DNA from: Escherichia coli
GTDB taxonomy: Bacteria; Pseudomonadota; Gammaproteobacteria; Enterobacterales; Enterobacteriaceae
Assembly (NCBI RefSeq): GCF_024223415.1
Contig: NZ_CP100502.1
DNA: 64,000 nucleotides
Reading direction: 5' to 3' (one strand)
Shown here: positions 1-64,000 of the stretch, piece by piece
Layout: the number at the start of each line of letters is the position of its first letter
How positions within the stretch are numbered: position 1 is the first letter of the stretch
Notes under the pieces: model-generated
Told to the model about the DNA's origin: nothing
Seen by the model: only the letters and a program-made list of their open reading frames with translations
Database searches by the model: none
Translations under genes and position numbers: made by a program

Positions 1-31
1 CCCGACGTTTCCCCGTGGAGTGAACACTGAT

Positions 32-811
32 ATGCAGCACCTGCCGGCACCGATCCACCATGCCCGGGATGCCGCTCAGCTTCCTGTTGCCATCGATTAT
101 CCGGCAGCGCTGGCACTCCGCCAGATGTCGATGGTTCATGATGAACTGCCCAAATACCTGCTGGCCCCTGAAGTGAGCGCCCTGCTCCATTACGTCCCGG
201 ATCTGCGCCGCAAGATGCTGCTGGCCACACTGTGGAACACCGGTGCGCGCATTAATGAAGCACTGGCGCTGACGCGGGGGGATTTTTCGCTCACGCCTCC
301 GTATCCGTTTGTGCAGCTTGCGACCCTGAAACAACGGACCGAAAAAGCCGCCAGGACGGCAGGAAGAACGCCCGCCGGGCAGCAGACTCACCGGCTGGTT
401 CCGCTCTCCGACTCCTGGTACGTCAGCCAGCTGCAGACGATGGTGGCCACACTGAAAATCCCCATGGAACGGCGTAATAAACGAACAGGCAGGACAGAGA
501 AAGCGCGGATCTGGGAAGTGACGGACAGAACGGTCAGGACCTGGATTGGGGAGGCGGTTGCCGCCGCTGCCGCTGATGGAGTGACGTTCTCTGTCCCGGT
601 CACGCCACATACGTTCCGCCATTCCTATGCGATGCATATGCTGTATGCCGGTATACCGCTGAAGGTCCTGCAGAGTCTGATGGGGCATAAGTCCATCAGC
701 TCAACGGAGGTCTACACGAAGGTGTTTGCACTGGATGTGGCTGCACGGCACCGGGTGCAGTTTTCGATGCCTGAGTCCGATGCGGTGTCTATGCTCAAAA
801 GAATTCCATAA
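32..811 (+). CDS. Tyrosine site-specific recombinase, plasmid multimer resolvase (ResD-like)
   Basis: seq: track ORF 20..811 (GTG at 20, ATG at 32; no in-frame stop upstream, so the 5' end may lie outside the window). C-terminal 'TPHTFRHSYAMHMLYAGIPLKVLQSLMGHKSISSTEVYTKV' carries the HxxR...H...Y catalytic signature of tyrosine recombinases. known: ResD-type resolvases sit beside plasmid partition loci. Confidence 0.75.
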   Translation: MQHLPAPIHHARDAAQLPVAIDYPAALALRQMSMVHDELPKYLLAPEVSALLHYVPDLRRKMLLATLWNTGARINEALALTRGDFSLTPPYPFVQLATLKQRTEKAARTAGRTPAGQQTHRLVPLSDSWYVSQLQTMVATLKIPMERRNKRTGRTEKARIWEVTDRTVRTWIGEAVAAAAADGVTFSVPVTPHTFRHSYAMHMLYAGIPLKVLQSLMGHKSISSTEVYTKVFALDVAARHRVQFSMPESDAVSMLKRIP

Positions 812-829
812 GCTCTGACTTTTTTAAAT

Positions 830-990
830 CCCTTTCGGATATCTCATGGATATATTATCGGTATTTCATATTCTGTTGACATGCAGGACCGGTATAGAGT
901 AAAAAAACATCTATTGAGTACCTCTTGGATATCCGAAAGGTGTCTTATGGGGTCTTTATGGGTATTACATGTGGATTCTGGAGATACACT
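830..990. promoter_or_regulatory. Short GGATAT/ATATCC-type repeat cluster upstream of parA (candidate centromere/operator); similar motifs recur at 1636..1721 and 2031..2110
   Basis: seq: repeated 'ggatat', 'gggtatc', 'ggtatcc' motifs flank the parA-parB pair. infer: partition-site or autoregulatory operator. Confidence 0.3.
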
Positions 991-1635
991 ATGCCTGTTA
1001 TTGCTAATACGCATCCCAAAGGTGGTGTGGGTAAGACAACTTCATCCGTAAACATTGTTGGTGAAATGAAGTCTGATACAGTTGATCTGGATACTCATAC
1101 CGGGCTTTCTATCATTCTGGGGCTGAGACCTGAAGGAAAAGAAATTTCCGTGAAAGTACCCAAAACAGTGGATGAGTTAATCGAAATTATGACTCCCTAC
1201 AAGAACAGCGATAAGACGTTACTTATTGACTGTGGGGGATTTGACTCAGATCTTACCCGTACTGCGATTGCCTTTGCAGACTGCGTTATTGTTCCTTCAA
1301 AAGACTCCCTGACTGAACGTATTGGTTTGATGCATTTTGATGGAGTACTGGACGAAATCAGCTCTATCATGGGGACCGATATAACTGCTCACCTGTATCT
1401 CTGTAAAGTTAATCCTAACAAGAAGAAATTCCCTAAGCTTGATGCAATCCTGCCATCGTTCAAACATCTGAAGCTGATGAAGAGCCGCATTTCTGCTCGT
1501 GCAGAATTTGAGGATGTCATTGAGACTGGGATGGGAATCACTGAGTCTGTTCATGGGCGCTATTCGGCAGGAGGTAAGGAAGTTATTGCCCTGATCGAAG
1601 AAATCAATCATCTGATTGAAAATAACAAACAGTAA
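991..1635 (+). CDS. parA: ParA-family partition ATPase
   Basis: seq: deviant Walker A 'KGGVGKTT' right after the start 'MPVIANTHPKGGVGKTTSS'; GGAG RBS 9 nt upstream of ATG 991 (track ORF starts at 925). Confidence 0.8.
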   Translation: MPVIANTHPKGGVGKTTSSVNIVGEMKSDTVDLDTHTGLSIILGLRPEGKEISVKVPKTVDELIEIMTPYKNSDKTLLIDCGGFDSDLTRTAIAFADCVIVPSKDSLTERIGLMHFDGVLDEISSIMGTDITAHLYLCKVNPNKKKFPKLDAILPSFKHLKLMKSRISARAEFEDVIETGMGITESVHGRYSAGGKEVIALIEEINHLIENNKQ

Positions 1636-1721
1636 GGTGTGTCTATTGGGTATCCATATAGTATCCTTTGGGCTTTTAATGGATATCTTTTAAGTATCTA
1701 ACAAACATCCTGGGTTATCTC

Positions 1722-2030
1722 ATGAGCAAAGCGAAATTTAGTGCACAGGCTGAAAAACTGAAAAACCTGGTGGATTCTGCCAGATTACAAACTTCTTCTT
1801 CTGCCGTAACAGCAACAGCCCCGTCTCAGCCAAATGAAGGTGCAGAGGAAGTTTCAGGTCGTCCCGTGGCTGCCAGGACGAAGGCTAAGAATCTTAAGGC
1901 CATACCGCTGTCGTATTTTGAAGCTCATGCGGAACTTAAAGCGACCAGTAAAACATCTCTGGATTTTAGCTCATATATTATTGAGGCTATAAGAGAGAAG
2001 CTTGAACGTGATGGTGCAATAGGTCAATAA
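1722..2030 (+). CDS. Small partition/DNA-binding partner of ParA (ParB/ParG-like)
   Basis: seq: 102-aa ORF immediately downstream of parA, flanked by the GGATA-type repeats. infer: by position only. Confidence 0.4.
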   Translation: MSKAKFSAQAEKLKNLVDSARLQTSSSAVTATAPSQPNEGAEEVSGRPVAARTKAKNLKAIPLSYFEAHAELKATSKTSLDFSSYIIEAIREKLERDGAIGQ

Positions 2031-2443
2031 ACTATCGGATACCTTAAGGGTATCTGATGTGTGTCTTTTAAATGCGTTATGGGGATTCTTCACGTACCTA
2101 AAGAGTCCCCATTAGACATCTTTCTGTTTATGGTGACATGATTCGTCACCGCTTTCCTTTCCTCTCAGTTTCACCATTTCATTCCTTTTCCCTTAACCTG
2201 AACCATGATGTCCACGATGTTTTTATATTGCATTTATGTATCACATATAACCTTCATAATGTTTTTGTATCTATGATTTCCTCTGGTCTTAAAGTTGTGT
2301 GTACAATGTACATGCAATTTATCGTGTTTTTATGTTACATTTGTCCTTTCAAAAAGACCGTTTTTTCATTATAATTGAATATACATTGCATGTATGAAGC
2401 ATGTTTGTTTTTTCTATTTGTTTATGAGCAACGGAGACTGGTT

Positions 2444-3424
2444 ATGAAAATCTTTATTGATGATGGTTCTACCAACATTAAACTTGCCTGGTTGGAGGAT
2501 GGTGACGTGAAAACGTTAATCAGCCCTAACAGCTTTAAACCGGAATGGTCTTTTAGTTTACTGGATGATGCTGCTCCGGCTAATTACGAGATCGACGGCG
2601 AGAAGTTTTCATTTGATCCATTAAGTGCTGATGCTGTCGTAACGACTGAAACACGCTATCAGTACAGTGATGTGAATGTTGTGGCCATTCAGCATGCGCT
2701 ACAGCAGACCGGCCTGAAAGCGCAGCCTGTTGATGTCATCGTCACATTGCCGATCTCTGAATACCTTGACGCCAACAATCAGAAAAATAAGCAAAACATT
2801 GAAAGAAAGAAAAAAAATGTGATGCGTGAAGTACGGGTGCAGGGGAGTGATGCATTTGTTATTCGCAGTGTTTCCGTTCTTCCTGAAAGTATTCCCGCTG
2901 GTTTCAGTGTTCTTGCGGGGCTTGAGGATGATGAATCCCTTTTGATCGTAGATCTCGGTGGTACAACTCTTGATGTGTCGCATGTTCGTAGCAAAATGAC
3001 AGGGATTACAAAAACCTGGTGTGATCCGAATATCGGCGTGTCCCTGATTACATCCGGGGTTAAGGAACAGATGGCTGTACATGCTAATACAAGAGTGAGC
3101 TCATTCCAGGCTGACAATATCATTGTGCACCGTAATGAACCTGACTACCTTTCCCGTCGCATTTATAATGCTGAACAGCGTGAGTCTATCATTAATGTTA
3201 TCAATGAACGGCAGAAGTTGCTTATTAAACGAGTTAATGATGTCATCAGCCGTTTCACCGACTATACACATGTAATGTGTGTTGGTGGTGGGGCTGAAAT
3301 TGTGGCCGAGGCTGTGAAGAACCTGACTAAGGTTCCTGATGAGCGCTTTTATCTGAGCTCATCCCCGCAGTTTGATTTAGTCATGGGAATGATAAAAATG
3401 AAAGGTGGTGTGACTAATGAGTGA
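2444..3424 (+). CDS. parM: ParM/StbA actin-like partition ATPase
   Basis: seq: N-terminus 'MKIFIDDGSTNIKLAW' matches the ParM/StbA phosphate-1 motif; GGAG RBS before ATG 2444 (track ORF from 2375); AT-rich region 2140..2440 upstream. Confidence 0.8.
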   Translation: MKIFIDDGSTNIKLAWLEDGDVKTLISPNSFKPEWSFSLLDDAAPANYEIDGEKFSFDPLSADAVVTTETRYQYSDVNVVAIQHALQQTGLKAQPVDVIVTLPISEYLDANNQKNKQNIERKKKNVMREVRVQGSDAFVIRSVSVLPESIPAGFSVLAGLEDDESLLIVDLGGTTLDVSHVRSKMTGITKTWCDPNIGVSLITSGVKEQMAVHANTRVSSFQADNIIVHRNEPDYLSRRIYNAEQRESIINVINERQKLLIKRVNDVISRFTDYTHVMCVGGGAEIVAEAVKNLTKVPDERFYLSSSPQFDLVMGMIKMKGGVTNE

Positions 3425-3833
3425 TGAAAATAAATCCAGACGCTGCTCATTTGAACTTTTCCCGGATGAACGGACAGGAGATAAGATAGCAGATGAGCTC
3501 ATTGCAAATGAAAAACTGAAGGAGCGGGGACGTTTCATGCGCGCGATGTTAGTTACTGGTGCGGCGTTTGCAGCTATAGATAAACGTCTTCCTTTGCTGA
3601 TATCGGAGTTACTGACAGAAAATACGACTCTGGATGATATTAATAAGGTGATTTCCAGCGTAATACCAGGTGCTTTTTCGGTTGAAAAGAAATTGCTTGA
3701 ATTACTGGAAAAACAATCTGGTCTCCATACGTCTGTGGATTGCAGTACTCCTCTTACAGAGCAGAGTCTGTCGAGAAATGACGGTGAAGACCAGACCAGA
3801 AGAAACGCTGAAAATATGTTCGGAGATGACTGA
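3417..3833 (+). CDS. ParR/StbB-like centromere-binding adaptor
   Basis: seq: 138-aa ORF whose start overlaps the parM stop (translational coupling). infer: by position. Confidence 0.45.
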   Translation: MSDENKSRRCSFELFPDERTGDKIADELIANEKLKERGRFMRAMLVTGAAFAAIDKRLPLLISELLTENTTLDDINKVISSVIPGAFSVEKKLLELLEKQSGLHTSVDCSTPLTEQSLSRNDGEDQTRRNAENMFGDD

Positions 3834-3834
3834 A

Positions 3835-5109
3835 CTAACCCAGCCTGGCCAGGGGAATATCTCGCCATTTAGTTGTATAACACTGACTCAACATTTCCCG
3901 TTTCATTTGCCATTCAGGGGCGGTTCCTCGCCCCGCAAACCACACTTTCCCTTTTCCCGACTGGTTCAGTTCATCGAGTGTTTTCATTAACTTTTCACTG
4001 TTTTTACGGGGCTGGATTTCATCAAATAATCCCGGCTGCGCTATACCCGATGGTGTGAAATCAGCCAGCATGACACCTGCCTTCATATAGCGGTACCCTT
4101 CACGCCAGACATGGTTTAAGGCTCTGCATGCGGCGGCAATAATGTCCCGGCTGTCCTGTGTGGGCAATGGAAGCTTTTCCACAGCGGCATTGCTGTAACA
4201 GGGTTCTTTTACTGCAAAGGGTGATGTCCGTACAAATGTCGTCACCTGCCGGCAATACTGACGCTCCCCACGTAGTTTCTCTGCGGCCCGCTCTGCATAC
4301 TGAACAACAGCCTGGTGCATGGCATCTTTGTCTGTGATTCGTTCACCAAAACTGCGACTACAGACAATCTGCTGTTTTGCCGGTGGTGCTTCTTCCAGGG
4401 ATATGCAGGACTCGCCGTTGAGTTCGCGTACCGTACGCTCAAGAATGACGCTGAAGTTTTTCCGGATGAATGCCGTGTTAGCCTGCGCCAGCTGCAGTGC
4501 TGTGTTAATACCCAGCGCATTCAGCTTTTCCGTCAGTCTGTGTCCTACTCCCCAGACCTCACCAACTGGCTGCAGCCCCAGTAGCTTCAAGATCCGATTA
4601 CGGTTTTCTGCCGTCAGCGCGACCACTCCGGAAAACTGTGGCCATTGCTTTGTTGCCCACTGTGCACTTTTAGCCAGCGTTTTTGTAGGCGCAATGCCCA
4701 CCCCCATGGTGAGTCCTGTCCAGCTCTTTACCTGTTTCCTGAGCTGATGACCAAAAAACTCCGGAGAGATGCAATGATTTATCCCCCGCAAATCAATGAA
4801 CATTTCATCAATTGAGTAGGGCTCAACTGCGGGAGAAAGCGACTCCAGAACAGCCATAACCCGTTGGCTCATGCTGTGGTACAGCGCATAATTGCTGGAA
4901 AATACATGTATTTTCTTCTCCAGGCGCATTTGTCTCACCTGAAACCAGGGCTGCCCCATTCTGATGCCAAGGGCTTTTGCCTCCGGGCTGCGCGCGATCA
5001 CACAGCCATCGTTATTGCTGAGTACGATGACCGGTTCGTTGCGAAGGTCCGGGCGGAAAACTTTTTCACATGAGGCGTAGAAACTGTTGATATCAGCCAG
5101 TGCAAACAT
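3835..5109 (-). CDS. impB: Error-prone translesion polymerase subunit (UmuC family)
   Basis: seq: 424 aa, N-terminus 'MFALADINSFYASCEKVFRPDLRNEPVIVLSNNDGCVIARSPEAKALGI' is the Y-family polymerase signature. known: impCAB is typical of IncI1 plasmids. Confidence 0.9.
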   Translation of the reverse strand: MFALADINSFYASCEKVFRPDLRNEPVIVLSNNDGCVIARSPEAKALGIRMGQPWFQVRQMRLEKKIHVFSSNYALYHSMSQRVMAVLESLSPAVEPYSIDEMFIDLRGINHCISPEFFGHQLRKQVKSWTGLTMGVGIAPTKTLAKSAQWATKQWPQFSGVVALTAENRNRILKLLGLQPVGEVWGVGHRLTEKLNALGINTALQLAQANTAFIRKNFSVILERTVRELNGESCISLEEAPPAKQQIVCSRSFGERITDKDAMHQAVVQYAERAAEKLRGERQYCRQVTTFVRTSPFAVKEPCYSNAAVEKLPLPTQDSRDIIAAACRALNHVWREGYRYMKAGVMLADFTPSGIAQPGLFDEIQPRKNSEKLMKTLDELNQSGKGKVWFAGRGTAPEWQMKREMLSQCYTTKWRDIPLARLG

Positions 5110-5546
5110 CAGCGTAACTCCCGCGTCCTGTGTATCACGTGAGTGACAACACCAAAAATACAGATGTTTTCCGGATACAGTGTGCGGAACTCCGGGCTGT
5201 CTGAAACCGGCTCCAGTGCCGGGCGTGGGCGCAACAGCAGTCGTTTGACGGTGAACTCACCGTCGATCTCAGCGATAACGATGTCCCCGTGTTGTGGTTT
5301 TTCGGCCCTGTCCACTACCAGCAGATCACCATTCTGCACGCCAGCCTGGTTCATCGATTCACCGCTGGCGCGCAGAAAGAAGGTGGCTGCAGGTCTGCTG
5401 ATGCAATAGCTGTTCAGATCCAGTTCCTGCTCAGCATAATCAGTGGCAGGCGAAGGAAAACCGGCCTGGCAACGATCGGCAAACAACGGTCGCACGTAAC
5501 TGTCATCGCCTGAAGGGTCAGCCGGACGGTGATAAACGGTACTCAT
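5109..5546 (-). CDS. impA: UmuD-like LexA-family self-cleaving protein
   Basis: seq: 145 aa with S24-peptidase-like region 'ASGESMNQAGVQNGDLLVVDRAE'; start overlaps the impB region. Confidence 0.85.
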   Translation of the reverse strand: MSTVYHRPADPSGDDSYVRPLFADRCQAGFPSPATDYAEQELDLNSYCISRPAATFFLRASGESMNQAGVQNGDLLVVDRAEKPQHGDIVIAEIDGEFTVKRLLLRPRPALEPVSDSPEFRTLYPENICIFGVVTHVIHRTRELR

Positions 5547-5791
5547 GCTGCAGGCAGCCAGCTGTCGTCCTGCCAGATTTCTTCCAGCAGAGACAGGATA
5601 CGTTCTTTATCCTTGTCGTTGCGGGCTCCTGTGACAGATACAGACGGGGCGCTGCCCTGGTCTATACGCAGCCAGATTTCCGGGTAGTGTGGTTTCAGAC
5701 GTTGTTCGATTTCATTCTGTAGCGCCTGAAGTGTGCCTGATTTGAGGTTTTTTGTGCTCTGGCGGTCGAAAAGAATTTCAATGCGGATCAT
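5543..5791 (-). CDS. impC: ImpC, small first gene of the impCAB operon
   Basis: seq: 82-aa ORF overlapping the impA start. known: size and order match impCAB. Confidence 0.7.
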   Translation of the reverse strand: MIRIEILFDRQSTKNLKSGTLQALQNEIEQRLKPHYPEIWLRIDQGSAPSVSVTGARNDKDKERILSLLEEIWQDDSWLPAA

Positions 5792-5812
5792 GTTCTCATC
5801 TCCCTTTTCTTT

Positions 5813-5832
5813 TGCTGTATGTATATACAGTA
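5813..5832. promoter_or_regulatory. LexA (SOS) box upstream of impC
   Basis: seq: 'tgCTGTatgtatatACAGta' fits CTGT-N8-ACAG about 25 to 40 nt upstream of the impC start. Confidence 0.6.
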
Positions 5833-5959
5833 TTCTAATAACTGAATCCGCACACAGTCAAATGTCATTGTTGTGACTAAAAAACGCTCAATTCTCTGAG
5901 TGTGTGGCTGTATGCCTGCTGTGGGCTGCTGTGTCCAGCTTATCCACAGCATTTTGTGC

Positions 5960-6160
5960 ACGGTTCTGTGGACAAAATACCTGGTTACCCAGGCCGTGCC
6001 GGCACGTTAACCGGGCTGCATCCGATGCAAGTGTGTCGCTGTCGCCGGCCTCCTCACCCGGTCACGTTTCGTCGTTCCTCCTCCACGCGCTGCGGCTTCG
6101 GGGCCGCACCTGCATTCGTATGCGGTCGCCCGGTAACAGGTGCGGCACGGCCTGATGGAG
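5960..6160. repeat. GC-rich structured region with loose similarity to the family-A ssi-like repeat
   Basis: seq: 'gcatccgatgcaagtgtgtcgctgtcgccggcctcctcacccggtcac' resembles the family-A core 'gggatgcaagggtacgcttcgccgctgcggtcacccggtc'; lies directly upstream of the + strand ORF at 6185. Confidence 0.3.
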
Positions 6161-6184
6161 GCCGCATGTGAGAGGAGAATTCCC

Positions 6185-7111
6185 ATGCCAAACTGGTGCT
6201 CGAATCGTATGTATTTTTCTGGTGAACCGGCACAGATCGCTGAGATTAAACGACTGGCCAGCGGTGCAGTTACACCGCTTTATCGCCGCGCCACAAATGA
6301 AGGTATTCAGCTGTTTCTGGCCGGAAGTGCCGGACTTCTGCAGATCACTGAAAATATCCGCTCTGAACAGTGCCCCGGAGTGACGGCTGCCGGACGTGGT
6401 GCTGTATCGACGGAAAATATCGCGTTCACCCGCTGGCTGACACACCTGCAGAACGGTGTACTGCTGGATGAGCAAAACTGCCTGATGCTGCATGAACTCT
6501 GGCTGCAGAGCGGTACTGGACAGCGTCGCTGGGAAGGATTACCGGATGATGTCAGGGAAACCATCACTGTGCATTTCACCGCAAAAAGAGGTGACTGGTG
6601 TGACATCTGGGGTAGCGAGGATGTATCGGTGTGGTGGAACCGTCTGTGTGACAACGTAGTGCCGGAAAAAACCATGCCGTTTGACCTGCTGACGGTTCTG
6701 CCGACCCGCCTGGATGTTGAAGTGAATGGCTTTAATGGTGGTGTTCTGAACGGTGTTCCTTCTGCATATCACTGGTATACAGAACGGTATGGCGTGAAGT
6801 GGCCTTGTGGGTATGACCTGAATATCAGTAGTCAGGGAGACAACTGCATTCAGGTGGATTTCGACACGCCGTGGTGTCAGCCGGAAAGCGACGTTGTTGC
6901 AGCATTAAGCCGCCGTTTCGGCTGCACGCTGGAGCACTGGTACGCCGAACAGGGCTGCAATTTCTGTGGCTGGCAGTTGTATGAGCGCGGAGAGCTCGTT
7001 GATGTGCTCTGGGGGGAACTGGAATGGTCTTCCCCGACAGATGACGATGAGCTGCCGGAAGTCACCGGACCTGCGTGGATAGTCGACAAGGTGGCGCATT
7101 ACGGGGGATGA
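6185..7111 (+). CDS. Hypothetical Cys/Trp-rich protein
   Basis: seq: GAGAGGAG RBS before ATG 6185 (track ORF from 6140); many Cys and Trp ('NWCSNRMYF', 'FGCTLEHWYAEQGCNFCGWQ'); no motif I can name. Confidence 0.5.
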   Translation: MPNWCSNRMYFSGEPAQIAEIKRLASGAVTPLYRRATNEGIQLFLAGSAGLLQITENIRSEQCPGVTAAGRGAVSTENIAFTRWLTHLQNGVLLDEQNCLMLHELWLQSGTGQRRWEGLPDDVRETITVHFTAKRGDWCDIWGSEDVSVWWNRLCDNVVPEKTMPFDLLTVLPTRLDVEVNGFNGGVLNGVPSAYHWYTERYGVKWPCGYDLNISSQGDNCIQVDFDTPWCQPESDVVAALSRRFGCTLEHWYAEQGCNFCGWQLYERGELVDVLWGELEWSSPTDDDELPEVTGPAWIVDKVAHYGG

Positions 7112-7123
7112 AGTATGACGGAG

Positions 7124-7150
7124 ACGGGCGGGCAACCGCCCGTTTCTTTT
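7124..7150 (+). terminator. Rho-independent terminator
   Basis: seq: stem 'acgggcgg'/'ccgcccgt' with loop 'gcaa', then 'ttctttt', 13 nt after the stop of the 6185..7111 ORF. Confidence 0.55.
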
Positions 7151-7490
7151 CCGACAAAGGATGTCGCCGTGCTCCTCTGTTTACTGCGCCGGCTGATGCG
7201 GCGCGGCATAAACGCTGCCTGTGGTCAGTGTCCCGCGTCCGGCGGGCACGGGACGGGCGCTTTTACCGCTCCCGGCTGGCGTCGGTGACAGTGTACGCCA
7301 GCCTGTCGCCCTTTTCTGATGAACGCCCTTCAAGCCGCTTTCGCGGCATATTCTCGCCGTCAAAAAGACGACGGCTGCGATATTCCACGGTCGGCCTGAC
7401 CCGTTACCGGACGCGGTGAACAGCCCACAGGCAGCGGGGAACGGGCACCACAGGGGTGCCCTCCCGGTGCCCTCTGAGAAAGAAGGAGTG
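7150..7490. repeat. GC-rich hairpin-rich non-coding region (possible diverged ssi-like element) upstream of the methyltransferase
   Basis: seq: 340 nt with several hairpins (e.g. 'gggcaccacaggggtgccc') and weak resemblance to family B ('cgctcccggctggcg'). Confidence 0.2.
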
Positions 7491-7495
7491 TTGTT

Positions 7496-8179
7496 ATGTC
7501 CCGTTTTGTCCTCGGTAACTGCATTGATGTTATGGCGCGTATTCCTGATAACGGCATTGATTTCATACTGACTGACCCGCCATACCTCGTCGGTTTTCGT
7601 GACCGACAGGGGCGTACCATCGCCGGCGATAAAACCGATGAATGGCTGCAACCAGCCTGTAATGAAATGTATCGCGTACTCAAAAAAGATGCGCTGATGG
7701 TCAGCTTCTACGGCTGGAACCGCGTCGATCGCTTTATGGCCGCCTGGAAAAATGCGGGATTCAGTGTGGTTGGGCACCTGGTCTTCACCAAAAACTACAC
7801 ATCGAAGGCCGCATATGTGGGTTATCGCCACGAATGCGCCTACGTTCTGGCAAAAGGCCGTCCGGCGCTGCCTCAGAAGCCATTACCCGACGTGCTGGGC
7901 TGGAAATATTCAGGCAATCGTCATCACCCGACGGAAAAGCCTGTTACCAGCCTGCAACCACTGATTGAGAGCTTCACACATCCGAACGCGATTGTGCTGG
8001 ACCCGTTTGCAGGCAGCGGCTCAACCTGCGTGGCTGCCCTTCAGTCCGGACGCCGGTATATCGGTATCGAGCTGCTTGAGCAGTATCACCGTGCCGGACA
8101 GCAACGTCTGGCTGCCGTACAGCGGGCCATGCAGCAGGGGGCCGCAAATGATGACTGGTTTATGCCGGAGGCTGCGTAA
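7496..8179 (+). CDS. Orphan DNA adenine (N6) methyltransferase
   Basis: seq: 227 aa with 'FILTDPPY' (motif IV, DPPY) and 'DPFAGSGST' (AdoMet-binding motif I); GAAGGAG RBS. known: orphan MTases are common in plasmid leading regions. Confidence 0.85.
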   Translation: MSRFVLGNCIDVMARIPDNGIDFILTDPPYLVGFRDRQGRTIAGDKTDEWLQPACNEMYRVLKKDALMVSFYGWNRVDRFMAAWKNAGFSVVGHLVFTKNYTSKAAYVGYRHECAYVLAKGRPALPQKPLPDVLGWKYSGNRHHPTEKPVTSLQPLIESFTHPNAIVLDPFAGSGSTCVAALQSGRRYIGIELLEQYHRAGQQRLAAVQRAMQQGAANDDWFMPEAA

Positions 8180-8401
8180 ATGAACTATGCCGGACATGAA
8201 AAACTTCGCGCCGAAGTGGCGGAGGTGGCCAATGCCATGTGCGACCTGCGTACAACCATGAATGAGATGGAGCGGCGGTACAGCTTTAATGCTGACACCC
8301 TGCCGGAACGTCTGGTGCGTCAGACGTTGTTTCGCGCAAACCGCCTCCTGATGGAGGCATATACCGAAATTCTGGAACTGGATTCCTGCTTCAAAGATTG
8401 A
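8180..8401 (+). CDS. Hypothetical small protein
   Basis: seq: 73-aa ORF whose ATG directly follows the methyltransferase stop codon. Confidence 0.4.
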   Translation: MNYAGHEKLRAEVAEVANAMCDLRTTMNEMERRYSFNADTLPERLVRQTLFRANRLLMEAYTEILELDSCFKD

Positions 8402-8412
8402 GGGGAGAGAGT

Positions 8413-8847
8413 ATGTACGGAACATGCGAAATACTCTGCCGGGAGCTGGCAGCAAAGTATCCGGCAGACACGCCACTGATGCTGGTTGTCTGGTCCCCTG
8501 AAGAGATTCAGGCCCTCGCTGACGGAATGGATATTTCCCTGTCCGATCATGAAATCAGGACCGTCCTGGCGCGCCTGGAGGACATCCCGGAAGACCAGCG
8601 GATTGAGTCCGGTATTTCTTCCGGCGTGGCGATGGAGATTATCAGCAACGTGAGAGAAAACCGCCAGGTGACCGTCCCTGCTGAACTGCTGGCGTCCCTG
8701 ATTCAGACCGCTGAACAGGCACTGTGGAAACGTGAATGGGCCGCCCGTGATAACGGCCTTGCCGTCCCGGAATGTGTTACCCGCCGTCAGGCAGTGATTA
8801 ATCAGGCCCGCACCCTGCTGAAAAACAACACACACGAAAACAACTGA
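8413..8847 (+). CDS. Hypothetical protein, paralog of the 10558..10980 ORF
   Basis: seq: GAGGGGAGAGAG RBS before ATG 8413; 'MYGTCEIL...[14 protein letters not shown]...[17 protein letters not shown]' aligns with 'MYCTVKEI...SDDELETVMQRLDD...RHVTVPAMMLEKVMALA'. Confidence 0.5.
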
Positions 8848-8897
8848 TGTTATCGCCGCCTGCCCTGCGGGCGGCGATACAGGGAGAACGCTTAATC

Positions 8898-9668
8898 ATG
8901 AACAAAACGCTGAATGCACTGGTTTGTCGTCACGCCCGTAACCTGCTGCTGGCGCAGGGCTGGCCGGAAGAGACGGATGTTGACCAGCGAAATCCGAACT
9001 ATCCGGGCTGGATCAGCATTTACGTGCGGCTGGATGCGCCCCGGCTGGCGACGTTACTTATCAACCGTCACGGCGGCGTACTGCCGCCGCTCCTGGCCTC
9101 CGCCATTCAGAGACTGACCGGAACCGGGGCGGAACTGGTACTGTCCGGCAGTCAGTGGCAGTCGCTGCCGGTACTTCCGGCAGACGGAACGCAGGTGTCT
9201 TTCCCGTATGCCGGAGAATGGCTGACCGAAGACGAAATCAGGGCTGTTCTTGATGCGGTGCACGATGCGGTACGAAGCATCTGTTACCAGGTGGCAGAAG
9301 ATGCGCGGCGTATCCGTGCGGCGCTGACCACCACCGGTCAGACGTTGCTGACCCGCCAGACGCGCCGCTTTCGCCTGGTCGTGAAGGAAAGCGATCACCC
9401 CTGCTGGCTCGATGAAGATGACGAAAACCTGCCCGTGGTGCTCGATGCCATCGTGAACCGGGGAGCACGTTTTTCGTCGGTGGAAATGTACCTGGTCAGC
9501 GATTGTATTGAGCATATCCTGTCCTGTGGGCTGGCCTGCGATGTGCTGCGTATACCCGATGAACCGCCCCGCCGCTGGTTTGACCGTGGTGTTCTGCGGG
9601 AGGTGGTCCGGGAAGCCCGGACCGAAATCCGCAGCATGGCGGATGCCCTGGCAAAAATCCGGAAATGA
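8898..9668 (+). CDS. Hypothetical protein
   Basis: seq: GGGAGA RBS before ATG 8898 (track ORF from 8847, overlapping the previous stop); last gene of a four-gene cluster. Confidence 0.45.
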
Positions 9669-9726
9669 TGACACTGGCGGGGTAAATCCCCGCCTTTTTC
9701 CTGCCGGTCCCCGGACAGAGCACAAA

Positions 9727-10057
9727 GGAAGTCGCCGCCGGCTCCGCTTTACCCGGCCATGCGGGGCATGGCCTTGTGGGTTTTCAGTTATGTGGCCACC
9801 GTGTCGTGTGCGGGCTGTGCCGTGCCTCCATCTTAGCCGGGCTGGCAGGGATGCAAGGGTACGCTTCGCCGCTGCGGTCACCCGGTCCCTCCTTCCCGTC
9901 TGCCGTGATTTTCCGGTCGTTCACCCGCTCAGATTTCGCGGTCTCACCCTCCAACTCCCGCCAGCCGTGTGCGTCAGGCTGCGGCTTCCCTTGCGCCCTG
10001 TGCATCCCCGCCTTATCGCCCGGCTTTTATGGAGGCACGGCACCGCCCGGTGTCGCG
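9727..10057 (+). repeat. Family-A ssi/Frpo-like repeat, copy A1
   Basis: seq: about 330 nt nearly identical to 16711..17041, GC-rich and hairpin-rich, ending about 30 nt before a gene start. known: IncI1 and F leading regions carry ssi/Frpo single-strand promoters. Confidence 0.6.
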
Positions 10058-10085
10058 GAATATGTGAACAACGGAGGAATACATC

Positions 10086-10511
10086 ATGCAATATGCGAAA
10101 CCTGTCACTCTGAATGTTGAAGAGTGCGACCGTCTGTTTTTTCTGCCTTACCTGTTTGGCCAGGATTTTCTGTATGTCGAAGCGTCTGTGTACGCGCTGG
10201 CGAAAAAAATGATGCCGGAATATGAAGGCGGATTCTGGCACTTCATCCGCCTGCCGGACGGTGGCGGCTACATGATGCCGGATGGCGACCGTTTCCACAT
10301 AGTGAACGGTGCAAACTGGTTTGACCGTACCGTGAGTGCTGATGCCTGCGGCATCATTCTGACTTCCCTTGTGATTAACCGCCAGTTGTGGCTGTACCAC
10401 GACAGCGGTGATGCAGGACTGACCCAGCTTTACCGGATGCGCGATGCGCAGTTGTGGCGTCACATCGAATTTCACCCTGAATGCAACGCGATTTACGCGG
10501 CTCTGGACTGA
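10086..10511 (+). CDS. klcA: KlcA/ArdB-family antirestriction protein
   Basis: seq: 141 aa, '[51 protein letters not shown]' resembles KlcA/ArdB from memory; GGAGG RBS. Confidence 0.65.
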
Positions 10512-10557
10512 TTAACGGACGGGGCGGCAATGCCGCCCCTGTAAAGGAGACGAGAAA

Positions 10558-10980
10558 ATGTACTGTACTGTTAAAGAAATTATCCGCGAAGTGCTGGATA
10601 CAGACGTGCCGGACAGTGAATGCGTTTTTGCCGTGGTGCTGACCCGTGGGGATGTGCGTCACATAGCCCAGGACTGGAACCTGTCAGACGATGAGCTGGA
10701 AACCGTCATGCAGCGGCTGGACGATGCCTTTGAGCATGGTGCGGATGTCAGCGTTGTTCACGACGTTGTTCGTGAACTGATGGAAGAAAAGCGCGCCAGC
10801 CGTCATGTGACAGTCCCGGCGATGATGCTGGAAAAAGTGATGGCGCTGGCAGGCAGTGAAATGAAGCGCCTGTATGCCGTCGGAAGTGAGAACGGGGGCG
10901 ACGGTGACGCATTCGTCAGGGAGGAACGCGAAGCAATGGACGTTGTGTTACAGGCGCTGGACGGGGAGACGATGTCATGA
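10558..10980 (+). CDS. Hypothetical protein, paralog of the 8413..8847 ORF
   Basis: seq: AAGGAG RBS; shared blocks with the 8413 ORF (see there). Confidence 0.5.
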   Translation: MYCTVKEIIREVLDTDVPDSECVFAVVLTRGDVRHIAQDWNLSDDELETVMQRLDDAFEHGADVSVVHDVVRELMEEKRASRHVTVPAMMLEKVMALAGSEMKRLYAVGSENGGDGDAFVREEREAMDVVLQALDGETMS

Positions 10981-11168
10981 ATATCAGCACAGAAACCCGC
11001 GAAATTCTGCGTAATTACAGGGCCGTGATTAATGCGCGGCGTCGTGAAATGGGGCAGAAACCGCTCACCACCGCGCAGATTGTTGATGAAATCTGCGATT
11101 TTGTGGCGAATCAGCAGGCGGTTTTCCTGGGCGGTCACTACATCTTACAGGGCAGCAGAAACAGGTGA
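10977..11168 (+). CDS. Hypothetical small protein
   Basis: seq: 63-aa ORF overlapping the preceding stop (ATGA). Confidence 0.3.
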   Translation: MNISTETREILRNYRAVINARRREMGQKPLTTAQIVDEICDFVANQQAVFLGGHYILQGSRNR

Positions 11169-11199
11169 TACAGGGGCAGGCGGTGGAGGCCGCCTGTCA

Positions 11200-11905
11200 G
11201 CCCGCGCGAAAACCCCTGGCAGGCTGACGCCTGCCGGAAGGGAAGCGGGCCACGCTGGCGCGTCGCCCGTTACCCTTCCCGTCTGTGATGTGTCTGACTC
11301 AGGAGTGTTTCTTTCTTATGTTATGGAACTGTTCCTGATGTTGTTGTTCCTTTATCTGCTGCTCTGATTCTGACTACTGCAGTGTTGTTCTGTCTGCCGG
11401 GCGCACCTTCGGCTCCCGGCTGCCTGGCGGCATCCGGTCGTCAGGCCCGACTCCGACAGGCAGCTGCTGGCGCACCCGCCAGTCTCCGCCGAACCCGCTG
11501 GCGCGGTTTCGGGCTGTCGCTACGGTCCGATGCGTGAAAACCCGGGCTTGCAGCGACCGTTCCGGTCGCGCCGCCTCTGTCGCGCCGTGACCTGCGCTCC
11601 CTGCACACCTGACGGTGTGTGAGGAAACTGCGCCTGATGGCGCAGCAGTCCTCCCTCCTGCCGCCACCTCTGCGGCCTGTTTCCCGCTGTGGACTTTCCG
11701 GGGGGCAGACGTAACCCCCTCCCGTTCCATCTGTCCAGGGTGAGATGCACCGGCCACAAAATTTTTAGCCATGAACCCGGCAAAAAATTTTGCGTCCGCC
11801 CCCGGACAGCTGTCCCGTGAGGCGGTAAACGGGCCCCCATCGGAAAGGTCCACTGCGGGGAGAAACCCCTGTGAAGTGGACGGCAGGAGGAGCTTTCGCT
11901 CCTCT
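11200..11905 (+). repeat. Family-B ssi/Frpo-like repeat, copy B1
   Basis: seq: long GC-rich repeat shared with 17600..18250 and partly with 20815..21140 (e.g. 'caccttcggctcccggctgcctggcggcatccggtcgtcaggcccgactccgacaggcag'); ends about 70 nt before ssb. Confidence 0.55.
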
Positions 11906-11973
11906 GAAGGGGCACATGAACGTCCCGTCTCCGGTATCCGGTTTATCTCACATCTTTCAGTCAGGAGGTTCTT

Positions 11974-12501
11974 ATGAGTGCACGTGGTATCAACAAGGTC
12001 ATCCTCGTCGGGCGTCTGGGCAATGATCCGGAGGTCCGTTACATCCCCAACGGTGGCGCAGTGGCAAACCTGCAGGTGGCCACGTCAGAAAGCTGGCGCG
12101 ACAAACAGACGGGGGAGATGCGGGAGCAGACGGAATGGCACCGTGTTGTGCTGTTCGGCAAGCTCGCGGAAGTGGCAGGTGAATATCTGCGCAAGGGCGC
12201 GCAGGTCTACATCGAGGGGCAACTCCGTACCCGTAGCTGGGACGACAACGGCATCACCCGCTACATCACTGAAATTCTTGTTAAGACCACGGGCACCATG
12301 CAGATGCTGGGGAGTGCACCACAGCAGAACGCTCAGGCGCAACCGAAGCCTCAGCAGAATGGGCAGCCACAGAGTGCTGACGCGACGAAAAAAGGTGGCG
12401 CGAAAACGAAAGGCCGTGGACGTAAGGCCGCGCAGCCCGAGCCTCAGCCGCAAACGCCGGAGGGGGAGGATTACGGGTTTTCAGACGACATCCCGTTCTG
12501 A
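11974..12501 (+). CDS. ssb: Plasmid single-stranded DNA-binding protein
   Basis: seq: '[48 protein letters not shown]...' is the canonical SSB OB-fold, with Gln/Pro-rich tail ending 'DIPF'; AGGAGG RBS. Confidence 0.95.
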
Positions 12502-12516
12502 TCGGGCTGACTGTGA

Positions 12517-12792
<276 letters not shown>

Positions 12793-12850
12793 GAGAGGTG
12801 CCGGACGCGCGAACGTCCGGCAGGACATAAGCAATTATAAGGGGATGATT

Positions 12851-14809
12851 ATGCCTGTAACGAAGTGTGAACCAGAAACCACCCGCAAAGCAAGCCGTAA
12901 ATCTGCAAAAACGCAGGAAACTGCCCTGTCTGCCCTGCTGGCGCAGACGGAGGAAGTGAGCGTGCCGCTGGCCTCACTGATTAAATCACCGCTGAATGTG
13001 CGCACGGTGCCGTATTCTGTGGAGTCCGTCAGCGAACTGGCTGGGTCCATTAAGGGCGTTGGCCTGTTGCAGAATCTGGTCGTGCATACCCTGCCTGGTG
13101 ACCGTTACGGTGTCGCCGCAGGTGGTCGCCGACTGGCTGCACTCAACATGCTGGCAGAGCGCAACATCCTTCCGGCTGACTGGCCTGTCCGTGTGAAGGT
13201 CATCCCGCAGGAACTGGCGACTGCCGCATCGATGACCGAGAACGGTCATCGTCGGGATATGCACCCTGCCGAACAGATTGCCGGATTCCGCGCATTGGCG
13301 CAGGAAGGCAAAACACCTGCACAGACTGGCGACCTGCTGGGCTATTCACCCCGCCACGTTCAGCGAATGCTGAAACTGGCAGACCTTGCGCCTGTCATCC
13401 TCGATGCGCTGGCAGAGGACCGCATCACCACCGAGCACTGTCAGGCGCTGGCGCTGGAGAGCGACACCGCGCGTCAGGTGCAGGTGTTTGAAGCGGCCTG
13501 CCAGTCAGGATGGGGCGGTAAACCGGATGTGCGGGTTATCCGCAACCTGATTACGGAAAGTGAAGTGGCAGTGAAGGACAACACTAAATTCCGCTTTGTG
13601 GGGGCTGATGCCTTCTCGCCAGACGAATTGCGCACCGATTTGTTCAGCGATGACGGGGACGGTTATGTCGACCGCGTGGCGCTCGATGCCGCCCTGCTGG
13701 AAAAACTCCAGGCTGTTGCAGAGTTCCTTCGGGAAGCCGAAGGCTGGGAATGGTGCGCCGGGCGCATGGAGCCTGTCGGTGAGTGCCGTGAGGATGCCGG
13801 AACATACCGCTGTCTGCCGGAGCCGGAAGCGGTGCTGACGGAGGCGGAAGACGAACGCCTGAACGAACTGATGACGCGTTACGACGCGCTGGAAAACCAG
13901 TGTGAGGAATCCGACCTGCTGGAAGCAGAAATGAAGCTGATGCGCTGCATGGCGAAGGTCAGAGCGTGGACGCCGGAGATACGTGCCGGAAGCGGTGTGG
14001 TGGTGTCCTGGCGTTATGGCAACGTATGTGTCCAGCGTGGTGTGCAGTTGCGCAGTGAAGATGACGCGACTGACGACGCTGACCGCACGGAACAGGTGCA
14101 GGAGAAAGCGTCAGTGGAGGAAATCAGCCTGCCGTTGCTGACGAAAATGTCCTCAGAGCGCACGCTGGCAGTCCAGGCGGCACTCATGCAGCAGCCGGAC
14201 AAATCTCTGGCACTGCTGGCATGGACGCTCTGCCTGAATGTGTTTGGCAGCGGGGCGTACAGTAAACCAGCACAAATCAGCCTGGAATGTGAACATTATT
14301 CGCTGACCAGCGATGCGCCATCGGGGAAGGAAGGTGCCGCATTCATGGCGCTGATGGCAGAAAAATCCCGTCTTGCAGCCCTGCTGCCGGAGGGATGGTC
14401 ACGGGACATGACGACATTCCTGTCCCTCAGTCAGGAGGTGCTGTTATCCCTGCTCAGTTTCTGCACCGCATGCAGCCTTAACGGTGTCCAGACCCGTGAG
14501 TGTGGTCACACGTCACGCAGTCCGCTTGACTCGCTGGAAAGCGCTATCGGATTCCACATGCGCGACTGGTGGCAGCCGACAAAAGCAAACTTCTTCGGAC
14601 ACCTGAAAAAGCCGCAGATTATCGCAGCCCTGAATGAGGCCGGACTGTCCGGTGCCGCACGGGACGCGGAGAAGATGAAGAAAGGTGATGCGGCTGAACA
14701 TGCAGAGCACCATATGAAAGACAACCGCTGGGTTCCAGGCTGGATGTGTGCACCACATCCACAGACAGATGCCACTGAACGCACCGATAACCTGGCTGAT
14801 GCCGCCTGA
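12851..14809 (+). CDS. Large ParB/Sulfiredoxin-domain (ParB-like nuclease) protein
   Basis: seq: N-terminal ParB-like region 'LIKSPLNVRTVPYSVESVSELAGSIKGVGLLQNLVVH...GGRRLAALNML'; AAGGGG RBS before ATG 12851 (track from 12761). known: a large ParB-like gene sits between ssb and psiB in F/IncI leading regions. Confidence 0.7.
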   Translation: MPVTKCEPETTRKASRKSAKTQETALSALLAQTEEVSVPLASLIKSPLNVRTVPYSVESVSELAGSIKGVGLLQNLVVHTLPGDRYGVAAGGRRLAALNMLAERNILPADWPVRVKVIPQELATAASMTENGHRRDMHPAEQIAGFRALAQEGKTPAQTGDLLGYSPRHVQRMLKLADLAPVILDALAEDRITTEHCQALALESDTARQVQVFEAACQSGWGGKPDVRVIRNLITESEVAVKDNTKFRFVGADAFSPDELRTDLFSDDGDGYVDRVALDAALLEKLQAVAEFLREAEGWEWCAGRMEPVGECREDAGTYRCLPEPEAVLTEAEDERLNELMTRYDALENQCEESDLLEAEMKLMRCMAKVRAWTPEIRAGSGVVVSWRYGNVCVQRGVQLRSEDDATDDADRTEQVQEKASVEEISLPLLTKMSSERTLAVQAALMQQPDKSLALLAWTLCLNVFGSGAYSKPAQISLECEHYSLTSDAPSGKEGAAFMALMAEKSRLAALLPEGWSRDMTTFLSLSQEVLLSLLSFCTACSLNGVQTRECGHTSRSPLDSLESAIGFHMRDWWQPTKANFFGHLKKPQIIAALNEAGLSGAARDAEKMKKGDAAEHAEHHMKDNRWVPGWMCAPHPQTDATERTDNLADAA

Positions 14810-14863
14810 TGAACAACCACACCGCCCCGCCGGAGACGGGGCGGCAGCAAGGGAGATACCGTG

Positions 14864-15298
14864 ATGAAAACTGAACTGACCCTGAATGCCCTGCAGTCCA
14901 TGAACGCACAGGAATATGAAGATATCCGTGCTGCGGGAAGCGATATGCGCCGTAATCTCACTCACGAGGTGATGCGTGAAGTGGACGCACCGGCTAACTG
15001 GATGATGAATGGCGAGTATGGCAGTGAGTTCGGGGGCTTTTTCCCCGTCCAGGTTCGTTTCACGCCAGCCCACGAACGTTTCCACCTGGCATTATGTTCG
15101 CCGGGAGACGTCTCTCAGCTCTGGATGCTGGTTCTGGTGAATTGTGGTGGACAGCCTTTCGCCGTCGTTCAGGTGCAACATATCTTCACGCCTGTCGCTA
15201 TCAGTCACACGCTGGCGCTTGCCGCGACACTTGATGCGCAGGGGTACAGTGTTAACGACATCATCCATATCCTGATGGCAGAAGGAGGTCAGGCATGA
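14864..15298 (+). CDS. psiB: Plasmid SOS-inhibition protein B
   Basis: seq: 144 aa '[32 protein letters not shown]...' recognised as PsiB; GGGAGA RBS; overlaps psiA by ATGA. Confidence 0.9.
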
Positions 15299-16014
15299 GC
15301 GCACGTTCACGGGCACTGATCCCCCTCAGCGCAGAGCAACAGGCCGCCATGCAGGCTGTGGCTGTCACCGAACAACGTCGTCGTCAGGGACGCACACTTT
15401 CAGCATGGCCTTATGCCAGCGCTTTCTTTCGCTGCCTGAATGGCAGTCGCCGGATTTCGCTGACCGATCTCCGCTTTTTTGCTCCTGCGCTGACGAAGGA
15501 GGAATTTCATGGCAACCGTCTCCTGTGGCTGGCTGCCGTGGATAAACTGATTGAAAGTTTTGGTGAAGTCTGTGTTCTTCCCCTGCCATCCGATGCGGGG
15601 CATCGTCTGTTCCCGTCCGTTCCTTTTCGTGAAGGTGAGCGGCGTCGTCAGAAAACCACGCTGACAGAGCAGAAATACAGCCGCCAGCGGGAACGTGAGG
15701 CAGAACGACGGGAACTGGAATACCAGACATGTTTTGCTCAGGCGCAGATTGACCTTGCGTTTCATACTCCCGCCACGGTCGGAAGCTGGTTGTCCCGCTG
15801 GTCTGGTGTTGTTGAGGAGCATGATCTGGAAACGATTTTCTGGGGGTGGTGCGGGCGTTTTCCATCACTGTCATCATTTGACCGGTTTTTCTGGCAGGAG
15901 GAACCACTCTGGCGGCTGATTTTTGAAGCCGGTGAGGCCGGTCGTGGTGCACCGGTACAGGTACGTGCACTTGAGCAGTGGATGATCCCGAACAAGCTGG
16001 AGAACGCAATATGA
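15295..16014 (+). CDS. psiA: Plasmid SOS-inhibition protein A
   Basis: seq: 239 aa directly coupled to psiB; size and position match PsiA. Confidence 0.85.
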
Positions 16015-16607
16015 TGAAATCAGACGAACAATATCAGGTTCCCGTGTGGATGCGACCTCTGTTGCCGTTGCTCTGCAATACCGGTGGTAATGATCCGGAG
16101 GAACTGCTGAATGATACAGAAACCACCGCCAGTGCGAATATTGTCCGTTATGTACTGATAGTTGCAGTGCGGTCGCAGATTGATCTGCTGCAGCTACTGT
16201 ACAGGAAAGGACTGTTGCGCACAGAGATACCAGGTGGCTTTTCACCGGAAGAAGCGCAGGAACTCCTGGATAATCTGGTGCGCAGCCATATCAGCAAGGC
16301 GTTGTCGGGTGAGCGAATGGCAGCCCGTGACAGAAATGCCGATCTGACCTGGATTCGCCAGCAACTGGTCGATGCCGCCTGGTTTGTCCGTGCCACACTG
16401 GAAGCGCATGGGATGGGCGTCGGAAATGAGAGTCCCTCTGCTCCGCCGGAGACAATGCCGGACATACAGACACGGGAACTGGTTATGTTGATCAAGCGAC
16501 TGGCATCATCGCTGAAAGCGGTGAAACCCGACAGTAGCGTGGTGCGTGAAGCGCAGGACTGGCTGTGCGACAGAAAACTTGTGGATATCACAGATATTCT
16601 CCGGTGA
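16011..16607 (+). CDS. Hypothetical protein
   Basis: seq: ATG 16011 overlaps the psiA stop (track ORF from 15978). Confidence 0.45.
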   Translation: MMKSDEQYQVPVWMRPLLPLLCNTGGNDPEELLNDTETTASANIVRYVLIVAVRSQIDLLQLLYRKGLLRTEIPGGFSPEEAQELLDNLVRSHISKALSGERMAARDRNADLTWIRQQLVDAAWFVRATLEAHGMGVGNESPSAPPETMPDIQTRELVMLIKRLASSLKAVKPDSSVVREAQDWLCDRKLVDITDILR

Positions 16608-16710
16608 ACCAGACATGTATATTTTACGCAGGGACACGCCGATCATGATCGTTTCATATCAGGGGTGGTCTGGAGGTCATGCGGCGTGTCCTCTGCACTC
16701 GCCGGAATAA

Positions 16711-17041
16711 GGAAGTCGCCGGCGGCTCCGCTTTTACCCGGCCATGCGGGGCATGGCCTTGTGGGTTTTCAGCTCTGTGGCCTCAGCGTCGTGTGCGGGC
16801 TGTGCCGTGCCTCCATCTTAGCCGGGCTGGCAGGGATGCAAGGGTACGCTTCGCCGCTGCGGTCACCCGGTCCCTCCTTCCCGTCTGCCGTGATTTTCCG
16901 GTCGTTCACCCGCTCAGATTTCGCGGTCTCACCCTCCAACTCCCGCCAGCCGTGTGCGTCAGGCTGCGGCTTCCCTTGCGCCCTGTGCATCCCCGCCTTA
17001 TCGCCCGGCTTTTATGGAGGCACGGCACCGCCCGGTGTCGC
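16711..17041 (+). repeat. Family-A ssi/Frpo-like repeat, copy A2
   Basis: seq: near-identical to 9727..10057; ends about 30 nt before ardA. Confidence 0.6.
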
Positions 17042-17069
17042 AGAACATGTGACTATGGAGGATTCGGGA

Positions 17070-17570
17070 ATGTCTGTTGTTGCACCTGCTGTATACGTTG
17101 GAACCTGGCACAAATACAACTGTGGAAGCATCGCTGGCCGCTGGTTTGACCTGGCCACGTTTGATGATGAACGCGACTTTTTCGCCGCCTGCCGCTCTCT
17201 TCACCAGGATGAAGCCGATCCTGAACTGATGTTTCAGGATTATGAGGGATTCCCGGGGAATATGGCCTCAGAATGCCATATCAACTGGGCCTATGTTGAA
17301 GGCTTCCGCCAGGCGCGGGATGAAGGCTGCGAAGAGGCTTATCGTCTCTGGGTGGATGATACCGGTGAGACGGATTTTGACACCTTCCGCGATGCCTGGT
17401 GGGGCGAGGCTGACAGTGAGGAGGCTTTTGCGGTTGAGTTCGCCAGTGATACCGGCCTGCTGGCTGACGTGCCGGAGACGGTGGCGCTCTATTTTGACTA
17501 TGAGGCGTATGCGCGGGATTTATTCCTGGACTCCTTCACCTTTATTGACGGTCATGTGTTCCGTCGGTGA
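17070..17570 (+). CDS. ardA: ArdA antirestriction protein (type I R-M inhibitor, DNA mimic)
   Basis: seq: 166 aa '[28 protein letters not shown]..' recognised as IncI1 ArdA, acidic C-terminal half; GGAGG RBS. Confidence 0.9.
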
Positions 17571-17599
17571 TTTACTCCCCCGCTCCGGCGGGGGTATGG

Positions 17600-18250
17600 C
17601 CTGCCAGGCCGCCGGAAAACCCTGGCAGGCTTACGCCTGCCTGAAATGCAGGAGGGCCGCGCCTGCGGCGCTGCCCTTCCTGCCCGTCATGGTGTGAGGC
17701 ATTTTTCTGTTATGTCGTTTCTGTTGTTCTGATTTCCGGAGGCGGGGACACCTTCGGCTCCCGGCTGCCTGGCGGCATCCGGTCGTCAGGCCCGACTCCG
17801 ACAGGCAGCTGCTGGCGCACCCGCCAGTCTCCGCCGAACCCGCTGGCGCGGTTTCGGGCTGCCGCTACGGTCCGATGTCTGAAAAACCAGGCTTGCAGCG
17901 ACCGTTCCGGTCGCGCCGCCCCTGTCGCGCCGGAAACGGCGCTCCCTGCACACCTTACGGTGTGTAAGGCAACTGCGCCTGATGGCGCAGTCAACCCTTC
18001 CGCCGCCACCCCTGCGGCCTGTTTCCCGCTGTGGACTTTCCGGGGGCTGGAGTAACCACATCCCGTTTCAGCAGTCCAGGGGAAGATATACCGTCCACAA
18101 AATTTTTAGCCATAAACCCGGCAAAAAATTTTGCGTCCGCCCCCGGACAGCTGCCCCGTGACGTGGTGACGGACGCCCCATCGGAAAGGTCCACTGCGGG
18201 GAGAAACCCCGAAGAAGTGGACGGCAGAAGGGGCTTTCGCCCCTCCGGGG
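17600..18250 (+). repeat. Family-B ssi/Frpo-like repeat, copy B2
   Basis: seq: aligns along its length with 11200..11905; starts right after the ardA stop. Confidence 0.55.
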
Positions 18251-18298
18251 AGCAACCGGTCGGCCCGGCGACCTGATTCAGCAGAAGGAGATGTTTTC

Positions 18299-18733
18299 AT
18301 GACAGTCAGCAGCACGATTTCCGTTTTTTGCCGCGACGGGGTGTTCCGTACCGTTTACTGCCACCTGCACGGGGAGCCGACCTGGAACGGTCGCATCCTG
18401 CATACTCACTATGCCACCGGTCAGCAGGCCGAAGCCCTGGTTGAACACGGTGATATCCGTTGCCTCGGTCCCCGTTGTGACAAACCCGCCGGGCATACGC
18501 TTCAGAACCCGGTGGACGGTGTGACGGCTTATTACGGACGTGACAGTGGTTTCCGGATGGACAGTGAGGCGCGTGAGTACCGTTCTTTCAGGGAGGCTAT
18601 TGCCACTGAAAGCACTGAAGAGGTGCGCTTCCATTATGTGTTCATCGACGGCTACTGGAAGGTGATGTACCGCACGCCGGAAGGCTGGAAGATGAAAGCG
18701 CTCGCGCTGGCACTGCGTCGCTGTCCGAAATGA
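18299..18733 (+). CDS. Hypothetical protein
   Basis: seq: 144 aa with strong AGAAGGAG RBS, first gene downstream of copy B2. Confidence 0.5.
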   Translation: MTVSSTISVFCRDGVFRTVYCHLHGEPTWNGRILHTHYATGQQAEALVEHGDIRCLGPRCDKPAGHTLQNPVDGVTAYYGRDSGFRMDSEAREYRSFREAIATESTEEVRFHYVFIDGYWKVMYRTPEGWKMKALALALRRCPK

Positions 18734-18824
18734 AAAAAAGGCAGGGCGATAAACCCTGCCTCTCTCCGCCGTTACTTCCCCGCCAGGAAGAGCGGCAGTC
18801 ATCAACAACATAAGGAGTAATATT

Positions 18825-19091
18825 GTGAGACCATCAATTATCTTCGCAACCGCCGAGTATGTAAAGCGTCTGCGTGAAGAGTGCCTGCGGGAGAATAAAC
18901 CCCTGCACCGCCATACCCGCTTCAGACGTCAGGAGCTGGCACAGGATGAGATTAACCCGGACGTCCTGGCGATGAGCGGCCATATCGCCAGACGCTGCAG
19001 TGAGCAGAAGCGGGTGCGTATCCCCGCTATGAAAGTCAGCGAATGGGGCCACCTGCTCCGCGCGCTTGAAATTGAGCGGGTCTGCCACTGA
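18825..19091 (+). CDS. Hypothetical small basic protein
   Basis: seq: 88 aa, GTG start with AAGGAG RBS. Confidence 0.4.
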   Translation: MRPSIIFATAEYVKRLREECLRENKPLHRHTRFRRQELAQDEINPDVLAMSGHIARRCSEQKRVRIPAMKVSEWGHLLRALEIERVCH

Positions 19092-19155
19092 TTAACCCTT
19101 GCCGTCTGCCTGTGCAGGCGGCAGGATACGTTCAGACATCTCACCAGGAGGAACC

Positions 19156-20097
19156 GTGAGTAAGAAGAAAAACACCACAACGCCCACGCCGCATGATGCC
19201 GCGTTCCGGTCGTTCCTGGCGAATCCCGACGTCGCCAGAGATTTTCTGGAACTGCATCTTCCTGCGGAGTACCGGCAGTTGTGCGACCTGTCCACGCTGA
19301 AGCTGGAACCCGCCACCTTTGTTGAGCCGGACCTGCATCAGTACGCCAGCGATATCCTCTGGAGCGTGAAAACCACCGGGGGTGAAGATGGTTATGTTTA
19401 TACGCTCATCGAGCACCAGAGCACCGAAAATCTGTACATGCCTTTTCGCATGTTACGCTACAGTGTGGCGGCGATGCAGAGACATCTGGAGCAGCACAAA
19501 ACGTTGCCACTGGTCATTCCGGTGCTGTTCTATCACGGTGAGCGCAGCCCGTACCCGTACAGCATGAACTGGCTGGACTGTTTTGAGAATCCGGCGCTTG
19601 CGGCTAAAATATACACAAAGCCGTTTCCGCTGGTTGATATCACTGTCGTTGATGACAATGAAATCATGAACCATCGCCGGATGGCCGCACTGACGCTGCT
19701 GATGAAGCATATCCGTCAGCGGGATATGCTGATGTGTCTGGACAACCTGGTCAGAGCACTGCAGGACATCCAGGATGAAGAGCAGATTACAGTTCTTTTC
19801 AACTATCTGCTTAATGGCAGCGAACATGTAACGGTTGAATTTTTGCAGACGCTGGCGCAGCGACTGCCGCAGCACGAGGACAGCATTATGACACTGGCAG
19901 AACGTCTTAAGCAGGAAGGTATCCAGCAAGGTATCCAGCAGGGTATCCAGCAGGGTATCCAGCAGGGAGTTCAGCAGGGGGCGCTTCAAAAAGCACGGGA
20001 AATCGCCCGGGAGCTCCGGAACGCGGGAATGCCGGCAGCACAAATCTGTCAGCTGACCGGACTTTCTGAAGCTGAACTGAAGAACATCACTCACTGA
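19156..20097 (+). CDS. rpn: Rpn-family (YhgA-like, PD-(D/E)XK) recombination-promoting nuclease
   Basis: seq: GTG 19156 with CAGGAGG RBS (track from 19099); N-terminal 'HDAAFRSFLANPDVARDFLELHLP...YASDILWSV...YTLIEHQSTE' matches the YhgA/Rpn family from memory. Confidence 0.75.
   Translation: MSKKKNTTTPTPHDAAFRSFLANPDVARDFLELHLPAEYRQLCDLSTLKLEPATFVEPDLHQYASDILWSVKTTGGEDGYVYTLIEHQSTENLYMPFRMLRYSVAAMQRHLEQHKTLPLVIPVLFYHGERSPYPYSMNWLDCFENPALAAKIYTKPFPLVDITVVDDNEIMNHRRMAALTLLMKHIRQRDMLMCLDNLVRALQDIQDEEQITVLFNYLLNGSEHVTVEFLQTLAQRLPQHEDSIMTLAERLKQEGIQQGIQQGIQQGIQQGVQQGALQKAREIARELRNAGMPAAQICQLTGLSEAELKNITH
19888..20097 (+). CDS. Candidate intragenic small protein (RpnS-like), in frame with the rpn C-terminus
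   Basis: seq: internal ATG 19888 preceded by GAGGA at 8 nt spacing; would encode 'MTLAERLKQEG(IQQG)n...ALQKAREIARELRNAG...'. infer: by analogy with Rpn/RpnS intragenic pairs. Confidence 0.3.
   Translation: MTLAERLKQEGIQQGIQQGIQQGIQQGVQQGALQKAREIARELRNAGMPAAQICQLTGLSEAELKNITH
19919..19978 (+). repeat. Five tandem 12-bp repeats (ggtatccagcag) encoding (GIQQ)n within rpn
   Basis: seq: ggtatccagcaa, ggtatccagcag x3, ggagttcagcag in tandem. Confidence 0.9.
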
Positions 20098-20109
20098 TGA
20101 GAGCCAAAA

Positions 20110-20134
20110 GGCCCGGCAAAATGCCGGGCCTTTT
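20110..20134 (+). terminator. Rho-independent terminator after rpn
   Basis: seq: perfect 9-bp stem 'ggcccggca'/'tgccgggcc', 3-nt loop, then TTTT. Confidence 0.7.
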
Positions 20135-20158
20135 GCCAGCAGGAGCAGAGAAAACAGT

Positions 20159-20329
20159 ATGACGATTGCAGAACGTCTTATACAGAAAGGTTTTGAAAAA
20201 GGTGCTCTTGAAGTGGCGCGGGAAATAGCCTGCCGGCTTCGGGATATGGGCTGGACGCCGGAACGGATTCAGGAGGCCACGGGACTTTCCGGTGAAGAAC
20301 TGAAAAAACTGTTTCCTGATGAGCAGTAG
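20159..20329 (+). CDS. Free-standing small protein resembling the Rpn C-terminal tail (RpnS-like)
   Basis: seq: 56 aa 'MTIAERLIQKGFEKGALEVAREIACRLRDMGWTPERIQEATGLSGEELKKLFPDEQ' aligns with the rpn tail 'MTLAERLKQEG...GALQKAREIARELRNAGMPAAQICQLTGLSEAELKNITH'; AGGAG upstream; below the track's 60-aa cutoff. Confidence 0.5.
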   Translation: MTIAERLIQKGFEKGALEVAREIACRLRDMGWTPERIQEATGLSGEELKKLFPDEQ

Positions 20330-20359
20330 CCTGGCATTCTGCCAGGCTGTGAACCACGC

Positions 20360-20611
20360 TCACACATCCTCTGCCGTTTCCCCCAGTTCATTTTCCAGAC
20401 GCCTGATGATATCTGCCTTGCGCATCCCCTGCATGTGAGGCAGCAGGTCACGGACTGAAAGTGCCTGGGTGGTCCTCCAGACGGTGACATCCACCTGTTC
20501 CGCATTTTCCCAGGCGTGCCATGTTCTCTGTGTCACGCCAAATTCTCTGGCCGCTTTTTCGCGTGACCAGAGCATGCTTTTTCGCCAGATTCGCAGTTCC
20601 CAGCCGGTCAT
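20360..20611 (-). CDS. Small helix-turn-helix regulator
   Basis: seq: 83 aa; 'REKAAREFGVTQRTWHAWEN' looks like an HTH; one of only two minus-strand genes in the leading region. Confidence 0.5.
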   Translation of the reverse strand: MTGWELRIWRKSMLWSREKAAREFGVTQRTWHAWENAEQVDVTVWRTTQALSVRDLLPHMQGMRKADIIRRLENELGETAEDV

Positions 20612-20625
20612 AAAACACCTTTGAA

Positions 20626-20712
20626 AAAGTGAAAAAACTTCACTTTATTTTATCACCATAACCACCAAATCAGCGCGAAAAATAAGTGTGAAAAAGTGAA
20701 GGAATTTCACTT
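20626..20712. promoter_or_regulatory. Two palindromic operator-like sites AAGTGAA-N5-TTCACTT upstream of the HTH gene
   Basis: seq: palindromes at 20627..20645 and 20694..20712. Confidence 0.4.
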
Positions 20713-20814
20713 TTTTTGATTGTAGGTGTCGTGCTGTTTTCTCTGTTTTCACCTGTGCGGGAGTGGTGTGCCAGTGACCACCACATGCCATTGTTGCGCC
20801 GTCGTTTTTCTTCA

Positions 20815-21140
20815 GTCGCGCCGGATGCGGCGCTCCCTGCACACCTTACGGTGTGTAAGGCCACTGCGCCTGATGGCGCAGCTGTCTCTGCCTGTCTGCC
20901 GCCGCACTGCGGCCTGTTCTCCGCAGATGGACTTTCCGGGGGTACATACACGACCACATCCCGTTTCAGTCGTCCAGGGGAGAGATGTACCAGCCACAAA
21001 ACTTTTTGCCGCAGGCGTCAAAAACTTTTGCGTCTGCCCCCGGACAACTGCCCCGTGACGTGGTGAGCGTCCCCCGTCGGAAAGGTCCACTGCGGGGAAA
21101 TCCCCGAAGACCCGGACGGCAGAAGGAGCTTCGCTCCTCC
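20815..21140 (+). repeat. Family-B ssi/Frpo-like repeat, copy B3 (5'-truncated)
   Basis: seq: matches the 3' two-thirds of B1/B2 from 'ggcgctccctgcacaccttacggtgtgtaagg' onward. Confidence 0.5.
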
Positions 21141-21187
21141 GGGAAATGACCTGGCTGACCCGGCAGTCGTGACGATGAGGAGACAAT

Positions 21188-22039
21188 GTGATGAATCAGA
21201 CTTTACCCACTGCTGACCTGAATACTGCCGGCACGACAGATGTTATTCCGTCTGTGGCCATCGACCGCATCATCGCGCAGCGTAACGAAGGTATTGCACT
21301 GTTCATGCAGGCGATGGAATGCCTGGCGACAGCGCGCAGGATTCTGCTTGATGCGTCAGGTGATATTTTTCTTTACGGTTTTGAAGACTGCGTGACCGAC
21401 TCCGTTCGGTGCATGGATAAACCGGAAGAAGCGAAAAGGAATATCACCCGTCTTGCCGACCGGAAAATCTGGGACCGCCTGATGACGGATACGGGGATGT
21501 ACACCTTCATGAGTTCATGTCAGCGTGATGAGTGGAACAGCCAGCTGATGAGCGACACCTGTCCTGAAATCACCCTGGACAATGTACTGGCAACTTTTCG
21601 CCATCTGAATGCCAGTAAGATGCAGACATTTGAACAGGGACTGATTGATGTCTACCGGAAATTGTCATGGGATTACAGAACCAATAATCCCTGCCGTCTG
21701 GGCAAGAGAATCATTATTGAAAACCTGCTGTACCGCTGGAGTAACGGGCGTGTTACGCTGGACTGCAGCGGACGGGAGGCACTGGATGACCTGGTACGTC
21801 CGTTTTATCTGCTGGAGGGGCGCAACGTTCCTGACTTCCGGAGCAGCATCGGGGCGCAGTACGGTGAATTTATCGGGAACGGCGACAATGTCGGTAAGCT
21901 GTTAGAAGGGGAATATTTTACGGTGCGTGGCTACCAGAAAGGGACCGTACACATTGTCTTTAAGCGTCCTGACCTTGTTGAAAAACTGAATGATATTATT
22001 GCACGGCATTATCCTGGTTCATTGCCGCCACGAGTCTGA
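21188..22039 (+). CDS. Hypothetical protein, oriT-proximal leading-region gene
   Basis: seq: 283 aa with GAGGAG RBS, directly after copy B3. Confidence 0.5.
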   Translation: MMNQTLPTADLNTAGTTDVIPSVAIDRIIAQRNEGIALFMQAMECLATARRILLDASGDIFLYGFEDCVTDSVRCMDKPEEAKRNITRLADRKIWDRLMTDTGMYTFMSSCQRDEWNSQLMSDTCPEITLDNVLATFRHLNASKMQTFEQGLIDVYRKLSWDYRTNNPCRLGKRIIIENLLYRWSNGRVTLDCSGREALDDLVRPFYLLEGRNVPDFRSSIGAQYGEFIGNGDNVGKLLEGEYFTVRGYQKGTVHIVFKRPDLVEKLNDIIARHYPGSLPPRV

Positions 22040-22050
22040 TTAAACAGAAA

Positions 22051-22080
22051 AGCCCTGGTATTTATGCCGGGGCTTTTTTT
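22051..22080 (+). terminator. Rho-independent terminator
   Basis: seq: 'agccc...gggct' stem followed by a T7 run just after the 21188..22039 stop. Confidence 0.5.
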
Positions 22081-22123
22081 CTGTAATCATCATAATATCA
22101 GAACATGATGTGACATTGTCACA

Positions 22124-22459
22124 TCAATTGTTGTTCATATCGATGCCATCTTTCCTGGCTGAATCTGTCTTTTTAGATGCTGTTTTAGAGGAAGAACGGC
22201 GGGATGGCTTTTTCGATTCTGCTTCCCGAATAATGTCACGAAGTGCCTTCTCTCCTACTTCATACCCTGCATTTTTGAGCGTATCACGAACATCTGCCAG
22301 TGTATAACCCTTTGTCCTTACCAGAACAATAATGTCATCACGAATGGCATCAAGAAAATCACGCAATGTTTTCCGTTGAGCGGTGAGATCTGGCAATTCC
22401 GATAAAGCAGCTTTTGCCAGCTGGATGTCATCATCTGAGTAAAATTTTTTAGAAGCCAT
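22124..22459 (-). CDS. Hypothetical protein with Lys/Ser/Arg-rich C-terminal tail
   Basis: seq: ATG 22459 with GGAGAG upstream (track GTG 22465); tail 'KKPSRRSSSKTASKKTDSARK' is histone-like; transcribed divergently from nikA. Confidence 0.4.
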   Translation of the reverse strand: MASKKFYSDDDIQLAKAALSELPDLTAQRKTLRDFLDAIRDDIIVLVRTKGYTLADVRDTLKNAGYEVGEKALRDIIREAESKKPSRRSSSKTASKKTDSARKDGIDMNNN

Positions 22460-22586
22460 TGGCACTTTCTCTCCGTTTCATGTTGAAGTCTGATTTTATC
22501 ATCAAAAACTGACTCCTGGCAGGGCTGCGCCCTGCCTCTGCCGTCTGCATAAGACTATGATGCACAAAAATAACAGGCTATAATGG

Positions 22587-22648
22587 CCTGAAAAACGGGA
22601 CAGGATGTGCAATTGTAATACCGTCACACGCGACGCTATTACAATTGC
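22587..22648 (-). other. oriT: Origin of transfer (oriT) core with 17-bp inverted repeat and nic region
   Basis: seq: minus-strand 'ggtattacaattgcacatcctgtcccgtttttcagg' with arms 22609..22625 and 22632..22648. known: from memory the R64 nic lies in 'CATCCTG|TCCCG'; position upstream of nikA fits. Confidence 0.6.
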
Positions 22649-22692
22649 CATCTGGTCAGGGCTTCGCCCCGACACCCCGTAAGGAGCCTGAA

Positions 22693-23025
22693 GTGAGTGA
22701 TAGTGCGGTAAGAAAGAAAAGTGAGGTACGGCAAAAGACAGTTGTCAGGACACTCAGATTCTCTCCTGTTGAGGATGAAACCATCAGGAAAAAAGCTGAA
22801 GATTCCGGACTTACTGTATCTGCTTACATCCGAAATGCAGCACTGAATAAGCGAATTAACTCCCGTACAGATGATGCTTTTCTGAAGGAGTTAATGAGAC
22901 TGGGAAGGATGCAGAAGCATCTGTTTGTTCAGGGAAAAAGAACCGGTGACAAGGAATACGCAGAAGTGCTTGTTGCCATAACCGAACTTACAAATACATT
23001 GCGTAAACAGTTAATGGAAGGTTGA
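22693..23025 (+). CDS. nikA: Relaxosome accessory protein NikA
   Basis: seq: GTG 22693 with AAGGAG RBS gives 110 aa 'MSDSAVRKKSEVRQKTVVRTLRFSPVEDETIRKKAEDSGLTVSAYIRNAAL', matching R64 NikA in size and sequence from memory. Confidence 0.85.
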   Translation: MSDSAVRKKSEVRQKTVVRTLRFSPVEDETIRKKAEDSGLTVSAYIRNAALNKRINSRTDDAFLKELMRLGRMQKHLFVQGKRTGDKEYAEVLVAITELTNTLRKQLMEG

Positions 23026-23035
23026 GGATTCTCCG

Positions 23036-25735
23036 GTGAATGCAGTCATTCCGAAAAAGAGAAGGGACGGCAAGTCTTCGTTCGAAGACCTGGTATCCTA
23101 CGTCTCTGTCCGGGATGACATGACCGATGAGGAACTGGATTTATCTTCTTCTTCGCAGGCTGAACAACCGCACCGAAGCCGTTTCAGTCGCCTTGTTGAT
23201 TATGCGACACGTCTTCGAAATGAGTCATTCGTGGCGCTGGTTGATGTCATGAAGGACGGCTGCGAATGGGTCAACTTTTATGGTGTCACCTGCTTTCATA
23301 ACTGTACTTCTCTTGAAACTGCCGCTGCAGATATGGAGTACATTGCCCGGCAGGCACACTATGCAAAAGATGACACTGATCCTGTTTTTCACTACATCCT
23401 TTCCTGGCAGTCACATGAAAGCCCGCGTCCGGAACAGATTTATGACAGTGTACGTCATACGCTGAAATCACTCGGCCTTGCCGACCATCAGTATGTCTCT
23501 GCCGTGCATACTGATACAGATAATCTGCACGTCCATGTGGCTGTTAACCGGGTACACCCTGAAACGGGTTATCTGAACCGGTTATCCTGGAGTCAGGAAA
23601 AACTCAGTCGTGCCTGCCGTGAGCTTGAACTGAAGCATGGTTTTGCTCCGGATAACGGTTGCTGGGTCCATGCACCGGGAAATCGTATCGTTCGCAAAAC
23701 CGCCGTTGAACGTGATCGCCAGAACGCGTGGACACGCGGGAAAAAACAAACTTTTCGCGAGTATGTCGCGCAGACAGCGGTCGCTGGTTTACGCAGTGAA
23801 CCTGTAAATGACTGGTTATCCCTGCATCGTCGTCTTGCGGAAGATGGTCTGTACCTGTCTCAGATGGACGGAAAATTTCTGGTGATGGATGGCTGGGATC
23901 GCAACAGGGAAGGTGTACAGCTTGACTCGTTTGGTCCCTCCTGGTGTGCAGAAAAACTCATGAAAAAAATGGGTGACTACACGCCAGTACCAAAAGACAT
24001 TTTCAGCCAGGTGGAAGCACCAGGACGCTATAATCCGGACTTCATTGCCGCTGATGTTCGCCCGGAAAAAATCGCTGAAACAGAAAGTCTGCAGCAGTAT
24101 GCCTGTCGTCATCTTGGAGAACGTCTGCCGGAAATGGCACGGGAAGGACGGCTGGAAAACTGCCAGGCTATTCACCGCACACTGGCTGAAGCGGGATTAT
24201 GGATGCGTGTTCAGCATGGTCACCTGGTTATCTGTGACGGTTATGATCATAACCAGACTCCCGTTCGTGCTGACAGCGTATGGTCGCTGCTGACGCTCGA
24301 CAATGTGAATCAACTCGATGGTGGCTGGCAGCCTGTACCAACAGATATTTTCCGCCAGGTTACGCCAACAGAACGCTTCCGTGGTCGTCGTATGGAGAGC
24401 TGTCCTGCGACCGATAAAGAATGGCACCGTATGCGTACAGGCACGGGGCCGCAGGGGGCTATCAAACGCGAACTGTTTTCTGACAAAGAAAGTCTGTGGG
24501 GATACAGCATCAGCCATTGTAGCCCTCAGATTGAAGAAATGATCACACAGGGTGAGTTTACCTGGCAGCGTTGTCATGAGCTGTTTGCACAACAGGGACT
24601 GATGCTACAGAAACAACATCACGGGCTTGTTGTCGTTGATGCCTTTAATCATGAGCAAACGCCGGTGAAGGCCAGCAGCATTCATCCTGATCTGACACTG
24701 GGGCGTGCAGAGCCACAGGCCGGACCTTTTGTGAGTGCCCCAGCAGATTTGTTTGACAGGGTGCAACCTGAAAGTCGCTATAACCCGGAGCTGGCTGTCA
24801 GTGACAGGTACGGGGTCAGCAGTAAACGTGACCCAATGCTGCGCCGGCAGCGACGTGAAGCCAGAGCTGAGGCCCGTGCTGACCTGCGTGCCCGCTATCT
24901 GGCATGGCGTGAACAATGGCGTAAACCAGATCTGCGTTATGGGGAACGTTGTCGGGAAATTCATCAGGCATGCCGTCTGCGGAAGTCACACATTCGTGCG
25001 CAGTACGATGATCCGGCATTACGTAAGCTGCATTATCACATTGCAGAAGTTCAGCGAATGCAGGCATTGATCAGGCTGAAAGAAGACATCAGGGATGAGC
25101 GACAGAAACTTATTGCTGATGGGAAATGGTATCCACCCTCTTACCGTCAGTGGGTCGAAATTCAGGCTGCTCAGGGAGACAGGGCTGCTGTATCGCAGCT
25201 GAGAGGCTGGGATTATCGCGATCGCCGTAAAGACAGGTCACGCACAACGACGACAGACCGCTGTGTCGTGCTTTGTGAACCGGGCGGAACGCCGGTATAC
25301 GGTAATACCGGTGATCTCGAGGCCCGTCTGCAGAAGAACGGGAGTGTTCGTTTCCGTGACCGTCGGACGGGAGAGTTTGTCTGTACGGATTATGGTGACA
25401 GGGTTGTTTTCCGTAATCACCATGACCGCAATGCGCTGGCAGATAAACTGGATTTGATTGCACCGGTATTATTCGGGCGTGATCCACGCATGGGTTTTGA
25501 ACCAGAAGGAAACGACAAACAATTTAACCAGGTCTTTGCTGAAATGGTTGCCTGGCATAATGTGACAGGCCGTACCGGTCACGAAGACTACAGGATTACG
25601 CGACCGGACGTGGATCATCACCGTGAAGGAAGTGAACGCTACTACCGCGATTATATCGCGGCGAACAGCAACAATGACGCATCACTGCCTCCGCCGGAGC
25701 AGGATAAACGCTGGGAACCGCCTTCTCCAGGTTAA
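23036..25735 (+). CDS. nikB: Relaxase NikB
   Basis: seq: 899 aa right after nikA; His-rich motif 'HTDTDNLHVHVAVNRVHP'; size matches R64 NikB. Confidence 0.9.
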   Translation: MNAVIPKKRRDGKSSFEDLVSYVSVRDDMTDEELDLSSSSQAEQPHRSRFSRLVDYATRLRNESFVALVDVMKDGCEWVNFYGVTCFHNCTSLETAAADMEYIARQAHYAKDDTDPVFHYILSWQSHESPRPEQIYDSVRHTLKSLGLADHQYVSAVHTDTDNLHVHVAVNRVHPETGYLNRLSWSQEKLSRACRELELKHGFAPDNGCWVHAPGNRIVRKTAVERDRQNAWTRGKKQTFREYVAQTAVAGLRSEPVNDWLSLHRRLAEDGLYLSQMDGKFLVMDGWDRNREGVQLDSFGPSWCAEKLMKKMGDYTPVPKDIFSQVEAPGRYNPDFIAADVRPEKIAETESLQQYACRHLGERLPEMAREGRLENCQAIHRTLAEAGLWMRVQHGHLVICDGYDHNQTPVRADSVWSLLTLDNVNQLDGGWQPVPTDIFRQVTPTERFRGRRMESCPATDKEWHRMRTGTGPQGAIKRELFSDKESLWGYSISHCSPQIEEMITQGEFTWQRCHELFAQQGLMLQKQHHGLVVVDAFNHEQTPVKASSIHPDLTLGRAEPQAGPFVSAPADLFDRVQPESRYNPELAVSDRYGVSSKRDPMLRRQRREARAEARADLRARYLAWREQWRKPDLRYGERCREIHQACRLRKSHIRAQYDDPALRKLHYHIAEVQRMQALIRLKEDIRDERQKLIADGKWYPPSYRQWVEIQAAQGDRAAVSQLRGWDYRDRRKDRSRTTTTDRCVVLCEPGGTPVYGNTGDLEARLQKNGSVRFRDRRTGEFVCTDYGDRVVFRNHHDRNALADKLDLIAPVLFGRDPRMGFEPEGNDKQFNQVFAEMVAWHNVTGRTGHEDYRITRPDVDHHREGSERYYRDYIAANSNNDASLPPPEQDKRWEPPSPG

Positions 25736-25741
25736 AAAAAA

Positions 25742-25766
25742 GGCCGCGCCAGAATCCGGCGCGGCC
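25742..25766 (-). terminator. Terminator hairpin between convergent nikB and trbC
   Basis: seq: stem 'ggccgcgcc'/'ggcgcggcc' with an A8 run on the + side (U-run for minus-strand transcripts). Confidence 0.55.
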
Positions 25767-25771
25767 ACTGT

Positions 25772-28063
25772 TCAGTACATTCCGTCCCAGTCCGGACGGT
25801 TGGTTTTTTTATGATGAAACCCGTTTACAGGACGCCCTGTCGGGTGGTTATTGTCCTGTGGAAGCGTTAACAGGTTTATACCTGCTCTTTCTGCTCTCAC
25901 TGATATCTGATTTTCCTCTTTTGTTTCAGGTAGTTCTGGTCTGTTCAGCGTGATATAGCGAATTCGTCGCTCTTCCCGTGTGGTCGTTTTAAGCGTATTC
26001 ACCGCTGTTTCCCACAAGGCACTTTCACGTGCGTTGATATCTGTGTCGTACTCTTCCAGCATTGCCATAGCCGCCTGACGTCCTGCAATGCGTTGCTGGA
26101 ATGTATCCACGATCGTGTGCGGCTCTGTGCGAATTTTTCGTCTTTTTCTGGAGGGTTTTGCAGTCAGGACGCCAATGATGGCACTGACATTTTCCGGTGA
26201 CGGTATTCGACGTTGAGTAGTACGGGGAACAAGACGGCGGAGACGGTCCAGGCGTGGCGCATCCACGCTGATATACCTGTTTATAACAACGGGATCGCTG
26301 CTGCAGCTTTTCTCATCGTCAGGGATGAAGAATGATGCTGATGGTACGGTTTCTCCCCGGAAAATAGAAAAGAACTCGCCAGGATGAAGTTCAATCAACT
26401 CCTGAACATTTATCTTGCTTTCCATCAGGATGCTGATTTGTGGGCTGTCAATCCATGATTCACCAAATATGCCGTCCTGACGCTGCAGGTTGTTCATTCT
26501 CGCCCTGGCTTCTTCACCGGCGGCGCTTTTCAGCGTTCTGGCCGTACTACCCTCGCTGACAATCCTGCCGGCAAATTTTGTCCCCGTGTTCTGCATCAGT
26601 GTTGCAGTATTCGTGGCTGTTGTCTGTCCTTCTATACGTTCCTGGTCCTGTGCCATCAAAATCAGAGCAAAATCCAGTGAACGCACCTGAGTGGCTTCCA
26701 CAGCAATACGGTCCGTATAGTATGCCCCCACTTCATCAAGGAAACACAGATAAGGGAAACGCCCCTTATATTTTTTGACTTCCAGTGCATCGGAATCAGT
26801 TCCTTCGAGGCGGTAGCCCAAATCACGGGCGAGAATCATACTTTTCTGGGTGATAAACATTCGTCCAAGAGCAGACGTTGTATGCGCTGATGTATCCAGA
26901 GCGGGGATCATTACCATCAGAATCCTGTCGCTGTGAATGCTGTCACGGATATCGATATCACCGGAATCTTCAGCAAAAATATCCCCGAATGCTTCCGTGA
27001 ATGTGCTGAAAGTTTCAGAAAACTGCCCGGAGAGATAAGCATGTTGTTTTCTGGGTTCTTCCGTCCAGGCTGATGGTGTCCTGACCAGCGACAGGTCGAA
27101 ACCGGGAACGTCCTGAAGGTAGTTACGTAACGGTGCGATAGCTTCTTCCGGCCACTGATCATCGAGGCCACGACAGTAAAGTTTGGCCATCCCTTCGAGA
27201 GTCATATGTTCACGGAGCATCTGCAGCGACATTGTTTTGCCTTCGCGCACACACCAGAATTTAGTACCAAATACTAGTGCCTTATTCATGGCAATGGCCC
27301 GGGACTGCCACTCGCCCCCCTGGACGTTCTGGGGCAGCATTGACTGCATTGTCTCCGCTGTGAATGCCTCAGTGCTGTAACAGAAGGGATTCCAGGTATT
27401 TGACTGAGGACGCGTTTTTTCACCACTCAGAATGATTTCACTGCGGGATTTTCCTCCGTTCATGAAGTTAATGACTTCCACATCGTCTTCACGTCCAAAG
27501 CGTCTGGCCAGATACCAGATCGTTCTTGCCGTATCATTCTGTGCCTTGCCATCGACAAGGGTGAATCCTCTTGCCCAGCAAAGTGGGTTAATCGCCCAGG
27601 CAAAGATGGTTTCCGTTTTACCGCCACCGGTGGTGGCGAAAAACATTATATGGCGGGTCAGATCGTCCATACTCAGCCATAACTCCCTGCCAATATCCCT
27701 GACGCGTTGATAACCAACATAGAATATGCCGCTGGCCGGTGATTCCAGAATGACCTCATACTGGAACAGGGTTGGCCAGAAGCTGAAAAGACTTCTTTTA
27801 ATCATTCTGTCCTGTGACGGGTCAGCACATTCCAGCGTCATGGGCATACGAAGAGGGCAGCGCCATCGCTGCAGACTAAATACCAGCATTGTTATCAGTG
27901 TGAACAACAGACATGCCGGTAATGCAAGTGGCCAGATAAAACTGGCCACAAGACTTGCCACCAGGCAAAAGCCATAGATATTGAGACTCTGGAGTGCATT
28001 CCAGACAGGATTTCCCCAGGCTGTACGGTGTAAAAGCTCGGGGTTAACGCGATGTTCACTCAT
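25772..28063 (-). CDS. trbC: TrbC, transfer protein with nucleotide-binding motif
   Basis: seq: 763 aa, N-terminal membrane spans, Walker A 'ATTGGGKT'. known: trbABC lies next to nikAB in R64. Confidence 0.75.
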   Translation of the reverse strand: MSEHRVNPELLHRTAWGNPVWNALQSLNIYGFCLVASLVASFIWPLALPACLLFTLITMLVFSLQRWRCPLRMPMTLECADPSQDRMIKRSLFSFWPTLFQYEVILESPASGIFYVGYQRVRDIGRELWLSMDDLTRHIMFFATTGGGKTETIFAWAINPLCWARGFTLVDGKAQNDTARTIWYLARRFGREDDVEVINFMNGGKSRSEIILSGEKTRPQSNTWNPFCYSTEAFTAETMQSMLPQNVQGGEWQSRAIAMNKALVFGTKFWCVREGKTMSLQMLREHMTLEGMAKLYCRGLDDQWPEEAIAPLRNYLQDVPGFDLSLVRTPSAWTEEPRKQHAYLSGQFSETFSTFTEAFGDIFAEDSGDIDIRDSIHSDRILMVMIPALDTSAHTTSALGRMFITQKSMILARDLGYRLEGTDSDALEVKKYKGRFPYLCFLDEVGAYYTDRIAVEATQVRSLDFALILMAQDQERIEGQTTATNTATLMQNTGTKFAGRIVSEGSTARTLKSAAGEEARARMNNLQRQDGIFGESWIDSPQISILMESKINVQELIELHPGEFFSIFRGETVPSASFFIPDDEKSCSSDPVVINRYISVDAPRLDRLRRLVPRTTQRRIPSPENVSAIIGVLTAKPSRKRRKIRTEPHTIVDTFQQRIAGRQAAMAMLEEYDTDINARESALWETAVNTLKTTTREERRIRYITLNRPELPETKEENQISVRAERAGINLLTLPQDNNHPTGRPVNGFHHKKTNRPDWDGMY

Positions 28064-29126
28064 GGCCAGACTCGCTGTCGGTGGTTTTCAGGAATAAATT
28101 AAGCGTGCCAGTTTCCTGCAGAATTCCTGTAGGCAGATGCCAGCCGGTGTCGGACAGCACCCATGGGGTACCGGCAAATCCGAACTTACGGAAGGCGACA
28201 TTGTTAACATCAATCGCAGCTCTGGCTGCTTTCAGGCATGTTTCATCTGCAGGCGTTGTTTCTTCTGATGGCGTCATCATTCCGTTATCTGCGGAATACA
28301 GTCGGTGCCAGCCGGCAGCACGTTTCTGAGCATCTTTTTCACACAGCAGTGGTGCCACACGGTCGGTGGATTCCTCTCCACCAATAACTGAAACCGGGTA
28401 GATAACGACATTGAAGTCGCTGGCCAGGCGTTTTAAGGCCGGCTCCAGAAGTCTGCAGTTAGGACAGGCAGGATCGAGAAATGCGAACAGGGTTCGTTCA
28501 TGACCGGATGACAGGTTGATGGTAAACATGCCCCGATCGGCGTTCCGCTTCAGAACAGTAGCCAGATTATGTCGCGCAGCTGCGGCTTCCGGATTTTTGC
28601 TTGTGATTGTTTTCTCCGGGACCTGGACGTCTTTTTTCGGGGGAACCGGGAGTTGAATGCCTTCATTTAATGGCACAGTGTGATTCAGGTGAGGGGGTAG
28701 CAGTCGTGGCTCACCTGCTGTCTGTACTGCTTCGGGCGTTGTATCATCCCAGAATACACGATCAACATAGCGGAACAGAGAGAAGCCAATCGTTGCCATT
28801 ACGAACAGCACAACGCTGGCGATTATGCCACGGAACAAAGGTGTTCTGCTGAAGCGGCGTTCCATCAGATATTCAAGGCGCAGGCAGGAATCAATAGCTG
28901 TAAGTATCTGGTCAGCGTTATGCTCCTGTTTATCAATCAGGACGGTTTCTCTGTTACGGGTGCCCATGGCGTCAAAGGCTATATGAATCAGTTGATTATT
29001 TCGTGTTACCAGCCCTGACAGGGCATCCCGTGGAAGGACGGCAATAATTTCTGTCCTGCCATCCGGCCAGATTGCCTGCACGGAAATATGTTTTGCAATG
29101 CGTGTTGCAAAGTACTCGATTGTCAT
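28056..29126 (-). CDS. trbB: TrbB, thioredoxin-fold disulfide isomerase-like transfer protein
   Basis: seq: 356 aa with CxxC 'DPACPNC'. Confidence 0.75.
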   Translation of the reverse strand: MTIEYFATRIAKHISVQAIWPDGRTEIIAVLPRDALSGLVTRNNQLIHIAFDAMGTRNRETVLIDKQEHNADQILTAIDSCLRLEYLMERRFSRTPLFRGIIASVVLFVMATIGFSLFRYVDRVFWDDTTPEAVQTAGEPRLLPPHLNHTVPLNEGIQLPVPPKKDVQVPEKTITSKNPEAAAARHNLATVLKRNADRGMFTINLSSGHERTLFAFLDPACPNCRLLEPALKRLASDFNVVIYPVSVIGGEESTDRVAPLLCEKDAQKRAAGWHRLYSADNGMMTPSEETTPADETCLKAARAAIDVNNVAFRKFGFAGTPWVLSDTGWHLPTGILQETGTLNLFLKTTDSESGHE

Positions 29127-29144
29127 TTTCAGTTCTCCGGATAA

Positions 29145-30353
29145 TCAGAATTCGTTGTCTGTAGCAGGTGTGCGGGGCAGGATGTCGTCGGTGAGGGACC
29201 AGTTGGTCAGGATGCGGCGTTTCCGGTCGCGATCTGGTTGTGGTTCATCCCAGATAAGACCGAGACTGAGCATATCCCGCCGTAAGCCTTCCACCGCTTC
29301 ATCAACACAGGGTTCAGGGCAGGGAAGACCAAAACGCATGGCTTCGGCCTCTGCACGTGCAACGGCCACCACGCCAGCGCCTTCAATAAATCCTTTCGTG
29401 GTATTGGCGCGGTGTAATGCATAAAACAGCGTCCTGTCCACGCCTTTCAGCCAAATCCAGTTGGGTGGCGTAAGCCGCAGGTCATGTGCATACAGCCAGA
29501 CCAGCCCACTGCGGACGTAGCGATGTTGTTTCAGCCATTGCTGTGCTCCGTTGCTTTTAATCACTCTCTGGAAAGCTGATTTGGCCAGTGAATAAACAGG
29601 GGTACAGAATTTCCCACTGTCCCGTTTGCTTTTAATTCTGCATGAGAGGTTCAGTGTATCCATGAGCTTTAATGCTGCCTTACGATCATCCAGGAAATAC
29701 TGAAGACCAAATATGGCAAAGAGCGCTTTTTCATGTGGTGCCATGTCTTTCCAGGACGTTAAAGGTTTACCCAACTGGGCCATGAAACATCGTCTTGCAG
29801 CTGCAACATCGAGCTGCATATTGGTGATGAGAGTATGCTGCTCGACAAATGCTTCCGGGGTGAGAGCAACCCGCCGTTCAGGTCGTTTGCCACCATGAAA
29901 GAGTTTTTCCGGATCACCATCTGCCAGTACAGGGGCGATAGCAGGGGACAACGAAGCAAAGATGTGTGGCAGTCGGGTAATATCTACTGGTCTGCGGGTG
30001 AAACGACTTTGTCCCGGATGTTGATACCACTCCCACAAACACCAGAGTGTCACAGGTAAGAGGTACATCCACAGAATACCTATGGTCTGCTCCATGACAT
30101 TAACCCACTGGCTATAGCTTATGTTGGCGGCGTTGTTACCGGTCATGGCAAGCAGGTTGTATCGTGGTGCTGCATAGTTATGAAATGGTCCCCAGTCAAC
30201 CAGTCCCCATAAGGTATGAAGAATCAGGCAGCTGGCGTAAACCACTTCCGGCAAGAATAACCATATAACGAATAGCAGCAGGATAAGAAGGACACCAACA
30301 GCGCCCCATATCTGCATAGGATCTTCTGCGACAGGCTGTCGATTGTAAGACAT
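29145..30353 (-). CDS. trbA: TrbA, membrane transfer protein
   Basis: seq: 402 aa with hydrophobic N-terminus; position in trbCBA. Confidence 0.7.
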   Translation of the reverse strand: MSYNRQPVAEDPMQIWGAVGVLLILLLFVIWLFLPEVVYASCLILHTLWGLVDWGPFHNYAAPRYNLLAMTGNNAANISYSQWVNVMEQTIGILWMYLLPVTLWCLWEWYQHPGQSRFTRRPVDITRLPHIFASLSPAIAPVLADGDPEKLFHGGKRPERRVALTPEAFVEQHTLITNMQLDVAAARRCFMAQLGKPLTSWKDMAPHEKALFAIFGLQYFLDDRKAALKLMDTLNLSCRIKSKRDSGKFCTPVYSLAKSAFQRVIKSNGAQQWLKQHRYVRSGLVWLYAHDLRLTPPNWIWLKGVDRTLFYALHRANTTKGFIEGAGVVAVARAEAEAMRFGLPCPEPCVDEAVEGLRRDMLSLGLIWDEPQPDRDRKRRILTNWSLTDDILPRTPATDNEF

Positions 30354-30505
30354 GACAAAGTCTCCATTTCTGGAATTTAAATCAAACGGAAAGGTTAAAA
30401 ATTTATTTGCAGGCGATAAGAGCTAACCAGAGGAATTAGCCGTGCGATAAAAGGATTGTTGCAGATACGAAAGTCGTTAGAATAGCTGCGGGCGCTTGAG
30501 GCTGT

Positions 30506-30790
30506 ATGCCGAAAGCGTTTTGTGGACGGTATACAGCAGAAAGCCCCTGGAGATTTTTTTATCAATCAACCAAGGGCTCTACTGTAATGCCTAGACAACA
30601 TTATAGTAGCCCGATAACCGCCGTAAGGCAATGGAGGGGCTATGATGCCACAGCGAACGTTTTTAATGATGTTAATCGTCATCTGTGTGACGATTCTGTG
30701 TTTTGTCTGGATGGTGAGGGATTCGCTTTGCGGACTCCGGCTCCAGCAGGGAAACACAGTGCTTGTGGCAACGTTAGCCTACGAAGTTAA
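30506..30790 (+). CDS. pndC: pndC (mok-like) overlapping reading frame
   Basis: seq: ORF overlapping pndA in another frame and ending 7 nt before its stop, as in hok/mok loci. Confidence 0.45.
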   Translation: MPKAFCGRYTAESPWRFFYQSTKGSTVMPRQHYSSPITAVRQWRGYDATANVFNDVNRHLCDDSVFCLDGEGFALRTPAPAGKHSACGNVSLRS

Positions 30791-30797
30791 ACGTTAA
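30645..30797 (+). CDS. pndA: PndA, Hok-family type I toxin
   Basis: seq: 50 aa 'MPQRTFLMMLIVICVTILCFVWMVRDSLCGLRLQQGNTVLVATLAYEVKR' recognised as Hok/PndA; GGAGG RBS 7 nt upstream; below the track cutoff. Confidence 0.85.
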   Translation: MPQRTFLMMLIVICVTILCFVWMVRDSLCGLRLQQGNTVLVATLAYEVKR

Positions 30798-30868
30798 CGG
30801 GCAACACGGCGGCAGGTTTTCTGCCGCCGCTTTGTTGCGAAGGCTGACCTCATTGCGCCCTTTCTTCT

Positions 30869-31120
30869 TCAATGAAGCGTATCCGGTATTGTTTCATTTT
30901 CCCTGAAGCCGATTAGCTCCAGCCGAATGCCTTTGCCATCGGGGGCCACGTTCTGCATTTCGCAGATACCACGTCGGGTCATGAGTGTGAAGGCTGTCAT
31001 TGCCAGCATGGCTAACGCGTTTTCCTCGCTTCCGCTGCGTTTCTCGAGAGCATCGGCAATTTCTTCTATGCTCCCCACCTGAAAGCAAGAGTCGAATTCT
31101 TTACTCCACTTTTCTGACAT
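30869..31120 (-). CDS. Hypothetical protein
   Basis: seq: 83-aa ORF convergent with pndA; weak RBS. Confidence 0.3.
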   Translation of the reverse strand: MSEKWSKEFDSCFQVGSIEEIADALEKRSGSEENALAMLAMTAFTLMTRRGICEMQNVAPDGKGIRLELIGFRENETIPDTLH

Positions 31121-31263
31121 CGGATTTTCTCTCTGTATTTATGGGTAGTTATCGAACTGAATGTGCCAGTTTTTTCAGGAGACGGCAAAGTTGAGATGAT
31201 TGGTTCTGATTCAGAGCATGAGTTTCCTCGGTGTGACGGGCATGTCGGGCGGATTTTGAGAAA

Positions 31264-31294
31264 CAACAGATGTAAAAAAACCGACTGGTGAGGT
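31264..31294. terminator. Bidirectional Rho-independent terminator
   Basis: seq: 'aaaaaaaccgacTGGTGAGgtcggttttttt', 6-bp stem flanked by an A-run and a T-run. Confidence 0.6.
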
Positions 31295-31336
31295 CGGTTT
31301 TTTTACTGTTCCGTTACAGAGTGGGTGGCCCTGACC

Positions 31337-31360
31337 GGAGGAAATCTCTTTTCAACTAAC
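31337..31360 (+). repeat. 24-bp direct repeat copy 1 (ggaggaaatctcttttcaactaac)
   Basis: seq: repeated at 31524..31547 with one mismatch; followed by TATAAT-like hexamers at 31366 and 31403; its first 10 nt are the reverse complement of 31593..31602. Confidence 0.8.
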
Positions 31361-31523
31361 GTTCTTATAATAGCGAGCTGTTCATTTGATAGCAACCATC
31401 CTTATAATCCGCAGGTTAGCTCTGTCTGGCGACACTTCTGCCGTGATATCCATCGGGACTATGGATGCAAGATTTTAAGTCCTGGCTGAACAAACAGGTG
31501 GTGCTGTGTTCAGTGCTCTGGCA

Positions 31524-31547
31524 GGAGGAAGTCTCTTTTCAACTAAC
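31524..31547 (+). repeat. 24-bp direct repeat copy 2 (ggaggaagtctcttttcaactaac)
   Basis: seq: see copy 1; lies about 70 nt upstream of the small hydrophobic ORF. Confidence 0.8.
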
Positions 31548-31618
31548 ACTGAAAGTGCCGTTGTGACAGGCAATGTAAGAGTAAGCAACGGTGATTTCCT
31601 CCAGTGATGGAGAAGCGG

Positions 31619-31714
31619 ATGATTAATCTGTTAATCATCGTTCTCAGGGCAGTAGTTGCCGTTGCAAACGCGCTGATTGCTGTTCTGGAACTGATCCGGG
31701 AACTTGTCGACTGA
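31619..31714 (+). CDS. Candidate type I toxin-like small hydrophobic peptide (DinQ/TisB-like)
   Basis: seq: 31 aa 'MINLLIIVLRAVVAVANALIAVLELIRELVD', GGAG 6 nt upstream, terminator downstream. infer: resembles DinQ/TisB-type helical toxins from memory. Confidence 0.4.
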   Translation: MINLLIIVLRAVVAVANALIAVLELIRELVD

Positions 31715-31735
31715 TAAGCCTGGAAACGTAACTAA

Positions 31736-31763
31736 GGGCAGGGAGTTACCGCTTCCTGCCCTT
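31736..31763 (+). terminator. Rho-independent terminator after the small peptide ORF
   Basis: seq: 'gggcagg...cctgccc' stem followed by TTT. Confidence 0.5.
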
Positions 31764-31778
31764 TAACAAAAAGAGATC

Positions 31779-31952
31779 TCACGTTAAAAATTTGTACCCT
31801 TCTTTAACTTCCAGTGCCTGCTCCTTTGACTCAAACATCAGTCTTGTTTTCCCGGGAACGCCCCATGAAATGTATTCAACATCTATCCACCATTTTCCAT
31901 ATTCTTTATATGGCCCGGATATTACTTTTTTGACAAAGGCGTCTACCAGATT
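31779..31952 (-). CDS. Hypothetical small protein
   Basis: seq: ATG 31952 with AGGA upstream gives 58 aa 'MNLVDAFVKKVISGPYKEYGKWWIDVEY...' (track ORF from 32063). Confidence 0.3.
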   Translation of the reverse strand, partial: NLVDAFVKKVISGPYKEYGKWWIDVEYISWGVPGKTRLMFESKEQALEVKEGYKFLT

Positions 31953-32340
31953 CATTATTTTTTCCTTTTTGTGTTGAAAATAATTAATGCCAGAGCACAG
32001 CGAAAATAATGAATGCGCTGGCTGTGATAATTGCGATTTTCTCCCATATGATATTTTTCTCATGGGGGTTTCTACGGAGATTATTTCTTCGCATTGAGAT
32101 ACCGGTATTCATGTTTTATCTTGGACTTTTGTTTTGTTGTCTGTCTGGCAGGCTGTTCTGCGCCCGTTTGTGACAAGGTTAGCTTATGGGGTTAAATGGT
32201 CACGGACATCATGCGGACGGTTCCCTGTCACATGCCATCTGTTTTTTTCATTCAAATTGAGAGATATTGCTAAGTTGAGTCGCTTGCGATAGTGGACTCC
32301 TGTTTGTAAGTGAGTGCCATTGTTTATTTCATGAAGAGGA

Positions 32341-32556
32341 TTGATTATGAGCATGCCTCCTGCGATAGCTAATACTTTCTTGTTTGAAATGATGAAGAGT
32401 AAATCAAAAGACGTTACACTTGCTGCGATCTATGCATTAGGTGAAGGCCGGTGTCAGGCGGAGAACATTACTCGTGAATTACATAGATTGAGTCAAAGTG
32501 ATGATATGGAAATAAAAATTGCTGCGATTAAAGCACTTGGTCGAATTTATCGGTAA
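32341..32556 (+). CDS. Hypothetical small protein
   Basis: seq: 71-aa ORF; no recognisable motif. Confidence 0.25.
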   Translation: MIMSMPPAIANTFLFEMMKSKSKDVTLAAIYALGEGRCQAENITRELHRLSQSDDMEIKIAAIKALGRIYR

Positions 32557-32627
32557 CGGCATAAGTTATCTGTTGTAATGAACAAAAGCCGGCTCATTTG
32601 AACCGGCTGTTATGGAGGGAGCTTATC

Positions 32628-33278
32628 TTAAAATACTTCGGCTACAGGCATGCCTGCAATCTGCTCCCACTCCTTACGCTTCTCCTGAATTAGGCGAGGA
32701 AAGTCGACAGGGTAATCATATCCTCTTTCTGCCATTGCATGCATTGTATCCGCCATCATTTTGGGATGGATGCATCCTGACGGAATTGAGACCATTGGTA
32801 TATTTATGTATTTTGTATAAATCTCTAGTGTCTTGGCGTCGGTCACAGTGCGTGTGAAGTTGTCAATGTCAAAGCCGATAATATCCATTATATTTCCAGG
32901 GTAAGCACGAGCATACAGCATAGTGCCTTTTTTGGTATCCACGCCAAAATAGACGCCCTGAGTAAAAGACAGTCCCTCATATTCTTTGTCAGGTGAATAA
33001 AAACCGGTGTTTTTTATCTCCGCGACAATTTTTTTTATTTTGTCTTTTCTTGAGCTTGCTCGGGAATACATCAATATTGCAGGGGCAATTAGTAAAAACA
33101 GACAGACGCAAGTATAAATATAATCTTCTTGCGTCACATATCTTGAAGATGTAATGGAGAGCAATCCGAAAAGAATAAAAATGGATAACACTGGTATGCT
33201 TATGAAATATATAAATCTAAGGGCGTAATATAATGTCCACCAAGCAGGATATCTATTGATTGTTTTTACCATTTGCAT
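32628..33278 (-). CDS. excA: Inner-membrane protein, candidate entry-exclusion protein (ExcA-like)
   Basis: seq: ATG 33278 has GGAGGG 7 nt upstream (track from 33302); two hydrophobic spans. known: excA lies between traY and pnd/trbA in R64. Confidence 0.5.
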
Positions 33279-33351
33279 AATAAACCCTCCATAAACACTC
33301 ATCGATATTTTAATGCGATTGAGTGTTTATGGCAAGGTTGTTTTATTAAAT

Positions 33352-35589
33352 TTATCCTTTTATTCCATCTTTATTATCATCCTTTGTGACATTTTTTAGT
33401 CTGTCCTCTCTAACTCCAGGGCTGTGTCTAATATTTCTATTAGAACCTGCAAAAATATCTTTTACTGATGAGGTGAGGTTGCCAAGAGTATTTACACCAT
33501 CTCTACCACCCAAGAAATTGATAACATGGTCAGGAAGATATGCTTGTAAAGCAAATATTGCAGCTACAGACGTTGTACACATACGGGCGTAAATTAGCAG
33601 GAACCCGGCAAGGCTGAATATCCCTGTTAATGATTTTACCTGTACGTTAACTAGTGCTGCGCCAAACAGTGAGTTTAATATTGTGCCGACGGCAATGATG
33701 GCGACAGAGGCAAAAAAGAAACCGAATACCATGAGAGGTGGTCTTATCATGCTGTCAATTAAGTATATATATCCGTAAGCTGCTCGACTTCCTCTGTCCT
33801 CTGATGTTCCTAGATGTGTTGCTGCCCACAGAGGCCCGGCAGTGCATCCTATTAATACGCTTACTATCCAGTTCCCAATGCCTGTCATCCAGAAAATGAA
33901 TGGTATAAATGGTAGGTAAATTGATAAGGAAAAACCCGCACAAAACAACAGGAACAACAAGAAATATATTGGGGGAGCTGCAGCATCCAGCAGAGCAACA
34001 AATCCTTTAGGTAATCCAGAGAACAAATTAACAGCCTTTCCGAAAATAGAGTTATCACCCATTGTCGCGAGAACTCTGACAGTTGTATATCCTGTCCAGA
34101 GAATTTCTGTTGTACCCAATGTATAATCGCCGATGTTTTTCATCTTAATTAATGGGTTAACTTGGTTGCTGGTTGTTCCTGTTCCTGACCATTCAGTAGC
34201 AGCTTGGTTTGTCCATTTTAATATGGTTGGCGCTATACTTTTCATGACCACACTTTGTGGGTCTGTGCTATTAGCTGCATTACTTTCATCTTGAGTTGTT
34301 ATCGTTCCTATCGTTGGAGTATATGTGGAGTTCTGTAATTGAGTCTTGTATGCCCCCATAACAGCACTAAATAAATCAGTATCGCCAACTTCCCCAAGTG
34401 ATGACATTGAAGTTACAGCTGGAGCTCTGTCAGCCAGCTCTGCCAGACGCTGGTTAGCAGTGGCAAAGGTCTGATACCACGCGCCAAGCGTCACCCATCC
34501 ATAGGTTGTGAGATAAGACTTGAGAGCTTCTTTCCTGGATTGTTCTCCGTTATCAATAGGTAGCGATTTTTGTACAGCGCGTTCATACTCGTCGGCTGCT
34601 CTCTGAATCCGTGTCTCGATATCCGGCAATATTCCGTTGCCAGAATTTCTTTTTTCCAGAAATGTTGTCACAAACTCACTGGCAGCGTTGTCCATGTCGC
34701 TAATCATATTATCCATGGCTGCACGTTGTGCTGAGATAACACCGCTGTATTCGTTTTTACTGAAGGGATTAAAGAATTTTCCAATCGTCGATTGATCTGT
34801 TGTTCCGTTTCCTTCTACTGACAGGCTGGCTGAACCACAGATACCGCTGCCATTGGATACCGTGACAGTGTAATTACCACTGGCGGTTTTAGCTGATTCT
34901 GTCATCAGTGAAGTCGAGGATTTGACCGTCTGATTAAAATCATTTAGTCCTGCGTTAACCGCATACTTACACAGTTCCATTTCAAAAATGCCACGCGCTG
35001 CTGTTCGTGTGGATGCCTGAACTGGCTGTACAGTCATTGAATAACCATTTGCGATATTATCAGCGGCAAGTTGCACCATCACATTGGCGGACCCAACCCC
35101 CATTATCGATGCGCCCCATAACATAATGAGCTGAGCGATACTCCAGCCATTTCCGGTTGGAACGATCATCAGAAAACCTGCAACGACACTCAGTGTGCCG
35201 ACGATATCGCGTCCGGTGCTGAATACCTGTCCCTGATGCCCCGAACGCACAACATGACGGATACCAATGAACATAAACCAGACAACGGCAAGTACGGCGA
35301 TGATACTGTTGAACGCCCCGAACATGCTTCCGATCAGAGTGGGGGCGCTGGTTGACAGTGGATTGGTGACTACATCACCGAATATCGTGACCAGCGCCTG
35401 GCGAGACAGATCGTCAGGATTGGTTGCGGCAGACACAATATCCTGATAGGTCACTGAAGCCATTGCCGGCAGTGAGGATATAGCAAGGCCTGCACAGAGT
35501 GCGCGAAGTAAAATTTTCACAGTAACTCCGGAATAGAATTGCGTATGGGCAAAGGCCACACAGGATTTAATTAAGGGGGATGGCGACAT
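33352..35589 (-). CDS. traY: TraY, polytopic membrane protein of the I-type T4SS
   Basis: seq: 745 aa with multiple hydrophobic segments; last gene of the block. Confidence 0.75.
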   Translation of the reverse strand: MSPSPLIKSCVAFAHTQFYSGVTVKILLRALCAGLAISSLPAMASVTYQDIVSAATNPDDLSRQALVTIFGDVVTNPLSTSAPTLIGSMFGAFNSIIAVLAVVWFMFIGIRHVVRSGHQGQVFSTGRDIVGTLSVVAGFLMIVPTGNGWSIAQLIMLWGASIMGVGSANVMVQLAADNIANGYSMTVQPVQASTRTAARGIFEMELCKYAVNAGLNDFNQTVKSSTSLMTESAKTASGNYTVTVSNGSGICGSASLSVEGNGTTDQSTIGKFFNPFSKNEYSGVISAQRAAMDNMISDMDNAASEFVTTFLEKRNSGNGILPDIETRIQRAADEYERAVQKSLPIDNGEQSRKEALKSYLTTYGWVTLGAWYQTFATANQRLAELADRAPAVTSMSSLGEVGDTDLFSAVMGAYKTQLQNSTYTPTIGTITTQDESNAANSTDPQSVVMKSIAPTILKWTNQAATEWSGTGTTSNQVNPLIKMKNIGDYTLGTTEILWTGYTTVRVLATMGDNSIFGKAVNLFSGLPKGFVALLDAAAPPIYFLLFLLFCAGFSLSIYLPFIPFIFWMTGIGNWIVSVLIGCTAGPLWAATHLGTSEDRGSRAAYGYIYLIDSMIRPPLMVFGFFFASVAIIAVGTILNSLFGAALVNVQVKSLTGIFSLAGFLLIYARMCTTSVAAIFALQAYLPDHVINFLGGRDGVNTLGNLTSSVKDIFAGSNRNIRHSPGVREDRLKNVTKDDNKDGIKG

Positions 35590-35616
35590 GCCAGTGGTAC
35601 TGGCATCTGGACGTGA

Positions 35617-36201
35617 TCAGTATTGTTTACTGGTTACGGCAATTAATGTGGCATTGCGCCAGCCATTGCGGTCGTTCAGAAAATCACGGAAAGTCCCCTG
35701 CTCGGGTTCGCTGACTTTTCGTTCATGCAACTGCCAGAGGCGGTATGTAACAATCAGTGCTCTGGAAGCACAAAGAGCGACGCCTGACAGTATCAACACA
35801 AGAGTGCTGATGGCGCGTACCAGAGTCGTAAGAGGTAATGAAGAGGCGGCAAAGAGCATACCACTGAGAAACAAAGCGATGGCCAGCAGACTCCAGCAAC
35901 AGAATCGCCATACTGTTCTGCGCCGGCGGAAACGACGATCCAGATCGTCTACTGACATATGGCTGGCCTGCAGAGCTTCTTCCCACGTGAGGTGGAGTTG
36001 CGCCTTTTTATTATTTACCTGACGAAATCTGTCCAGCCTGCGTTTTTGTTGTTCCAGCATATGCTGTACAGAATTCGTTATCAGGCGAGTCTCCATCAGA
36101 GGAACAAAAATGTTAATAATCCCCCGGGTGGCTATGCGGGTTATGGATGGTGATTTTTTGACGTTTTTCGTCTGGTCTGAATTTTCCGGTAACTTATTCA
36201 T
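35617..36201 (-). CDS. traX: TraX, membrane protein
   Basis: seq: 194 aa; by order in the traL to traY array. Confidence 0.65.
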   Translation of the reverse strand: MNKLPENSDQTKNVKKSPSITRIATRGIINIFVPLMETRLITNSVQHMLEQQKRRLDRFRQVNNKKAQLHLTWEEALQASHMSVDDLDRRFRRRRTVWRFCCWSLLAIALFLSGMLFAASSLPLTTLVRAISTLVLILSGVALCASRALIVTYRLWQLHERKVSEPEQGTFRDFLNDRNGWRNATLIAVTSKQY

Positions 36202-36229
36202 TTTTTCAGTCCTGTTCTGACGTCAGCTT

Positions 36230-37432
36230 TCAACGTGCGTTTGCCTGATTGATTGTTTTCTCAAGGCTACCGAGTTGTTTTTCATAATACTGGCGGGCGG
36301 TCAGAGCCAGTTGCTGTCCAGAGATGACATTACCCTGGCGGATCTGTTCTTTCAGGTCGTTCAGTTGCCAGTTCATTTGCGCAGTGATTCTTACCAGTTC
36401 ACGGAGCAGGTTATCTCCCTGCATTTCCTGTAAATCCACCAGGTATGCTGTGTTGGCGTAGCGCCGGCCAGCCTCAAAAGCTTCAAACTCACGGGTACTC
36501 ATATATCCCCGTGCTTTTGCTTCTGGTGAAGCCACCTGGTCGAAGTAAGCGGCCGCTGAGTCTGACTGCAGTGTTTCAGCCAGTGCTTTACGTGTGCTTT
36601 CATTAGGCGTGCTGTCAGCAATCAGCGTCAGTTGGGGATTCGACGCAGAATCAATGATGCCGTTGTATTCGTTCTGGAGTCCGACGTAGGTTCGCCCACT
36701 CTGGGTATTCACTTCTCCTTTACCCAGAGCACGACCGGCAGAGGGGCGGGAAGTGTTTTTCATGTAAGCCGTCGCTGCATCTATTTGCTTCTGATCCCAT
36801 GTCAGTGCTGCAGGTGTGTCCGCTGTACCTGCGCCGTGGTAAATCGAGCGTACCTGACTGTCTCCACCTGGTATTTCGCCCACAGAAGGACAAACGGCGG
36901 TTCCTCCAAAACGTGCATATTCTGCTTCTGTACAGTAACTGGCGTGTATGGCCGCGCCATCATAAGCTTCCCGCACGGGAGAGTTTGCTGCGCTGGCCAG
37001 ACGGTCGCGGATGCTACGGTTGCTCACACCGCCACCTTTACTGAGTTTTGAGGCTGCGGATGCTGAGGCACTTTTGCTTTCTGTTGCAATCCCTGATGCG
37101 GATTCACTGCAGATGGAGTCTGGCACGGTGAAGCTTTTCCGTGCCTCCTCGAGGCGCTGAGTTTCATTACTGAAAATCATCTGCTGACGTGTCGCCTGTC
37201 CGTTCTGGGCAATGACACTTGCCAGCTTTTCAGAGTTCTGATTGATAGCGGTACCCGTGGCTGTCTGGGTACTCAGTATGTTGCCAAGGACATCTTTGAT
37301 GGCTTCCATTCTGGGGATGACCTGCTCTTCAACAGGCCGGCTGGCGACGACGGTGACTGAATAAGCATGAGCCTGGCATGCCGTTCCACTCAGGGTGGCT
37401 ATAAGGGCTGCGAGTAATGTTTTTCTTTGCAT
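36230..37432 (-). CDS. traW: TraW, secreted/lipoprotein component
   Basis: seq: 400 aa with signal peptide 'MQRKTLLAALIATLSGTACQA'. Confidence 0.7.
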   Translation of the reverse strand: MQRKTLLAALIATLSGTACQAHAYSVTVVASRPVEEQVIPRMEAIKDVLGNILSTQTATGTAINQNSEKLASVIAQNGQATRQQMIFSNETQRLEEARKSFTVPDSICSESASGIATESKSASASAASKLSKGGGVSNRSIRDRLASAANSPVREAYDGAAIHASYCTEAEYARFGGTAVCPSVGEIPGGDSQVRSIYHGAGTADTPAALTWDQKQIDAATAYMKNTSRPSAGRALGKGEVNTQSGRTYVGLQNEYNGIIDSASNPQLTLIADSTPNESTRKALAETLQSDSAAAYFDQVASPEAKARGYMSTREFEAFEAGRRYANTAYLVDLQEMQGDNLLRELVRITAQMNWQLNDLKEQIRQGNVISGQQLALTARQYYEKQLGSLEKTINQANAR

Positions 37433-38013
37433 TTTATTGTCTCCTGCTCGGGATGGAGCACAAGGTCAGGAAGGCTGTCGTATTTTCTGTTTTCAGGTAG
37501 TGGGGCCAGTGGGAAACACTGAAATCGCCTGGTGATATAACCTTTCCTGTTCCGGTTATCGATGATGCTGAAAGAACGACGTCTGACGCGCCGTAAGGTG
37601 GAAGGGTCAGTATCCATAACAGGCCAGTCACCGGCACTCAGTGCCGGCGTTCCGGGAACGGATGGCCATAACCAGGTATCATCGGACATCAGCGAAGCCA
37701 GCGGTGAAGGGAGTATCCACTGGATGACATGCTGAACGTCGAATGGTGCTTCATCCGGGACAGAAACCTGCCATATTGCCGTTGTTATCAGCTCATCTGT
37801 GCTGGACGGCAACAACAACCGCATGCCTGTAACCTTTCCCTGTGTTCTGGCATCCGAGGCGTATATCACTCTGGGATTGGGAGCCGGATGTAACCTGAAG
37901 ACACGTGACGGCAGAGTGAATGAGAAACTGTCACCTTTTACCTCAAGTTTTTTAAGAAATACCTGCCCTCTGGCAGGTCTCCGGCAGCGTGGGGTGATAT
38001 GAATTGTACACAT
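37399..38013 (-). CDS. traV: TraV
   Basis: seq: 204 aa; by order. Confidence 0.65.
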   Translation of the reverse strand: MCTIHITPRCRRPARGQVFLKKLEVKGDSFSFTLPSRVFRLHPAPNPRVIYASDARTQGKVTGMRLLLPSSTDELITTAIWQVSVPDEAPFDVQHVIQWILPSPLASLMSDDTWLWPSVPGTPALSAGDWPVMDTDPSTLRRVRRRSFSIIDNRNRKGYITRRFQCFPLAPLPENRKYDSLPDLVLHPEQETIKCKEKHYSQPL

Positions 38014-41000
38014 CAGAGATTGTATCCCTGTTTTCGGATGAGCTCCGAGGCCAGTTCTTCAATAACATTGTCACTGTTATGTTGGCCCGCCCGGTGCTCA
38101 ATTAATGACGTTGCAGAACCTCTGGGGAAGTTTTCGGCCAGAATCTTACGTGCTCGAACTGAACCTAACTTATTTGTCAGTGTTTTACGCAGGGCACTGT
38201 CTTTTGGCGATGAGTTCAGCGCCCATAGCTCCAGTGGACCGACGGTAAATTTGAGTATTCTCGCAAGCGTGCCACTTTTTACCCTGAATACTCCCAGAAC
38301 AGGAACACCACTACCATCTGGTGCCGGGCCTTCCGGCATTTTCAGGAAGCGTTTCAGCATAAATTCAGGAACGTTGAAGTTATCCCTCAGTACGGGGATA
38401 TCTTCGGGTTTGTAGCGCAGTAACCAGAGAGTATTTGCTGACTTAAGAACGCTTTCCGGGTAGTCCCTCAGATACTGCGTACTCAGAACCGTGCGGATAG
38501 CAAACTTGCGTTGCTCACGCTCCTGGGTATCCAGATTTTCCCAGATGAAGTCAATGCCCCGGGCGTTATGCAGTTCATCATAAACTTTTGTCTTAACCTC
38601 CTGATCAAGTTGGTTAATACGTTTAAGAGCGATTTCATGGTATTCCCGTGGAAGCTGCTTTAACACTTCATCCCTGTATTGTGGCAGGGTGAAGTCACCA
38701 CCGGCGATCTGACCTGCAAGCAGGTACATGATGCCGGTTTTAAGCCTGCCTGCAGGCGTTTTGTCACCGGCAACATTATTCAGATCGACAGCGATGACCC
38801 GGGTTTCCGGGTTGATCATAAACCGGGTATACCCGGATATCATGGGGTAGTCGTTATGTCCCTGCTCCAGGGCGCGGCGGATGTAGTCCAGCAGAAGCTC
38901 GTTTGAACCATCACGCTGAACAGTACCGAAAACATCCCTGAGACTGGTATGGCCCAGCATCGAGGACACTTCGGGAAGCTGGGGCATTGCCTGATAATGT
39001 GCCCGCTGAGCCGCCATGATATACCCGGCATTGTGGAGCATATCCCGGACTTCAAACCAAGTTGATCTGGCCCACCAGGCTGCATCATGTTTTTCATACA
39101 GTCCCGAGTCCTGCAGTGCTGAATCCACCAGTTCTTCCGTTGAGGCGCGATAAAGTCGCGGATTATTTTCACCGTACTCTTTAAAAGCCAGCTCGATAAG
39201 CTGGTTGATAATTTGTCGGGTGTCTCCGGGGTTACAGGGTTGACCGGTACCGGTATCGACACAGAGAGCACACAGCACCGATGACATGAAATTCTTTTCC
39301 GGCGTAATAGGCTTTTTAGCGCCGTACATCACGTCAAAAAGGTTACGGGTGTATTCCGGATCATTGCTCAGAATAATACCGACAGCTTCGTCTTTTCTTT
39401 CCGGAGGAAGACTGTCGCGAATAAGCTGAACCAGTCCCTGAGCACTGTATCCCTTATCGATATAGGCAATGAAGGGCAGGTTTTTCTGAGCAGATGATAT
39501 CTGTATTTCCGACAATGTATTAATCAGAACTGATTTACCCAGTCCCGGATCGCCTGGTGCGAGTTCTGTATGTTTATTTTGTTGGGATGACGCCAGACCA
39601 ACCTCAATTGCGGAACCGTCTTCTGTATGTAACATCAGATTCCCTTTGCCTCGCCAGACAGAGCCTGCCCTGTTAAGCGGGAAAAGCGAGATGGCATGTG
39701 ACAACGGGGGATACAGGGGAACCGGGCCGGAGCCTCCGGATGCCGCGAGAATGGTATTCACCCAGGCGCGTCGGGGATCGCCAAATGTTGTCGTGGTGCC
39801 ACATACGCCCCAGCCTTCAATGGCTGATTTCAGAATGGCCTGGTTTCGTGTGCATATTTCACGTGTTTTTCCCCACGTGGAGGCCATGATGGTCATTATG
39901 CAGACAGGTTCTTTTTCATCCGTTGCCGCCAGGGCCATAACGGATTCATACATTGGACGAACGGCAGAAATGAAACTGCTGTAAGTCAGAAGCGTTTTCT
40001 TCAGATTAAGAGCCTTCATCCCGCCGGGCATCAGATCCATTCTGATGCGCCAGGGGACTGCGCGGGGGACGGCACGGACCAGTTCGTTAAACGTCTGCAG
40101 ATTTTGCGGAGGTAAAGTAATCGATACCATTCCGTGCCAGAGTCCGCCCGCCTGAACCAGGTTGCCCTGTGTGGTCACCTGAGTGTTGAATAACTGCAAA
40201 TGCAATGAAGGAGCATGTAGTACGGATTCATCGTCAGTCCAGCGATATCCCGCTGGCTGGGCATCTTCAGGCAGGTGGGGTTGCCAGTTACGCGGTGTGC
40301 TGTGCCGTTCTGTCTGACGACGTATTTCACGCCCGACCTCGTGTATATCCAGTAGCCGGAGAATCAGGCCATCAGATGAATGTCTCAGTGCCTGTTCCAC
40401 ATTATCAAGAAAAGCTTCGTGGCGGATTTTCAGTGCAGATAAGGTCCACTGCCAGGGGGACTGGGCAAAGCGTGCTTTCGGTACCCGTTCAGCCAGTCTT
40501 CTGACAAGCTCATCATGGGCGGTGCGATCGCTGTTGCTGATAAGGTCGGGTCCACTCCAGATCGCCAGCCAGCAACGCTCCCGGACCAGCCATGGGGACA
40601 GTGTTGTGACTTTCTCATCGACCACATCCTGTAACTGGATACCTGTATTAGCCAGTGAGCGCTTTTGTGGGGCGACCATGTCTTCGATTTCTTCTTTCCC
40701 CATGTCAGGATCACGCTCAAAAACGAAGCTGATTTTATGACCGCTGTTTTTATATGCCGTATTCAGGCTGTCACTCATGCTGGTGATCAGCGATTCCAGT
40801 GAACCTGGGCCAGTCTGGTCGGATGCTTCATCCATTTCCCTGAAAGCACCGCTGACTTCAAAGACAGAGAGATATTCTCCACGCTTTGTGGCTGCAATAT
40901 AGGGCGAATTCAGCCATGGGCGACGTTCACGATCCTGTCTGTCCAGACCTATTACAGTACGTAAATCGCAATACTCAACAAAACTGCTTGCGACAGAGAA

Positions 41001-41057
41001 ACGGGATAGCGTGTTCAGACAGTCTTCGATAGTGAAGATTAAACGGTTTATGTTCAT
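38013..41057 (-). CDS. traU: TraU, VirB4/DotO-like T4SS ATPase
   Basis: seq: Walker A 'GDPGLGKS'; internal Met 41057 gives 1014 aa (track ORF 1045 aa from 41150), matching my recollection of R64 TraU. Confidence 0.8.
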   Translation of the reverse strand: MNINRLIFTIEDCLNTLSRFSVASSFVEYCDLRTVIGLDRQDRERRPWLNSPYIAATKRGEYLSVFEVSGAFREMDEASDQTGPGSLESLITSMSDSLNTAYKNSGHKISFVFERDPDMGKEEIEDMVAPQKRSLANTGIQLQDVVDEKVTTLSPWLVRERCWLAIWSGPDLISNSDRTAHDELVRRLAERVPKARFAQSPWQWTLSALKIRHEAFLDNVEQALRHSSDGLILRLLDIHEVGREIRRQTERHSTPRNWQPHLPEDAQPAGYRWTDDESVLHAPSLHLQLFNTQVTTQGNLVQAGGLWHGMVSITLPPQNLQTFNELVRAVPRAVPWRIRMDLMPGGMKALNLKKTLLTYSSFISAVRPMYESVMALAATDEKEPVCIMTIMASTWGKTREICTRNQAILKSAIEGWGVCGTTTTFGDPRRAWVNTILAASGGSGPVPLYPPLSHAISLFPLNRAGSVWRGKGNLMLHTEDGSAIEVGLASSQQNKHTELAPGDPGLGKSVLINTLSEIQISSAQKNLPFIAYIDKGYSAQGLVQLIRDSLPPERKDEAVGIILSNDPEYTRNLFDVMYGAKKPITPEKNFMSSVLCALCVDTGTGQPCNPGDTRQIINQLIELAFKEYGENNPRLYRASTEELVDSALQDSGLYEKHDAAWWARSTWFEVRDMLHNAGYIMAAQRAHYQAMPQLPEVSSMLGHTSLRDVFGTVQRDGSNELLLDYIRRALEQGHNDYPMISGYTRFMINPETRVIAVDLNNVAGDKTPAGRLKTGIMYLLAGQIAGGDFTLPQYRDEVLKQLPREYHEIALKRINQLDQEVKTKVYDELHNARGIDFIWENLDTQEREQRKFAIRTVLSTQYLRDYPESVLKSANTLWLLRYKPEDIPVLRDNFNVPEFMLKRFLKMPEGPAPDGSGVPVLGVFRVKSGTLARILKFTVGPLELWALNSSPKDSALRKTLTNKLGSVRARKILAENFPRGSATSLIEHRAGQHNSDNVIEELASELIRKQGYNL

Positions 41058-41146
41058 AGGTGAGGGAACTCCGGACTTACAGGAGGGAGGTTTGTGCAGT
41101 TTGATTTTTTTAATGCCACCCCGCGCTGGAGTGGCATGAAGAAAAA

Positions 41147-41947
41147 TCAATCAACGTATTCTTTTTTGATGAATGAATCTGGTGTCAGAATCAGGGCAAT
41201 CCCGTTCATTTTTTCACGCAGGGGCGAACGACCGGAAGGTGGATAGCGACGAAAAACGTCAGCGAAATCGGCCGGGCGGAAACTGCGGAATTTATCCTCA
41301 ACCGCCAGTCTGTTTTGCATCAGTGCAGAGAGCGCTTCCCGTCCCCGCCGGACCCGGAACTTATCATTACTGAAAACTTCCTGTAATGAACGACGGTTAA
41401 GGGCCACGACCGTGGATGGATGAAGGTCGGGTAGCCACACCATAACGCCCTGTGCTGCGGCATAACCATTCAGTGAATGCCAGGCGTGGCAGAAAGCACA
41501 TAAGCTGTAAGGCGGGCCGTCTTCATGAAACAGTTCCTGCTCTTTCTCTGACAACGACTCTGTACTGGTGATTTCAGCTTTCTGTACATGGCGGAGTGAA
41601 AGACGTCTGGCAGACAGACGGGCCTGCTCAAGCGCCCGTTCAGCGGCTTTTACTGCCGTGTTGTACTTTTCCTTTTCGCCGGTTGCGACTGGTTCACCAC
41701 GCTTTTTTAACTTATCCAGATGTTCTGTGGCCTTATTAAGACGAACTCGTGTGTCACTGATTGTGTCGGTAAGCTGTCTGAGTGGCCATGAGTCATCCAG
41801 TCTGAAACGGTGCCTGACGTTTTGCCGGCAGCAGATACATCGACCGGGCGTTGTTAATTCCGGTTCCGGTAACAGTGGCTCCTGTGTATGAACCACATCA
41901 ATTTCTGGAAAGGGATACAACCACAAGTCTTTAATGCTGTGTTGCAT
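41147..41947 (-). CDS. traT: TraT
   Basis: seq: 266 aa; by order. Confidence 0.65.
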   Translation of the reverse strand: MQHSIKDLWLYPFPEIDVVHTQEPLLPEPELTTPGRCICCRQNVRHRFRLDDSWPLRQLTDTISDTRVRLNKATEHLDKLKKRGEPVATGEKEKYNTAVKAAERALEQARLSARRLSLRHVQKAEITSTESLSEKEQELFHEDGPPYSLCAFCHAWHSLNGYAAAQGVMVWLPDLHPSTVVALNRRSLQEVFSNDKFRVRRGREALSALMQNRLAVEDKFRSFRPADFADVFRRYPPSGRSPLREKMNGIALILTPDSFIKKEYVD

Positions 41948-42119
41948 GAGCAGGCTCCGTACTGGTGTAACGTTTCACGGCTTCCAGAATGATGTTTGCG
42001 ATTTCATCGGAACAGCATTCTGCAAAAATGAATTCCTGATCGTCCCGACTGTCGTGGGCAATCACATTGCCGTTTTCTGTTCGTCGTAACGTTATGTGCT
42101 CCGGGCTCCAGGCAGACAT
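41931..42119 (-). CDS. traS: TraS, small protein
   Basis: seq: 62 aa; by order. Confidence 0.45.
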   Translation of the reverse strand: MSAWSPEHITLRRTENGNVIAHDSRDDQEFIFAECCSDEIANIILEAVKRYTSTEPAHATQH

Positions 42120-42182
42120 ATGTGCCTCCTTGTATTGCCGAACAGGAAGGGCACCGGATAAATGCCAGTGCCCTGGACAAGA

Positions 42183-42587
42183 TTAGCCAATGGAAATTGT
42201 GGAAATCCCCAGCTGTTTCTGGCTGCGACTCATCATTTCAGGTCCGGCGGCAAGTAGCGCCCCAATGACGATAGATAGAATGCAACCAGCCAGTCCCATC
42301 CCCCCTTGTTTCCCAACTTTTTTCAGCCCAATCAGGCCCCCGAGAAACGCAATTACGCCGATGAACTGCGCAATAGTCAGTGATGATGACTGTGCTGTTT
42401 TGGCACCTTGTTCGACATTGCGAACCATATCGGCAAGATCTCCATCGGCAAGAACGGCTTTGGGCAGCAACATCATGGGAATGAGCAGCAGGAACTTAGT
42501 CAGTTTGCTCCGGCATGACATTACAAACAGTTGTGCGTGGATAAATGCGGCGTACAGACGGGCCGCTACGACACGAATACGTGACAT
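42183..42587 (-). CDS. traR: TraR, small membrane protein
   Basis: seq: 134 aa with hydrophobic segments. Confidence 0.6.
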   Translation of the reverse strand: MSRIRVVAARLYAAFIHAQLFVMSCRSKLTKFLLLIPMMLLPKAVLADGDLADMVRNVEQGAKTAQSSSLTIAQFIGVIAFLGGLIGLKKVGKQGGMGLAGCILSIVIGALLAAGPEMMSRSQKQLGISTISIG

Positions 42588-42637
42588 AGTTTCTCCTTAA
42601 ATGGATATATCAGTGGTTTATATGAAGGTGAAAAAAA

Positions 42638-43165
42638 TCAGAAGACGATTCCAATGCTTGCCAGCAGGGCATTGAGGACACGATCGATAAAGACCAGCAG
42701 GACGCCGGCAATAAATTTGACGTTTCCCTTACTGACGGATTCACTGGCACTCAGTGCGGTATGTCCATCGAGTCCGGCCTTGCGCCAGATGGATATCCCG
42801 TTCATGACAAATCCCACACCGGCCAGCTTGGCCAGCGACAGAACTGCATTTGCTGCGCCAGCAGCAGCGCCAAACGTCTGAGGTTGCACATATGCAATCG
42901 GGCCAAATGAGTCAGCCCTGAATCCCATTTGTACGCCTCCGGCGTTAATCATTGCCGGGAGTGATACGAGCATGCAGCTGGTTAACATCCCCGCAATAAA
43001 TTTTCCGGGAGACATTTTTACCGGACCGGCTGAACGGGCGCGGGCAAACAGGGTAATCATGCTGATCACCCCGATGAATTCTCCCCAGGTAAACAGGAAA
43101 TCCATTCCGGCACTGAAAATACTGCTGGCAAAGTTCTCAATGGCGGTCAGGGCATCCATGTTCAT
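42638..43165 (-). CDS. traQ: TraQ, membrane protein
   Basis: seq: 175 aa, hydrophobic. Confidence 0.65.
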   Translation of the reverse strand: MNMDALTAIENFASSIFSAGMDFLFTWGEFIGVISMITLFARARSAGPVKMSPGKFIAGMLTSCMLVSLPAMINAGGVQMGFRADSFGPIAYVQPQTFGAAAGAANAVLSLAKLAGVGFVMNGISIWRKAGLDGHTALSASESVSKGNVKFIAGVLLVFIDRVLNALLASIGIVF

Positions 43166-43869
43166 CAGCGTAACGTCCCTGCACTGGTGATGATGGTCCG
43201 GGTAGTCGGATCAATCCGCTGGATCACCACATTGCCCAGCGTCTGACCTTCTCTGACAGCCCAGGTACTACCCTGCCAGCGAATCCAGGCCATACCAGTT
43301 TCCATCGACATGATTTTCATTCCGTTAAGTACAGACGACGTTTTTTTCTTTGCTGGATGCGGTGTGGAAGAGGATTCAGTGACGCTTTTCTGTGTCATTA
43401 TTCCGTTCAGGCGGCTCCGGATATCATCCAGCTGACGGCGTGTTTCCTGTGCGTATTCTTCATCCTTTTTTATAGCTTCGCCCAGCTTGTTAATGCTGTC
43501 GTGAAGCATATTCAGTGTTGCCTGAATTTTTTCATCGCGGTTATCCAGCTCTGTTTTTACATCCCGGGCAAGCTGGCTCATATCTTCTCCTGTCCGGACA
43601 GTCATAGTCTCAGTGGACTGAACGGAAGGTGATGATTCTTGTGTGGTTTGCCAGGTCTGTACGCCAGCATCCGCATCATTAAACGGAGGCATGCCTGTTT
43701 CCGATGGCGCTCTCAGGAACAGATACCATATGGCTGCGAGCAACACGACTGCACATAGCCCCCATGTTGCTACAGATATCCCCCAGACGGAACGTTTCCA
43801 GAAGGGGGCGGGTTTCTCTTCGGGTTCACCGAAGCTGCCGGTTTCATCTATTTCTGTTTCAGGTTTCAT
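43165..43869 (-). CDS. traP: TraP
   Basis: seq: 234 aa with one N-terminal span; coupled to traQ. Confidence 0.65.
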   Translation of the reverse strand: MKPETEIDETGSFGEPEEKPAPFWKRSVWGISVATWGLCAVVLLAAIWYLFLRAPSETGMPPFNDADAGVQTWQTTQESSPSVQSTETMTVRTGEDMSQLARDVKTELDNRDEKIQATLNMLHDSINKLGEAIKKDEEYAQETRRQLDDIRSRLNGIMTQKSVTESSSTPHPAKKKTSSVLNGMKIMSMETGMAWIRWQGSTWAVREGQTLGNVVIQRIDPTTRTIITSAGTLR

Positions 43870-45158
43870 TATGGTGTCTCCGGTTGTTCATCATACCGAC
43901 GTTGCATCACAGCTTTTCTTTGCTCCATGGCTGTCTGCATTCGTGCCTGCGAGCGTTGTTCCGCCTGTGATGTACGATTAACTGAAGGGGAAATGCCACT
44001 GGAAAGGGAAGATGACCTGGCGTCGTTTGTCATTACCGGGTCAACAAACAGAATTGATACGACTTCATGCTGATACACTTCTACCTGTTTATAGGGCTCA
44101 CTTTCTGCCTGGCGGGTTAATATCTGACTTCCTCTTTCCGCCATACCACCGGCAATAACGCCCGCAACAGCTTCACCACTGGGCATTCCCACGCGTCCGG
44201 TAACCGTGCCATAGTTACCCTGAATAACCTGCGTGTTGGCATCTTTATAAAGTGTGCCAATACTGCCCACACCTCCTAACACTGACGGCAGAATGATATG
44301 TTTAAACCAGCGTGTATTCACATTGCTGGCCACGGATGACATCAGGTTGTCTTCCCGTTGAGCATATGCATTGACCTTAAGGTCCATGCCGTTCCAGCTC
44401 ATCCGGTCGAAATGGATCTCCACGCCGTTACCCACCAGTTTGACTCCCGGACTGAACAGCGTTGCCCCTGCCCAGGGGCCAGCGGGAATGGTTGCGATAA
44501 CCTTGGATGACGGGTTATCAGAATCCACTGCAGTATCAATATATGCCGGTATACGGGTCAGGGCAGGTATCAGTTGTATCCCTTTTTCTGCTACAGGCGT
44601 GGACAGGCTGGCATTCTGTAATGCGAATTGCTGCGTACCATTCTGCCCTGTTGTTTCTGCCGGAGATTTATTCCACATAGTCGTTGCTATGGTTGGTGTA
44701 CTACCGGCAGGATGCTGATCTTTTATTCTTACAATCAGCTTTTGCAGCCGTTCCATACGCTTTTCACTGGCTGCTCGATCCTCCTGTGGTGTGCCGGAAG
44801 CCTGGCGATAAGCATAGTTTTCCGGTTTTGCTGCAGGCTGTTGTTGCTTTTCCGGAGTGTCCGGAATATCAAGCCCCTGCGGAAGACTGGCAATGAACGT
44901 CTGATTATTGCGGGCTGCCGCCGCAGCCCCTCGTTCATTATCCGCTCTTAACAGTTCACGATAGTGAGGCGTTTCGGTAACGCTGCGCGTACCGCCACTT
45001 GCAGCACTGTTTATGTTCACGGCTGACTGCATATCGCTGTTACTCCCTGATAGTTTGGAAAACGCGATATAGCTGCCGCCAAATAAGATGATGCTGCTCA
45101 GCCCAAGCAGGGCAGCCAGTTTCTTTCCGGATTTACCGGCATCCTGTTCAGCACTCAT
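43869..45158 (-). CDS. traO: TraO
   Basis: seq: 429 aa with N-terminal span; coupled to traP. Confidence 0.7.
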   Translation of the reverse strand: MSAEQDAGKSGKKLAALLGLSSIILFGGSYIAFSKLSGSNSDMQSAVNINSAASGGTRSVTETPHYRELLRADNERGAAAAARNNQTFIASLPQGLDIPDTPEKQQQPAAKPENYAYRQASGTPQEDRAASEKRMERLQKLIVRIKDQHPAGSTPTIATTMWNKSPAETTGQNGTQQFALQNASLSTPVAEKGIQLIPALTRIPAYIDTAVDSDNPSSKVIATIPAGPWAGATLFSPGVKLVGNGVEIHFDRMSWNGMDLKVNAYAQREDNLMSSVASNVNTRWFKHIILPSVLGGVGSIGTLYKDANTQVIQGNYGTVTGRVGMPSGEAVAGVIAGGMAERGSQILTRQAESEPYKQVEVYQHEVVSILFVDPVMTNDARSSSLSSGISPSVNRTSQAEQRSQARMQTAMEQRKAVMQRRYDEQPETP

Positions 45159-45160
45159 GA

Positions 45161-46144
45161 TTACTCCAGTTCTGGTGTCACGTGAACGGACTGGCCATTC
45201 ACAGAGAAAGTCAGTAGTGGGGTGACGGGAAGCTTCCAGAGATGAGTTCCGTCGGCAGAGGACAAGGTCTGTTCAAATTCATCGCGCAATATCGCCCGGG
45301 AACGAACCAGAAGGTCATCGCCGTGTTGCCAGATCGTTGTATCCGGGACATTACCTGTGAATTTCAGCCTCTTAACTGAAGGGTCCCGGGGAGGAATACC
45401 ATCCAGAAATGCCTGTAATGTTGCGTCATGCAGGGCGATTTTATCCGTCGGGATGGAGACAACCGGGCTGGTTGGTCCCTGCCGTGGTATTCGCAGATCC
45501 AGACGACTGTCCATTTCCTGACTGGATGACGGCGTATCTGTTTCGCCACTGGTTACGTTCAGGATGACCGGTACCGACAGACCTTTCAGGTAGACAGAAA
45601 TGTTTCCGGATGCCCATGGCCGCAATGGTGTGATTGTCACCATGTTCTCGTTGTACTGCACATCAAAGAGTTTTGGTGCCGCGTTATAAGGAGGATCGGA
45701 TTGTGGCCATGGTGAACCGTTGATATCGGTAAATGTCACTACGCTCAGGTTGTTCATGGCTGTGCGAACAAGAGGAAGGCTGGCACCGGGGGACAGATTA
45801 ACTGTCAGAGAGCTGATACGGGGTACAACACTGGTGATGGGCGCATTGATGGCCCGCTCGTTATCCGCCATGAGACTGCGTAGTGAGCGAATCTCATCGG
45901 CGGAGAGCTCAGAATCAAGTCTTGCCGCATCCTGTACCAGCGGGCTGGCCTGCCCGGGGGCAGGCAGCTCACCTTTTACCAGTGTTGCCGGAACACCTCC
46001 GGTGTTTTGGGAGGCGTTCTGAACGTGATCGCTGGCAGAATTTGTCGTTTGTGGTGTGCGTGCGTTCTGCCATCCTGCGTTATCTGCAGACGTGGCGGCG
46101 CTGCACACCAGGAGCAGTGTGCTCAGTAAATAACGTGATTGCAT
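45161..46144 (-). CDS. traN: TraN, secreted component
   Basis: seq: 327 aa with signal peptide 'MQSRYLLSTLLLVCSAATSA'. Confidence 0.7.
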   Translation of the reverse strand: MQSRYLLSTLLLVCSAATSADNAGWQNARTPQTTNSASDHVQNASQNTGGVPATLVKGELPAPGQASPLVQDAARLDSELSADEIRSLRSLMADNERAINAPITSVVPRISSLTVNLSPGASLPLVRTAMNNLSVVTFTDINGSPWPQSDPPYNAAPKLFDVQYNENMVTITPLRPWASGNISVYLKGLSVPVILNVTSGETDTPSSSQEMDSRLDLRIPRQGPTSPVVSIPTDKIALHDATLQAFLDGIPPRDPSVKRLKFTGNVPDTTIWQHGDDLLVRSRAILRDEFEQTLSSADGTHLWKLPVTPLLTFSVNGQSVHVTPELE

Positions 46145-46154
46145 ATTACTTATC

Positions 46155-46847
46155 TCAGGAGTTCGGTCCGGCGTTACGGGAGATCATCTGCCGGATTTCC
46201 ATACCGGATGGTTTCAGTCTGGGGTCAACACGCTGGATGGTGATTTCGAAAACAAAAGACTGTTCTGGCTTGCTGGTTGTCTGGCCGACCAGACGCATAC
46301 GGACAGGATACTGAAATGTCCAGAACCATACGCCGTCGGACATTTGTCCCTGTCGTACCAGAACGCCAGCGCCTGTCGTGGCGGTCAGATTCATCTTCTC
46401 TTTCTTGATCGTCTCCAGAATGTTAGATGCCTGTAATGCATTCACATATCCGGCAAAACCTTCGTCAGAAAAACGCGGAGACAGAGAGGAAATCTGTGAA
46501 CGATAGTGCACAAAATCCAGGTTGAATGCGGTCGCCAGTGCCTGGCTGCCAAAGGCCATTGCGTCATTCTGACTCCATGCTGGCTGATTTGTTGGTGCCA
46601 GCCTGACCAGACGACCATTGTCTGTAGCGAAATATTCGCGCTCCACATTCGTTGAGTGCCAGTACTGAATGGCGTTACCAGTAATACTGATAAGAAGACA
46701 TGTGCCCGTACATAAAAGCGCTTTTATCAGCGCAGGGACATTATTTGCCCGCTGTTCTGACTGCTTCATAGCCCTGATTGTGCTCTTCAGTATTTCCGGG
46801 TCAGGTGCCGGATGTGATGGCGAGGATGGCTCGGTATTTTCGGTCAT
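46155..46847 (-). CDS. traM: TraM
   Basis: seq: 230 aa with N-terminal span. Confidence 0.65.
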   Translation of the reverse strand: MTENTEPSSPSHPAPDPEILKSTIRAMKQSEQRANNVPALIKALLCTGTCLLISITGNAIQYWHSTNVEREYFATDNGRLVRLAPTNQPAWSQNDAMAFGSQALATAFNLDFVHYRSQISSLSPRFSDEGFAGYVNALQASNILETIKKEKMNLTATTGAGVLVRQGQMSDGVWFWTFQYPVRMRLVGQTTSKPEQSFVFEITIQRVDPRLKPSGMEIRQMISRNAGPNS

Positions 46848-47191
46848 AGGTTGTAGTCCTTCCAGGGATCAATATTCCCCGGCAGCTTTTCATTCACCTT
46901 GTCCACGACCGCGTCGCAGACCTGGTTTTCCAGCTGCGACAGAATGTCGTCAAGGCTGGGGAACTGGGGGAGGTTTATGCTGATTTTTTTGATTCGTGAC
47001 AGACAGGACTGCAGGGATGAGGAAACATCGTTTTCACGTTGTGACCATGCATCCGCAGCTGCACGTGCTCGCTCATATCCTGTATTACTACCGGCCTGTG
47101 CCGCGCTACCCGCACGACAGGTTGCAGCACTTGCCGTGGATGAAATCAGGATAAGGCCGAGCACGGCAACCAGAGACTTATGCATGTTCAT
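46844..47191 (-). CDS. traL: TraL, secreted small protein
   Basis: seq: 115 aa with signal peptide 'MNMHKSLVAVLGLILISSTASA'. Confidence 0.6.
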   Translation of the reverse strand: MNMHKSLVAVLGLILISSTASAATCRAGSAAQAGSNTGYERARAAADAWSQRENDVSSSLQSCLSRIKKISINLPQFPSLDDILSQLENQVCDAVVDKVNEKLPGNIDPWKDYNL

Positions 47192-47208
47192 ATGGCTTCC
47201 TTACCGGC

Positions 47209-50200
47209 TCATCGGCCGGGGCTGTGGGAGAGATCCTGATGCAGAGTTTTTTCCTGCCTGTCCTCCGGCTTTTGGCTGTTGGACCACTGCTGCCATGACT
47301 GCTCGAAGCCCAGGTTTCGGTACAACGCATCAGGTTGTTTTTCCGGCGTGTAGACAGCAGCAAAAAGCGGTTCTTCCCGGGTTTTCAGATGAAACTGCAT
47401 AAGCTCCGGTGCGGGGCGATTCGTGCTGTCAGCATCGTGGTTTACCGCTTCACCATAACCTGCAAAGCGTAAACCTTTGTCGGTCAGCGCATTGATAACC
47501 AACTGACTGTTGTCGGCCGATGGGGTGGCCAGTGCCGGATACAATGTGCCGTTCAGCCGGACCACACCCTGCAGATGTTCATCGGCACTCTGGACAAGTA
47601 ACAGGTTGAGTTCACGCGTATCCTTATCCACTGATCCCAGAACAGGTGTCAGCTTGTCAGGGGCTGCGCTGGTTATTTCTGTTACCTGATTCGCGTTCTG
47701 TGGCGCGGAGACCGGATGTCGGTCTTCACCGATAAACAGATGTGAGCCGACGTTTTCTGGCATACGTAACGCTTTCATCTCTTCGGGCCACCCCTGGCTG
47801 ATTTGCGCAGCCACTTTCATAAAGGTTTCGACCGGAATCGCCTGAATACGCTGACCTTTATCCGGATTATCATGTGATACCGAGATCCCGTTGGTAACTG
47901 ACTCCATGGACCACTTATTCCGGAAACGTGCTTTTTGCTCTCCCGGGAGGATGAATTGTTCGCGGTTCTGAAGTGTCAGTGTCACCACGTCACCTTTCTG
48001 ATGGTTTTTGACCAGACTTTCCAGTTGTTCCCCCCAGTAGAGTTTGCTGCCACTGCGGTTTTTAAGCTCAACAAAGAAACTCTCTCCTTTGCCGGGTGCA
48101 TATTCAGCACGACCAAAATTGTGCAGTACGGCAGTCACGCTCTCTCCCGGGCGAAGTTTTCCTGGTGGTTCTTCGTCTGGTGCCACATCTGCCGTTTTGC
48201 CTGGTTCAGCCGGTGATGGTGCAGAGGCGGTGCTGACGGTTGATGCTTCAGGGGCAACAGGGGACGCCGGGGATTGTGTGGCTTCTTTTTCCTGAACGGG
48301 GTCAGGGACAGCCGGTTGTTCTGGGGTATTCCGGTTAAGTTCCGGTGTTGGCTGATGGGTGACAACTGCATCCTTACTGACAGCCATTTCCTTGCGTAAT
48401 TTTTCTAGTTCAGCCCGTTGATCTGGCAATTTCATCCGGACATCGATGTTGTGCTCGATAATCAACTGCATTGCTTTTTGCTTAAAGGCATCACTGCCCG
48501 TCAGCTCTATGACGCCCCCATAAAATTTGGTGGCCACAGCAAGTGCGGCCAGAACGCTGCGATCGTCATTGCTGGCACCGTTGACCATTTCCAGCCGGTT
48601 TACCCGGTCAATGAAGGCAGGTTTGCCATCCAGTTTGTACAGGACGGTTCTGTCTGCTCGTTTTTCCCAGTCAAGCTCTTTAAGAATTTCGTCCATGTTG
48701 AGCGATATCGGTGCATCAGAACGTTCCGGGGCGTAGACAATACTGTCAGGTATCGGTGGAGTCGTCGTGGTTTCCGCTGAGGGCGTGGGATCACTGTTCT
48801 CATGTGCCTGTGAATCCGTTTTTTTACGCGTAAAAAAGCCACGCGCTTTGTCGAGAAACGATGAAGTATTATCAGAAGGTGATGTGCTCTGAACAGGTTG
48901 CTGTGGAGTGGGTTCATCCCGGACAGCCGGTTCTGCAGTATCTGTTGTGGCCTGAAGTTCTGACTCATCTGCCTGAACGTGGTCTGTGTCCGGTTGCGAC
49001 GGCATATCACTGTTTTCCTGCAGATGCTCAGGATTTTCATTGTTCATCAGCTCCTGATATGCGCTGTAGTTTTCGTATTCTTCGGGGCCATCTGACTCAG
49101 GAAGGAACGGCTCTGGCTGAAGGGGAATGTCTTCAGTTACATGGTTGACCGCCTCTTCCCGGGGAGTATCCGGGGATATTCCGGTGCTTTGTTTGTCATC
49201 AGGCTCCGTCATCACGGTCATTTCCTCTTTGACTGCATCAGGGGAAGGTGATGGCTCGGCTGATTCATTCATGGTTTCAGATGAGGGACTGTCTTCAGGG
49301 GATGCGGGGGCGGCAGCAGGGGCCGGTATTTCAGGTGAAGTGCCGGATTCCTGTTGTGACTCGTTTTTTTCCGGTTGTGACAGTTCGGCTTCAAATTCAC
49401 GCCAGTCTTTATCTGTGGCCACCGAGACAACTTTTTCCGGAGGTTCCGCCGGATGAGCGGGTTCATCAGGGGCAGATGCCGTTGTACTTTCCGGGGACGC
49501 CGGTGATTCTGCAGGGGAGTCCTGAACTACAGAGCTTTCCGTTTGCGCCTGAACGTTATCAGCGTGCCGCTCATCTTTGCCGTTATTTTCAGTGGCGTGA
49601 CTGGTAAATGACTGTGTTTCATCAGCAATGTTACTGCTGGAAGCAGCTGGTTGTTCCTGCTGCGTGGCGGACGGCAGAGAAGGTCCCTGGTCATGGCTGT
49701 GCCCTGTATCGGGTGATGTTTCAGGATATTCTGTCGGAGTCATGGTTTTTTCCTCAGTGTGGACCGGTGTAAAAACGAGGTTGCCGATCACCAGTGCCTC
49801 GCGGATTTCCGGGGTGTTACTGTTGGGGGTGGAAACCCCGATGTGTTCTAACTGGGCGTTGATGACATGCTGAAAAGCGGCCCGTCCCCGGCTTGCGTCC
49901 AGGTCATTGAAATCGGTCAGCCCCTGCGCTTTTTCGGCATCGGTGAACGCAGGAAAGATGACCGTTCCTCCTGTCAGTTCTGCGGCTTTTGTTGCACTGA
50001 CGATACCTTTGTTAACCCGGATTGCATGATCGTTGTCGGCACAGAAGATAAAGGGGCTTTGCGTCCACTTTTGCCGGGCATTTTCGGCAACGGCAATCAT
50101 GTTGCCTCCATCCACCGTCATCAGTACCGGAAGGCCCGTGGCTTCGTGCAGGGAGGCCGCAGTGGCATAGCCCTCGGCAAACAGTACCGGCTGACCGTTG

Positions 50201-50976
50201 CGCGGTGTGCCCAGCGCAAACCAGTTACCGGTTTTCTCTGAATCTTTCAGGATGCGGGCATCCTTCCCCCCGGTGACCGGAATACGCTGGTAAGAGCGTA
50301 TCGCGCCGTTACGGTTACTGAAGGGAATAACCAGTTCATTTTTGTTGTTTACCCGCACCCCCGGTGCAGCCTGAATGCCTTTCCGGGTCAGGTATTCATG
50401 TGCTGTGGCCTGCGGCCATTTGTTGACATAGCGGCGGGCATACGCGGCCTGTCGGTTGTACTGTGCTTTCAGTTCCCGCTCCGCGTCCTCCCTGCGTTGC
50501 ATTGAATGCGCTTTCAGGTGGAGTCTTGCGCGGGGATCTGTCTGTTCTCCGCCGGAGAAGGTCCAGGTGATCGGCGAATCATCCGCGCTGCGATAATCCC
50601 TGTACCAGCCGGCAGGTCTGCCGTCCAGGAATCCGCGATATGCGCCACTTTTTTGTCCTTTTTTGTCATCGGCGGTCGGGACACGGTGGATTTTCCCGTC
50701 CATGACCGGCAGTTCTTTCAGAACCAGTCCGGCATTCTCCAGAACCTGGGCAAACTCGGTGACCGGATCACTGCCGTTCATGGAGACGTCCTGTGGCCGG
50801 GGCAGCCAGCGGTCCAGCCTGGACAGGTCCGCCCCCGGGCGGGCGAACCAGAGTTTGTGCTCCTTGTCCCAGATGACGGGCGTGTGCCCGTTCATCGGGG
50901 GATGTGCTTTTTTGAGATCTTCTATTTCATCTGCAGGCACGGCAAGCCAGGTGCGGTAGCGGGATACAGACGGCAT
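47209..50976 (-). CDS. sog: Sog conjugative DNA primase
   Basis: seq: ATG 50976 with GGAG RBS gives 1255 aa 'MPSVSRYRTW...' (track ORF 1301 aa from 51114); acidic/Pro-rich middle region. known: size and position match IncI1 Sog. Confidence 0.85.
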   Translation of the reverse strand: MPSVSRYRTWLAVPADEIEDLKKAHPPMNGHTPVIWDKEHKLWFARPGADLSRLDRWLPRPQDVSMNGSDPVTEFAQVLENAGLVLKELPVMDGKIHRVPTADDKKGQKSGAYRGFLDGRPAGWYRDYRSADDSPITWTFSGGEQTDPRARLHLKAHSMQRREDAERELKAQYNRQAAYARRYVNKWPQATAHEYLTRKGIQAAPGVRVNNKNELVIPFSNRNGAIRSYQRIPVTGGKDARILKDSEKTGNWFALGTPRNGQPVLFAEGYATAASLHEATGLPVLMTVDGGNMIAVAENARQKWTQSPFIFCADNDHAIRVNKGIVSATKAAELTGGTVIFPAFTDAEKAQGLTDFNDLDASRGRAAFQHVINAQLEHIGVSTPNSNTPEIREALVIGNLVFTPVHTEEKTMTPTEYPETSPDTGHSHDQGPSLPSATQQEQPAASSSNIADETQSFTSHATENNGKDERHADNVQAQTESSVVQDSPAESPASPESTTASAPDEPAHPAEPPEKVVSVATDKDWREFEAELSQPEKNESQQESGTSPEIPAPAAAPASPEDSPSSETMNESAEPSPSPDAVKEEMTVMTEPDDKQSTGISPDTPREEAVNHVTEDIPLQPEPFLPESDGPEEYENYSAYQELMNNENPEHLQENSDMPSQPDTDHVQADESELQATTDTAEPAVRDEPTPQQPVQSTSPSDNTSSFLDKARGFFTRKKTDSQAHENSDPTPSAETTTTPPIPDSIVYAPERSDAPISLNMDEILKELDWEKRADRTVLYKLDGKPAFIDRVNRLEMVNGASNDDRSVLAALAVATKFYGGVIELTGSDAFKQKAMQLIIEHNIDVRMKLPDQRAELEKLRKEMAVSKDAVVTHQPTPELNRNTPEQPAVPDPVQEKEATQSPASPVAPEASTVSTASAPSPAEPGKTADVAPDEEPPGKLRPGESVTAVLHNFGRAEYAPGKGESFFVELKNRSGSKLYWGEQLESLVKNHQKGDVVTLTLQNREQFILPGEQKARFRNKWSMESVTNGISVSHDNPDKGQRIQAIPVETFMKVAAQISQGWPEEMKALRMPENVGSHLFIGEDRHPVSAPQNANQVTEITSAAPDKLTPVLGSVDKDTRELNLLLVQSADEHLQGVVRLNGTLYPALATPSADNSQLVINALTDKGLRFAGYGEAVNHDADSTNRPAPELMQFHLKTREEPLFAAVYTPEKQPDALYRNLGFEQSWQQWSNSQKPEDRQEKTLHQDLSHSPGR

Positions 50977-51064
50977 GAGTGCTTCTCCTGAAAAAAGACG
51001 GAAAAAAACCACCGCCGGAAGCCGGGGGGGCTGGGGGGATAGAAAATCGGGGGAGAAATGTTTG

Positions 51065-51616
51065 TCAGGGTTTCCAGTCTGTACCCTTATTCCAGCGATC
51101 CTGCCAGTGTTCAAGATATTGTGCGGCTACATCCGGCATATTCTTGAGCACAACGACATTCTCTGAATTCTTGCGTGCAGCAGCACGAGAGAAGTTATAG
51201 GAGCCAGTTTCAACCGTGTTTCCGTCAACAATGATGACTTTGTCGTGATGGATGGGGAAGGCATCTACAGTCCGGAGAGGAATGTCCAGCAGGTTGATAT
51301 ATTTCATCGCTTCCTGACTTGCCCGGTTCGTATTCCCCTTGTCATCAACAACAATACGGACGTCCACTCCGCGTTTTTTCGCTTTTGCCAGCGCATGCAT
51401 TACATCCGGGTCGGTGAAGGAATATGCCATCATCCTGATGGAGCTTTCCGCACTGTTGATTGTGTCAAGCACCAGAGCGGATGCGCTTCCTTCAGGAGAA
51501 AAGCCGACCTTCACGGATGGCGTGTCGATCATTGCAAACGATGGTGTCGTGAACAGTAACGGGCATGCCAGTAGCGATACCCGGAGCAGAGTAACGATAG
51601 TTTTTTTACCTGACAT
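51065..51616 (-). CDS. nuc: Secreted phospholipase-D-family endonuclease Nuc
   Basis: seq: ATG 51616 with GGAG RBS gives 183 aa 'MSGKKTIVTLLRVSLLACPLLF...'; HKD motif 'IHHDKVIIVDGNTVETGSYNFSRAA' (track ORF 303 aa). Confidence 0.8.
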   Translation of the reverse strand: MSGKKTIVTLLRVSLLACPLLFTTPSFAMIDTPSVKVGFSPEGSASALVLDTINSAESSIRMMAYSFTDPDVMHALAKAKKRGVDVRIVVDDKGNTNRASQEAMKYINLLDIPLRTVDAFPIHHDKVIIVDGNTVETGSYNFSRAAARKNSENVVVLKNMPDVAAQYLEHWQDRWNKGTDWKP

Positions 51617-51630
51617 AAAGACTCCAGAAT

Positions 51631-51921
51631 TTAATCGAGGCCAGTCCAGTCTCGTGGTGATTCCGTATGGTGGCGATACCACCATGGACGACCGGAGGCG
51701 ATGGCCCCTCTCAGAATGCTGAAAATGCGTGTACAGATAGTCCTGACAGTCCAGCCTGAACGGTCGAGAATAACGAAAAATAAAATGATGCCGGTGCAAA
51801 TCCAGAAGGTTGTTTTGGAGGGAAAGGGGCATATAAACAGATAAATCATGGTGAACGGCAGAGGTACGCCCTGGATGTTGACTGGCGGTGTTGCATATCG
51901 CCAGAAACCTTCTCTTTTCAT
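51631..51921 (-). CDS. traK: TraK, small membrane protein
   Basis: seq: 96 aa, hydrophobic core; coupled to traJ. Confidence 0.55.
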   Translation of the reverse strand: MKREGFWRYATPPVNIQGVPLPFTMIYLFICPFPSKTTFWICTGIILFFVILDRSGWTVRTICTRIFSILRGAIASGRPWWYRHHTESPRDWTGLD

Positions 51922-53066
51922 GACCGTAACTCCCCTGGCGGGATAAAAAGAATCGCTTCTCTTCGGTCAACTTCATTCCGGATATACATTTCCAGAATCT
52001 GGTCCCGGATACGGCGCTTCTCCTGCCGGATTATGGCATCAATGTGATGCCCCCACTCTGCATGCGGCATTCCGGAAAGATTGTCGCGAAGCTCATCGTT
52101 AATGACGATATATTCCCGGACGGCTTTACGACCACCGTCATTTGTTCTGACCAGAACCTGAACCAGAATGAACTGCAACAGTGACAGGACAGCCCAGGCC
52201 ATCGAATCCCTGATGACAGGGGGAAACAGCCCAAGAAGACGTGCCAGCGTTTCACCAGGAGATTTCGTATGCATGGTGCTCAGGCAGTAATGCCCGGTGT
52301 TGCCTGCCTGTACCGCTGCGTCGGCGGTTTCGTTATCCCTGATCTCACCAACACCGATAATTTCGGGATTACGTCGTACAGCAGAACGCAGTCCGGCAGC
52401 AAAACTGACCACATCACGCCCGATTTCTGCCTGATGCGGTGGGAGCAGATCGTTTTCATTTCCCAGGATATATTCCACCGGGTCTTCATATGTCACGATT
52501 TTGGCGTCGGGGAAATTGTCCATAATGTAACGGTACAGTGCTGAACACAGCGTTGATTTTCCTGACCCGGTTTCACCACATACAAATCCCAGACCGCTTT
52601 TGCAGACCATTGCTTCAAGCAGGTCTGGTTCAATGTTCATGGAGAGAATGTCCGGTATTTCTGTCGGGATGACACGCATGGTTATTGAGATTGCTTTCTC
52701 CTCCGCACCAGATGTGCCCTGAATGAGGTGAGAGCGTAACCGGATGCGTTCTCCGCGTTTAAGACCATAGCGCCCGGATGCATCCCCGTTAATCTGTATC
52801 GTCCTGTCAACCGGATTGCCTGCCAGAACGCGGGGAATGACTTCCCGACCGAACAGTTCATCAATCAGGGAGGACATGAGTGTGGTTGGTAACGTTGCAC
52901 TGGAACAACGCACCCGTCGGCCAAAGCGACTGACAGATACAGGTGACCCGCCGGTCAGATCCACATCACTGACTTTATGTGCGGCACACCAGACAAAGAA
53001 ATGCCGTAGTTCATCTGCAGTGAAACGCTGAAACGGAAAAAGACCAAACTCATCAGGAATATTCAT
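51918..53066 (-). CDS. traJ: TraJ, PilT/DotB-like T4SS ATPase
   Basis: seq: 382 aa with Walker A 'GETGSGKST'. Confidence 0.85.
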   Translation of the reverse strand: MNIPDEFGLFPFQRFTADELRHFFVWCAAHKVSDVDLTGGSPVSVSRFGRRVRCSSATLPTTLMSSLIDELFGREVIPRVLAGNPVDRTIQINGDASGRYGLKRGERIRLRSHLIQGTSGAEEKAISITMRVIPTEIPDILSMNIEPDLLEAMVCKSGLGFVCGETGSGKSTLCSALYRYIMDNFPDAKIVTYEDPVEYILGNENDLLPPHQAEIGRDVVSFAAGLRSAVRRNPEIIGVGEIRDNETADAAVQAGNTGHYCLSTMHTKSPGETLARLLGLFPPVIRDSMAWAVLSLLQFILVQVLVRTNDGGRKAVREYIVINDELRDNLSGMPHAEWGHHIDAIIRQEKRRIRDQILEMYIRNEVDRREAILFIPPGELRS

Positions 53067-53881
53067 CGGGAGCCTCCTTCAGTGCCTATAAGCGGACGCC
53101 AGTGAGATTTCTGAAGATTGAATTCCGCATGATTTTTAAGGCGACGAACACGATCTCCAGTGACCAGTTTTTTCCCGTCACCTGTAACGGTTTGCATTTG
53201 ATCAGAAACATCCGGACGGGTGATCATGCCCTGACGCCAGAGAAGTGAGTACAGCATCATGCCCCGGTAATCACGGGTGAGGGTTTTCTGGTTGGCTTCA
53301 AGCGTCAGGTCGGCGTTTTGTCTTCCTTCCTGCCATCCCTGCCGTAATGCGGTTTCCCACACTTTTCGTTGCACGCTGTCTTCTGGAACGACGCTGCCTT
53401 CTGTACCCGGAGTGGCTGTTGTTGAAAGCCCCCGGAGAAGCCAGTCACGCCAGCCCGGTGGATTGCTGACAAAGCGTTCAGGGCGAATGATGGTCCAGAC
53501 CCGGGAAGAGGTCCGGATTTGATCTGGCGTGATATGAGCTACGTCCTGTGCTTCATCAATAACCGGTGGTAGCCAGCCTTCCGGGCTAATCAGTGGCCGG
53601 AAATCGTATAAGGCATTAAGTGTGCTTTCCCGGGCGTTGAGCGCCTGAATCAGCTCCCATGAACGCTGAGCCTTGCCACCACGAAATCCAAGCGTTTTAC
53701 CTGCGTCTGTCAGCATTTTCCAGCGTGTTTCTGACAGACTATCCGGCTTTTCACTTCGTGGTTTAAGCCATGCATTAATGTCAGGTGGTGGCGTATTGAC
53801 ACCACCTGGCGAGATGGTAGGGGAAGAAGAACAACCAGTAAGCAGTATTACTGGCAAAAGGAGAGAGGTGAGTGCTTTCAT
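53063..53881 (-). CDS. traI: TraI lipoprotein
   Basis: seq: 272 aa with lipobox 'LLLPVILLTGCSS'. Confidence 0.7.
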   Translation of the reverse strand: MKALTSLLLPVILLTGCSSSPTISPGGVNTPPPDINAWLKPRSEKPDSLSETRWKMLTDAGKTLGFRGGKAQRSWELIQALNARESTLNALYDFRPLISPEGWLPPVIDEAQDVAHITPDQIRTSSRVWTIIRPERFVSNPPGWRDWLLRGLSTTATPGTEGSVVPEDSVQRKVWETALRQGWQEGRQNADLTLEANQKTLTRDYRGMMLYSLLWRQGMITRPDVSDQMQTVTGDGKKLVTGDRVRRLKNHAEFNLQKSHWRPLIGTEGGSR

Positions 53882-54336
53882 TTTTTCCGGTTCTCCGGCT
53901 GCATGAAGCTGACCTGTAACAAGCCCGGATATTGATGGATTGTTGCTCTCCAGGCTGTCTGGGCTTCAATAAGTCTCAACGTATTGGAAAACGTCATATC
54001 CCGGACGTGAAGGTTGACTGGTAACGGCAGGCGGACACCATTGTAGTTAAACTGCATCCCCCTGACTCTGGCCAGTTCGTTCAGTAATTCAATTGCATCA
54101 CCTTCCCAGTCAAAGGAAAGGCGATCGCTGTTAGCTGTCAGAAGATGAGACCCCGTTGAAACCGGAAGTTGGCCGGAAAATACACCTTTGTCCCATAATG
54201 TGTACTGAGTGTGCCGGGTAACCGCCACATCAGAGGCAGCACCGTAGTTACGCGGAACAGGAGTATGCTGAGAAGGGGAGTTGCAGCCAGCCAGAAAAAG
54301 GGCGGCAAGACACCCCGCAGGTATAATACGGTTCAT
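53878..54336 (-). CDS. traH: TraH lipoprotein
   Basis: seq: 152 aa with lipobox 'LAALFLAGCNS'. Confidence 0.7.
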   Translation of the reverse strand: MNRIIPAGCLAALFLAGCNSPSQHTPVPRNYGAASDVAVTRHTQYTLWDKGVFSGQLPVSTGSHLLTANSDRLSFDWEGDAIELLNELARVRGMQFNYNGVRLPLPVNLHVRDMTFSNTLRLIEAQTAWRATIHQYPGLLQVSFMQPENRKK

Positions 54337-54730
54337 AATAATTCCTGAGCAGTTAAATCAGAATGGGATATACCGGTGCTCCGGTACAGACAGGATGATG
54401 TTTGTTTCCGGCTATACTTGCGTTACCGGAAATAAATGCCAGTGTGGCCAGGTAAATAGCCTCATAGTTTACTGAAGGTGATTATTCCTGATACTGGCTG
54501 GTTGATGTGTCGTCAGACATAAAACGAATATGAGCGTAATCTTTAACGCTCCGCGCCGAATCGATCCATGATGGATGACTCGACGATTTATGAATCGAAC
54601 GTACCGGCGCTTGTCCCTGAAACAGTTCCCGGCCCTCGTCCGGATAACCTGCAATTCAGACAGGCACATGTGCCCGTACACTCTTGTATCTTACTGAGTA
54701 TATCAGAATTTATGTAAATTCAAATATCCT

Positions 54731-55315
54731 CTATGCCTCTTTGTTGTATTTTCCGTCAAGTATGAGCCGGGTACCATCGTAATGCATGATCAGGGCATCA
54801 AGGTACGCCGGTTTGAATTTCTTGCCGAGCCTATCTCTGGCCAGAAATGATAAACAATGATTATGTGTCATTATTACTATGTTCCTTTTATGAGATTCTC
54901 TTGCGATTGATTCAAGCGTCTTATAAAGATCATTATTGCAGTCTGATAAACTGTCCATAACGACGGGTTCTTTACCGGAGAAGAATTTTGCAGTTTGTAT
55001 GGTTCTTACCGCATTGCTGGAGTAAATATCATATTCACTGAAGATTGTTGCGAACTTAATACCTTCCTGCTGTGCTTTCTCTGTACCGGTAATAGTGATT
55101 CCGCTTTTATCCGAATAGCATGGCATATCTGAACGGTCGCAACGTTCTCCATGGCGGAAAAGGAAAATAACGGTGTTATCAGCATTAATTTCTTTTGCCT
55201 GTTCCAGGGTGATATCGGGAAGCGAGCTTTTTGCTTTTGTCACTGCCGCTACCAGGAAAACAGAAAATAAAAGAATGAATGCTGTTTTTGAATAAGAAGA
55301 ACGTGGTTTCATCAT
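54731..55315 (-). CDS. Secreted histidine-phosphatase-superfamily protein (possibly traG)
   Basis: seq: 194 aa with signal peptide and RHG motif 'FLFRHGER'. infer: traG naming by position only. Confidence 0.55.
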   Translation of the reverse strand: MMKPRSSYSKTAFILLFSVFLVAAVTKAKSSLPDITLEQAKEINADNTVIFLFRHGERCDRSDMPCYSDKSGITITGTEKAQQEGIKFATIFSEYDIYSSNAVRTIQTAKFFSGKEPVVMDSLSDCNNDLYKTLESIARESHKRNIVIMTHNHCLSFLARDRLGKKFKPAYLDALIMHYDGTRLILDGKYNKEA

Positions 55316-55374
55316 GTTATTTAAACTGAATATAAAAATACCCCCGGGTTTAGTGCCGGGGGCGGGGACAGTAA

Positions 55375-56577
55375 TCAGAAAGTGAACTGAAGTTGTGCCA
55401 TTGCACCGTAATCGTGGTCAGTTCCTACCAGGCCGGAAACATCGATATGTACGACGTCAAATGGAGAGATACCAACGCCAGCGGTGAAGGCGCTTCCGGA
55501 GTTTGATGCCATGTTCTGACGATAACCGGCACGCAATTGCGCCCATTTCCATGCGTTAAATTCAGCACCAACACTTGCAAACTGACGTTTGCTGTCAGAA
55601 GTGAAGCCACTGGCAGGAGTCAGATCAATGTCAAGAGCAGTGGTAAACAGGTCATTATGCCAGGATACACCGGCGGTTGCCTGCGGACGAACTTTGAAGG
55701 TTTCTTTAAAGCCATTGACGACTTTAGTATCAATACTGCGTGGAATGATGTTCTGGGCAACAAGACCGACAGTCCAGTTGTCATTCAGGTCTGTATAAGC
55801 ACCAATATCGGCGTTGAATCCGTTTTTCGTGTTGTGGTACTTGTCACCGTCAAAATCGTCTTTGTCGTAATCACGAACCGTTACGTTGTAGTTAAACAGG
55901 TCCACACGCTGATATTTTGGTGTGACGCCAAGAGACCATTTTTGTCCGGCCGTTTCCAGTTCTTTGGCAAATGAAATTCCGACGTCGGTAATTACAGCTG
56001 CACGCCCGAATGCGCGTGAGGTCAGGGCATTCTTATCGACGTCGGTAATTGTTCCATTGGCAACTTTGTCCAGATAATCCAGGTCTGCATCGTTTACTTT
56101 TCCGTTTACGCTGACAGTTCCGTAAGACTTGACCATAAGGGCAAACGGCAGAGTGTCATTTGCCATGGCTGCTACAGCTGATACACCTACCTGAGCATCT
56201 GCATTGATATTGCGGAATTCCTGCAGACGATGTTTAAGATTTGCCGCTGCCTGTTGTACGCCATGCTGGTTATCTACAGCACTGTCAAACAAATCCCAGT
56301 CATCTTTAACATCATCAGCTTTATTTGATACATCATCAGGATCAGCAACTTGTGCCCCAACAGACGGCAGAAGAAGGCTGAAATCATCATTGCTGTTGTG
56401 CTTTGTCAGTAAAGCCGGGTTTGCCAGAGGTGCCACACCATAATGGGAAGATGCTACCCCGGTACCACCCATTGCATCGTTACGCGCTTCAAAATATGAC
56501 GTCGCTGCTGCAGCGTTAAAGGAAAATAATACAGCAGATGCAATGATGGTGCGGGTAATATGATTTTTCTTCATCAT
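55375..56577 (-). CDS. Outer-membrane beta-barrel-like protein (possibly traF)
   Basis: seq: 400 aa with signal peptide 'MMKKNHITRTIIASAVLFSFNAAAA' and C-terminal 'QLQFTF'. infer: traF naming by position only. Confidence 0.55.
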   Translation of the reverse strand: MMKKNHITRTIIASAVLFSFNAAAATSYFEARNDAMGGTGVASSHYGVAPLANPALLTKHNSNDDFSLLLPSVGAQVADPDDVSNKADDVKDDWDLFDSAVDNQHGVQQAAANLKHRLQEFRNINADAQVGVSAVAAMANDTLPFALMVKSYGTVSVNGKVNDADLDYLDKVANGTITDVDKNALTSRAFGRAAVITDVGISFAKELETAGQKWSLGVTPKYQRVDLFNYNVTVRDYDKDDFDGDKYHNTKNGFNADIGAYTDLNDNWTVGLVAQNIIPRSIDTKVVNGFKETFKVRPQATAGVSWHNDLFTTALDIDLTPASGFTSDSKRQFASVGAEFNAWKWAQLRAGYRQNMASNSGSAFTAGVGISPFDVVHIDVSGLVGTDHDYGAMAQLQFTF

Positions 56578-56661
56578 TTAATTTCCTGTTTATCAGAATT
56601 TAGACAAAACAACGCTATGACACGGATGTGCCGTAATTTTTACTTTGGTACTATCTGGTAT

Positions 56662-56928
56662 TTACCAGGGTAATAAAGACGTATTAAATAAGCTAACAGG
56701 TAGTATTTGCCCTGTAATAAGGTTCCCGGCAAGGCCAGGTCTCAACGTGACGCGTCGCAAAGACATTGTTGTATTCTGCCTGGTTGTATATTCAGTTAAC
56801 CATTTTCTTTTTTCATCGTTCAGAAGTGTTGGTGATAATGATAGTGCCGGATATATTACAGAGCCATTTATTTCTTTTTTCTGTCTCAATATTACCCCGC
56901 AATATTCTCTTTTCGTGTTTCCTGCGAA
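56662..56928 (-). pseudogene. 3' part of a traE-like gene separated from its 5' part by IS2
   Basis: seq: minus-strand frame continues from 58265 across the duplicated GGGGA into 56928..56662 ('...HSFP|FAGNTKREYCGVILRQ...'), reconstructing a 273-aa ORF. Confidence 0.7.
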
Positions 56929-56944
56929 GGGGATGGATTTGCCC

Positions 56945-57850
56945 CTATATTTCCAGACACCTGTTATCACTTAACCCATTACTGGCCTGCTGCCGCAGAT
57001 ATTCCCGTGGCGAGCGATAACCCAGTGCACTATGCGGATGCCATTCGTTATAATGCTCGAACGCCTCTGCAAGGTTCTTTGCTGCCGTTAACCCGTCTGG
57101 TTTAGGCATGATACTGATGTAGTCACGCTTTATCGTTTTCACGAAGCTCTCTGCTATGCCGTTACTCTCCGGACTCCGCACCGCCGTGTTCTTCGGTTCA
57201 AGCCCCAACATCCGGGCAAACTGCCGTGTTTCATTAGCCCGGTAGCATGAACCATTATCCGTCAGCCACTCTACTGGAGACGCCGGAAGCTCGTTGCCGA
57301 AGCGGCGTTCCACCGCTCCCAGCATTACGTCCTGTACTGTTTCACTGTCGAAGCCGCCCGTAGTGACTGCCCAGTGCAGTGCCTCACGGTCACAGCAGTC
57401 CAGCGCGAACGTGACTCGCAGTTTTTCTCCGTTATCACAGCGGAACTCGAACCCGTCAGAGCACCATCGTTGATTGCTTTCTTTCACGGCCACTTTGCCA
57501 GTATGTGCCCGTTTCGATGGCGGTACAGCGGTTTTTCGCTCAAGCAACAGCGCATTCTGGCGCATGATCCGGTAAACACGTTTGGCATTGATCGCAGGCA
57601 TACCATCAAGTTCGGCCTGTCTGCGAAGCAGCGCCCATACCCGACGATAACCATACGTGGGCAGCTCTCCGATAACATGGTGTATACGGAGAAGCACATC
57701 CGTATCATCTGAGTGACGGCTGCGGCGACCATCTTTCCAGTCATCGGTTCGTCTGAGAATGACGTGCAACTGCGCACGCGACACCCGGAGACAACGGCTG
57801 ACTAAGCTTACTCCCCATCCCCGGGCAATAAGGGCGCGTGCGCTATCCAC
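56945..57850 (-). CDS. insD: IS2 transposase orfB (DDE integrase core)
   Basis: seq: 301 aa '...[31 protein letters not shown]...[16 protein letters not shown]'. Confidence 0.9.
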
Positions 57851-58218
57851 TTTTTTGCACGCCCGTATTCAACGGCTTCTTTAAGGAGTTCATTTTCCAT
57901 CGTTTTTTTGCCGAGCAGGCGCTGGAGTTCTTTAATCTGCTTCATGGCAGCAGCAAGTTCAGAGGCAGGAACGACCTGCTCTCCTGCGGCCACAGCAGTA
58001 AGACTTCCCTCCTGGTATTGCTTGCGCCAGAGAAATAACTGGCTGGCTGCCACACCGTGTTGCCGGGCAACAAGGGAGACCGTCATTCCCGGTTCAAAAC
58101 TCTGCTGAACAATAGCGATCTTTTCCTGTGTAGTACGCCGTCTGCGTTTCTCCGGTCCTAAGACATCAATCATCTGCTCTCCAATGACTAGTCTAAAAAC
58201 TAGTATTAAGACTATCAC
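57808..58218 (-). CDS. insC: IS2 transposase orfA (HTH)
   Basis: seq: contains '[56 protein letters not shown]'; true start probably internal to the track ORF. Confidence 0.8.
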
Positions 58219-58264
58219 TTATTTAAGTGATATTGGTTGTCTGGAGATTCAGGGGGCCAGTCTA

Positions 58265-58822
58265 GGGGAAACTATGCCAGAAAATAACTTCAGTGTTGCT
58301 GCTATCACTAATAAGCATTCTGAAATTATCAGCAGTATCTGGCCATTCACCGGACAACGCTATCGGATAGTTTTCATGGCCATTCAGCCAGTCCGGATTG
58401 AGATTAAAACATTCAGCAAGATGTTCGAGAGCGTCAGCTGAAAGATAGTCTGCAAGTCTGGCCGGGTCCTGTATAACCGTGGAGCGGATATTCCATGGCG
58501 ACAGCAATGTTGCCAGTAATGGCGCATTTATATCATGCGACAGCATGATGTATTCAATTCTGCTTATTATGTTTCCTGTGGTGTTATCCGCAGGCATAAA
58601 CATATTATGAAGAGCATCCTCAAGCAGGATTCGGGTTAAATCAGCGGTGGATATGGCTAATTGTTCGCTCATTATCCCCAGAACTTCTCTTACCCCTTGG
58701 GGGTAACGGACCTGCAGAGGTGTCGGGTTTATCTGACGACCGTTGATGAGTTTTTCGCCGATTGCTTTTTTGTCCAGCGAGAGCATCATTCGGGCCGCAA
58801 TACCGGTCGTATTCAGTCTCAT
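58265..58822 (-). pseudogene. 5' part of the traE-like gene (185 codons) truncated by IS2
   Basis: seq: the ORF's stop codon (58262..58264) is supplied by the IS2 terminal 'cta'; see 56662..56928. Confidence 0.7.
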
Positions 58823-58972
58823 TGTTCCTCCGACTGAAAAAGTCTTTTCAGCTCATGTGGTTATTGTATCTTCGGTGTTTTTTCTGGTGAAACGAATAAT
58901 TTCGATCATGCAGATCGAATGTGTTTGGCGAGTTGTTGCAACTCGCCTTTCTGTATGTGTTTTGAATGATGT

Positions 58973-60017
58973 TTACAGCGGGGTGCTGCCCGGGTTCAGA
59001 GGGCAAATCATAATGTAGTCAGGGTCGTTAACAGGTAACGCTCCGGGAGATGGGACACGTTCGCCTTTCTGTGCTGCAATGGCCAGTGTACGCAACAAAA
59101 CCTCACTGGCGCGGTGAACTGCTTCCTCTTTCGTTGTGGCAGTGACGTGAAGGTTATCAAAATCACCGATCTCAATACGATGCGCTTTCTGCCCATTTTC
59201 TTCATCGATGGTCGTGATATGGGCAGGATACGGCACAAACCATGCTGCCACTTTTTGTGTCTGCCGCCGGCGGGCATCAAGCTTACTGACCAGTTGCCAT
59301 GCACGAAGATGAGTATACCGTTTCAGCATATTCATGGAACGATGTCCTGATATTGCAGCAATCTCCATTACATTCAGGCTACCCAGTTCGAAGAAGCGGC
59401 TTATTGCTTCATGCCGTAGATCGTGAAAATGCAGGTCCTCGATGCGAAGTCGTTGTGTGGCTATTCTCCAGGCATTTTTAAAGCCGGATGCGGTGTAATC
59501 AAAAACATTGCCGTGGAGATTAACGGGCATCATCTGAAGAAAGTTACGGGCACGTCTGGACAGAGGAACATCCCGTGAGTGACCGTTTTTGGTTTCAGGT
59601 AAATGAGCCACACCGTGGCGCAAATCAATGTGCTCCCAACGTAAGGCCAGTATTTCGCCCTGCCGCATGGCTGTCTCAAGGGCAAGATGGAAAATGACAT
59701 ACAACATCAGATTTTTTTCGCGGAAATAGCGAGAAAGGCGACGTTCTTCTGAAGACGTTAGCCGGCGATCTCGTCCCGAGGATACTTTCGGCTTGCGAAC
59801 CAGTTCAACCGGGTTAGTACGACAGGTTCCCCATTCAACACGAGCAATATTGAACAGAGATGACAGAAGGGCGAGTTCAAGACGTACAGTATTACCTGTA
59901 ATGGGTTTACCCGTTCGGGGGTTGATTTCTGCTAAACGAACGTCTCTGTATGTAGCAATATCAACGGTTGTTATTTCGTCCATATTCCGAAGGGCAATGG
60001 GATATCGCTTGATAACA
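58973..60017 (-). pseudogene. rci: rci (shufflon-specific tyrosine recombinase), 3' portion downstream of the IS66-family insertion
   Basis: seq: 336-aa ORF with '[40 protein letters not shown]'; joining with 62468..62577 across one TSD copy gives exactly 384 aa '[19 protein letters not shown]...[18 protein letters not shown]...', the size I recall for R64 Rci. Confidence 0.85.
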
Positions 60018-60088
60018 GTAAGCGTACAGCCTGAACCGTCTGGTCAGAATCTGACGAATTAGACAAAGTGGTGTCCACCAAATAAGTA

Positions 60089-60490
60089 GTGGGAACCAAA
60101 GTGTCAGATATGCAGAAAAATGTGACTCCCGGCAGGCGAAAAGGCTGCCCTAATTATCCTCCCGAATTTAAACAGCAGCTCGTTGCTGCCTCCTGTGAAC
60201 CCGGGATATCCATCTCAAAACTTGCTCTTGAAAATGGCATTAACGCCAATCTGTTGTTCAAATGGCGACAACAATGGCGCGAGGGAAAGCTGCTATTACC
60301 TTCTTCAGAGAGCCCCCAGCTACTTCCTGTGACTCTCGATGCAGCTGCCGAACAGCCAGAATCGCTCGCAGAGGACCCGGAAACCCTCAGTATCAGCTGT
60401 GAGGTAACGTTCCGGCACGGGACGCTCCGCTTCAATGGCAATGTCAGCGAAAAGCTCCTGACTCTGCTGATACAGGAACTGAAGCGATGA
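60089..60490 (+). CDS. IS66-family accessory protein TnpA (orfA)
   Basis: seq: 133 aa, first ORF of the element. Confidence 0.75.
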   Translation: MGTKVSDMQKNVTPGRRKGCPNYPPEFKQQLVAASCEPGISISKLALENGINANLLFKWRQQWREGKLLLPSSESPQLLPVTLDAAAEQPESLAEDPETLSISCEVTFRHGTLRFNGNVSEKLLTLLIQELKR

Positions 60491-60834
60491 TCCCTTTACC
60501 TTCCGGGACCAAAATTTGGCTGGTTGCCGGTATCACCGATATGAGAAATGGCTTCAACGGCCTGGCTGCGAAAGTACAGACGGCGCTGAAAGACGATCCC
60601 ATGTCCGGCCATGTTTTCATTTTCCGGGGCCGCAGCGGCAGTCAGGTTAAACTGCTGTGGTCCACCGGTGACGGACTGTGCCTCCTGACCAAACGGCTGG
60701 AGCGTGGGCGCTTCGCCTGGCCGTCAGCCCGTGATGGCAAAGTGTTCCTTACACAGGCGCAGCTGGCGATGCTGCTGGAAGGTATCGACTGGCGACAGCC
60801 TAAGCGGCTGCTGACCTCCCTGACCATGCTGTAA
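60487..60834 (+). CDS. IS66-family TnpB (orfB)
   Basis: seq: 115 aa '[31 protein letters not shown]...' overlapping the orfA stop. Confidence 0.8.
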
Positions 60835-60883
60835 ATCTCTTTATCCTGGTTGTCACAGAATAAGCCCGGTAAAATACGGGCTT

Positions 60884-62422
60884 ATGAACGACATCTCTTC
60901 TGACGACATCTTCCTGCTGAAACAGCGCCTGGCCGAACAGGAAGCGCTGATCCACGCCCTGCAGGAAAAGCTGAGCAACCGGGAGCGCGAAATAGACCAT
61001 CTGCAGGCGCAGCTGGATAAACTCCGCCGGATGAACTTCGGCAGTCGTTCCGAAAAAGTCTCCCGCCGTATCGCACAAATGGAAGCCGATCTGAACCAGC
61101 TTCAGAAAGAGAGCGATACGCTGACTGGTAGGGTGTATGACCCGGCAGTACAGCGTCCGTTGCGTCAGACCCGCATCCGTAAGCCGTTCCCTGAATCACT
61201 ACCCCGTGACGAAAAGCGACTGTTGCCTGCGGCGCCGTGCTGCCCGAACTGCGGCGGTTCACTGAGCTATCTGGGCGAGGATACCGCCGAACAGCTGGAG
61301 TTGATGCGTAGCGCCTTCCGGGTTATCCGGACGGTACGGGAAAAACATGCCTGTACTCAGTGCGATGCCATCGTGCAGGCACCTGCACCTTCGCGGCCCA
61401 TCGAGCGGGGTATCGCCGGACCGGGGCTGCTGGCCCGCGTGCTGACCTCGAAGTATGCAGAGCACACCCCGCTGTATCGCCAGTCAGAAATATACGGCCG
61501 GCAAGGTGTGGAGCTGAGCCGTTCACTGCTGTCGGGCTGGGTGGATGCATGCTGCCGGCTGCTGTCTCCGCTGGAAGAGGCGCTTCATGGCTATGTCATG
61601 ACTGACGGCAAACTCCATGCCGATGATACCCCGGTCCAGGTACTGATGCCGGGTAATAAGAAGACGAAGACCGGGCGGTTGTGGGCGTATGTTCGTGATG
61701 ACCGCAATGCCGGGTCAGCGTTGGCACCTGCAGTGTGGTTCGCTTACAGCCCGGACAGAAAAGGCATCCATCCGCAGACTCATCTTGCTTGCTTCAGCGG
61801 TGTGCTGCAAGCGGATGCGTACGCCGGGTTCAACGAGCTGTATCGCAATGGTGGGATAACGGAAGCTGCCTGCTGGGCTCATGCCCGCCGAAAGATCCAC
61901 GATGTGCACGTCCGCATCCCGTCAGCACTGACGGAAGAAGCCCTGGAGCAGATCGGTCAGTTGTACGCCATAGAGGCGGATATAAGGGGAATGCCGGCAG
62001 AGCAGCGGCTTGCTGAACGTCAGCGAAAAACGAAACCGCTGTTGAAATCCCTGGAAAGCTGGTTGCGTGAAAAGATGAAGACCCTGTCGCGACACTCAGA
62101 GTTGGCGAAGGCGTTCGCGTACGCACTTAACCAGTGGCCGGCACTGACGTACTATGCGAACGATGGCTGGGTGGAAATCGACAACAACATCGCTGAAAAT
62201 GCCCTGCGGGCGGTAAGTCTGGGTCGTAAAAACTTCCTGTTCTTCGGCTCTGGCCATGGTGGTGAGCGGGGAGCGCTACTGTACAGCCTGATAGGGACGT
62301 GCAAACTGAATGACGTGGATCCAGAAAGCTACCTTCGCCATGTGCTTGGCGTCATAGCAGACTGGCCGGTCAACCGGGTCAGCGAACTGCTTCCGTGGCG
62401 CATAGCACTGCCAGCTGAATAA
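60884..62422 (+). CDS. IS66-family transposase TnpC (orfC)
   Basis: seq: 512 aa with N-terminal coiled-coil/leucine-zipper, CxxC pairs and a DDE-like catalytic region. Confidence 0.8.
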
Positions 62423-62467
62423 CACATCCCCGTCAATACGGCCCTCGCTGTACGCTTACTGATAACA

Positions 62468-62577
62468 TTGCTCCGGTAAAACTCCTGTTGATGCCCTTTC
62501 TTGTGAACAGAAACTGTTTTCAGGTACTTATCCAGTGCGCGTGACAGGGACATTTTACGGATGCGTGGAGACGGCAT
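62468..62577 (-). pseudogene. rci: rci 5' fragment (first 39 codons) upstream of the IS66-family insertion
   Basis: seq: ATG at 62577 '[39 protein letters not shown]' runs into the IS inverted repeat. Confidence 0.8.
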
Positions 62578-62628
62578 GCTAACCTCAAAAGAGGCAAAAA
62601 ATAATGCCAACAATCATTCTCTGCAAGC

Positions 62629-62647
62629 GTGCCAATCCGGTACCTGG
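62629..62647 (+). repeat. Shufflon 19-bp recombination site (sfx), direct orientation
   Basis: seq: 'gtgccaatccggtacctgg', encodes CQSGTW in the cassette frame. Confidence 0.8.
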
Positions 62648-62893
62648 GGCGCTCCTAAAATTCAATTCACAACGCAGACCTACAACATAGCTAAAAACAC
62701 TCGTAATTTAAGGCTCGGGGTCCATGCATATTGCTCATGGACTTACCTGAATGGCTCACCCTTTGGTGGTTTTCAACAGGTATATTCCGACCAAAACAAC
62801 GTTTGGTATGTGAGTAATTATGCTTGGGGAAATTATGAGTCTGGTGGGACCATATCAGTCACATGCCTCAATCTTCCTGGTGCTGGAGCTTAA
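62630..62893 (+). CDS. pilV: PilV C-terminal cassette in shufflon segment 1 (no own start; expressed only when fused to pilV)
   Basis: seq: frame begins in the sfx repeat ([13 protein letters not shown]...) and stops at 62893; track ORF 62561..62893 is the same frame with a spurious upstream start. Confidence 0.6.
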
Positions 62894-63120
62894 TTAAAGG
62901 GGCAACAGTAGGCATCGACATGTTCCTCATCAACACCATCACCAATACCGTACATGCGTGTTCCAGTCATAATGTATCCAGTCGGACATTGAATCGGCTT
63001 GTAATAGATCGAACCACCACTCTTACCGCCGATAAAGTGATTCATTGCTACGGATGATTTGTACCAATTACATGCTGAGTAATTAATTTTATTACCCCCT
63101 GACCACCGACCGGATTGGCA
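62890..63120 (-). CDS. pilV: PilV C-terminal cassette in shufflon segment 1, opposite orientation
   Basis: seq: frame begins in the inverted repeat ([19 protein letters not shown]...); stop overlaps the convergent cassette's stop in 'ttaa'. Confidence 0.6.
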
Positions 63121-63121
63121 C
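63103..63121 (-). repeat. Shufflon 19-bp recombination site, inverted orientation
   Basis: seq: 'ccaccgaccggattggcac', reverse complement of the sfx consensus. Confidence 0.8.
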
Positions 63122-63129
63122 TGGCCTAC

Positions 63130-63148
63130 GTGCCAATCCGGTACGTGG
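63130..63148 (+). repeat. Shufflon 19-bp recombination site, direct orientation
   Basis: seq: 'gtgccaatccggtacgtgg', 8 bp from the preceding inverted copy. Confidence 0.8.
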
Positions 63149-63484
63149 AAGACTTCTGGTTCGCTCAATGGTTCTTACACAAACTTAGGTTCACATAGAG
63201 GTTCATTCTCAGGGCGGAATTCAGGGGGCAGTACATTGTTTATTTATGCATCTGGAGGTAATGGAGGATCTGCCGGAGGTGCATGTGCAAATACATCCCG
63301 ACTGCAGGGATATGTTGGTGGGACGCTAATTAGCGTGAATGCCAGCAATAACCCTGCATATGGAAAAACAGCCTTTATCAGCTTTGCTGTACCTGCAGGT
63401 ACTTCCTATCAGATAACATCCTATCCAACAGAAAATACATCATGTGGTGCCGGGGTATTTTCAGTATTTGGATATCAAACTTAA
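63131..63484 (+). CDS. pilV: PilV C-terminal cassette in shufflon segment 2
   Basis: seq: CQSGTWKTSGSLNGS...FGYQT from the repeat at 63130; Gly-rich. Confidence 0.55.
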   Translation, partial: CQSGTWKTSGSLNGSYTNLGSHRGSFSGRNSGGSTLFIYASGGNGGSAGGACANTSRLQGYVGGTLISVNASNNPAYGKTAFISFAVPAGTSYQITSYPTENTSCGAGVFSVFGYQT

Positions 63485-63702
63485 TTGAGCGTTACACACG
63501 ACGCAATACAACCTGTCTTATGCTCGTATTTGTACCATTTGCGTGAACCTGCTGGGCTCTCAACTACCTGGCAGTAGTGGGCATCCTCTGCGTTGCCCAT
63601 TCTGGCAATGGCACAGAAGTCGAATTGCCCCAGATAACCTGTGGTGGAAAGCTGAGTAACTTTGAGTTTTCCACCTATTGTCCCCCACGTACCGGATTGG
63701 CA
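63481..63702 (-). CDS. pilV: PilV C-terminal cassette in shufflon segment 2, opposite orientation
   Basis: seq: my translation from the inverted repeat gives CQSGTWGTIGGKLKVTQL... to a stop overlapping the + cassette stop; not in the track (no Met start). Confidence 0.5.
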   Translation of the reverse strand, partial: CQSGTWGTIGGKLKVTQLSTTGYLGQFDFCAIARMGNAEDAHYCQVVESPAGSRKWYKYEHKTGCIASCVTLN

Positions 63703-63703
63703 C
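63685..63703 (-). repeat. Shufflon 19-bp recombination site, inverted orientation
   Basis: seq: 'ccacgtaccggattggcac'. Confidence 0.8.
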
Positions 63704-63711
63704 TGGCCTAC

Positions 63712-63730
63712 GTGCCAATCCGGTACCTGG
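63712..63730 (+). repeat. Shufflon 19-bp recombination site, direct orientation
   Basis: seq: 'gtgccaatccggtacctgg'. Confidence 0.8.
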
Positions 63731-63976
63731 AGAAAGGTAGGATCTGGTGAGCTTCAAATTGCTACAGCACAGGCCACAGGTTGGCGCTTTCCTGGAGCAA
63801 CAGCTACTTGTCCAACTGGAAAACGTGTTACAGGTGGCGGCGGAATATGCACCTCACGAACTGGTTACATATGGCTTACCAGGTCATTCCCATCAGCCAA
63901 TAACTCATGGTCGGCTGCGTGCGATACAACCGAAGATCAGAATGGTTCAATAACTGTATATGCCATTTGCCAATAA
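63713..63976 (+). CDS. pilV: PilV C-terminal cassette in shufflon segment 3
   Basis: seq: CQSGTWRKVGSGELQIATAQATGW...YAICQ from the repeat at 63712; segment continues past the window end. Confidence 0.55.
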   Translation, partial: CQSGTWRKVGSGELQIATAQATGWRFPGATATCPTGKRVTGGGGICTSRTGYIWLTRSFPSANNSWSAACDTTEDQNGSITVYAICQ

Positions 63977-64000
63977 GCTATTTCAAGCAAGTAATCTTCA

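Follow-up and report, generated by a model that had tools for sequence, protein, structure and literature searches.

Described partition systems and the R64-type stability block

Among described plasmids, the double par locus of pB171 places a type Ib system (par2, ParA/ParB) beside a type II system (par1, ParM/ParR), the two operons diverging around a shared central centromere. The type II ParMRC system of R1 and R100 (stbAB) has an adaptor gene overlapping the end of parM and an AT-rich, repeat-bearing promoter region upstream; in R1, parC consists of ten clear 11-bp iterons. Type Ib systems with ribbon-helix-helix adaptors include TP228 ParF/ParG/parH and pSM19035 delta/omega, which have a small ParA, and in pSM19035 the binding arrays precede both genes. 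Within the I-complex, an experimentally validated partition system is the type Ib ParABS of pESBL and pMS7163B, composed of a small ParA, an adaptor of about 100 amino acids without known motifs and arrays upstream and downstream (octamer GATAACAA); in Tn-seq and TraDIS screens, plasmids needed it to segregate correctly (PMC7602700, PMC10286972). Two functional partition systems on one plasmid have been documented for Shigella pINV (PMC6519299).

Judged from its sequence, the locus described here, which lies in a 64,000-nucleotide stretch of Escherichia coli DNA (the window), is almost certainly the canonical stability block of R64-type IncI1 resistance plasmids. Over positions 1-5608 the window and R64 are 99.7% identical, and their YefA, YegA and ParR proteins do not differ; the DNA of the block is also 100% identical to that of many IncI1 plasmids, and the window to plasmids of the pESBL-283 type. 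Gene order and orientation are those of the R64/ColIb-P9 IncI1 stability region, with no substantive difference, and R64-style annotation supplies the gene names (resD, yefA, yegA, parA for ParM and parB for ParR, adjoining impCAB). The remainder of the window is IncI1 leading and transfer region (ssb, psiA, NikB relaxase, sok). The block holds three separate maintenance devices between the backbone and the impCAB operon, and an earlier note had called its genes correctly: a ResD-like recombinase, a type I ParA pair and a type II ParM/ParR pair, five genes in all, were confirmed at the coordinates it gave. This stability block is real and intact, but it is common and has been sequenced many times before.

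The left device, resD (32..811, + strand), encodes a ResD-like tyrosine recombinase that is presumed to be a multimer resolvase. Its product matched positions 2-168 of the 172 in Pfam Phage_integrase (E 2.5e-18), with XerD/XerC matches in the PDB and XerC/XerD-like NCBIfam matches below threshold; the longest open reading frame begins at GTG 20, while the PGAP start is 32. The protein shares the tyrosine recombinase domain with F plasmid ResD and is 94% identical to an integrase encoded after ccdA-ccdB on an IncFIA plasmid. However, resD follows ccdAB in F, whereas in the window it follows yedA instead. ResD presumably resolves plasmid multimers at a site beyond the examined part of the window. 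On the right, the slot is closed by the convergent, minus-strand genes impB (3835-5109), impA (5109-5546) and impC (5543-5791), with Pfam IMS, Peptidase_S24 and DinI matches across impCAB.

The type Ib pair and its iteron arrays

The type Ib cassette extends from about 812 to 2172. Its first gene, yefA (991..1635, + strand), encodes a small Walker-type ParA ATPase of 214 amino acids with Pfam AAA_31, MipZ and CbiA matches. Its sequence reads KGGVGKT at a deviant Walker A motif and has Walker B at LLIDCGG. YefA matched positions 1-202 of the 203 in the NCBIfam model ParA_partition, at 53.9 bits, which is under the cut-off. It is 24% identical to the experimentally tested ParA of pESBL and 19% identical to pB171-type ParA, while ParF of TP228 was not recovered by phmmer with YefA as the query. 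The second gene, yegA (1722..2030, + strand), encodes a 102-residue putative centromere-binding adaptor, analogous to type Ib ParB. Both genes are under purifying selection, with dN/dS of 0.095 for yefA (against its relative L008) and 0.28 for yegA; compared with a more distant relative, L007, in which dS is saturated, YefA and YegA retain 82% and 71% amino-acid identity.

YegA gave no sequence match in Pfam, NCBIfam or the PDB. In its alignments, residues 1-25 form a conserved N-terminal arm and residues 53-102 a conserved C-terminal domain, joined by a variable linker; the AF2 monomer model predicts a helix at 3-19, disorder at 26-33 and 38-46, and helices at 63-75 and 78-97. A flexible N-terminal arm joined to a small C-terminal domain is likewise the architecture of the TP228 and pSM19035 adaptors, and the predicted strand/helix/G-x-T/helix pattern of the C-terminal domain resembles a ribbon-helix-helix. 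A fused-dimer AF2 model was poor (pLDDT 54), Foldseek with the YegA model returned no match, and hhalign against ParG, pB171-type ParB and pESBL ParB gave nothing significant. Taken over Foldseek, hhalign and profile searches, YegA thus has no detectable sequence or fold tie to ParG or any other known centromere-binding protein. Distant homologues of YegA lie directly after a ParA of 208-215 amino acids in all three loci found. These loci have repeats both ahead of parA and between parA and parB; an 11-bp spacing within arrays is clear for L013 and L016. YefA and YegA apparently represent an uncharacterised type Ib partition family, and the pair seems never to have been tested experimentally. 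Adaptors of the YegA type are often wrongly annotated as "GroEL".

The GGATA-type repeats that had been noted to flank the ParA pair are real and more extensive than claimed: an 11-bp iteron with the consensus ATGGrTATCTT is present in some 25 copies, spread over four arrays. Array A (835-867, + strand; three units) and array B (925-990, + strand; five to six units) are both in 11-bp phase and together form a putative operator and centromere, with a TTGACA hexamer at 876-881 between them. Array C (1635-1721, + strand) fills the yefA-yegA spacer with eight 11-bp-phased units, and array D (2035-2124) consists of direct units at 2035-2089 followed by inverted units at 2092-2124. The inverted part of array D mirrors array B, as 935-964 and 2095-2124 form an inverted repeat (I1) of 30 nt with 80% complementarity. 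In the 365 non-coding bases there are seven copies of the motif GGNTATC, where its frequency in the remainder of the window predicts 0.28 (P ~2e-8). Shift-11 autocorrelation of arrays A and B was 0.445, compared with 0.266 in shuffles (p<0.0002), and the 11-bp phasing of arrays C and D also exceeded that of shuffles (p=0.001 and p ~0.01-0.02, respectively), while the same shuffle test found no such phasing in coding controls. Iteron cores, their positions and the TTGACA hexamer are conserved in L007, a 74%-identical relative, and the placement of array C recurs both there and in three distant family members. Repeat arrays before both type Ib genes, an arrangement also seen in pSM19035, are one of three modest new points of this analysis, the others being the apparently uncharacterised type Ib family and the "GroEL" mislabelling of its adaptor.

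In the mechanism we propose, YegA would bind the 11-bp-phased iterons before yefA, between the two genes and after yegA, and its conserved N-terminal arm would stimulate YefA. The plasmid would then be positioned on the nucleoid, as by other ParA systems, and the upstream arrays would double as an operator for autoregulation.

The type II unit and its boundary with the type Ib unit

The second partition cassette, of type II, spans about 2173-3833 and is a ParMRC system. parM (the "parA" of R64; 2444..3424, + strand) encodes an actin-like partition ATPase of 326 amino acids with Pfam matches to StbA_N (E 5e-82) and the ParM C-domain (E 2.5e-72). It is 53% identical to R1 ParM over its full length (314 residues, E 6e-104), and its dN/dS is 0.036. 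parR (the "parB" of R64; 3417..3833, + strand) encodes a type II centromere-binding adaptor of 138 amino acids with the Plasmid_stab_B domain (E 7.6e-28), as in R1/R100. The two par genes share 8 bp, and 1 bp lies between the end of parR and the stop of the convergent impB. The best PDB match of ParR was pB171 ParR (2jd3, E 2e-6), and it is 31% identical over 80 amino acids to the near-identical pB171-type ParR of a sister plasmid, L006. The dN/dS of parR (1.15) is uninformative because it derives from only four amino-acid differences.

The spacer between yegA and parM (2031-2443, 413 bp) has a GC content of 0.34, in keeping with the AT-rich upstream region of R1/R100. We place a putative parC and promoter region at 2200..2443 (+ strand), the centromere being assigned by position. 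Here a TTCAAA-16-TATAAT sequence resembling a promoter (2348-2375) has TACATGCAAT-type inverted repeats on either side, at 2304-2322 and 2373-2394, and there are also direct repeats at 2218-2243, 2325-2344 and 2382-2401 and a weak 11-bp periodicity (p=0.005). Promoter-like matches are not enriched upstream of parM (7 found, 7.4 expected in shuffles). The putative parC is suggested by one promoter-like match and a few modest repeats, and, unlike in R1, ten clear iterons are not evident. By analogy with R1, we expect ParR to bind the repeats surrounding the promoter of parM, and sister plasmids to be driven apart by filaments of ParM.

A terminator-like hairpin at 2131..2151 (+ strand; 7-bp stem, T-rich tail) closes the type Ib unit. 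In L010, a plasmid without ParMR, array D stays with the type Ib module and similarity to the window stops just past this hairpin, setting the module boundary at about 2172. A search restricted to the core motifs GGNTATC and GGDTATY found no copy in 2131-2443; much of arrays A-D consists of degenerate units. We regard the two partition units as separate, both physically and in their transcription.

Cassette exchange and the probable activity of both systems

The earlier note had regarded type I and type II systems side by side as unusual. This view was not supported, as the arrangement belongs to the R64 backbone and both modules occur together in 1,075 of 72,556 PLSDB plasmids. ParMR was found in 1,078 plasmids, 1,075 of which have both modules, and the type Ib unit in 1,119, about 44 of them without R64-type ParMR. 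A pB171-type double locus is about as common: roughly 959 further plasmids have it in precisely this slot, with a 91%-identical ResD on one side and impB on the other. One of them is L006, whose ParR is essentially the solved pB171 ParR (2jd3, E 9.6e-79). Compared with that locus, the window has tandem operons with a hairpin between them rather than divergent ones, ParA, ParM and ParR that are 19%, 37% and 31% identical, and a ParB adaptor without similarity. The slot of pESBL and pMS7163B, also adjoining impB, holds a single type Ib system of the same class and layout but of a different lineage, with unrelated adaptors, in opposite orientation and with neither resD nor a ParMR partner; pESBL gave no DNA match to window positions 820-3891, and the repeat GATAACAA was not found in the par region of the window. 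The R64-type type Ib unit also stands alone, beside resD in an ETEC IncF plasmid and beside impB in an S. salamae plasmid. In plasmids with other par cassettes, similarity to the window restarts at 3892, 57 bp inside the impB 3' end, at a sharp and shared breakpoint. These observations support modular cassette exchange.

Both modules look functional by the evidence of their intact frames, purifying selection, conserved iterons and the likeness of ParM to that of R1. We found no published experiment on this yefA/yegA and parMR locus; for the I-complex, the par experiments in the literature were done on the unrelated system of pESBL and pMS7163B (PMC7602700, PMC10286972). We are moderately confident that both systems are active and independent. 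Alternatively, only one of them works in E. coli and the other is redundant, whether it acts as a back-up, widens the host range or chiefly regulates transcription, and therefore its lone deletion should be without phenotype. Redundancy is in keeping with the lone type Ib system that pESBL and pMS7163B have in this slot, and that proved necessary for segregation in the Tn-seq and TraDIS screens (PMC7602700, PMC10286972), and with the retention of the type Ib unit without R64-type ParMR in some plasmids. However, purifying selection on both modules, their nearly complete co-inheritance and the recurrence of the type Ib and type II pairing with unrelated components in three arrangements make redundancy unlikely. 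It is improbable that the two systems cross-talk through a composite centromere, like the pB171 double locus, in which both adaptors reportedly act on a shared parC1. Array D does lie only ~100-220 bp upstream of the parM promoter region, in the same 413-bp spacer, and sister plasmids carry a pB171-type locus in this very slot; but the units are tandem, array D moves with the type Ib unit where ParMR is absent, no copy of either core motif lies in 2131-2443 and the proteins differ from the pB171-type set. Cross-talk, raised in the earlier note, is not indicated by way of a shared centromere, because the hairpin and a separate promoter-like site divide the units, and no shared centromere was found.

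YefA and YegA might instead serve another process as a ParA-like pair with a positioning or regulatory role, for instance by assisting recombination by ResD, given that a description of R64 groups "resD and yefA" under site-specific recombination (PMC4541600) and that YegA matches no known ParB family. We judge this very improbable, as the pair has all the structural hallmarks of type Ib partition (a small deviant-Walker ParA, a small adaptor directly downstream, repeats upstream and downstream), an intact resD is not always present beside the unit (that of L007 is truncated), and the examined flanks of the distant loci hold phage-like genes but none with an integrase domain. The earlier note also asked whether one of the loci is what remains of a cointegrate; a locus that is decaying and contributes nothing is hardly credible. 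The par modules have lower GC (0.43-0.45) than their flanks (0.52-0.59) and sharp boundaries, so they were acquired by recombination, and IncF plasmids do carry a true relic of the parR-impB junction, consisting of the last 163 bp of parR and a truncated impB. By contrast, all four open reading frames of the two modules are intact, with catalytic motifs and full-length domain matches; dN/dS is low, the repeat arrays are conserved, and R64 as the archetype and over 1,000 records share this exact arrangement. Together with the almost constant co-inheritance of the two modules, this makes a dead remnant unlikely.

Taking the identity of the locus together with the activity and independence of its two partition systems, we consider this overall explanation likely. 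The recurrence of a type Ib and type II pair with unrelated components argues that the combination itself is selected, and the resD-impB slot is a hot spot at which par cassettes are swapped between I-complex and F-type plasmids.

Gene content and naming of the stability block

Eight genes are encoded in the first 5.8 kb of the window, which begins inside yedA, upstream of resD. On the plus strand these are the tyrosine recombinase gene resD (32-811; Phage_integrase, E 2.5e-18), yefA (991-1635), coding for a 214-aa Walker-type ParA with AAA_31, MipZ and CbiA matches in Pfam, yegA (1722-2030), whose 102-aa product has no family match in Pfam or NCBIfam, and the genes of ParM (2444-3424; StbA_N 5e-82, ParM C-domain 2.5e-72) and ParR (3417-3833; Plasmid_stab_B 7.6e-28), with impB, impA and impC, named by family assignment, on the minus strand. 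The earlier note, made from the sequence alone, had read this region as two partition systems clustered with a resolvase; its coordinates are exact for all the genes it named, and gene calls and family assignments bear out that reading at the annotation level.

The block is a known and very common IncI1/R64 stability region. Positions 1-6000 match numerous IncI1-type plasmids from E. coli, Salmonella, Shigella and Klebsiella at 100% identity (pESBL-283, for example), and R64, the IncI1 archetype, has the same gene order with identical ParA, 102-aa and ParR proteins and a DNA identity of 99.7% over 5.6 kb. An annotated R64-style record lists yedA, resD, yefA, yegA, parA (the ParM homologue), parB (the ParR homologue) and impB in this order. 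Because that record calls the ParM/ParR homologues parA and parB, 'parAB of R64' in the literature denotes the type II pair, and the true ParA pair bears the y-gene names yefA and yegA, a confusing nomenclature. In one publication, yefA was placed under site-specific recombination (PMC4541600).

ResD, with its Phage_integrase domain, shows 94% identity to the integrase encoded after ccdA-ccdB on one IncFIA plasmid, an order that is the F-type ResD arrangement (the comparison covered this plasmid's integrase rather than the ResD of F itself), and 91% identity to the recombinase beside a pB171-type locus. Elsewhere, the content of the window agrees with a leading and transfer region of IncI1 type, with ssb, a ParB_N/HTH_ParB protein, psiA, the NikB relaxase and a sok antisense RNA. 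The ParB_N/HTH_ParB protein, of 682 aa, is the product of a third partition-like gene (12761-14809) between ssb and psiB/psiA, and this gene corresponds to the 'parB_2' (ParB-like) gene of pMS7163B, reported to be dispensable for maintenance of that plasmid (PMC10286972). Rfam places a sok antitoxin RNA (134 bits) and an AgrB-like antisense RNA (55 bits) at 30490-30647 and 31272-31359, and the matching pESBL region encodes Hok/Gef and DinQ-like toxins. Judged from sequence, these RNAs would be further stability or toxin-antitoxin elements of the plasmid.

The yefA-yegA pair and its iteron arrays

YefA carries a deviant Walker A motif, KGGVGKT, at residues 10-16 and LLIDCGG as Walker B, and matches NCBIfam ParA_partition over its full length with a score below the cut-off. 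The start of yegA lies 86 bp past yefA. A small ParA that has a deviant Walker A and lacks an N-terminal DNA-binding domain, a putative adaptor gene directly downstream and adjoining repeat arrays place the pair in type Ib. The repeats of a GGATA type that the earlier note had seen flanking the pair are real, and they resolve into about 25 copies of an 11-bp iteron (consensus ATGGrTATCTT) in four arrays. Array A (835-867) has 3 units and array B (925-990) has 5-6 units reaching the yefA start codon, with a TTGACA hexamer between the two. Array C (1635-1721) occupies the entire yefA-yegA spacer with 8 units, and array D combines direct units (2035-2089) with inverted units (2092-2124) that mirror array B. 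The GGNTATC core occurs 7 times in 365 non-coding bases versus 0.28 expected from the rest of the window (P ~2e-8), and the 11-bp phasing exceeds that of shuffled sequences in A and B together (p<0.0002), in C (p = 0.001) and in D (p = 0.02), with no such phasing in coding controls under the shuffle test.

Both proteins and repeats are conserved. Comparison with a copy of 92% identity gives dN/dS values of 0.095 (YefA) and 0.28 (YegA). On a plasmid of S. salamae (CP053327.1) whose module is 74% identical in DNA, the amino-acid identities are 82% and 71%, respectively, with synonymous sites saturated, and the iteron cores, their upstream, spacer and downstream positions and the TTGACA hexamer are all kept. 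More widely, YegA homologues consist of a conserved N-terminal arm (residues 1-25), a hypervariable linker and a conserved C-terminal domain of about 50 residues, and searching 1.8 billion proteins with a profile of this domain gave 57 cluster representatives, for the most part 70-118 aa long and with the same layout as YegA. All three distant homologues inspected (~35-45% identity) sit 45-80 bp downstream of a 208-215-aa CbiA/AAA_31 ATPase. Iteron arrays are present at the distant loci as well; at each of three, repeats precede the ATPase gene and occur again in the spacer leading to the adaptor gene, and two of the three (L013 and L016) show a clear 11-bp spacing within arrays. Of the evidence for YegA as the putative centromere-binding partner of YefA, this conservation of gene order and repeat placement is the strongest.

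Several observations on the family stand apart from this argument. At L016, a second copy of the whole parA upstream region, with its iterons, ribosome-binding site and start, precedes the adaptor gene. The surroundings of the distant loci L011, L016 and L017 are phage-like or phage-plasmid-like and include an AcrIF11-like protein, an N6/N4 methylase and an S24 repressor-like protein. In many NCBI records YegA and its homologues are labelled 'molecular chaperone GroEL', which looks like a propagated annotation error since YegA has no similarity to GroEL-sized proteins or domains. R21 of the YegA arm was considered as a ParG-like arginine finger; it is invariant in close homologues and not across the wider family, and we do not claim this role for it.

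The fold of YegA was approached by modelling and by profile searches. An AF2 model built from a 48-sequence alignment (mean pLDDT 68) has a helix at residues 3-19, disorder at 26-33 and 38-46, helices at 63-75 and 78-97 and no strand, and the predicted secondary structure fits a ribbon-helix-helix monomer. Foldseek returned zero matches of this model to the PDB, and two C-terminal domains joined by a Gly-Ser linker to mimic a dimer gave an unusable model (pLDDT 54). Sequence searches of the PDB with phmmer and hmmsearch gave no match, and Pfam gave sub-threshold matches to DUF3950 only. Alignments by hhalign to the pB171-type ParB, the pESBL ParB and ParG were not significant (the comparison with ParG counts as no more than a lead), and the short pieces that these non-significant alignments share with known adaptors fall in the expected register of strand and helix 1. 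No functional study of yefA/yegA was found in the literature searched, and the pair apparently represents an uncharacterised type Ib family of modest interest with a distinctive repeat layout.

The ParM/ParR pair and the boundary between the two units

ParM is 53% identical to R1 ParM over 314 residues, contains the motifs DDGSTN, DLGGTT and GGGA, and has a dN/dS of 0.036. The parR gene overlaps the end of parM by 8 bp, and the closest solved relative of ParR is pB171 ParR (2jd3, E 2e-6). An actin-like ParM with a ParR adaptor encoded directly downstream corresponds to a type II ParMRC system. A dN/dS of 1.15 obtained for ParR was disregarded because it rests on four substitutions.

The spacer between yegA and parM (2031-2443) has a GC content of 0.34, and its 2200-2443 part is where a parC centromere is expected. 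A promoter-like site at 2348-2375 (10/12 match) lies between inverted TACATGCAAT-type repeats and a few direct repeats, with promoter-like matches overall not above chance level. Periodicity of 11 bp in 2200-2443 is weak (p=0.005), and a clear set of ten iterons is not evident there. Given that a clear iteron set is not evident although this is the expected place, 2200-2443 is rated a probable site of the putative parC. The literature searched contained no functional study of the R64 ParM/ParR pair; in one preprint, large deletions including 'parM/parB' were merely correlated with instability.

Whether the two units share a centromere bears on their independence. Ebersbach and Gerdes reportedly described a double par locus on pB171 in 2001. 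In the pB171 double locus the operons diverge around a shared central centromere, whereas the units in the window are in tandem, both on the plus strand, with a hairpin between them. The true pB171-type arrangement was found on another plasmid (L006), whose ParR is essentially the solved pB171 ParR, so that this locus can be equated with the pB171 double par locus. Compared with its proteins, those of the window are only 19% (ParA), 37% (ParM) and 31% (ParR, over 80 aa) identical, and the ParB adaptors gave no alignment. Array D and the parM promoter do lie within one 413-bp spacer, and despite this we saw nothing to indicate that the units share a centromere as in pB171. Array D is succeeded by a terminator-like hairpin (2131-2151), and 2131-2443 contains no GGNTATC or GGDTATY motif in a search confined to these cores, with degenerate units outside its scope. 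One IncFIA plasmid of ETEC has the type Ib unit next to ccdA-ccdB-resD, on the downstream side, and lacks ParMR after it; the similarity of this unit to the window stops just past the hairpin, which sets the boundary of the type Ib unit at about 2172. Each partition system is intact and conserved, the two are structurally independent and tightly co-inherited, and we infer that both are most likely active.

Exchange of partition cassettes between resD and impB

The earlier note regarded type I and type II systems side by side as unusual and asked whether one of them might be the remnant of a cointegrate. Frequency does not agree with the first view. At high coverage, the type Ib unit occurs in 1,119 PLSDB plasmids, the R64-type ParMR unit in 1,078 and both units contiguously in 1,075, and the pB171-type set, with its related ResD followed by divergent ParA/ParB and ParM/ParR, adds ~959 plasmids. 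On the S. salamae plasmid, the R64-type type Ib unit lies beside impB, and a third, different ParM/ParR pair, whose ParM is 39% identical to that of the window, lies across impAB. With these R64-type, pB171-type and S. salamae loci, type Ib and type II pairs recur in three arrangements with largely unrelated parts. In the last plasmid, the ParM gene and that of a 214-aa ParR with two tandem Plasmid_stab_B stretches (8289-9982) occupy the place of impC, and a truncated resD encodes 131 aa. Shigella pINV, too, is documented to carry two functional partition systems (PMC6519299).

The idea of a cointegrate remnant fares no better. The par modules have a GC content of 0.43-0.45 versus 0.52-0.59 for resD and impAB, and similarity between plasmids with different cassettes always resumes at 3892, a position 57 bp inside impB, so that the last 19 ImpB codons (3835-3892) travel with the par cassette. 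The GC contrast and the common breakpoint point to a cassette hot spot rather than a one-off scar, and the stretch between resD and impB would thus be a recombination hot spot for par cassettes. Copies of 3671-4360 with about 98% identity are also found in many IncF plasmids (e.g. pS88, NC_011747), where they comprise the last 163 bp of parR, which bear no annotation, and the 3' portion of impB, recorded as a truncated polymerase; they look like a relic of an R64-type parR/impB junction in F-type plasmids.

The slot can also hold a single system. In pESBL-EA11 and pMS7163B, one unrelated type Ib system lies beside impB; its ParA shares 24% identity with YefA, and no relationship links its adaptor to YegA. 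This system was shown experimentally to be a partition locus (PMC7602700, PMC10286972). Its octamer GATAACAA is missing from the par region, and the 3 copies in the whole window are at chance level. R64 parAB has been said to be 100% present in pESBL and the pMS7163B system to differ from it (PMC10286972). We reject the presence of R64 par genes in pESBL, since pESBL-EA11 gave no DNA match to 820-3891. Moreover, pESBL-EA11 (NC_018659, 49994-50919) and pMS7163B share ParA WP_000587689.1 and ParB WP_001245884.1, and with these accessions in common the two published screens seem to have validated one and the same system. The validated par system of the I-complex is a different cassette from the R64-type.

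A joint reading of these results is offered tentatively, as a possibility that we hold at somewhat less than even. By this reading, yefA-yegA would be a functional, never characterised type Ib partition system founding a family of 70-118-aa adaptors that has no Pfam model and is often mislabelled, with 11-bp-phased arrays before the ATPase gene, before the adaptor gene and downstream as its signature. Since 'parAB of R64' in the literature means ParM/ParR, the main ParA-type system of the commonest IncI1 plasmids may have escaped notice. The recurrence of type Ib and type II pairs in three unrelated versions at the resD/impAB slot would imply selection for the combination as such, and its advantage could lie in complementary positioning and pushing or in performance in different hosts. 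In E. coli and Salmonella of poultry and human origin, ESBL and AmpC resistance genes have major vehicles in the IncI1 plasmids, and the persistence of these plasmids without antibiotic selection depends on this stability block. Curing or incompatibility-based interventions against R64-type IncI1 plasmids would have to face two intact partition systems.

Follow-up and report, generated by a model that had tools for sequence, protein, structure and literature searches.

impCAB of an R64/ColIb-P9-type IncI1 plasmid, a umuDC-like polymerase operon downstream of a predicted LexA operator

The impCAB operon lies on the minus strand at positions 3835-5861 of the window, the 64,000-nt stretch of Escherichia coli DNA analysed here (RefSeq assembly GCF_024223415.1, contig NZ_CP100502.1). 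It consists of a sigma-70 promoter, a near-perfect LexA box, and three overlapping genes, with the three ORFs of the open reading frame listing occupying 3835-5791. In the direction of transcription, its elements are as follows.

5856-5861, minus strand: -35 hexamer TTGACT, from a consensus scan
5840-5859, minus strand: weak second LexA-like site GACTGTGTGCGGATTCAGTT, matching at 12 of 20 positions and lying over the -35 hexamer and spacer
5832-5837, minus strand: -10 hexamer TAGAAT, separated from the -35 hexamer by an 18-nt spacer
5813-5832, minus strand: predicted primary LexA operator TACTGTATATACATACAGCA, matching the consensus TACTGTATATATATACAGTA at 18 of 20 positions, with the core CTGT-N8-ACAG at 5815-5830
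5800-5804, minus strand: Shine-Dalgarno sequence GGGAG, 8 nt 5' of the impC ATG, by direct sequence reading
5543-5791, minus strand: impC, 82 aa, DinI-like (Pfam DinI, 65 bits)
5109-5546, minus strand: impA, 145 aa, by family a UmuD-like self-cleaving S24 peptidase (Pfam Peptidase_S24, 85 bits)
3835-5109, minus strand: impB, 424 aa, UmuC-like Y-family DNA polymerase (Pfam IMS, IMS_C, and DUF4113)

The genes are tightly packed. The impA start overlaps the impC stop by 4 nt (ATGA), and the impA stop and the impB ATG have one base in common (TGATG). A consensus scan of the minus strand found no promoter-like site between the imp genes, no terminator-like site was found 3' of impB, and an Rfam scan of the whole window gave no match within the imp region. 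The original prediction had called this segment the impCAB translesion-synthesis operon; Pfam and NCBIfam assign the three proteins to the DinI-like, UmuD (S24), and UmuC families in agreement with that name, and the end coordinates it gave are exact in the open reading frame listing. The ImpC and ImpA sequences are letter-for-letter those of Swiss-Prot IMPC_ECOLX and IMPA_ECOLX, and the ImpB sequence carries the UniRef name Protein ImpB. At the DNA level, the imp region matches IncI1 plasmids, R64 and ColIb-P9 among them, with 100% identity across 2541 bp, and the window is collinear with R64 across 26 kb at 99.6% identity. The operon is flanked by stbAB on one side and a DUF1281/methylase block on the other.

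ImpC aligns with the E. coli DinI structure 1GHH over residues 3-79 (E 7e-6, 29.5 bits). Its score against the NCBIfam DinI equivalog is 41 bits, under the cut-off of 111, so ImpC is a paralogue and not DinI itself. Both proteins belong to the DinI fold family and are LexA-controlled, whereas ImpC is a distant paralogue whose gene is co-transcribed with polymerase genes. This DinI-like first gene is what sets imp apart from umu and muc, and it is present here. ImpA exceeds the NCBIfam cut-off for the Pol V autoproteolytic subunit (143 bits against 110) and is 49% identical to K-12 UmuD. Its Ala28-Gly29 aligns with the UmuD cleavage site Cys24-Gly25, and its Ser64 and Lys101 align with UmuD Ser60 and Lys97. 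ImpB scores 793 bits against NCBIfam UmuC (cut-off 431), is 58% identical to K-12 UmuC over its full length, and retains the catalytic acidic residues Asp6 and Asp101-Glu102. A PDB sequence search with ImpB returned no UmuC structure and matched only DinB/Dpo4-type relatives.

The predicted impCAB promoter matches the consensus at 10 of 12 positions and is the best promoter-like site across 3300-6300 in the consensus scan. The LexA box ends 21 nt from the impC ATG. Its CTGT-N8-ACAG core was predicted at 5815-5830 and is found exactly there, the sole such site across the 64 kb. The accompanying claim that the box overlaps the impC promoter stands in part: the box has one base, the last, in common with the -10 hexamer and spans the expected start, but it does not lie over the hexamers. 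The first base of the box is the last T of the -10 hexamer (5832), and thus the box abuts the promoter. LexA occupancy on the window DNA and the transcription start site are, like ImpA cleavage, predicted from sequence.

The bare CTGT-N8-ACAG motif was rejected as sufficient evidence in itself because it is expected by chance: 0.77 copies are expected per window, and at least one occurs in 57 of 100 shuffles. The bare motif being weak, the 20-mer match and its position carry the weight. Sites with at most three mismatches to the 20-nt consensus appear in 0 of 100 shuffles. Among the other CTG-N10-CAG sites of the window, the best reaches 13/20. The palindrome could be read as a chance match or as serving a non-LexA role, for instance as an insertion target only. 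The chance expectation for the bare motif and the fact that ISL3 elements do target CTGT-N8-ACAG speak for this, yet it is scarcely credible for a box with 18 of 20 consensus positions that sits exactly at the -10/+1 region, recurs in equal layout in unrelated umuDC-like promoters, and precedes genes whose products are de-repressed when LexA is defective (PMC12211044).

Matches to the impCAB promoter in plasmid and E. coli collections, searched for diverged copies, are almost all at least 95% identical. K-12 umuDC and phage umuDC-like operons were used in their place to gauge operator conservation. In K-12 umuDC and in each of four phage umuDC-like operons, a strong LexA box lies directly 5' of the umuD-like gene. 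The polymerases of these operons are just 56-60% identical and the DNA around the box is unrelated, with the box retained.

The closest relatives of the operon are the imp loci of the IncI1 plasmids TP110, R64, ColIb-P9, and pTF2 and of the Shigella virulence plasmid, which share its gene order, overlaps, and 20-nt operator at -21, and also its flanks, stbAB and the DUF1281/methylase block. The window copy shows no difference of substance from known IncI1 imp. K-12 umuDC shares the one-base gene overlap and a strong upstream LexA box (TACTGTATATAAAAACAGTA in K-12). It differs from imp, which has an extra DinI-like first gene, has Ala-Gly at the cleavage site where UmuD has Cys-Gly, and is carried by a plasmid, where it lies at the margin of the conjugative leading region. 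The mucAB (pKM101), samAB, and rumAB operons are mobile two-gene polymerase modules under LexA boxes. The phage umuDC-like operons, whose sequences were examined, are likewise mobile-element copies of the two-gene module under LexA boxes. All of these lack impC, and their sequences are ~40-60% identical to imp; the likeness to mucAB, samAB, and rumAB is drawn in part from PMC7092418.

Regulation by LexA has been documented on IncI1 plasmid pTF2, which carries the identical 20-mer 21 nt 5' of impC with a heterology index of 1.60 (PMC12211044). In a LexA-defective host with pTF2, ImpC rises 21-fold, ImpA 9-fold, and ImpB 2-fold (PMC12211044). The original prediction was to fall if the operon escaped LexA control; this has in effect been tested on the sister plasmid, and de-repression was seen. 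The pTF2 counterpart of the weak second site differs from the window by one spacer base and has a heterology index of 13.49 (PMC12211044), and a function for the site at 5840-5859 is doubtful. No physical LexA-binding assay for the imp operator was found in the accessible literature. In the wild type with pTF2, half-MIC ciprofloxacin produced no significant rise in plasmid proteins (PMC12211044), so that literature also documents no case of imp being induced naturally by way of RecA in a cell with the plasmid. PMC12826799 makes no mention of umu or imp.

The feature is thus almost certainly the impCAB operon of an R64/ColIb-P9-type IncI1 plasmid, a umuDC-like polymerase V system under LexA control. 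It is an ordinary, long-described SOS mutagenesis operon that is already known. As cited in PMC12211044 and PMC10286972, imp of TP110 (Lodwick 1990) and of Shigella (Runyen-Janecky 1999) reportedly confers UV protection and induced mutagenesis.

The plasmid also carries genes that act on the SOS response during conjugation. Four features of the window bear on how these relate to impCAB.

14861-15298, plus strand: psiB, NCBIfam PsiB equivalog (267 bits, cut-off 100), collinear with R64 psiB
15295-16014, plus strand: psiA, NCBIfam match (376 bits, cut-off 243)
22600-22607, minus strand: oriT nick-region motif CATCCTG|T, directly 5' of nikA and followed by nikA/nikB, by sequence reading
11398-11904, 17743-18245, and 20812-21143: Frpo-like dispersed repeats, away from impC

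The gene order ssb, parB-like, psiB, psiA is that of R64, and the equivalog match at 14861-15298 confirms the prediction that the plasmid carries psiB. The further suggestion of a regulatory tension between this SOS inhibitor and impCAB is sound as a description of the wiring, but it is neither a paradox nor new; strand and timing separate the two. The nick position inside the CATCCTG|T motif is taken from R64 and IncP-type oriT, and we presume it to apply here. The location of the motif on the minus strand identifies that strand as the one transferred, and the direction of transfer that follows fits the published order ardA, psiB, ssb. The genes ssb, psiB, psiA, and ardA are encoded by the plus strand, opposite to impCAB. 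The transferred strand can serve as template for psiB, ssb, and ardA but not for impCAB, whose sense strand is the transferred strand itself, so the operon has no template before complementary synthesis.

Its location nevertheless invites another view, in which impCAB is an early establishment function made from the incoming strand to complete or repair transferred DNA. On the leading side of oriT, the operon is ~17 kb away, adjoins the last block in common with the F leading region, and has been counted among leading-region genes (PMC10286972). Against this stand the lack of a template on the entering strand and the ordinary double-strand sigma-70 promoter and LexA operator at imp, where no Frpo/ssi-type hairpin promoter was found 5' of impC and the predicted promoter is a plain double-strand -35/-10. 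In the IncI1 plasmid pESBL, early induction is seen for six operons with single-strand promoters, and promoters of the conventional kind work only on double-stranded DNA; the early operons are named by ardA, klcA, M.EcoGIX, and ssi1-3 (PMC12672017). Their counterparts in the window lie on the strand opposite to impCAB. Among leading-region umu-like operons, 90.3% have an orientation unsuited to transcription from the T-strand, and such operons often mark an island boundary (PMC11541004). An early establishment role is consequently highly improbable. A hairpin at 5990-6154 folds better than shuffles (z -4.3) and faces opposite to imp, and it is no more than a candidate for the published 'class 3' single-strand promoter. 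The 77-nt gap 5' of the methylase gene shows no such advantage over shuffles in folding (z -1.5).

A separation of early from conventional genes of the kind seen between psiB and impCAB has been described previously (PMC12672017, PMC11541004), and the supposed psiB conflict is already explained through strand and timing. Entry of R64drd into E. coli does not induce SOS, and the target of PsiB is RecA (PMC2958807). The single-strand promoters of psiB work only until the complementary strand has been synthesised, and the induction declines within 30-60 min (PMC12672017, PMC2958807).

PsiB from a resident plasmid might still block RecA activation, in which case impCAB would rarely or never be induced and its LexA box would be largely idle. 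PsiB over-expression lowers mitomycin-induced SOS in E. coli from 11.6-fold to 6-fold (PMC2958807), and the absence of a detectable pTF2 protein rise at half-MIC ciprofloxacin (PMC12211044) points the same way. However, psiB expression is early and transient, the PsiB level in some psiB plasmids is too low to blunt SOS (PMC2958807), removal of LexA raises both the chromosomal SOS regulon and ImpCAB (PMC12211044), and the imp genes of I-complex plasmids are under purifying selection by dN/dS (PMC10286972). Taken together, an idle box is unlikely.

Under the preferred reading of a LexA-controlled polymerase V system, a LexA dimer on 5813-5832, directly after the -10 hexamer, would block transcription in an undamaged cell. 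DNA damage would generate RecA filaments, LexA self-cleavage, and a single imp transcript, from which the three genes would be translationally coupled through their 4-nt and 1-nt overlaps. On the RecA filament, ImpA would cut itself at Ala28-Gly29 by means of Ser64/Lys101, and the ImpA' dimer would join ImpB as an error-prone lesion-bypass polymerase. ImpC, being DinI-like, probably tunes the RecA filament and hence the timing of ImpA processing; this role is the weakest part of the scheme, as ImpC is distant from DinI. PsiB would not conflict with the imp circuit at steady state. It would be made briefly from the incoming single strand in a new recipient and would keep the entering DNA from triggering SOS. 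During entry impCAB is on the strand that cannot be transcribed, and conversion of the plasmid to double-stranded DNA would turn it into an ordinary operon under LexA repression.

By carrying impCAB, a very common resistance-plasmid family supplies its host with a second damage-inducible error-prone polymerase, and such a polymerase can increase mutation supply under DNA-damaging antibiotics. The window copy changes nothing in this familiar picture. The imp locus is present in 1592 of 5426 complete E. coli genomes (~29%) and is mostly intact.

Insertion sequences are also found at the imp operator. The ISL3-family elements ISKox3 and ISEc53 are inserted exactly in the 8-bp spacer of the imp box in ~250 E. 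coli genomes, and junction counts at the box give 12 genomes for ISKox3 and 235 for ISEc53. A figure of ~15% of loci with ISKox3 at the box was dropped in view of the junctions, which give this element just those 12 genomes.

With such an insertion the operator is lost, and an SOS gene whose promoter lies 5' of the box would be cut off from that promoter. Losses of this kind raise the question of whether impCAB is a costly relic heading for loss, with no contribution to make in this plasmid. The operon is toxic when over-expressed (PMC10286972), the imp promoter is separated by an IS in ~15% of E. coli genomes with the locus, and in pAVS0068-A impB is additionally truncated by IS21. A relic is nonetheless very unlikely, since the three ORFs, catalytic residues, promoter, and operator are all intact in the window, the locus is widespread and mostly intact in complete E. 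coli genomes, dN/dS indicates purifying selection (PMC10286972), and Imp proteins have been detected (PMC12211044).

The target of ISKox3/ISEc53-type elements is CTGT-N8-ACAG at 39 distinct insertion sites in many species, and these sites are the LexA boxes of dinI, umuD, cho-like, tisB, and sbmC genes. An ISL3 subgroup comprising ISKox3, ISEc53, and their relatives probably targets LexA boxes specifically, cutting at both edges of the spacer and duplicating 8 bp. The palindrome may be recognised directly by the elements, or LexA bound to it may guide them. No description of LexA-box targeting by ISL3 elements was found in the searchable literature. As the box is intact in the window, this reading concerns the exposure of the box and not the content of the window. 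If it is true, IS homing to LexA boxes would constitute a natural rewiring or silencing of impCAB, umuDC, dinI, tisB, and sbmC. The ISL3 insertions are found in clinical E. coli lineages, where they could affect mutagenesis, persistence, and tolerance to quinolones.

impCAB is a minus-strand operon of the umuDC type, and the copy in the window is a textbook plasmid SOS-mutagenesis operon, intact, in its usual place, and with nothing new about it. Its components are as follows.

3835-5861, minus strand: impCAB unit, comprising a promoter-like site, palindrome, ribosome site, and three open reading frames
5861-5856, minus strand: promoter-like -35, TTGACT, with an 18-nt spacer to the -10
5837-5832, minus strand: promoter-like -10, TAGAAT
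5832-5813, minus strand: 20-nt palindrome TACTGTATATACATACAGCA, directly after the -10
upstream of impC, minus strand: ribosome site GGGAG
5791-5543, minus strand: impC, 82 aa
5546-5109, minus strand: impA, 145 aa
5109-3835, minus strand: impB, 424 aa
5840-5859: second, poor LexA-like site over the -35 and spacer, 12/20 positions

Family matches, key residues, and exact database sequences for ImpC and ImpA (IMPC_ECOLX and IMPA_ECOLX) bear out the identification of these genes as impCAB in the original prediction; the database entry for ImpB also carries that name. impC matches the Pfam DinI-like family and can be aligned to the E. coli DinI structure, with a score under the NCBIfam cut-off for DinI proper; judged by these matches, ImpC is a DinI paralogue and not DinI itself. 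impA matches the Pfam S24 peptidase family and, above cut-off, the NCBIfam Pol V autoproteolytic subunit. ImpA is 49% identical to K-12 UmuD, aligns Ala28-Gly29 with the UmuD cleavage position, and contains Ser64 and Lys101. impB matches the Pfam Y-family polymerase and, above cut-off, NCBIfam UmuC; its product is 58% identical to K-12 UmuC along the whole length and contains Asp6 and Asp101-Glu102. impC and impA overlap via ATGA, and impA and impB have one common base (TGATG), as do K-12 umuD and umuC. Such overlaps are a classic sign of translational coupling.

The CTGT-N8-ACAG box placed at 5815-5830 by the original prediction is present and occurs once in the window, where 0.77 occurrences are expected by chance, so the motif alone proves nothing. 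The full 20-mer TACTGTATATACATACAGCA is more telling: it is identical to the LexA consensus at 18/20 positions, none of 100 shuffles came within three mismatches of that consensus, and the runner-up CTG-N10-CAG site in the 64 kb reaches 13/20. The TTGACT/TAGAAT pair is the top promoter match in the 3 kb scanned (10/12 positions). The LexA box and the predicted -10 hexamer share one base, the first of the box and the last of the hexamer, which would place the start site under a bound LexA dimer. The impC ATG lies 21 nt past the end of the 20-mer.

The box is a predicted operator, and its interpretation as the control site of a LexA-regulated operon is supported by work on related plasmids. A 2025 study covers most of the checks proposed with the original prediction, on the IncI1 plasmid pTF2 (PMC12211044). 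The same 20-mer is located at -21 of impC in pTF2 with a heterology index of 1.60, alongside the counterpart of the second, poor site at -48 with an index of 13.49, and proteomics in a LexA-defective host found ImpC, ImpA, and ImpB up 21-fold, 9-fold, and 2-fold (PMC12211044). Caution comes from the same study, in which half-MIC ciprofloxacin caused no measurable rise of pTF2 plasmid proteins (PMC12211044). Forced impCAB expression proved toxic in a transposon study of I-complex plasmids, which also found purifying selection on the genes (PMC10286972); this fits tight repression. Distant umuDC-like relatives serve as an independent check: in umuDC of K-12 and in each of four phage operons of the umuDC-like type, a strong LexA box immediately precedes the umuD-like gene, with polymerases only 56-60% identical to ImpB and unrelated DNA around the boxes.

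The operon is common property of IncI1 plasmids. The 2541 bases around it are 100% identical to many of them, including R64 and ColIb-P9, and more than 5000 plasmid records match the region. Among 5426 complete E. coli genomes, 1592 contain the promoter and impC segment, nearly always on a plasmid. The window is collinear with R64 over its first 26 kb, at 99.6%, with the same gene order: parM/stbB, impBAC (reverse), DUF1281, methylase, klcA-like, ssb, parB-like, psiB, psiA, ardA, and oriT-nikAB. From 5900, some 40 bp past the imp -35, the window is homologous to the F plasmid leading region; the homology covers the DUF1281 and methylase genes, at 92%, and extends to at least 8998. Since F is without imp genes, the imp module spans about 3835-5899 and is an indel relative to F, with the partition genes on one side and the conserved leading block on the other. 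A single base separates the stop codon of impB (3835-3837, minus strand) from that of the convergent stbB (3831-3833, plus strand), and no terminator-like site was found on the impB strand between the end of the gene and 1500. Transcription of imp under SOS induction may therefore extend, antisense, into the partition genes stbAB, and that of stbAB may extend into impB.

The original prediction also saw a regulatory tension between impCAB and the SOS inhibitor psiB. The facts behind it are right, but the arrangement is a known one, resolved by strand and timing (PMC12672017, PMC11541004).

14861-15298, plus strand: psiB, with ssb before and psiA after
22607-22600, minus strand: nick-region motif CATCCTG|T of an R64-type oriT, just before nikA

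The nick is presumably at the marked position inside the motif. Its location on the minus strand makes that the transferred strand, with entry in the order ardA, psiB, ssb and finally impC. ssb, psiB, and ardA have this strand as their template, as transcription from single-strand hairpin promoters requires. impCAB has its sense sequence on it and could thus be transcribed only after synthesis of the complement. Single-strand promoters drive six operons of IncI1 pESBL, whose induction reaches as much as 500-fold at 15 min and later fades; conventional promoters need double-stranded DNA (PMC12672017). Entry of R64drd into E. coli does not trigger SOS, and PsiB acts on RecA (PMC2958807). In a leading-region survey, umu-like operons frequently mark the far end of the anti-defence island, and 90.3% of them lack the orientation for T-strand transcription (PMC11541004). 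Strand orientation and early single-strand expression separate PsiB and impCAB: the entering strand would raise an alarm that PsiB silences, and impCAB would respond later, to real damage.

Some E. coli matches to the imp promoter end abruptly within the LexA box, at ISL3-family insertions. All of these lie outside the window, whose own box is intact and without an insertion sequence.

p13KWH46-2 (locus L002), 2680-4010: ISKox3 insertion in the spacer of the impC LexA box
pAVS0068-A (locus L003), 1610-3510: ISEc53 insertion at the identical point, inverted relative to ISKox3

The insertion point is the counterpart of window 5819-5826, and both copies are flanked by duplicated ATATACAT, exactly the 8 bases between CTGT and ACAG. 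In both plasmids, the insertion splits the predicted LexA operator and separates the promoter from impCAB. The two transposases are 90% identical. Among 5426 complete E. coli genomes, 12 contain the junction with ISKox3 and 235 that with ISEc53. ISEc53 carries a ClbS/DfsB-like passenger gene (L003 2883-3401; Pfam DUF1706, 184 bits). Its family has been linked to protection against colibactin, a toxin that damages DNA, which makes the gene curious cargo for an insertion sequence found in an SOS operator.

The common IS end was scanned for in one genome per bacterial species and in sampled E. coli chromosomes, giving loci L010-L053 (32 from the one-genome-per-species contigs, 12 from E. coli) and 39 distinct insertion sites. 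ACAG stands at positions 9-12 past the IS end in 28/39 sites, against an expected 1 in 256, and CAG at positions 10-12 in 31/39. The 8-bp duplication is 86% A/T, and the target consensus is ATATATAT-ACAGTA. Five complete copies (L010, L029, L041, L002, and L003) have an exact 8-bp duplication with CTGT immediately on the other side, and a target of CTGT, 8-bp spacer, and ACAG is a LexA box. Genes adjoining insertions in Symbiopectobacterium, Yersinia, and Rahnella encode DinI, DinI-like, UmuD-like, and GIY-YIG (Cho-like) proteins. E. coli chromosome insertions adjoin tisB and sbmC, which are both LexA-regulated, and the sbmC box is hit in both orientations. A conserved LexA site is cited for tisB (PMC11264685).

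Elements of the ISKox3/ISEc53 group therefore probably target LexA boxes in general, a lead that stands outside the verdict on impCAB. The transposase may read the palindrome itself, or bound LexA may act as the guide. No link of these elements to LexA boxes, tisB, or sbmC was found in the searchable literature. A scan of 5426 complete E. coli genomes found the ISKox3-type end in 1239, and ISKox3 occupies the tis/istR LexA box at 4 of the 12 sampled E. coli loci (L042, L045, L050, and L052). The annotated LexA site is kept in 94% of E. coli tis/istR loci, the fate of the rest being unstated (PMC11264685); ISKox3 insertion could account for part of the remainder.

Other features of the window touch on single-strand promoters and SOS regulation.

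5990-6154, transferred (minus) strand: hairpin of about 165 nt, arms 5990-6016 and 6128-6154, z -4.3
9748-10047 and 16733-17032: pair of 300-nt direct repeats in the leading region, at 98% identity, preceding the klcA-like and ardA genes
11398-11904, 17743-18245, and 20812-21143: three-copy direct repeat family in the leading region, in the gaps preceding ssb, following ardA, and preceding the 21188-22039 ORF
30490-30647, plus strand: sok antitoxin RNA (Rfam)
31272-31359, minus strand: AgrB antisense RNA, regulator of the DinQ toxin (Rfam)
31480-31499: LexA-like site ACCTGTTTGTTCAGCCAGGA, adjoining the AgrB RNA

The hairpin immediately precedes the DUF1281 gene, in a back-to-back arrangement with the imp promoter, and is conserved in F (92%). 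It is a candidate that may correspond to the "class 3" single-strand promoter of the M.EcoGIX operon of pESBL (PMC12672017). In position, the 300-nt pair corresponds to the class 2 and the three-copy family to the class 1 (Frpo/ssi) single-strand promoters of IncI1 plasmids (PMC12672017). ACCTGTTTGTTCAGCCAGGA has been assigned to dqlB with a heterology index of 11.64 (PMC12211044), and the AgrB/dqlB region is a possible second SOS-linked locus in the window.

Follow-up and report, generated by a model that had tools for sequence, protein, structure and literature searches.

Here, we identify a gene at the distal end of a plasmid leading region as the IncI1 ortholog of YfaB (R64), YubB (F), and Hp8 (pESBL), encoding a soluble, acidic protein of the DUF1281/Api92-like family. 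We define a canonical motif set that has been lost in the only solved structure of the family, link the family to a very large group of phage proteins, and find that class 2-like or class 3-like hairpins recur directly before the gene. DUF1281 is a well-catalogued family with a known fold and has already been flagged as a prevalent uncharacterized leading-region gene. On balance we lean toward an account in which the gene encodes an early, single-strand-transcribed accessory protein that would act in plasmid establishment through one conserved site, and we give this account somewhat better than an even chance. The window analyzed is a 64,000-nucleotide stretch of Escherichia coli DNA (NZ_CP100502.1) from an IncI1-type plasmid, whose bases 5500–7500 are 100% identical to ColIb-P9 and many other records.

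The reading frame runs from an ATG at 6185 to a stop codon at 7109–7111 on the plus strand.

6172..6177, + strand: Shine-Dalgarno sequence GAGGAG, 7 nt before ATG 6185, read from sequence
6185..7111, + strand: yfaB/yubB-type gene for the DUF1281/Api92-like protein, 308 aa plus stop

Judged from the sequence, ATG 6185 is the correct start, because GAGGAG lies 7 nt upstream and the N-terminal MPNWCxNR is found family-wide, including in phage relatives. Many IncI1 records carry a RefSeq/PGAP start at ATG 6209 (300 aa), which is 8 codons late and loses MPNWCSNR (6185–6208), while the pESBL record uses the correct start.

The preliminary description of this DNA had noted at least ten cysteines and many tryptophans, and the 308-residue frame indeed holds 11 cysteines (positions 5, 63, 99, 139, 155, 208, 221, 231, 247, 258, and 261) and 16 tryptophans (5.2%). 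None of the other non-nested open reading frames in the window that are 200 aa or longer (34 in all) is richer in either residue, and relative to typical E. coli frequencies the binomial tails are 1e-3 for cysteine and 2e-5 for tryptophan. Acidic residues outnumber basic ones by 42 to 22 for a net charge of −20, and most family members fall between −13 and −33; a high content of tryptophan as well as cysteine is likewise general in the family. The two closely spaced cysteine strings singled out earlier are both present, as GCNFCGW at residues 257–263 and NCIQVDFDTPWC at residues 220–231, but only one true CxxC occurs, C258-N-F-C261.

Family assignment was unambiguous. The protein scores 156.5 bits against Pfam DUF1281 (PF06924; gathering threshold 27.3) and 53.5 bits against DUF1281_C (PF18406; gathering threshold 22.8), both models are matched by all 41 aligned homologs, and among structures the protein matches Api92 of Yersinia pseudotuberculosis (2IJR, E = 1e-46), to which a profile search of PDB sequences added no other entry. 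YfaB, YubB, and Hp8 share the same neighbors with no material difference and are the same gene; pESBL-EA11 Hp8 is 92% identical to the window protein, which depositors and databases have also named YccB, YfdA, and W0052. Of 72,556 plasmids, at least 5000 carry the gene, which is intact in 4793 of the best 5000 plasmid records. In Supplementary Table 1 of Samuel et al. (Nature 2024), which covers the 100 largest leading-region families, DUF1281 is family 27, with 1949 members, enrichment in leading regions, an FDR p reported as 0, a median position of ORF 22 from oriT, strand 1 (the transferred-strand orientation), and the label "Uncharacterized; DUF1281"; neither DIAMOND nor Foldseek linked any of the 1949 members to anti-CRISPR or anti-restriction proteins.

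Our own searches assigned no function. NCBIfam and PADLOC returned zero matches, PHROGs relatives fell only in function-unassigned families, and Pfam, NCBIfam, and PADLOC revealed no similarity to known anti-restriction or anti-CRISPR families (ArdA, ArdB/KlcA, ArdC, Acr). IMG/VR contained no close relative of the window protein itself, and a literature search on DUF1281, Api92, and their Pfam accessions found no functional study. The homology searches likewise turned up no housekeeping enzyme family, a match that the preliminary description had named as grounds for abandoning its view of the protein. Database fusions of DUF1281 with PsiB, the methylase, UmuD, and others were discarded as uninformative, each being a single-member assembly of neighboring genes at more than 90% identity.

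The structural model of the window protein shows the Api92 fold, in which an N-terminal strand and a C-terminal ferredoxin-like sheet domain are separated by a helical insert.

6185..6220, + strand: strand β1, residues 1–12, motif M-P-N-W-C-x-N-R (model strand E4–12; conservation)
6272..6802, + strand: helical DUF1281 module, residues 30–206 (PF06924 span; helices in model)
6809..7030, + strand: YubB-type ferredoxin-like domain, residues 209–282 (PF18406; model strands and helix)
7031..7108, + strand: acidic linker plus C-terminal tail, with H-Y-G-G as its free carboxyl end (pLDDT 85–95)

The helical module is inserted between β1 and the remaining sheet and, by alignment, is mostly absent from phage forms of about 200 aa. 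The ferredoxin-like domain carries F226-D227-T228-x-W230 and E255-x-G257-xx-F260-C261-G262, and its BFVD matches are YubB ferredoxin-like proteins of uncultured phages and giant viruses. The terminal (H/N)(Y/F)GG occurs in most canonical homologs and is absent, together with other motifs, in an Api92-like branch.

Scanning viral contigs with a marine homolog recovered phage proteins of about 200 aa that start with MPNWCANK and carry WGTKWD, FD(S/T)AWSPP, and EPGxxFCG without most of the helical insert. In a joint alignment of long and phage mini forms, M1, W4, C5, N7, G203, W206, W230, and G262 are invariant and P2, N3, K205, F226, D227, P232, and E255 nearly so. From these patterns we define a canonical YubB-type motif set, MPNWCxN(R/K), GxKW, FD(T/S)xW, and ExGxxFCG, which is complete in the window protein. 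The PF18406 mini proteins of phages, giant viruses, and polinton-like viruses (PHROGs 20518 and 12644) share it as MPNWCxN(K/R), (W/Y)G(T/V)KW, FD(T/S)xWxP, and ExGxxFCG. Like the window protein they are acidic and built on the same sheet domain; unlike it they span only about 170–260 aa, are missing the terminal HYGG as well as most of the helical insert, and are encoded in early or replication regions of phages instead of a plasmid leading region. A single phage mini form matched more than 6600 protein clusters, all unnamed.

We also noted recurring surroundings of these relatives. In four phage-like contigs (L020, L021, L031, L032) mini-YubB belongs to a recurring gene cluster, in which a 494-aa AAA ATPase (L021, L031, L032) is followed by mini-YubB, a protein of about 315–321 aa without a Pfam match, and finally a protein of about 330 aa; the last has a hexapeptide-repeat match in L021, and DUF2997 precedes the ATPase in L031 and L032. 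The marine long form (L004) lies a few genes ahead of a CbbQ/DUF3150/VWA gene set. An ICE-like metagenomic contig (L015, 444–2427) encodes tandem DUF1281 paralogs, the second without a DUF1281_C match, followed by DUF6094 and SNF2-type helicase genes.

Among long forms, P2, K205/W206, G257, F260/C261, and (H/N)(Y/F)GG are kept or lost jointly. The branch that has lost them is a minority and includes the crystallized Api92, a structural-genomics entry without an assigned function (PDB 2IJR; SCOP e.66.1, "Api92-like"). Its representative P0157 lacks Pro2, Lys205, Gly257, Phe260, Cys261, and HYGG while keeping Trp206, and Api92 itself aligns with SE at positions 2–3, Ala at 205, and Arg at 261. 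The sequence comparison thus marks 2IJR as a divergent, possibly degenerate, family member.

By ferredoxin-like topology the motif residues fall at the start of β1, before β2, at the end of β3, and in the β4–β5 turn, from which we infer, on the basis of the model, that they form a single site at one edge of the sheet. One alternative, which we regard as doubtful, is an enzyme acting on a small molecule or on DNA, with either a processed N-terminus (Pro2 exposed, in the manner of the tautomerase superfamily or of Fpg-type enzymes) or Cys5 as nucleophile or base. Initiator methionine is removed before proline, the near-invariant M-P-N-W-C sits at the extreme N-terminus where β1 of a β-α-β type domain begins, the motifs abound in residues that active sites typically contain (Cys, Lys, Asp, Glu, and Gly), and the motif residues are jointly lost in the minority branch. 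The tautomerase superfamily combines Pro1 on a β-α-β unit with sequence or fold similarity to its members, and this combination was not found here.

The cysteines had also been read as signs of a metal- or redox-dependent fold, a proposal that conservation did not bear out. Cys5 is conserved in 37 of 41 homologs and Cys261 in 33, which makes them the only broadly conserved pair among the 11; Cys247 follows with 28 and Cys99 with 21, the CxxC pair is limited by its first cysteine, Cys258, to 15, and Cys221 and Cys231, within NCIQVDFDTPWC, are variable. An alternative in which the cysteines bind zinc or iron or form a redox-active pair central to function draws on cysteine richness as a family trait (mostly 7–13 per protein), on the presence of Cys5 and Cys261 in phage mini forms as well, and on the retention of His251 in 35 of 41 long forms alongside Cys247. 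Against it, nine of the 11 cysteines vary, the Api92 branch and phage forms lack at least one of Cys247, His251, and Cys261, and the β-hairpin register of the model would place His251 and Cys261 on opposite faces of the sheet. Pfam, fold, and PDB profile searches matched no zinc-ribbon, Fe–S, or thioredoxin family or fold, and the protein presents neither a set of at least three to four conserved Cys/His ligands nor a conserved CxxC in a thioredoxin fold. "Ferredoxin-like" is the name of a fold only (β-α-β-β-α-β), and a paper on polinton-like viruses misread it as denoting an electron carrier. From sequence conservation, then, a metal or redox role appears unlikely, and we assign this alternative a low probability; a two-cysteine site formed by Cys5 and Cys261 is possible.

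To place the gene in its surroundings, we mapped its position within the leading region.

2444–3833: ParM/StbB
3835–5791, − strand: impCAB (umuDC-like)
7108–7419, + strand: doubtful small ORF
7496–8179, + strand (the strand common to the DUF1281–ArdA block): M.EcoGIX-type methylase (N6_N4)
10086: KlcA
11938: SSB, followed by a ParB-like gene, psiB, and psiA
about 17070: ArdA
about 22.6 kb: nikA/oriT

All genes from DUF1281 to ArdA, including ssb, psiB, and ardA, lie on one strand, which according to the literature is the orientation that uses the transferred strand as template. With umuDC upstream on the opposite strand, DUF1281 is the most oriT-distal gene of this block, about 16 kb from nikA/oriT, in agreement with its earlier placement at the distal end of the leading region. 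It sits within an anti-defense island (methylase, KlcA, SSB, PsiB, ArdA) and belongs to a family that the literature counts among the most prevalent in leading regions, and the candidacy as an establishment factor that had been advanced from position alone is reasonable and in line with published views. The order umuDC(−), DUF1281(+), methylase, KlcA is kept in plasmids whose DUF1281 proteins are 59%, 49%, 49%, and 45% identical, and more distant homologs on ICE-like or metagenomic contigs adjoin ArdC, SSB/RecT/YqaJ, or DUF6094 and SNF2 genes.

Several neighboring features deserve separate mention. The ORF at 7108–7419 (+), annotated "hypothetical protein", encodes an Arg-rich product, overlaps the DUF1281 stop codon (ATGA), lies wholly inside the hairpin upstream of the methylase, is omitted from the revised pESBL annotation, and has a dN/dS of about 0.58 from only 10 changes; it is probably not a gene. 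In several otherwise identical IncI1 plasmids an ISKox3 element (ISL3-like) lies between impC and the DUF1281 hairpin, as in L026 (NZ_CP006641.1, 556–1776, corresponding to window position about 5800–5900), with hairpin and gene intact. A 2026 preprint renames F YfjB, a homolog of the ParB-like gene at 12815–14809, as HerB; we set it aside as a source on DUF1281 since it concerns that neighbor instead.

The constant position of DUF1281 directly upstream of the N6_N4 methylase, seen in all enterobacterial plasmids examined, could also mean that the protein serves as an accessory factor, either to the single-strand DNA methyltransferase next to it (M.EcoGIX type) or to DNA methylation generally. 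DUF6094 genes, presumably of a methyltransferase-like family, occur nearby in ICE-like contigs, and in one phage the mini-form gene and the end of an FkbM-type methyltransferase gene overlap. We nevertheless think this highly improbable: DUF1281 and the methylase each have their own promoter-type hairpin, several loci have no annotated methylase in the neighborhood examined, and cloned M.EcoGIX worked alone, judging from how PMC7736820 describes its cloning and expression.

How the gene might be expressed is suggested by the DNA directly before it, where an inverted repeat and DNA folding reveal an imperfect hairpin.

5990..6154, − strand (transferred strand): imperfect hairpin, candidate class 2-related single-strand promoter (inverted repeat and DNA fold)
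6025..6030, − strand: −35-like TTGCAT, on the non-template arm (same hexamer at the same place in both class 2 hairpins)
6004..6009, − strand: −10-like TAACGT, 15 nt after TTGCAT (identical in L028)
7112..7495, − strand: large hairpin before the methylase, a neighboring element (−109 kcal/mol, z = −6.8)

The arms of the first hairpin span 5990–6016 and 6128–6154, and its fold is more stable than shuffled sequences (z = −5.2; −49.4 kcal/mol for 5985–6160). The hairpin region is 74% identical over 71–73 nt to 9819–9887 and 16804–16872, which belong to the klcA and ardA elements that a study of pESBL (Wen et al., NAR 2025; PMC12672017) describes as class 2 single-strand promoters with starts mapped by 5′ RACE. 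Both kinds of hairpin form on the transferred strand directly upstream of a leading-region gene, are homologous in the left arm and stem base, and share a TTGCAT-N15-TAAnnT layout (TAAGAT at the same 15-nt spacing in class 2). The hairpin geometry (TTGCAT-N15-TAACGT) predicts that transcription begins near window position 6147, some 38 nt upstream of the ATG, a distance comparable to the roughly 40 nt of class 2. The DUF1281 element is, however, shorter (about 165 versus about 250 nt) and less stable (per 300 nt, −71.9 kcal/mol versus −84 to −87 kcal/mol), it has a weaker −10-like hexamer than class 2, and its start is only predicted where class 2 starts are mapped.

The Frpo/ssi elements (class 1) are a more distant comparison. 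BLAST of 5790–6190 against the ssi/Frpo-type repeats at 11383–11904, 17722–18245, and 20812–21139 gave no match, and by sequence similarity the hairpin does not belong to class 1 (Frpo/ssi1–3). The upstream DNA had been described as a diverged ssi-like region; the long transferred-strand hairpin is real, but its relatives are the class 2 elements of klcA and ardA and not ssi or Frpo. A search for sigma-70-like sites in 5600–7600 found none facing DUF1281, the sole one being the imp promoter on the opposite strand (5861–5832, −). Just downstream of the −10 of that promoter lies CTGTATGTATATACAG (5815–5830), a LexA-box-like palindrome of the form CTGT-N8-ACAG, which on sequence grounds fits SOS control of impCAB.

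Repeating the scan of the pESBL study (300-nt windows, DNA parameters, cut-off −75 kcal/mol) yielded exactly six intergenic peaks below the cut-off, with the DUF1281 upstream region reaching only −71.9 kcal/mol, about the same as some peaks inside coding regions. Falling short of the cut-off may be why the hairpin is not among the six published promoters; in the text of the study, which reports six induced operons, no operon is named with DUF1281 as its first gene. On the transferred strand, a 300-nt window at about 13210–13510 (−) folds at −80.6 kcal/mol, lower than the published cut-off, yet it is intracoding, inside the ParB-like gene. The neighboring hairpin at 7112–7495 (−91.7 kcal/mol per 300 nt) bears no similarity to other elements in the window, and we equate it with the class 3 single-strand promoter published for M.EcoGIX, following the class definition in PMC12672017.

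We considered conservation of the upstream region as proof of selection on the hairpin. This argument is weakened by the adjoining imp genes, which are equally conserved in IncI and IncF, and IncI/IncF upstream conservation partly reflects a shared, nearly identical imp segment. We therefore relied on F, which has no adjoining imp operon and in which the hairpin is 95.8% conserved, and on compensatory pairs. A consensus from a small set of four sequences, with the hairpin kept in F, Salmonella, and Kosakonia plasmids, contains 43 pairs, 7 of which are changed on both sides. In the Salmonella plasmid, whose protein is 59% identical, the hairpin is 83% conserved with identical hexamers, and in Klebsiella and E. 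coli plasmids with proteins of 49% and 45% identity (L008, L029) class 3-type copies stand directly upstream of DUF1281 instead. A class 2-like or class 3-like hairpin thus precedes the gene in all four diverged plasmids examined (45–59% protein identity). From these sequence features we predict that IncI1 leading regions contain a seventh single-strand promoter, with a start near 6147.

The gene scored as dispensable for transfer in the laboratory. In the pESBL TnSeq data Hp8 is classed as non-essential (1.00), and its scores for maintenance and for transfer into E. coli K-12 are both 0.00. In the F reference (L027, NC_002483.1, 3856–4781) the gene is split by a 1-nt deletion in the A-run GGAAAAAACC at about codon 161 (window position about 6660–6670), which may be either a genuine mutation or a mistake in early sequencing and probably accounts for the use of YubB as a name for the C-terminal ferredoxin-like half. 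Together with a dN/dS of about 0.32 (against two orthologs), four times the value of about 0.08 for the neighboring methylase, and many truncated or fused database entries, these observations might suggest a decaying or neutral passenger without a current establishment role. We consider such a passenger quite improbable, as the gene is intact in nearly all of the best 5000 plasmid records noted above, synteny and full length are retained down to 45% identity, the motifs stay invariant even in phage relatives, dN/dS is plainly less than 1, and ArdA, PsiB, and M.EcoGIX received the same scores in that TnSeq data set and are equally "non-essential". The pattern is consistent with an accessory gene on which selection is purifying but relaxed or changing.

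In the account we favor, DUF1281 is the first gene, farthest from oriT, of the block templated by the transferred strand. In the recipient, its transcription would use the incoming single strand and start within the hairpin at 5990–6154, and its translation would begin from GAGGAG/ATG (6172–6185). The protein would then be active only during establishment, via one conserved sheet-edge site composed of Pro2-Asn3-Trp4-Cys5-x-Asn7-Arg8, Gly203-x-Lys205-Trp206, Phe226-Asp227-Thr228-x-Trp230, and Glu255-x-Gly257-xx-Phe260-Cys261-Gly262. The partner of this site, bound or chemically modified by it, may be a conserved one that is of the host or derived from DNA, which would point to an anti-barrier or establishment accessory function and not to replication or transfer. 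A bolder version, which we offer tentatively and to which we attach only a modest minority chance, would make YfaB/YubB a domain-expanded plasmid member of the PF18406 superfamily that is made from the entering strand via an exchangeable promoter hairpin, class 2-like in some plasmids and class 3-like in others, uses its motifs as a catalytic or ligand site, and neutralizes a conserved bacterial barrier. If true, this would define a new class of anti-defense or establishment factor common to plasmids, ICEs, and viruses.

DUF1281 is among the commonest genes of IncI/IncF resistance plasmids, present on at least 5000 public plasmids, and among the largest leading-region families without an assigned function. 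Our comparative results point to Pro2, Cys5, Lys205, Asp227, and Cys261 as candidate key residues, and they counsel caution in the use of 2IJR, the only crystal structure, which represents an atypical member. Once found, the role of DUF1281 would give insight into how resistance plasmids establish themselves in new hosts and would supply a role for thousands of related phage and giant-virus proteins.

Follow-up and report, generated by a model that had tools for sequence, protein, structure and literature searches.

The DNA analyzed here (hereafter the window) is a stretch of 64,000 nucleotides from Escherichia coli contig NZ_CP100502.1, and it comes from an IncI1 plasmid, whose leading region holds the locus described here. 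Positions 5800-8300 were 100% identical to ColIb-P9 (NC_002122.1) and to many further IncI1 plasmids. The coordinates of the window and of ColIb-P9 diverged past about 11.2 kb, and a TnpB gene (L001:16099-17274) was present in ColIb-P9 where the window has a class 2 element and ardA; the window therefore comes from a relative of ColIb-P9 rather than from the same record. The genes and elements of the locus are collected in Table 1. An orphan DNA methylase gene, whose product was 94% identical in amino acid sequence to M.EcoGIX of pESBL, opens the operon that lies under the promoter described below. The leading-region genes ssb, psiB, ardA, and nikAB all lie downstream of the methylase gene on the plus strand and are oriented toward oriT. 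By a literature-based assignment, the minus strand of the window is therefore the transferred (T) strand and their template. A terminator-like hairpin with a T-run directly follows the stop codon of the DUF1281 gene, within a CDS annotated as a hypothetical protein; a consensus terminator scan made no call on this hairpin. A second hairpin (7186-7204) flanks the main structure, and diverged copies of the locus carried a hairpin of other sequence (CCGCGC..GCGCGG) at its place.

Table 1. Features of the window and of related loci (window positions unless a locus is named; MFE, minimum free energy)
Feature	Position	Strand	Basis or remark
impCAB	ends at 5791	-	
DUF1281 gene	6209-7111	+	stop at 7111
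RefSeq 'hypothetical protein' CDS WP_010891263.1	7108-7419	+	judged spurious
Terminator-like hairpin ACGGGCGG-GCAA-CCGCCCGT (7124-7143), then TTTCTTTT	7124-7151	+	sequence by eye and fold
Hairpin GCGCCG-GCTGATG-CGGCGC	7186-7204		flanks Y structure; fold
Class 3 ssDNA promoter (very probable assignment), Y-shaped (three-way junction) fold	7213-7436	-	MFE helices and RNAalifold consensus
Basal stem, 3' arm (T strand), putative non-template stand-in (spacer and -10)	7213-7252	-	MFE fold
Putative -10 stand-in GACACT (7232 to 7227)	7227-7232	-	
Branch 2 hairpin, loop 7283-7294, lineage-variable junction insertion	7255-7328	-	MFE fold
Invariant block, T strand 5'-TATGCCGCGAAAGCGGCTTGAAGGGCG-3'	7324-7349	-	18-copy alignment
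Putative -35, first four bases TTGA	7330-7333	-	completed by CC (7252-7251) across junction (TTGACC)
Branch 1 hairpin, loop 7362-7369, 4x4 internal loop and AAA bulge	7330-7399	-	MFE fold
Basal stem, 5' arm (T strand), putative promoter template	7400-7436	-	MFE fold
Predicted transcription start	7429 (+/- 3 nt)	+	from -10 position; 5' UTR about 67 nt
Small hairpin GGGCACC-ACAG-GGGTGCCC	7443-7461		covariation; within predicted 5' UTR
Shine-Dalgarno GAAGGAG of methylase gene	7482-7488	+	read from sequence
Orphan N6/N4 DNA methylase, M.EcoGIX homologue	7496-8179	+	Pfam PF01555, E 1.7e-40
Small ORFs	between methylase and klcA	+	
Class 2 elements (5' of klcA and ardA)	9748-10047, 16733-17032		
klcA	10086	+	
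Class 1 elements (repeated ssi/Frpo family)	11398-11904, 17743-18245, 20812-21105		
ssb	11974	+	
psiB/psiA	about 14.9-16.0 kb	+	
ardA	about 17.1-17.6 kb	+	
nikA/nikB	from about 22.7 kb	+	
Second class 3 copy, before other gene or farther upstream	L017:528-777, L023:531-781, L011:1045-1293, L026/L027:1692-1886, L061		
Putative composite promoter, Paraburkholderia (L039)			TTGACC-N17-GATTGT
Putative composite promoter, L046			TTGACC-N17-CACGAT
Putative composite promoter, L061			TTGACC-N16-GAACGT
Putative composite promoter, L060			TTGACC-N17-GAATGT
Putative composite promoter, L144			TTGACG-N19-CAAGAT
Putative composite promoter, L133 and L159			TTGACA-N19-CAATAT
Putative composite promoter, diverged enterics (e.g., L027)			TTGACC-N19-CACACT

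The intergenic region that separates the DUF1281 stop codon from the methylase start codon (7112-7495, 384 nt) had a G+C content of 0.60-0.655 in 200-nt windows. Its minus and plus strands had MFEs of -109.4 and -107.1 kcal/mol, compared with about -78.7 +/- 4.4 kcal/mol for dinucleotide shuffles (z = -7.0 and -6.5, respectively), and none of 100 shuffles folded as well as the native sequence. A preliminary description of this DNA had placed a GC-rich, hairpin-rich element at 7150-7490; the composition and the structure were as stated there, but the extent was too generous, the conserved structure being confined to 7213-7436. A linear sigma-70 promoter scan of the region returned nothing on either strand, and no Rfam covariance model reached its gathering threshold over the promoter region (the single sub-threshold hit scored 19.7 bits versus 60).

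The consensus structure obtained by running RNAalifold on an 18-sequence alignment of homologues was a Y in which a basal stem opens at a three-way junction into branch 1 (7370-7399 paired with 7330-7361) and branch 2 (7295-7328 paired with 7255-7282). The basal stem (7400-7436 with 7213-7252) consists of helices of 12, 10, and 5 bp with mismatches between them. Across the 18 sequences, 95.8% of the alignment cells assigned to this fold were paired, and 15 pairs showed compensatory changes. Column shuffling gave 8.3 +/- 1.6 such pairs, with none of 500 shuffles reaching 15, and a control in which the partners were slid by 1-3 columns gave 2-8. Covariation was found mostly in the bottom helix (UA/CG, CG/UA, and GC/UA/CG), in the tip helix of branch 1 (GCCGTC/GACGGC changing to GCCGAC/GTCGGC and GCCGCC/GGCGGT), and in the small hairpin at 7443-7461, where six of the nine pairs had compensatory changes, with an A-T to G-C change in F alone; the junction was almost invariant in sequence. 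The lower stem of branch 1 covaried between enterics (GGCCG/CGGCT) and Paraburkholderia (GGGG/CCCT), and its part with GGAATA/TATGCC and the AAA bulge, at the place that an UP element would occupy, was strongly conserved. The invariant block TATGCCGCGAAAGCGGCTTGAAGGGCG had two single-base exceptions among the 18 aligned copies, occurred once in the window (0 expected by chance), and lay on the strand opposite to the methylase gene in every locus. Branch 2 ranged in other lineages from 77 nt down to a 13-nt bulge, or had no hairpin; this range in length excludes it from the universal core, and the comparison suggests that it is dispensable in some lineages. All folds were computed with ViennaRNA, which models the nucleic acid with SSB coating and RNA polymerase binding outside its scope.

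An element of this kind has been published. RNA-seq of transconjugants of the IncI1 plasmid pESBL-EA11 after donor elimination (Wen et al., NAR 2025; PMC12672017) revealed six strongly induced leading-region operons with a large hairpin 5' of each. Three of these hairpins, ssi1-3, make up class 1; those 5' of klcA and ardA, which resemble each other, make up class 2; and the one 5' of M.EcoGIX is class 3, described there as unlike all of the others, with no homology to them. The same article reports 5' RACE start sites for all six ssDNA promoters, including the class 3 hairpin, conservation of classes 2 and 3 in the F plasmid, and prolonged zygotic induction in a uvrD mutant recipient (PMC12672017). 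Expression of the methylase requires the native transfer orientation (PMC7736820). A preprint on F describes 'ssp3' as a portable ssDNA promoter similar in strength to ssp2 and 'with no roadblock activity' (bioRxiv 10.64898/2026.01.09.698686); judging from the naming, ssp3 is probably the class 3 element.

The intergenic region of the window was 96.1% identical over 384 nt to pESBL (NC_018659.1) and 95.3% identical over 384 nt to F, and its core (7210-7464, 255 nt) was 97.6% identical to both, with 6-7 substitutions. The window thus has a homologue of the pESBL hairpin 5' of M.EcoGIX, at the same locus, between the DUF1281 gene and an M.EcoGIX-type methylase gene that it directly precedes, and on the same strand, with the transferred strand as template. 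This homologue also forms a large and stable stem-loop as ssDNA (z = -7.0), with a conserved and covarying fold. We found no substantive difference from the class 3 promoter of pESBL-EA11 and F, the DNAs on which activity was measured. Positions 7213-7436 are therefore very probably the class 3 ssDNA promoter known from IncI1 and IncF leading regions, which folds in the transferred strand to drive the methylase operon, and in view of the close identity the window copy is probably functional. The promoter itself is not new, having been published in December 2025; its sequence in the window is absent from the Frpo table of Samuel et al. The comparison with pESBL and F also bears on selection. 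The element was 97.6% identical, whereas the methylase CDS was 90-93% identical and its third codon positions only 77-85%; for the diverged copies described below the corresponding values were about 78%, about 80%, and about 53%. By this measure of sequence conservation, the non-coding element is under selection and as constrained as protein-coding sequence.

Searches of a plasmid database with the element and with the methylase returned at least 5000 records, and the matches were at least 93% identical among those listed. We also scanned, with the methylase protein, the contigs of a diversity sample containing one genome per species, and found 11 loci with a 73-80% identical copy of the element at the same place (Citrobacter, Raoultella, Enterobacter, Entomohabitans, Erwinia, Edwardsiella, and Hafnia); five of these (L011, L017, L023, L026, and L027) had a second copy farther upstream. 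A profile search for the element with nhmmer identified two Paraburkholderia genomes that carry the two halves of the invariant block, GACCGTGGAATA and TATGCCGCGAAAGC..CTTGAAGGG, about 150 nt before a methylase gene. The Paraburkholderia methylases showed 60-62% identity, and the DNA around the motif again folded into a Y (z = -7.5). A pattern scan of metagenomes yielded 124 matches in 120 stretches, 67 of which also had the second motif; the other 57 lacked it and were rejected as chance matches of the 18-base pattern. The true matches included diverged environmental copies (L046/L121, L133, L144, L159, L060, and L061). Of the 19 copies linked to a methylase gene, 18 had the motif 142-153 nt from the start codon of that gene, the exception (L018, 122 nt) being a locus for which the ORF-finding script chose an upstream start codon. 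Four copies precede other genes, namely a DUF1281 homologue (L017 and L023) or an unknown ORF (L011 and L061), and the promoter is therefore modular. These findings, which are new here, extend the promoter-methylase module well beyond IncI1/IncF to other Enterobacterales, to Paraburkholderia, and to environmental contigs, with the element in nearly all cases about 145 nt ahead of the methylase gene. The ORF that follows the L011 copy is 155 aa long and that following the L061 copy 129 aa; the first 60 residues of each had no Pfam match. This enterobacterial plasmid methylase was also encountered, at 88-98% identity, in contigs assigned by label to Collinsella, Oscillibacter, Oscillospiraceae, and Streptomyces morookaense (L005, L008, L014, L029, and L031), which are probably contamination or mis-binned.

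Several other accounts of the region were weighed against a promoter that folds in the transferred strand. RefSeq/PGAP annotates a 103-aa hypothetical protein at 7108-7419 in ColIb-P9 and equivalent CDSs in pESBL and F, and the ORF is open in the window; yet it had no Pfam match, it passes through the terminator-like hairpin, a 1-nt insertion in F shifts the frame of the N-terminal third relative to ColIb (the annotated F ORF begins in a different frame and joins the ColIb frame only later), and the diverged copies (73-80% identical) have stops in all six frames while retaining the DNA fold. Because of the Pfam result, the F frame shift, and these stops we judge the CDS to be spurious and the protein extremely unlikely to exist; the region 7112-7495 is non-coding, as the preliminary description had it. 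The structure could instead act at the RNA level, as an attenuator, riboswitch-like, or stability element in the methylase mRNA leader with a promoter farther upstream, and the plus strand does fold well (z = -6.5) and would place the covarying small hairpin at 7443-7461 in the transcript. However, the MFE was lower on the minus strand in 17 of 17 homologues, and the consensus energy from alifold was -104.7 kcal/mol for the minus strand versus -81.3 kcal/mol for the plus strand with RNA parameters (23 kcal/mol weaker) and -51.0 versus -32.9 with DNA parameters. One-sided changes at variable pairs on the minus strand gave G.T at 16 pairs and A.C at 5, where an A.C on the minus strand corresponds to a G.U on the plus strand, that is, in an RNA; since the minus strand was the one used to predict the consensus, this test of strand asymmetry carries some bias, but both measures agree. 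The terminator-like hairpin immediately upstream and the lack of any Rfam match also speak against a leader transcribed from farther away, as does the 5' RACE start at the hairpin reported by Wen et al. (PMC12672017). The minus-strand energies and the excess of G.T pairs thus favor, on the modeled folds, a DNA structure on the T strand, and an element acting mainly in the mRNA leader is very unlikely. A role chiefly in DNA processing, as a priming site (ssi) for complementary-strand synthesis or as a replication roadblock, is unlikely as well, if less so. Complementary-strand synthesis uses class 1 transcripts as primers and stalls at the F class 2 element, and RNA made at the class 3 element could in principle prime, but ssp3 (equated with class 3 by its name) reportedly has no roadblock activity, and the fixed spacing and tight linkage to the methylase gene point to expression. 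Priming at the class 3 element would be an added role rather than a rival one.

The region is also highly unlikely to belong, as a diverged copy, to the Frpo/ssi (class 1) family, even though it lies 5' of a leading-region operon on the same strand and forms a large hairpin. Frpo and ssi1-3 are reportedly the class 1 ssDNA promoters (Masai & Arai 1997; Bates 1999; Nasim 2004), and the class 3 element is like them in being a transferred-strand hairpin that would rebuild a sigma-70 promoter, active only as ssDNA and with mismatches in the -10 region, to drive leading-region genes. By sensitive blastn, however, the best match between the class 3 region and the class 1 family of the window was 25 nt at 80% identity, which is at chance level (E 0.02 versus the elements alone, 2.9 versus the whole window, with random places as good); comparison with the class 2 hairpins of klcA and ardA yielded E >= 0.5 only, and the class 1 copies of the window did not score with the class 3 HMM in nhmmer. 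The class 1 fold is one long hairpin with an A/T-rich tip, whereas class 3 has a three-way junction that is GC-rich and invariant in sequence, and the class 3 motifs persist in the diverged copies of other genera, with no drift toward class 1. Wen et al. likewise note the lack of homology (PMC12672017). Thus the 'weak family-B-like stretch' that the preliminary description saw here was no better than random places, and the variably diverged ssi-like kinship that it proposed for the leading-region elements does not hold for this one, given the chance-level similarity and the different fold. Its suggestion that there are more ssDNA promoters than ssi1-3 was correct, six being described for pESBL (PMC12672017), and so was that of single-strand promoter function ahead of the methylase operon, in view of the 97.6% identity to the published class 3 promoter. 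Class 2 elements share the role, the strand, and the leading region with class 3, but they have no homology to it and form a single long hairpin, and the F class 2 element blocks complementary-strand synthesis whereas ssp3 reportedly does not. On the 3' arm of the class 2 fold, TTGCAT-N15-TAAGAT can be read; by the same reading logic canonical boxes were not located in the class 1 fold, which therefore provided no calibration. The region upstream of the DUF1281 gene (5955-6155), the companion region of the preliminary description, forms a long minus-strand hairpin (z = -4.45) whose 3' arm matched the class 2 elements at 74% over 73 nt (E 3e-5), and the match spans likely boxes (TTGCAT-N15-TAACGT versus TTGCAT-N15-TAAGAT in class 2). 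This similarity suggests a diverged ssDNA promoter of class 2 type, apparently distinct from the six promoters described for pESBL.

For the class 3 element we propose the following model. The T strand would enter the recipient as ssDNA during conjugation, and 7213-7436 would fold into the Y, rebuilding a duplex promoter for the host sigma-70 RNA polymerase before the complementary strand exists. Transcription would exit at the base of the Y and enter the methylase operon (from 7496 on), so that the ssDNA-specific methylase is made at once and could protect the plasmid from restriction; on conversion to duplex DNA the fold would be lost and the promoter switched off. RNA copied from the T strand has the plus sense and runs toward higher coordinates, and the template must therefore be the 5' arm of the T-strand fold (7400-7436, on into 7370-7399), with the 3' arm, read from loop to base, standing in for the non-template strand. 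With branch 1 stacked on the basal stem, the template would be continuous from 7370 to 7436, and on the opposite strand the 3' arm of branch 1 would lead directly to the 3' arm of the basal stem, branch 2 being looped out. The composite read in this way in the window is TTGACC-N18-GACACT. The -10 stand-in matches the consensus at three of six positions; in the MFE fold its C7230 is bulged and its T7227 lies opposite a T, and in the consensus fold columns 302-304 and 307 are unpaired, including the equivalents of -11 and -7. The predicted start near 7429 falls in the covarying bottom helix, and the 67-nt leader holds the small hairpin and the Shine-Dalgarno sequence.

A composite -35 of the form TTGAC[C/A/G] was found in nine lineages, five from MFE folds and four read by hand. 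In all lineages a hexamer nAnnnT lay 16-19 nt after it and 5 +/- 1 nt before CGGGCAG, the start of the bottom helix. The spacer and the -10 hexamer varied in sequence among lineages, with the A at the second and the T at the sixth position of the hexamer kept; these are the bases flipped out by sigma-70. The duplex plus strand reads CTGACC (7396-7401), N17, AACAGC (7419-7424), with no T at -7, and this lack would explain a promoter active only as folded ssDNA. We know of no precedent for a -35 element split by a junction. Other arrangements were considered and rejected. The enteric copies also have a contiguous TTGAAG and, at the branch 2 loop, a better -10-like sequence, TACACT in the window (minus strand, 7295 to 7290, at the edge of the loop) and TAAAAT in diverged enterics; consensus positions 1, 2, 4, and 6 are conserved in it, and the TAMAMT motif is conserved in enteric copies only. 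A loop-directed promoter with these as -35 and -10 was rejected because the spacing is 29-32 nt in enterics, because the same bases would be needed as -10 and as template, and because branch 2 is absent in some lineages, such as L046; the two sequences could belong to a different promoter architecture. In Paraburkholderia, GACACT occupies the spot that matches the branch 2 TACACT, 16 nt after TTGAAG. Within branch 1, TTGACG at the loop was discarded since it is not conserved, as were hexamers around GAATAT for want of a conserved A at -11.

Taken as a whole, the composite reading is tentative, and we regard it as possible rather than probable. It holds that the -35 is assembled across the three-way junction, branch 1 supplying TTGA and the basal stem C[C/A/G], with a variable hairpin of 13-77 nt looped out; that the duplex lacks an essential T at -7 that only the folded strand supplies; that the promoter constitutes, together with the ssDNA-specific orphan methylase, a single mobile module of old origin that is common to plasmids of Enterobacterales and Burkholderiales and to uncultured environmental hosts; and that the promoter has been re-used in some plasmids before other genes (DUF1281 and two unknowns).

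The class 3 element accounts for expression of a protective, ssDNA-specific anti-restriction methylase before the second strand of the incoming plasmid is made, an early step, published as noted above, that bears on the spread of resistance plasmids. The present analysis adds comparative support for the fold, in that covariation and strand asymmetry support a Y-shaped structure of the transferred strand, which is new; it also adds the apparent dispensability of branch 2, the wider reach of the module, and a concrete, testable map of putative promoter elements.

The CDS annotated over the promoter in ColIb-P9, F, and pESBL (window 7108-7419; L003:8785-9090; L004:4394-4705) recurs in most of the matching plasmid records, of which there are thousands; a systematic annotation error is the probable cause, and the 'hypothetical protein' placed there in thousands of RefSeq plasmids is probably spurious. 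Elsewhere in the window, five tandem 12-nt repeats (CAGCAGGGTATC-like) lie at 19900-19979 inside an ORF (19099-20097). Two RNAs, the sole Rfam matches above gathering thresholds in the whole window, were recognized as the sok antitoxin RNA (30490-30647, plus strand, 134 bits) and the AgrB antisense RNA (31272-31359, minus strand, 55 bits).
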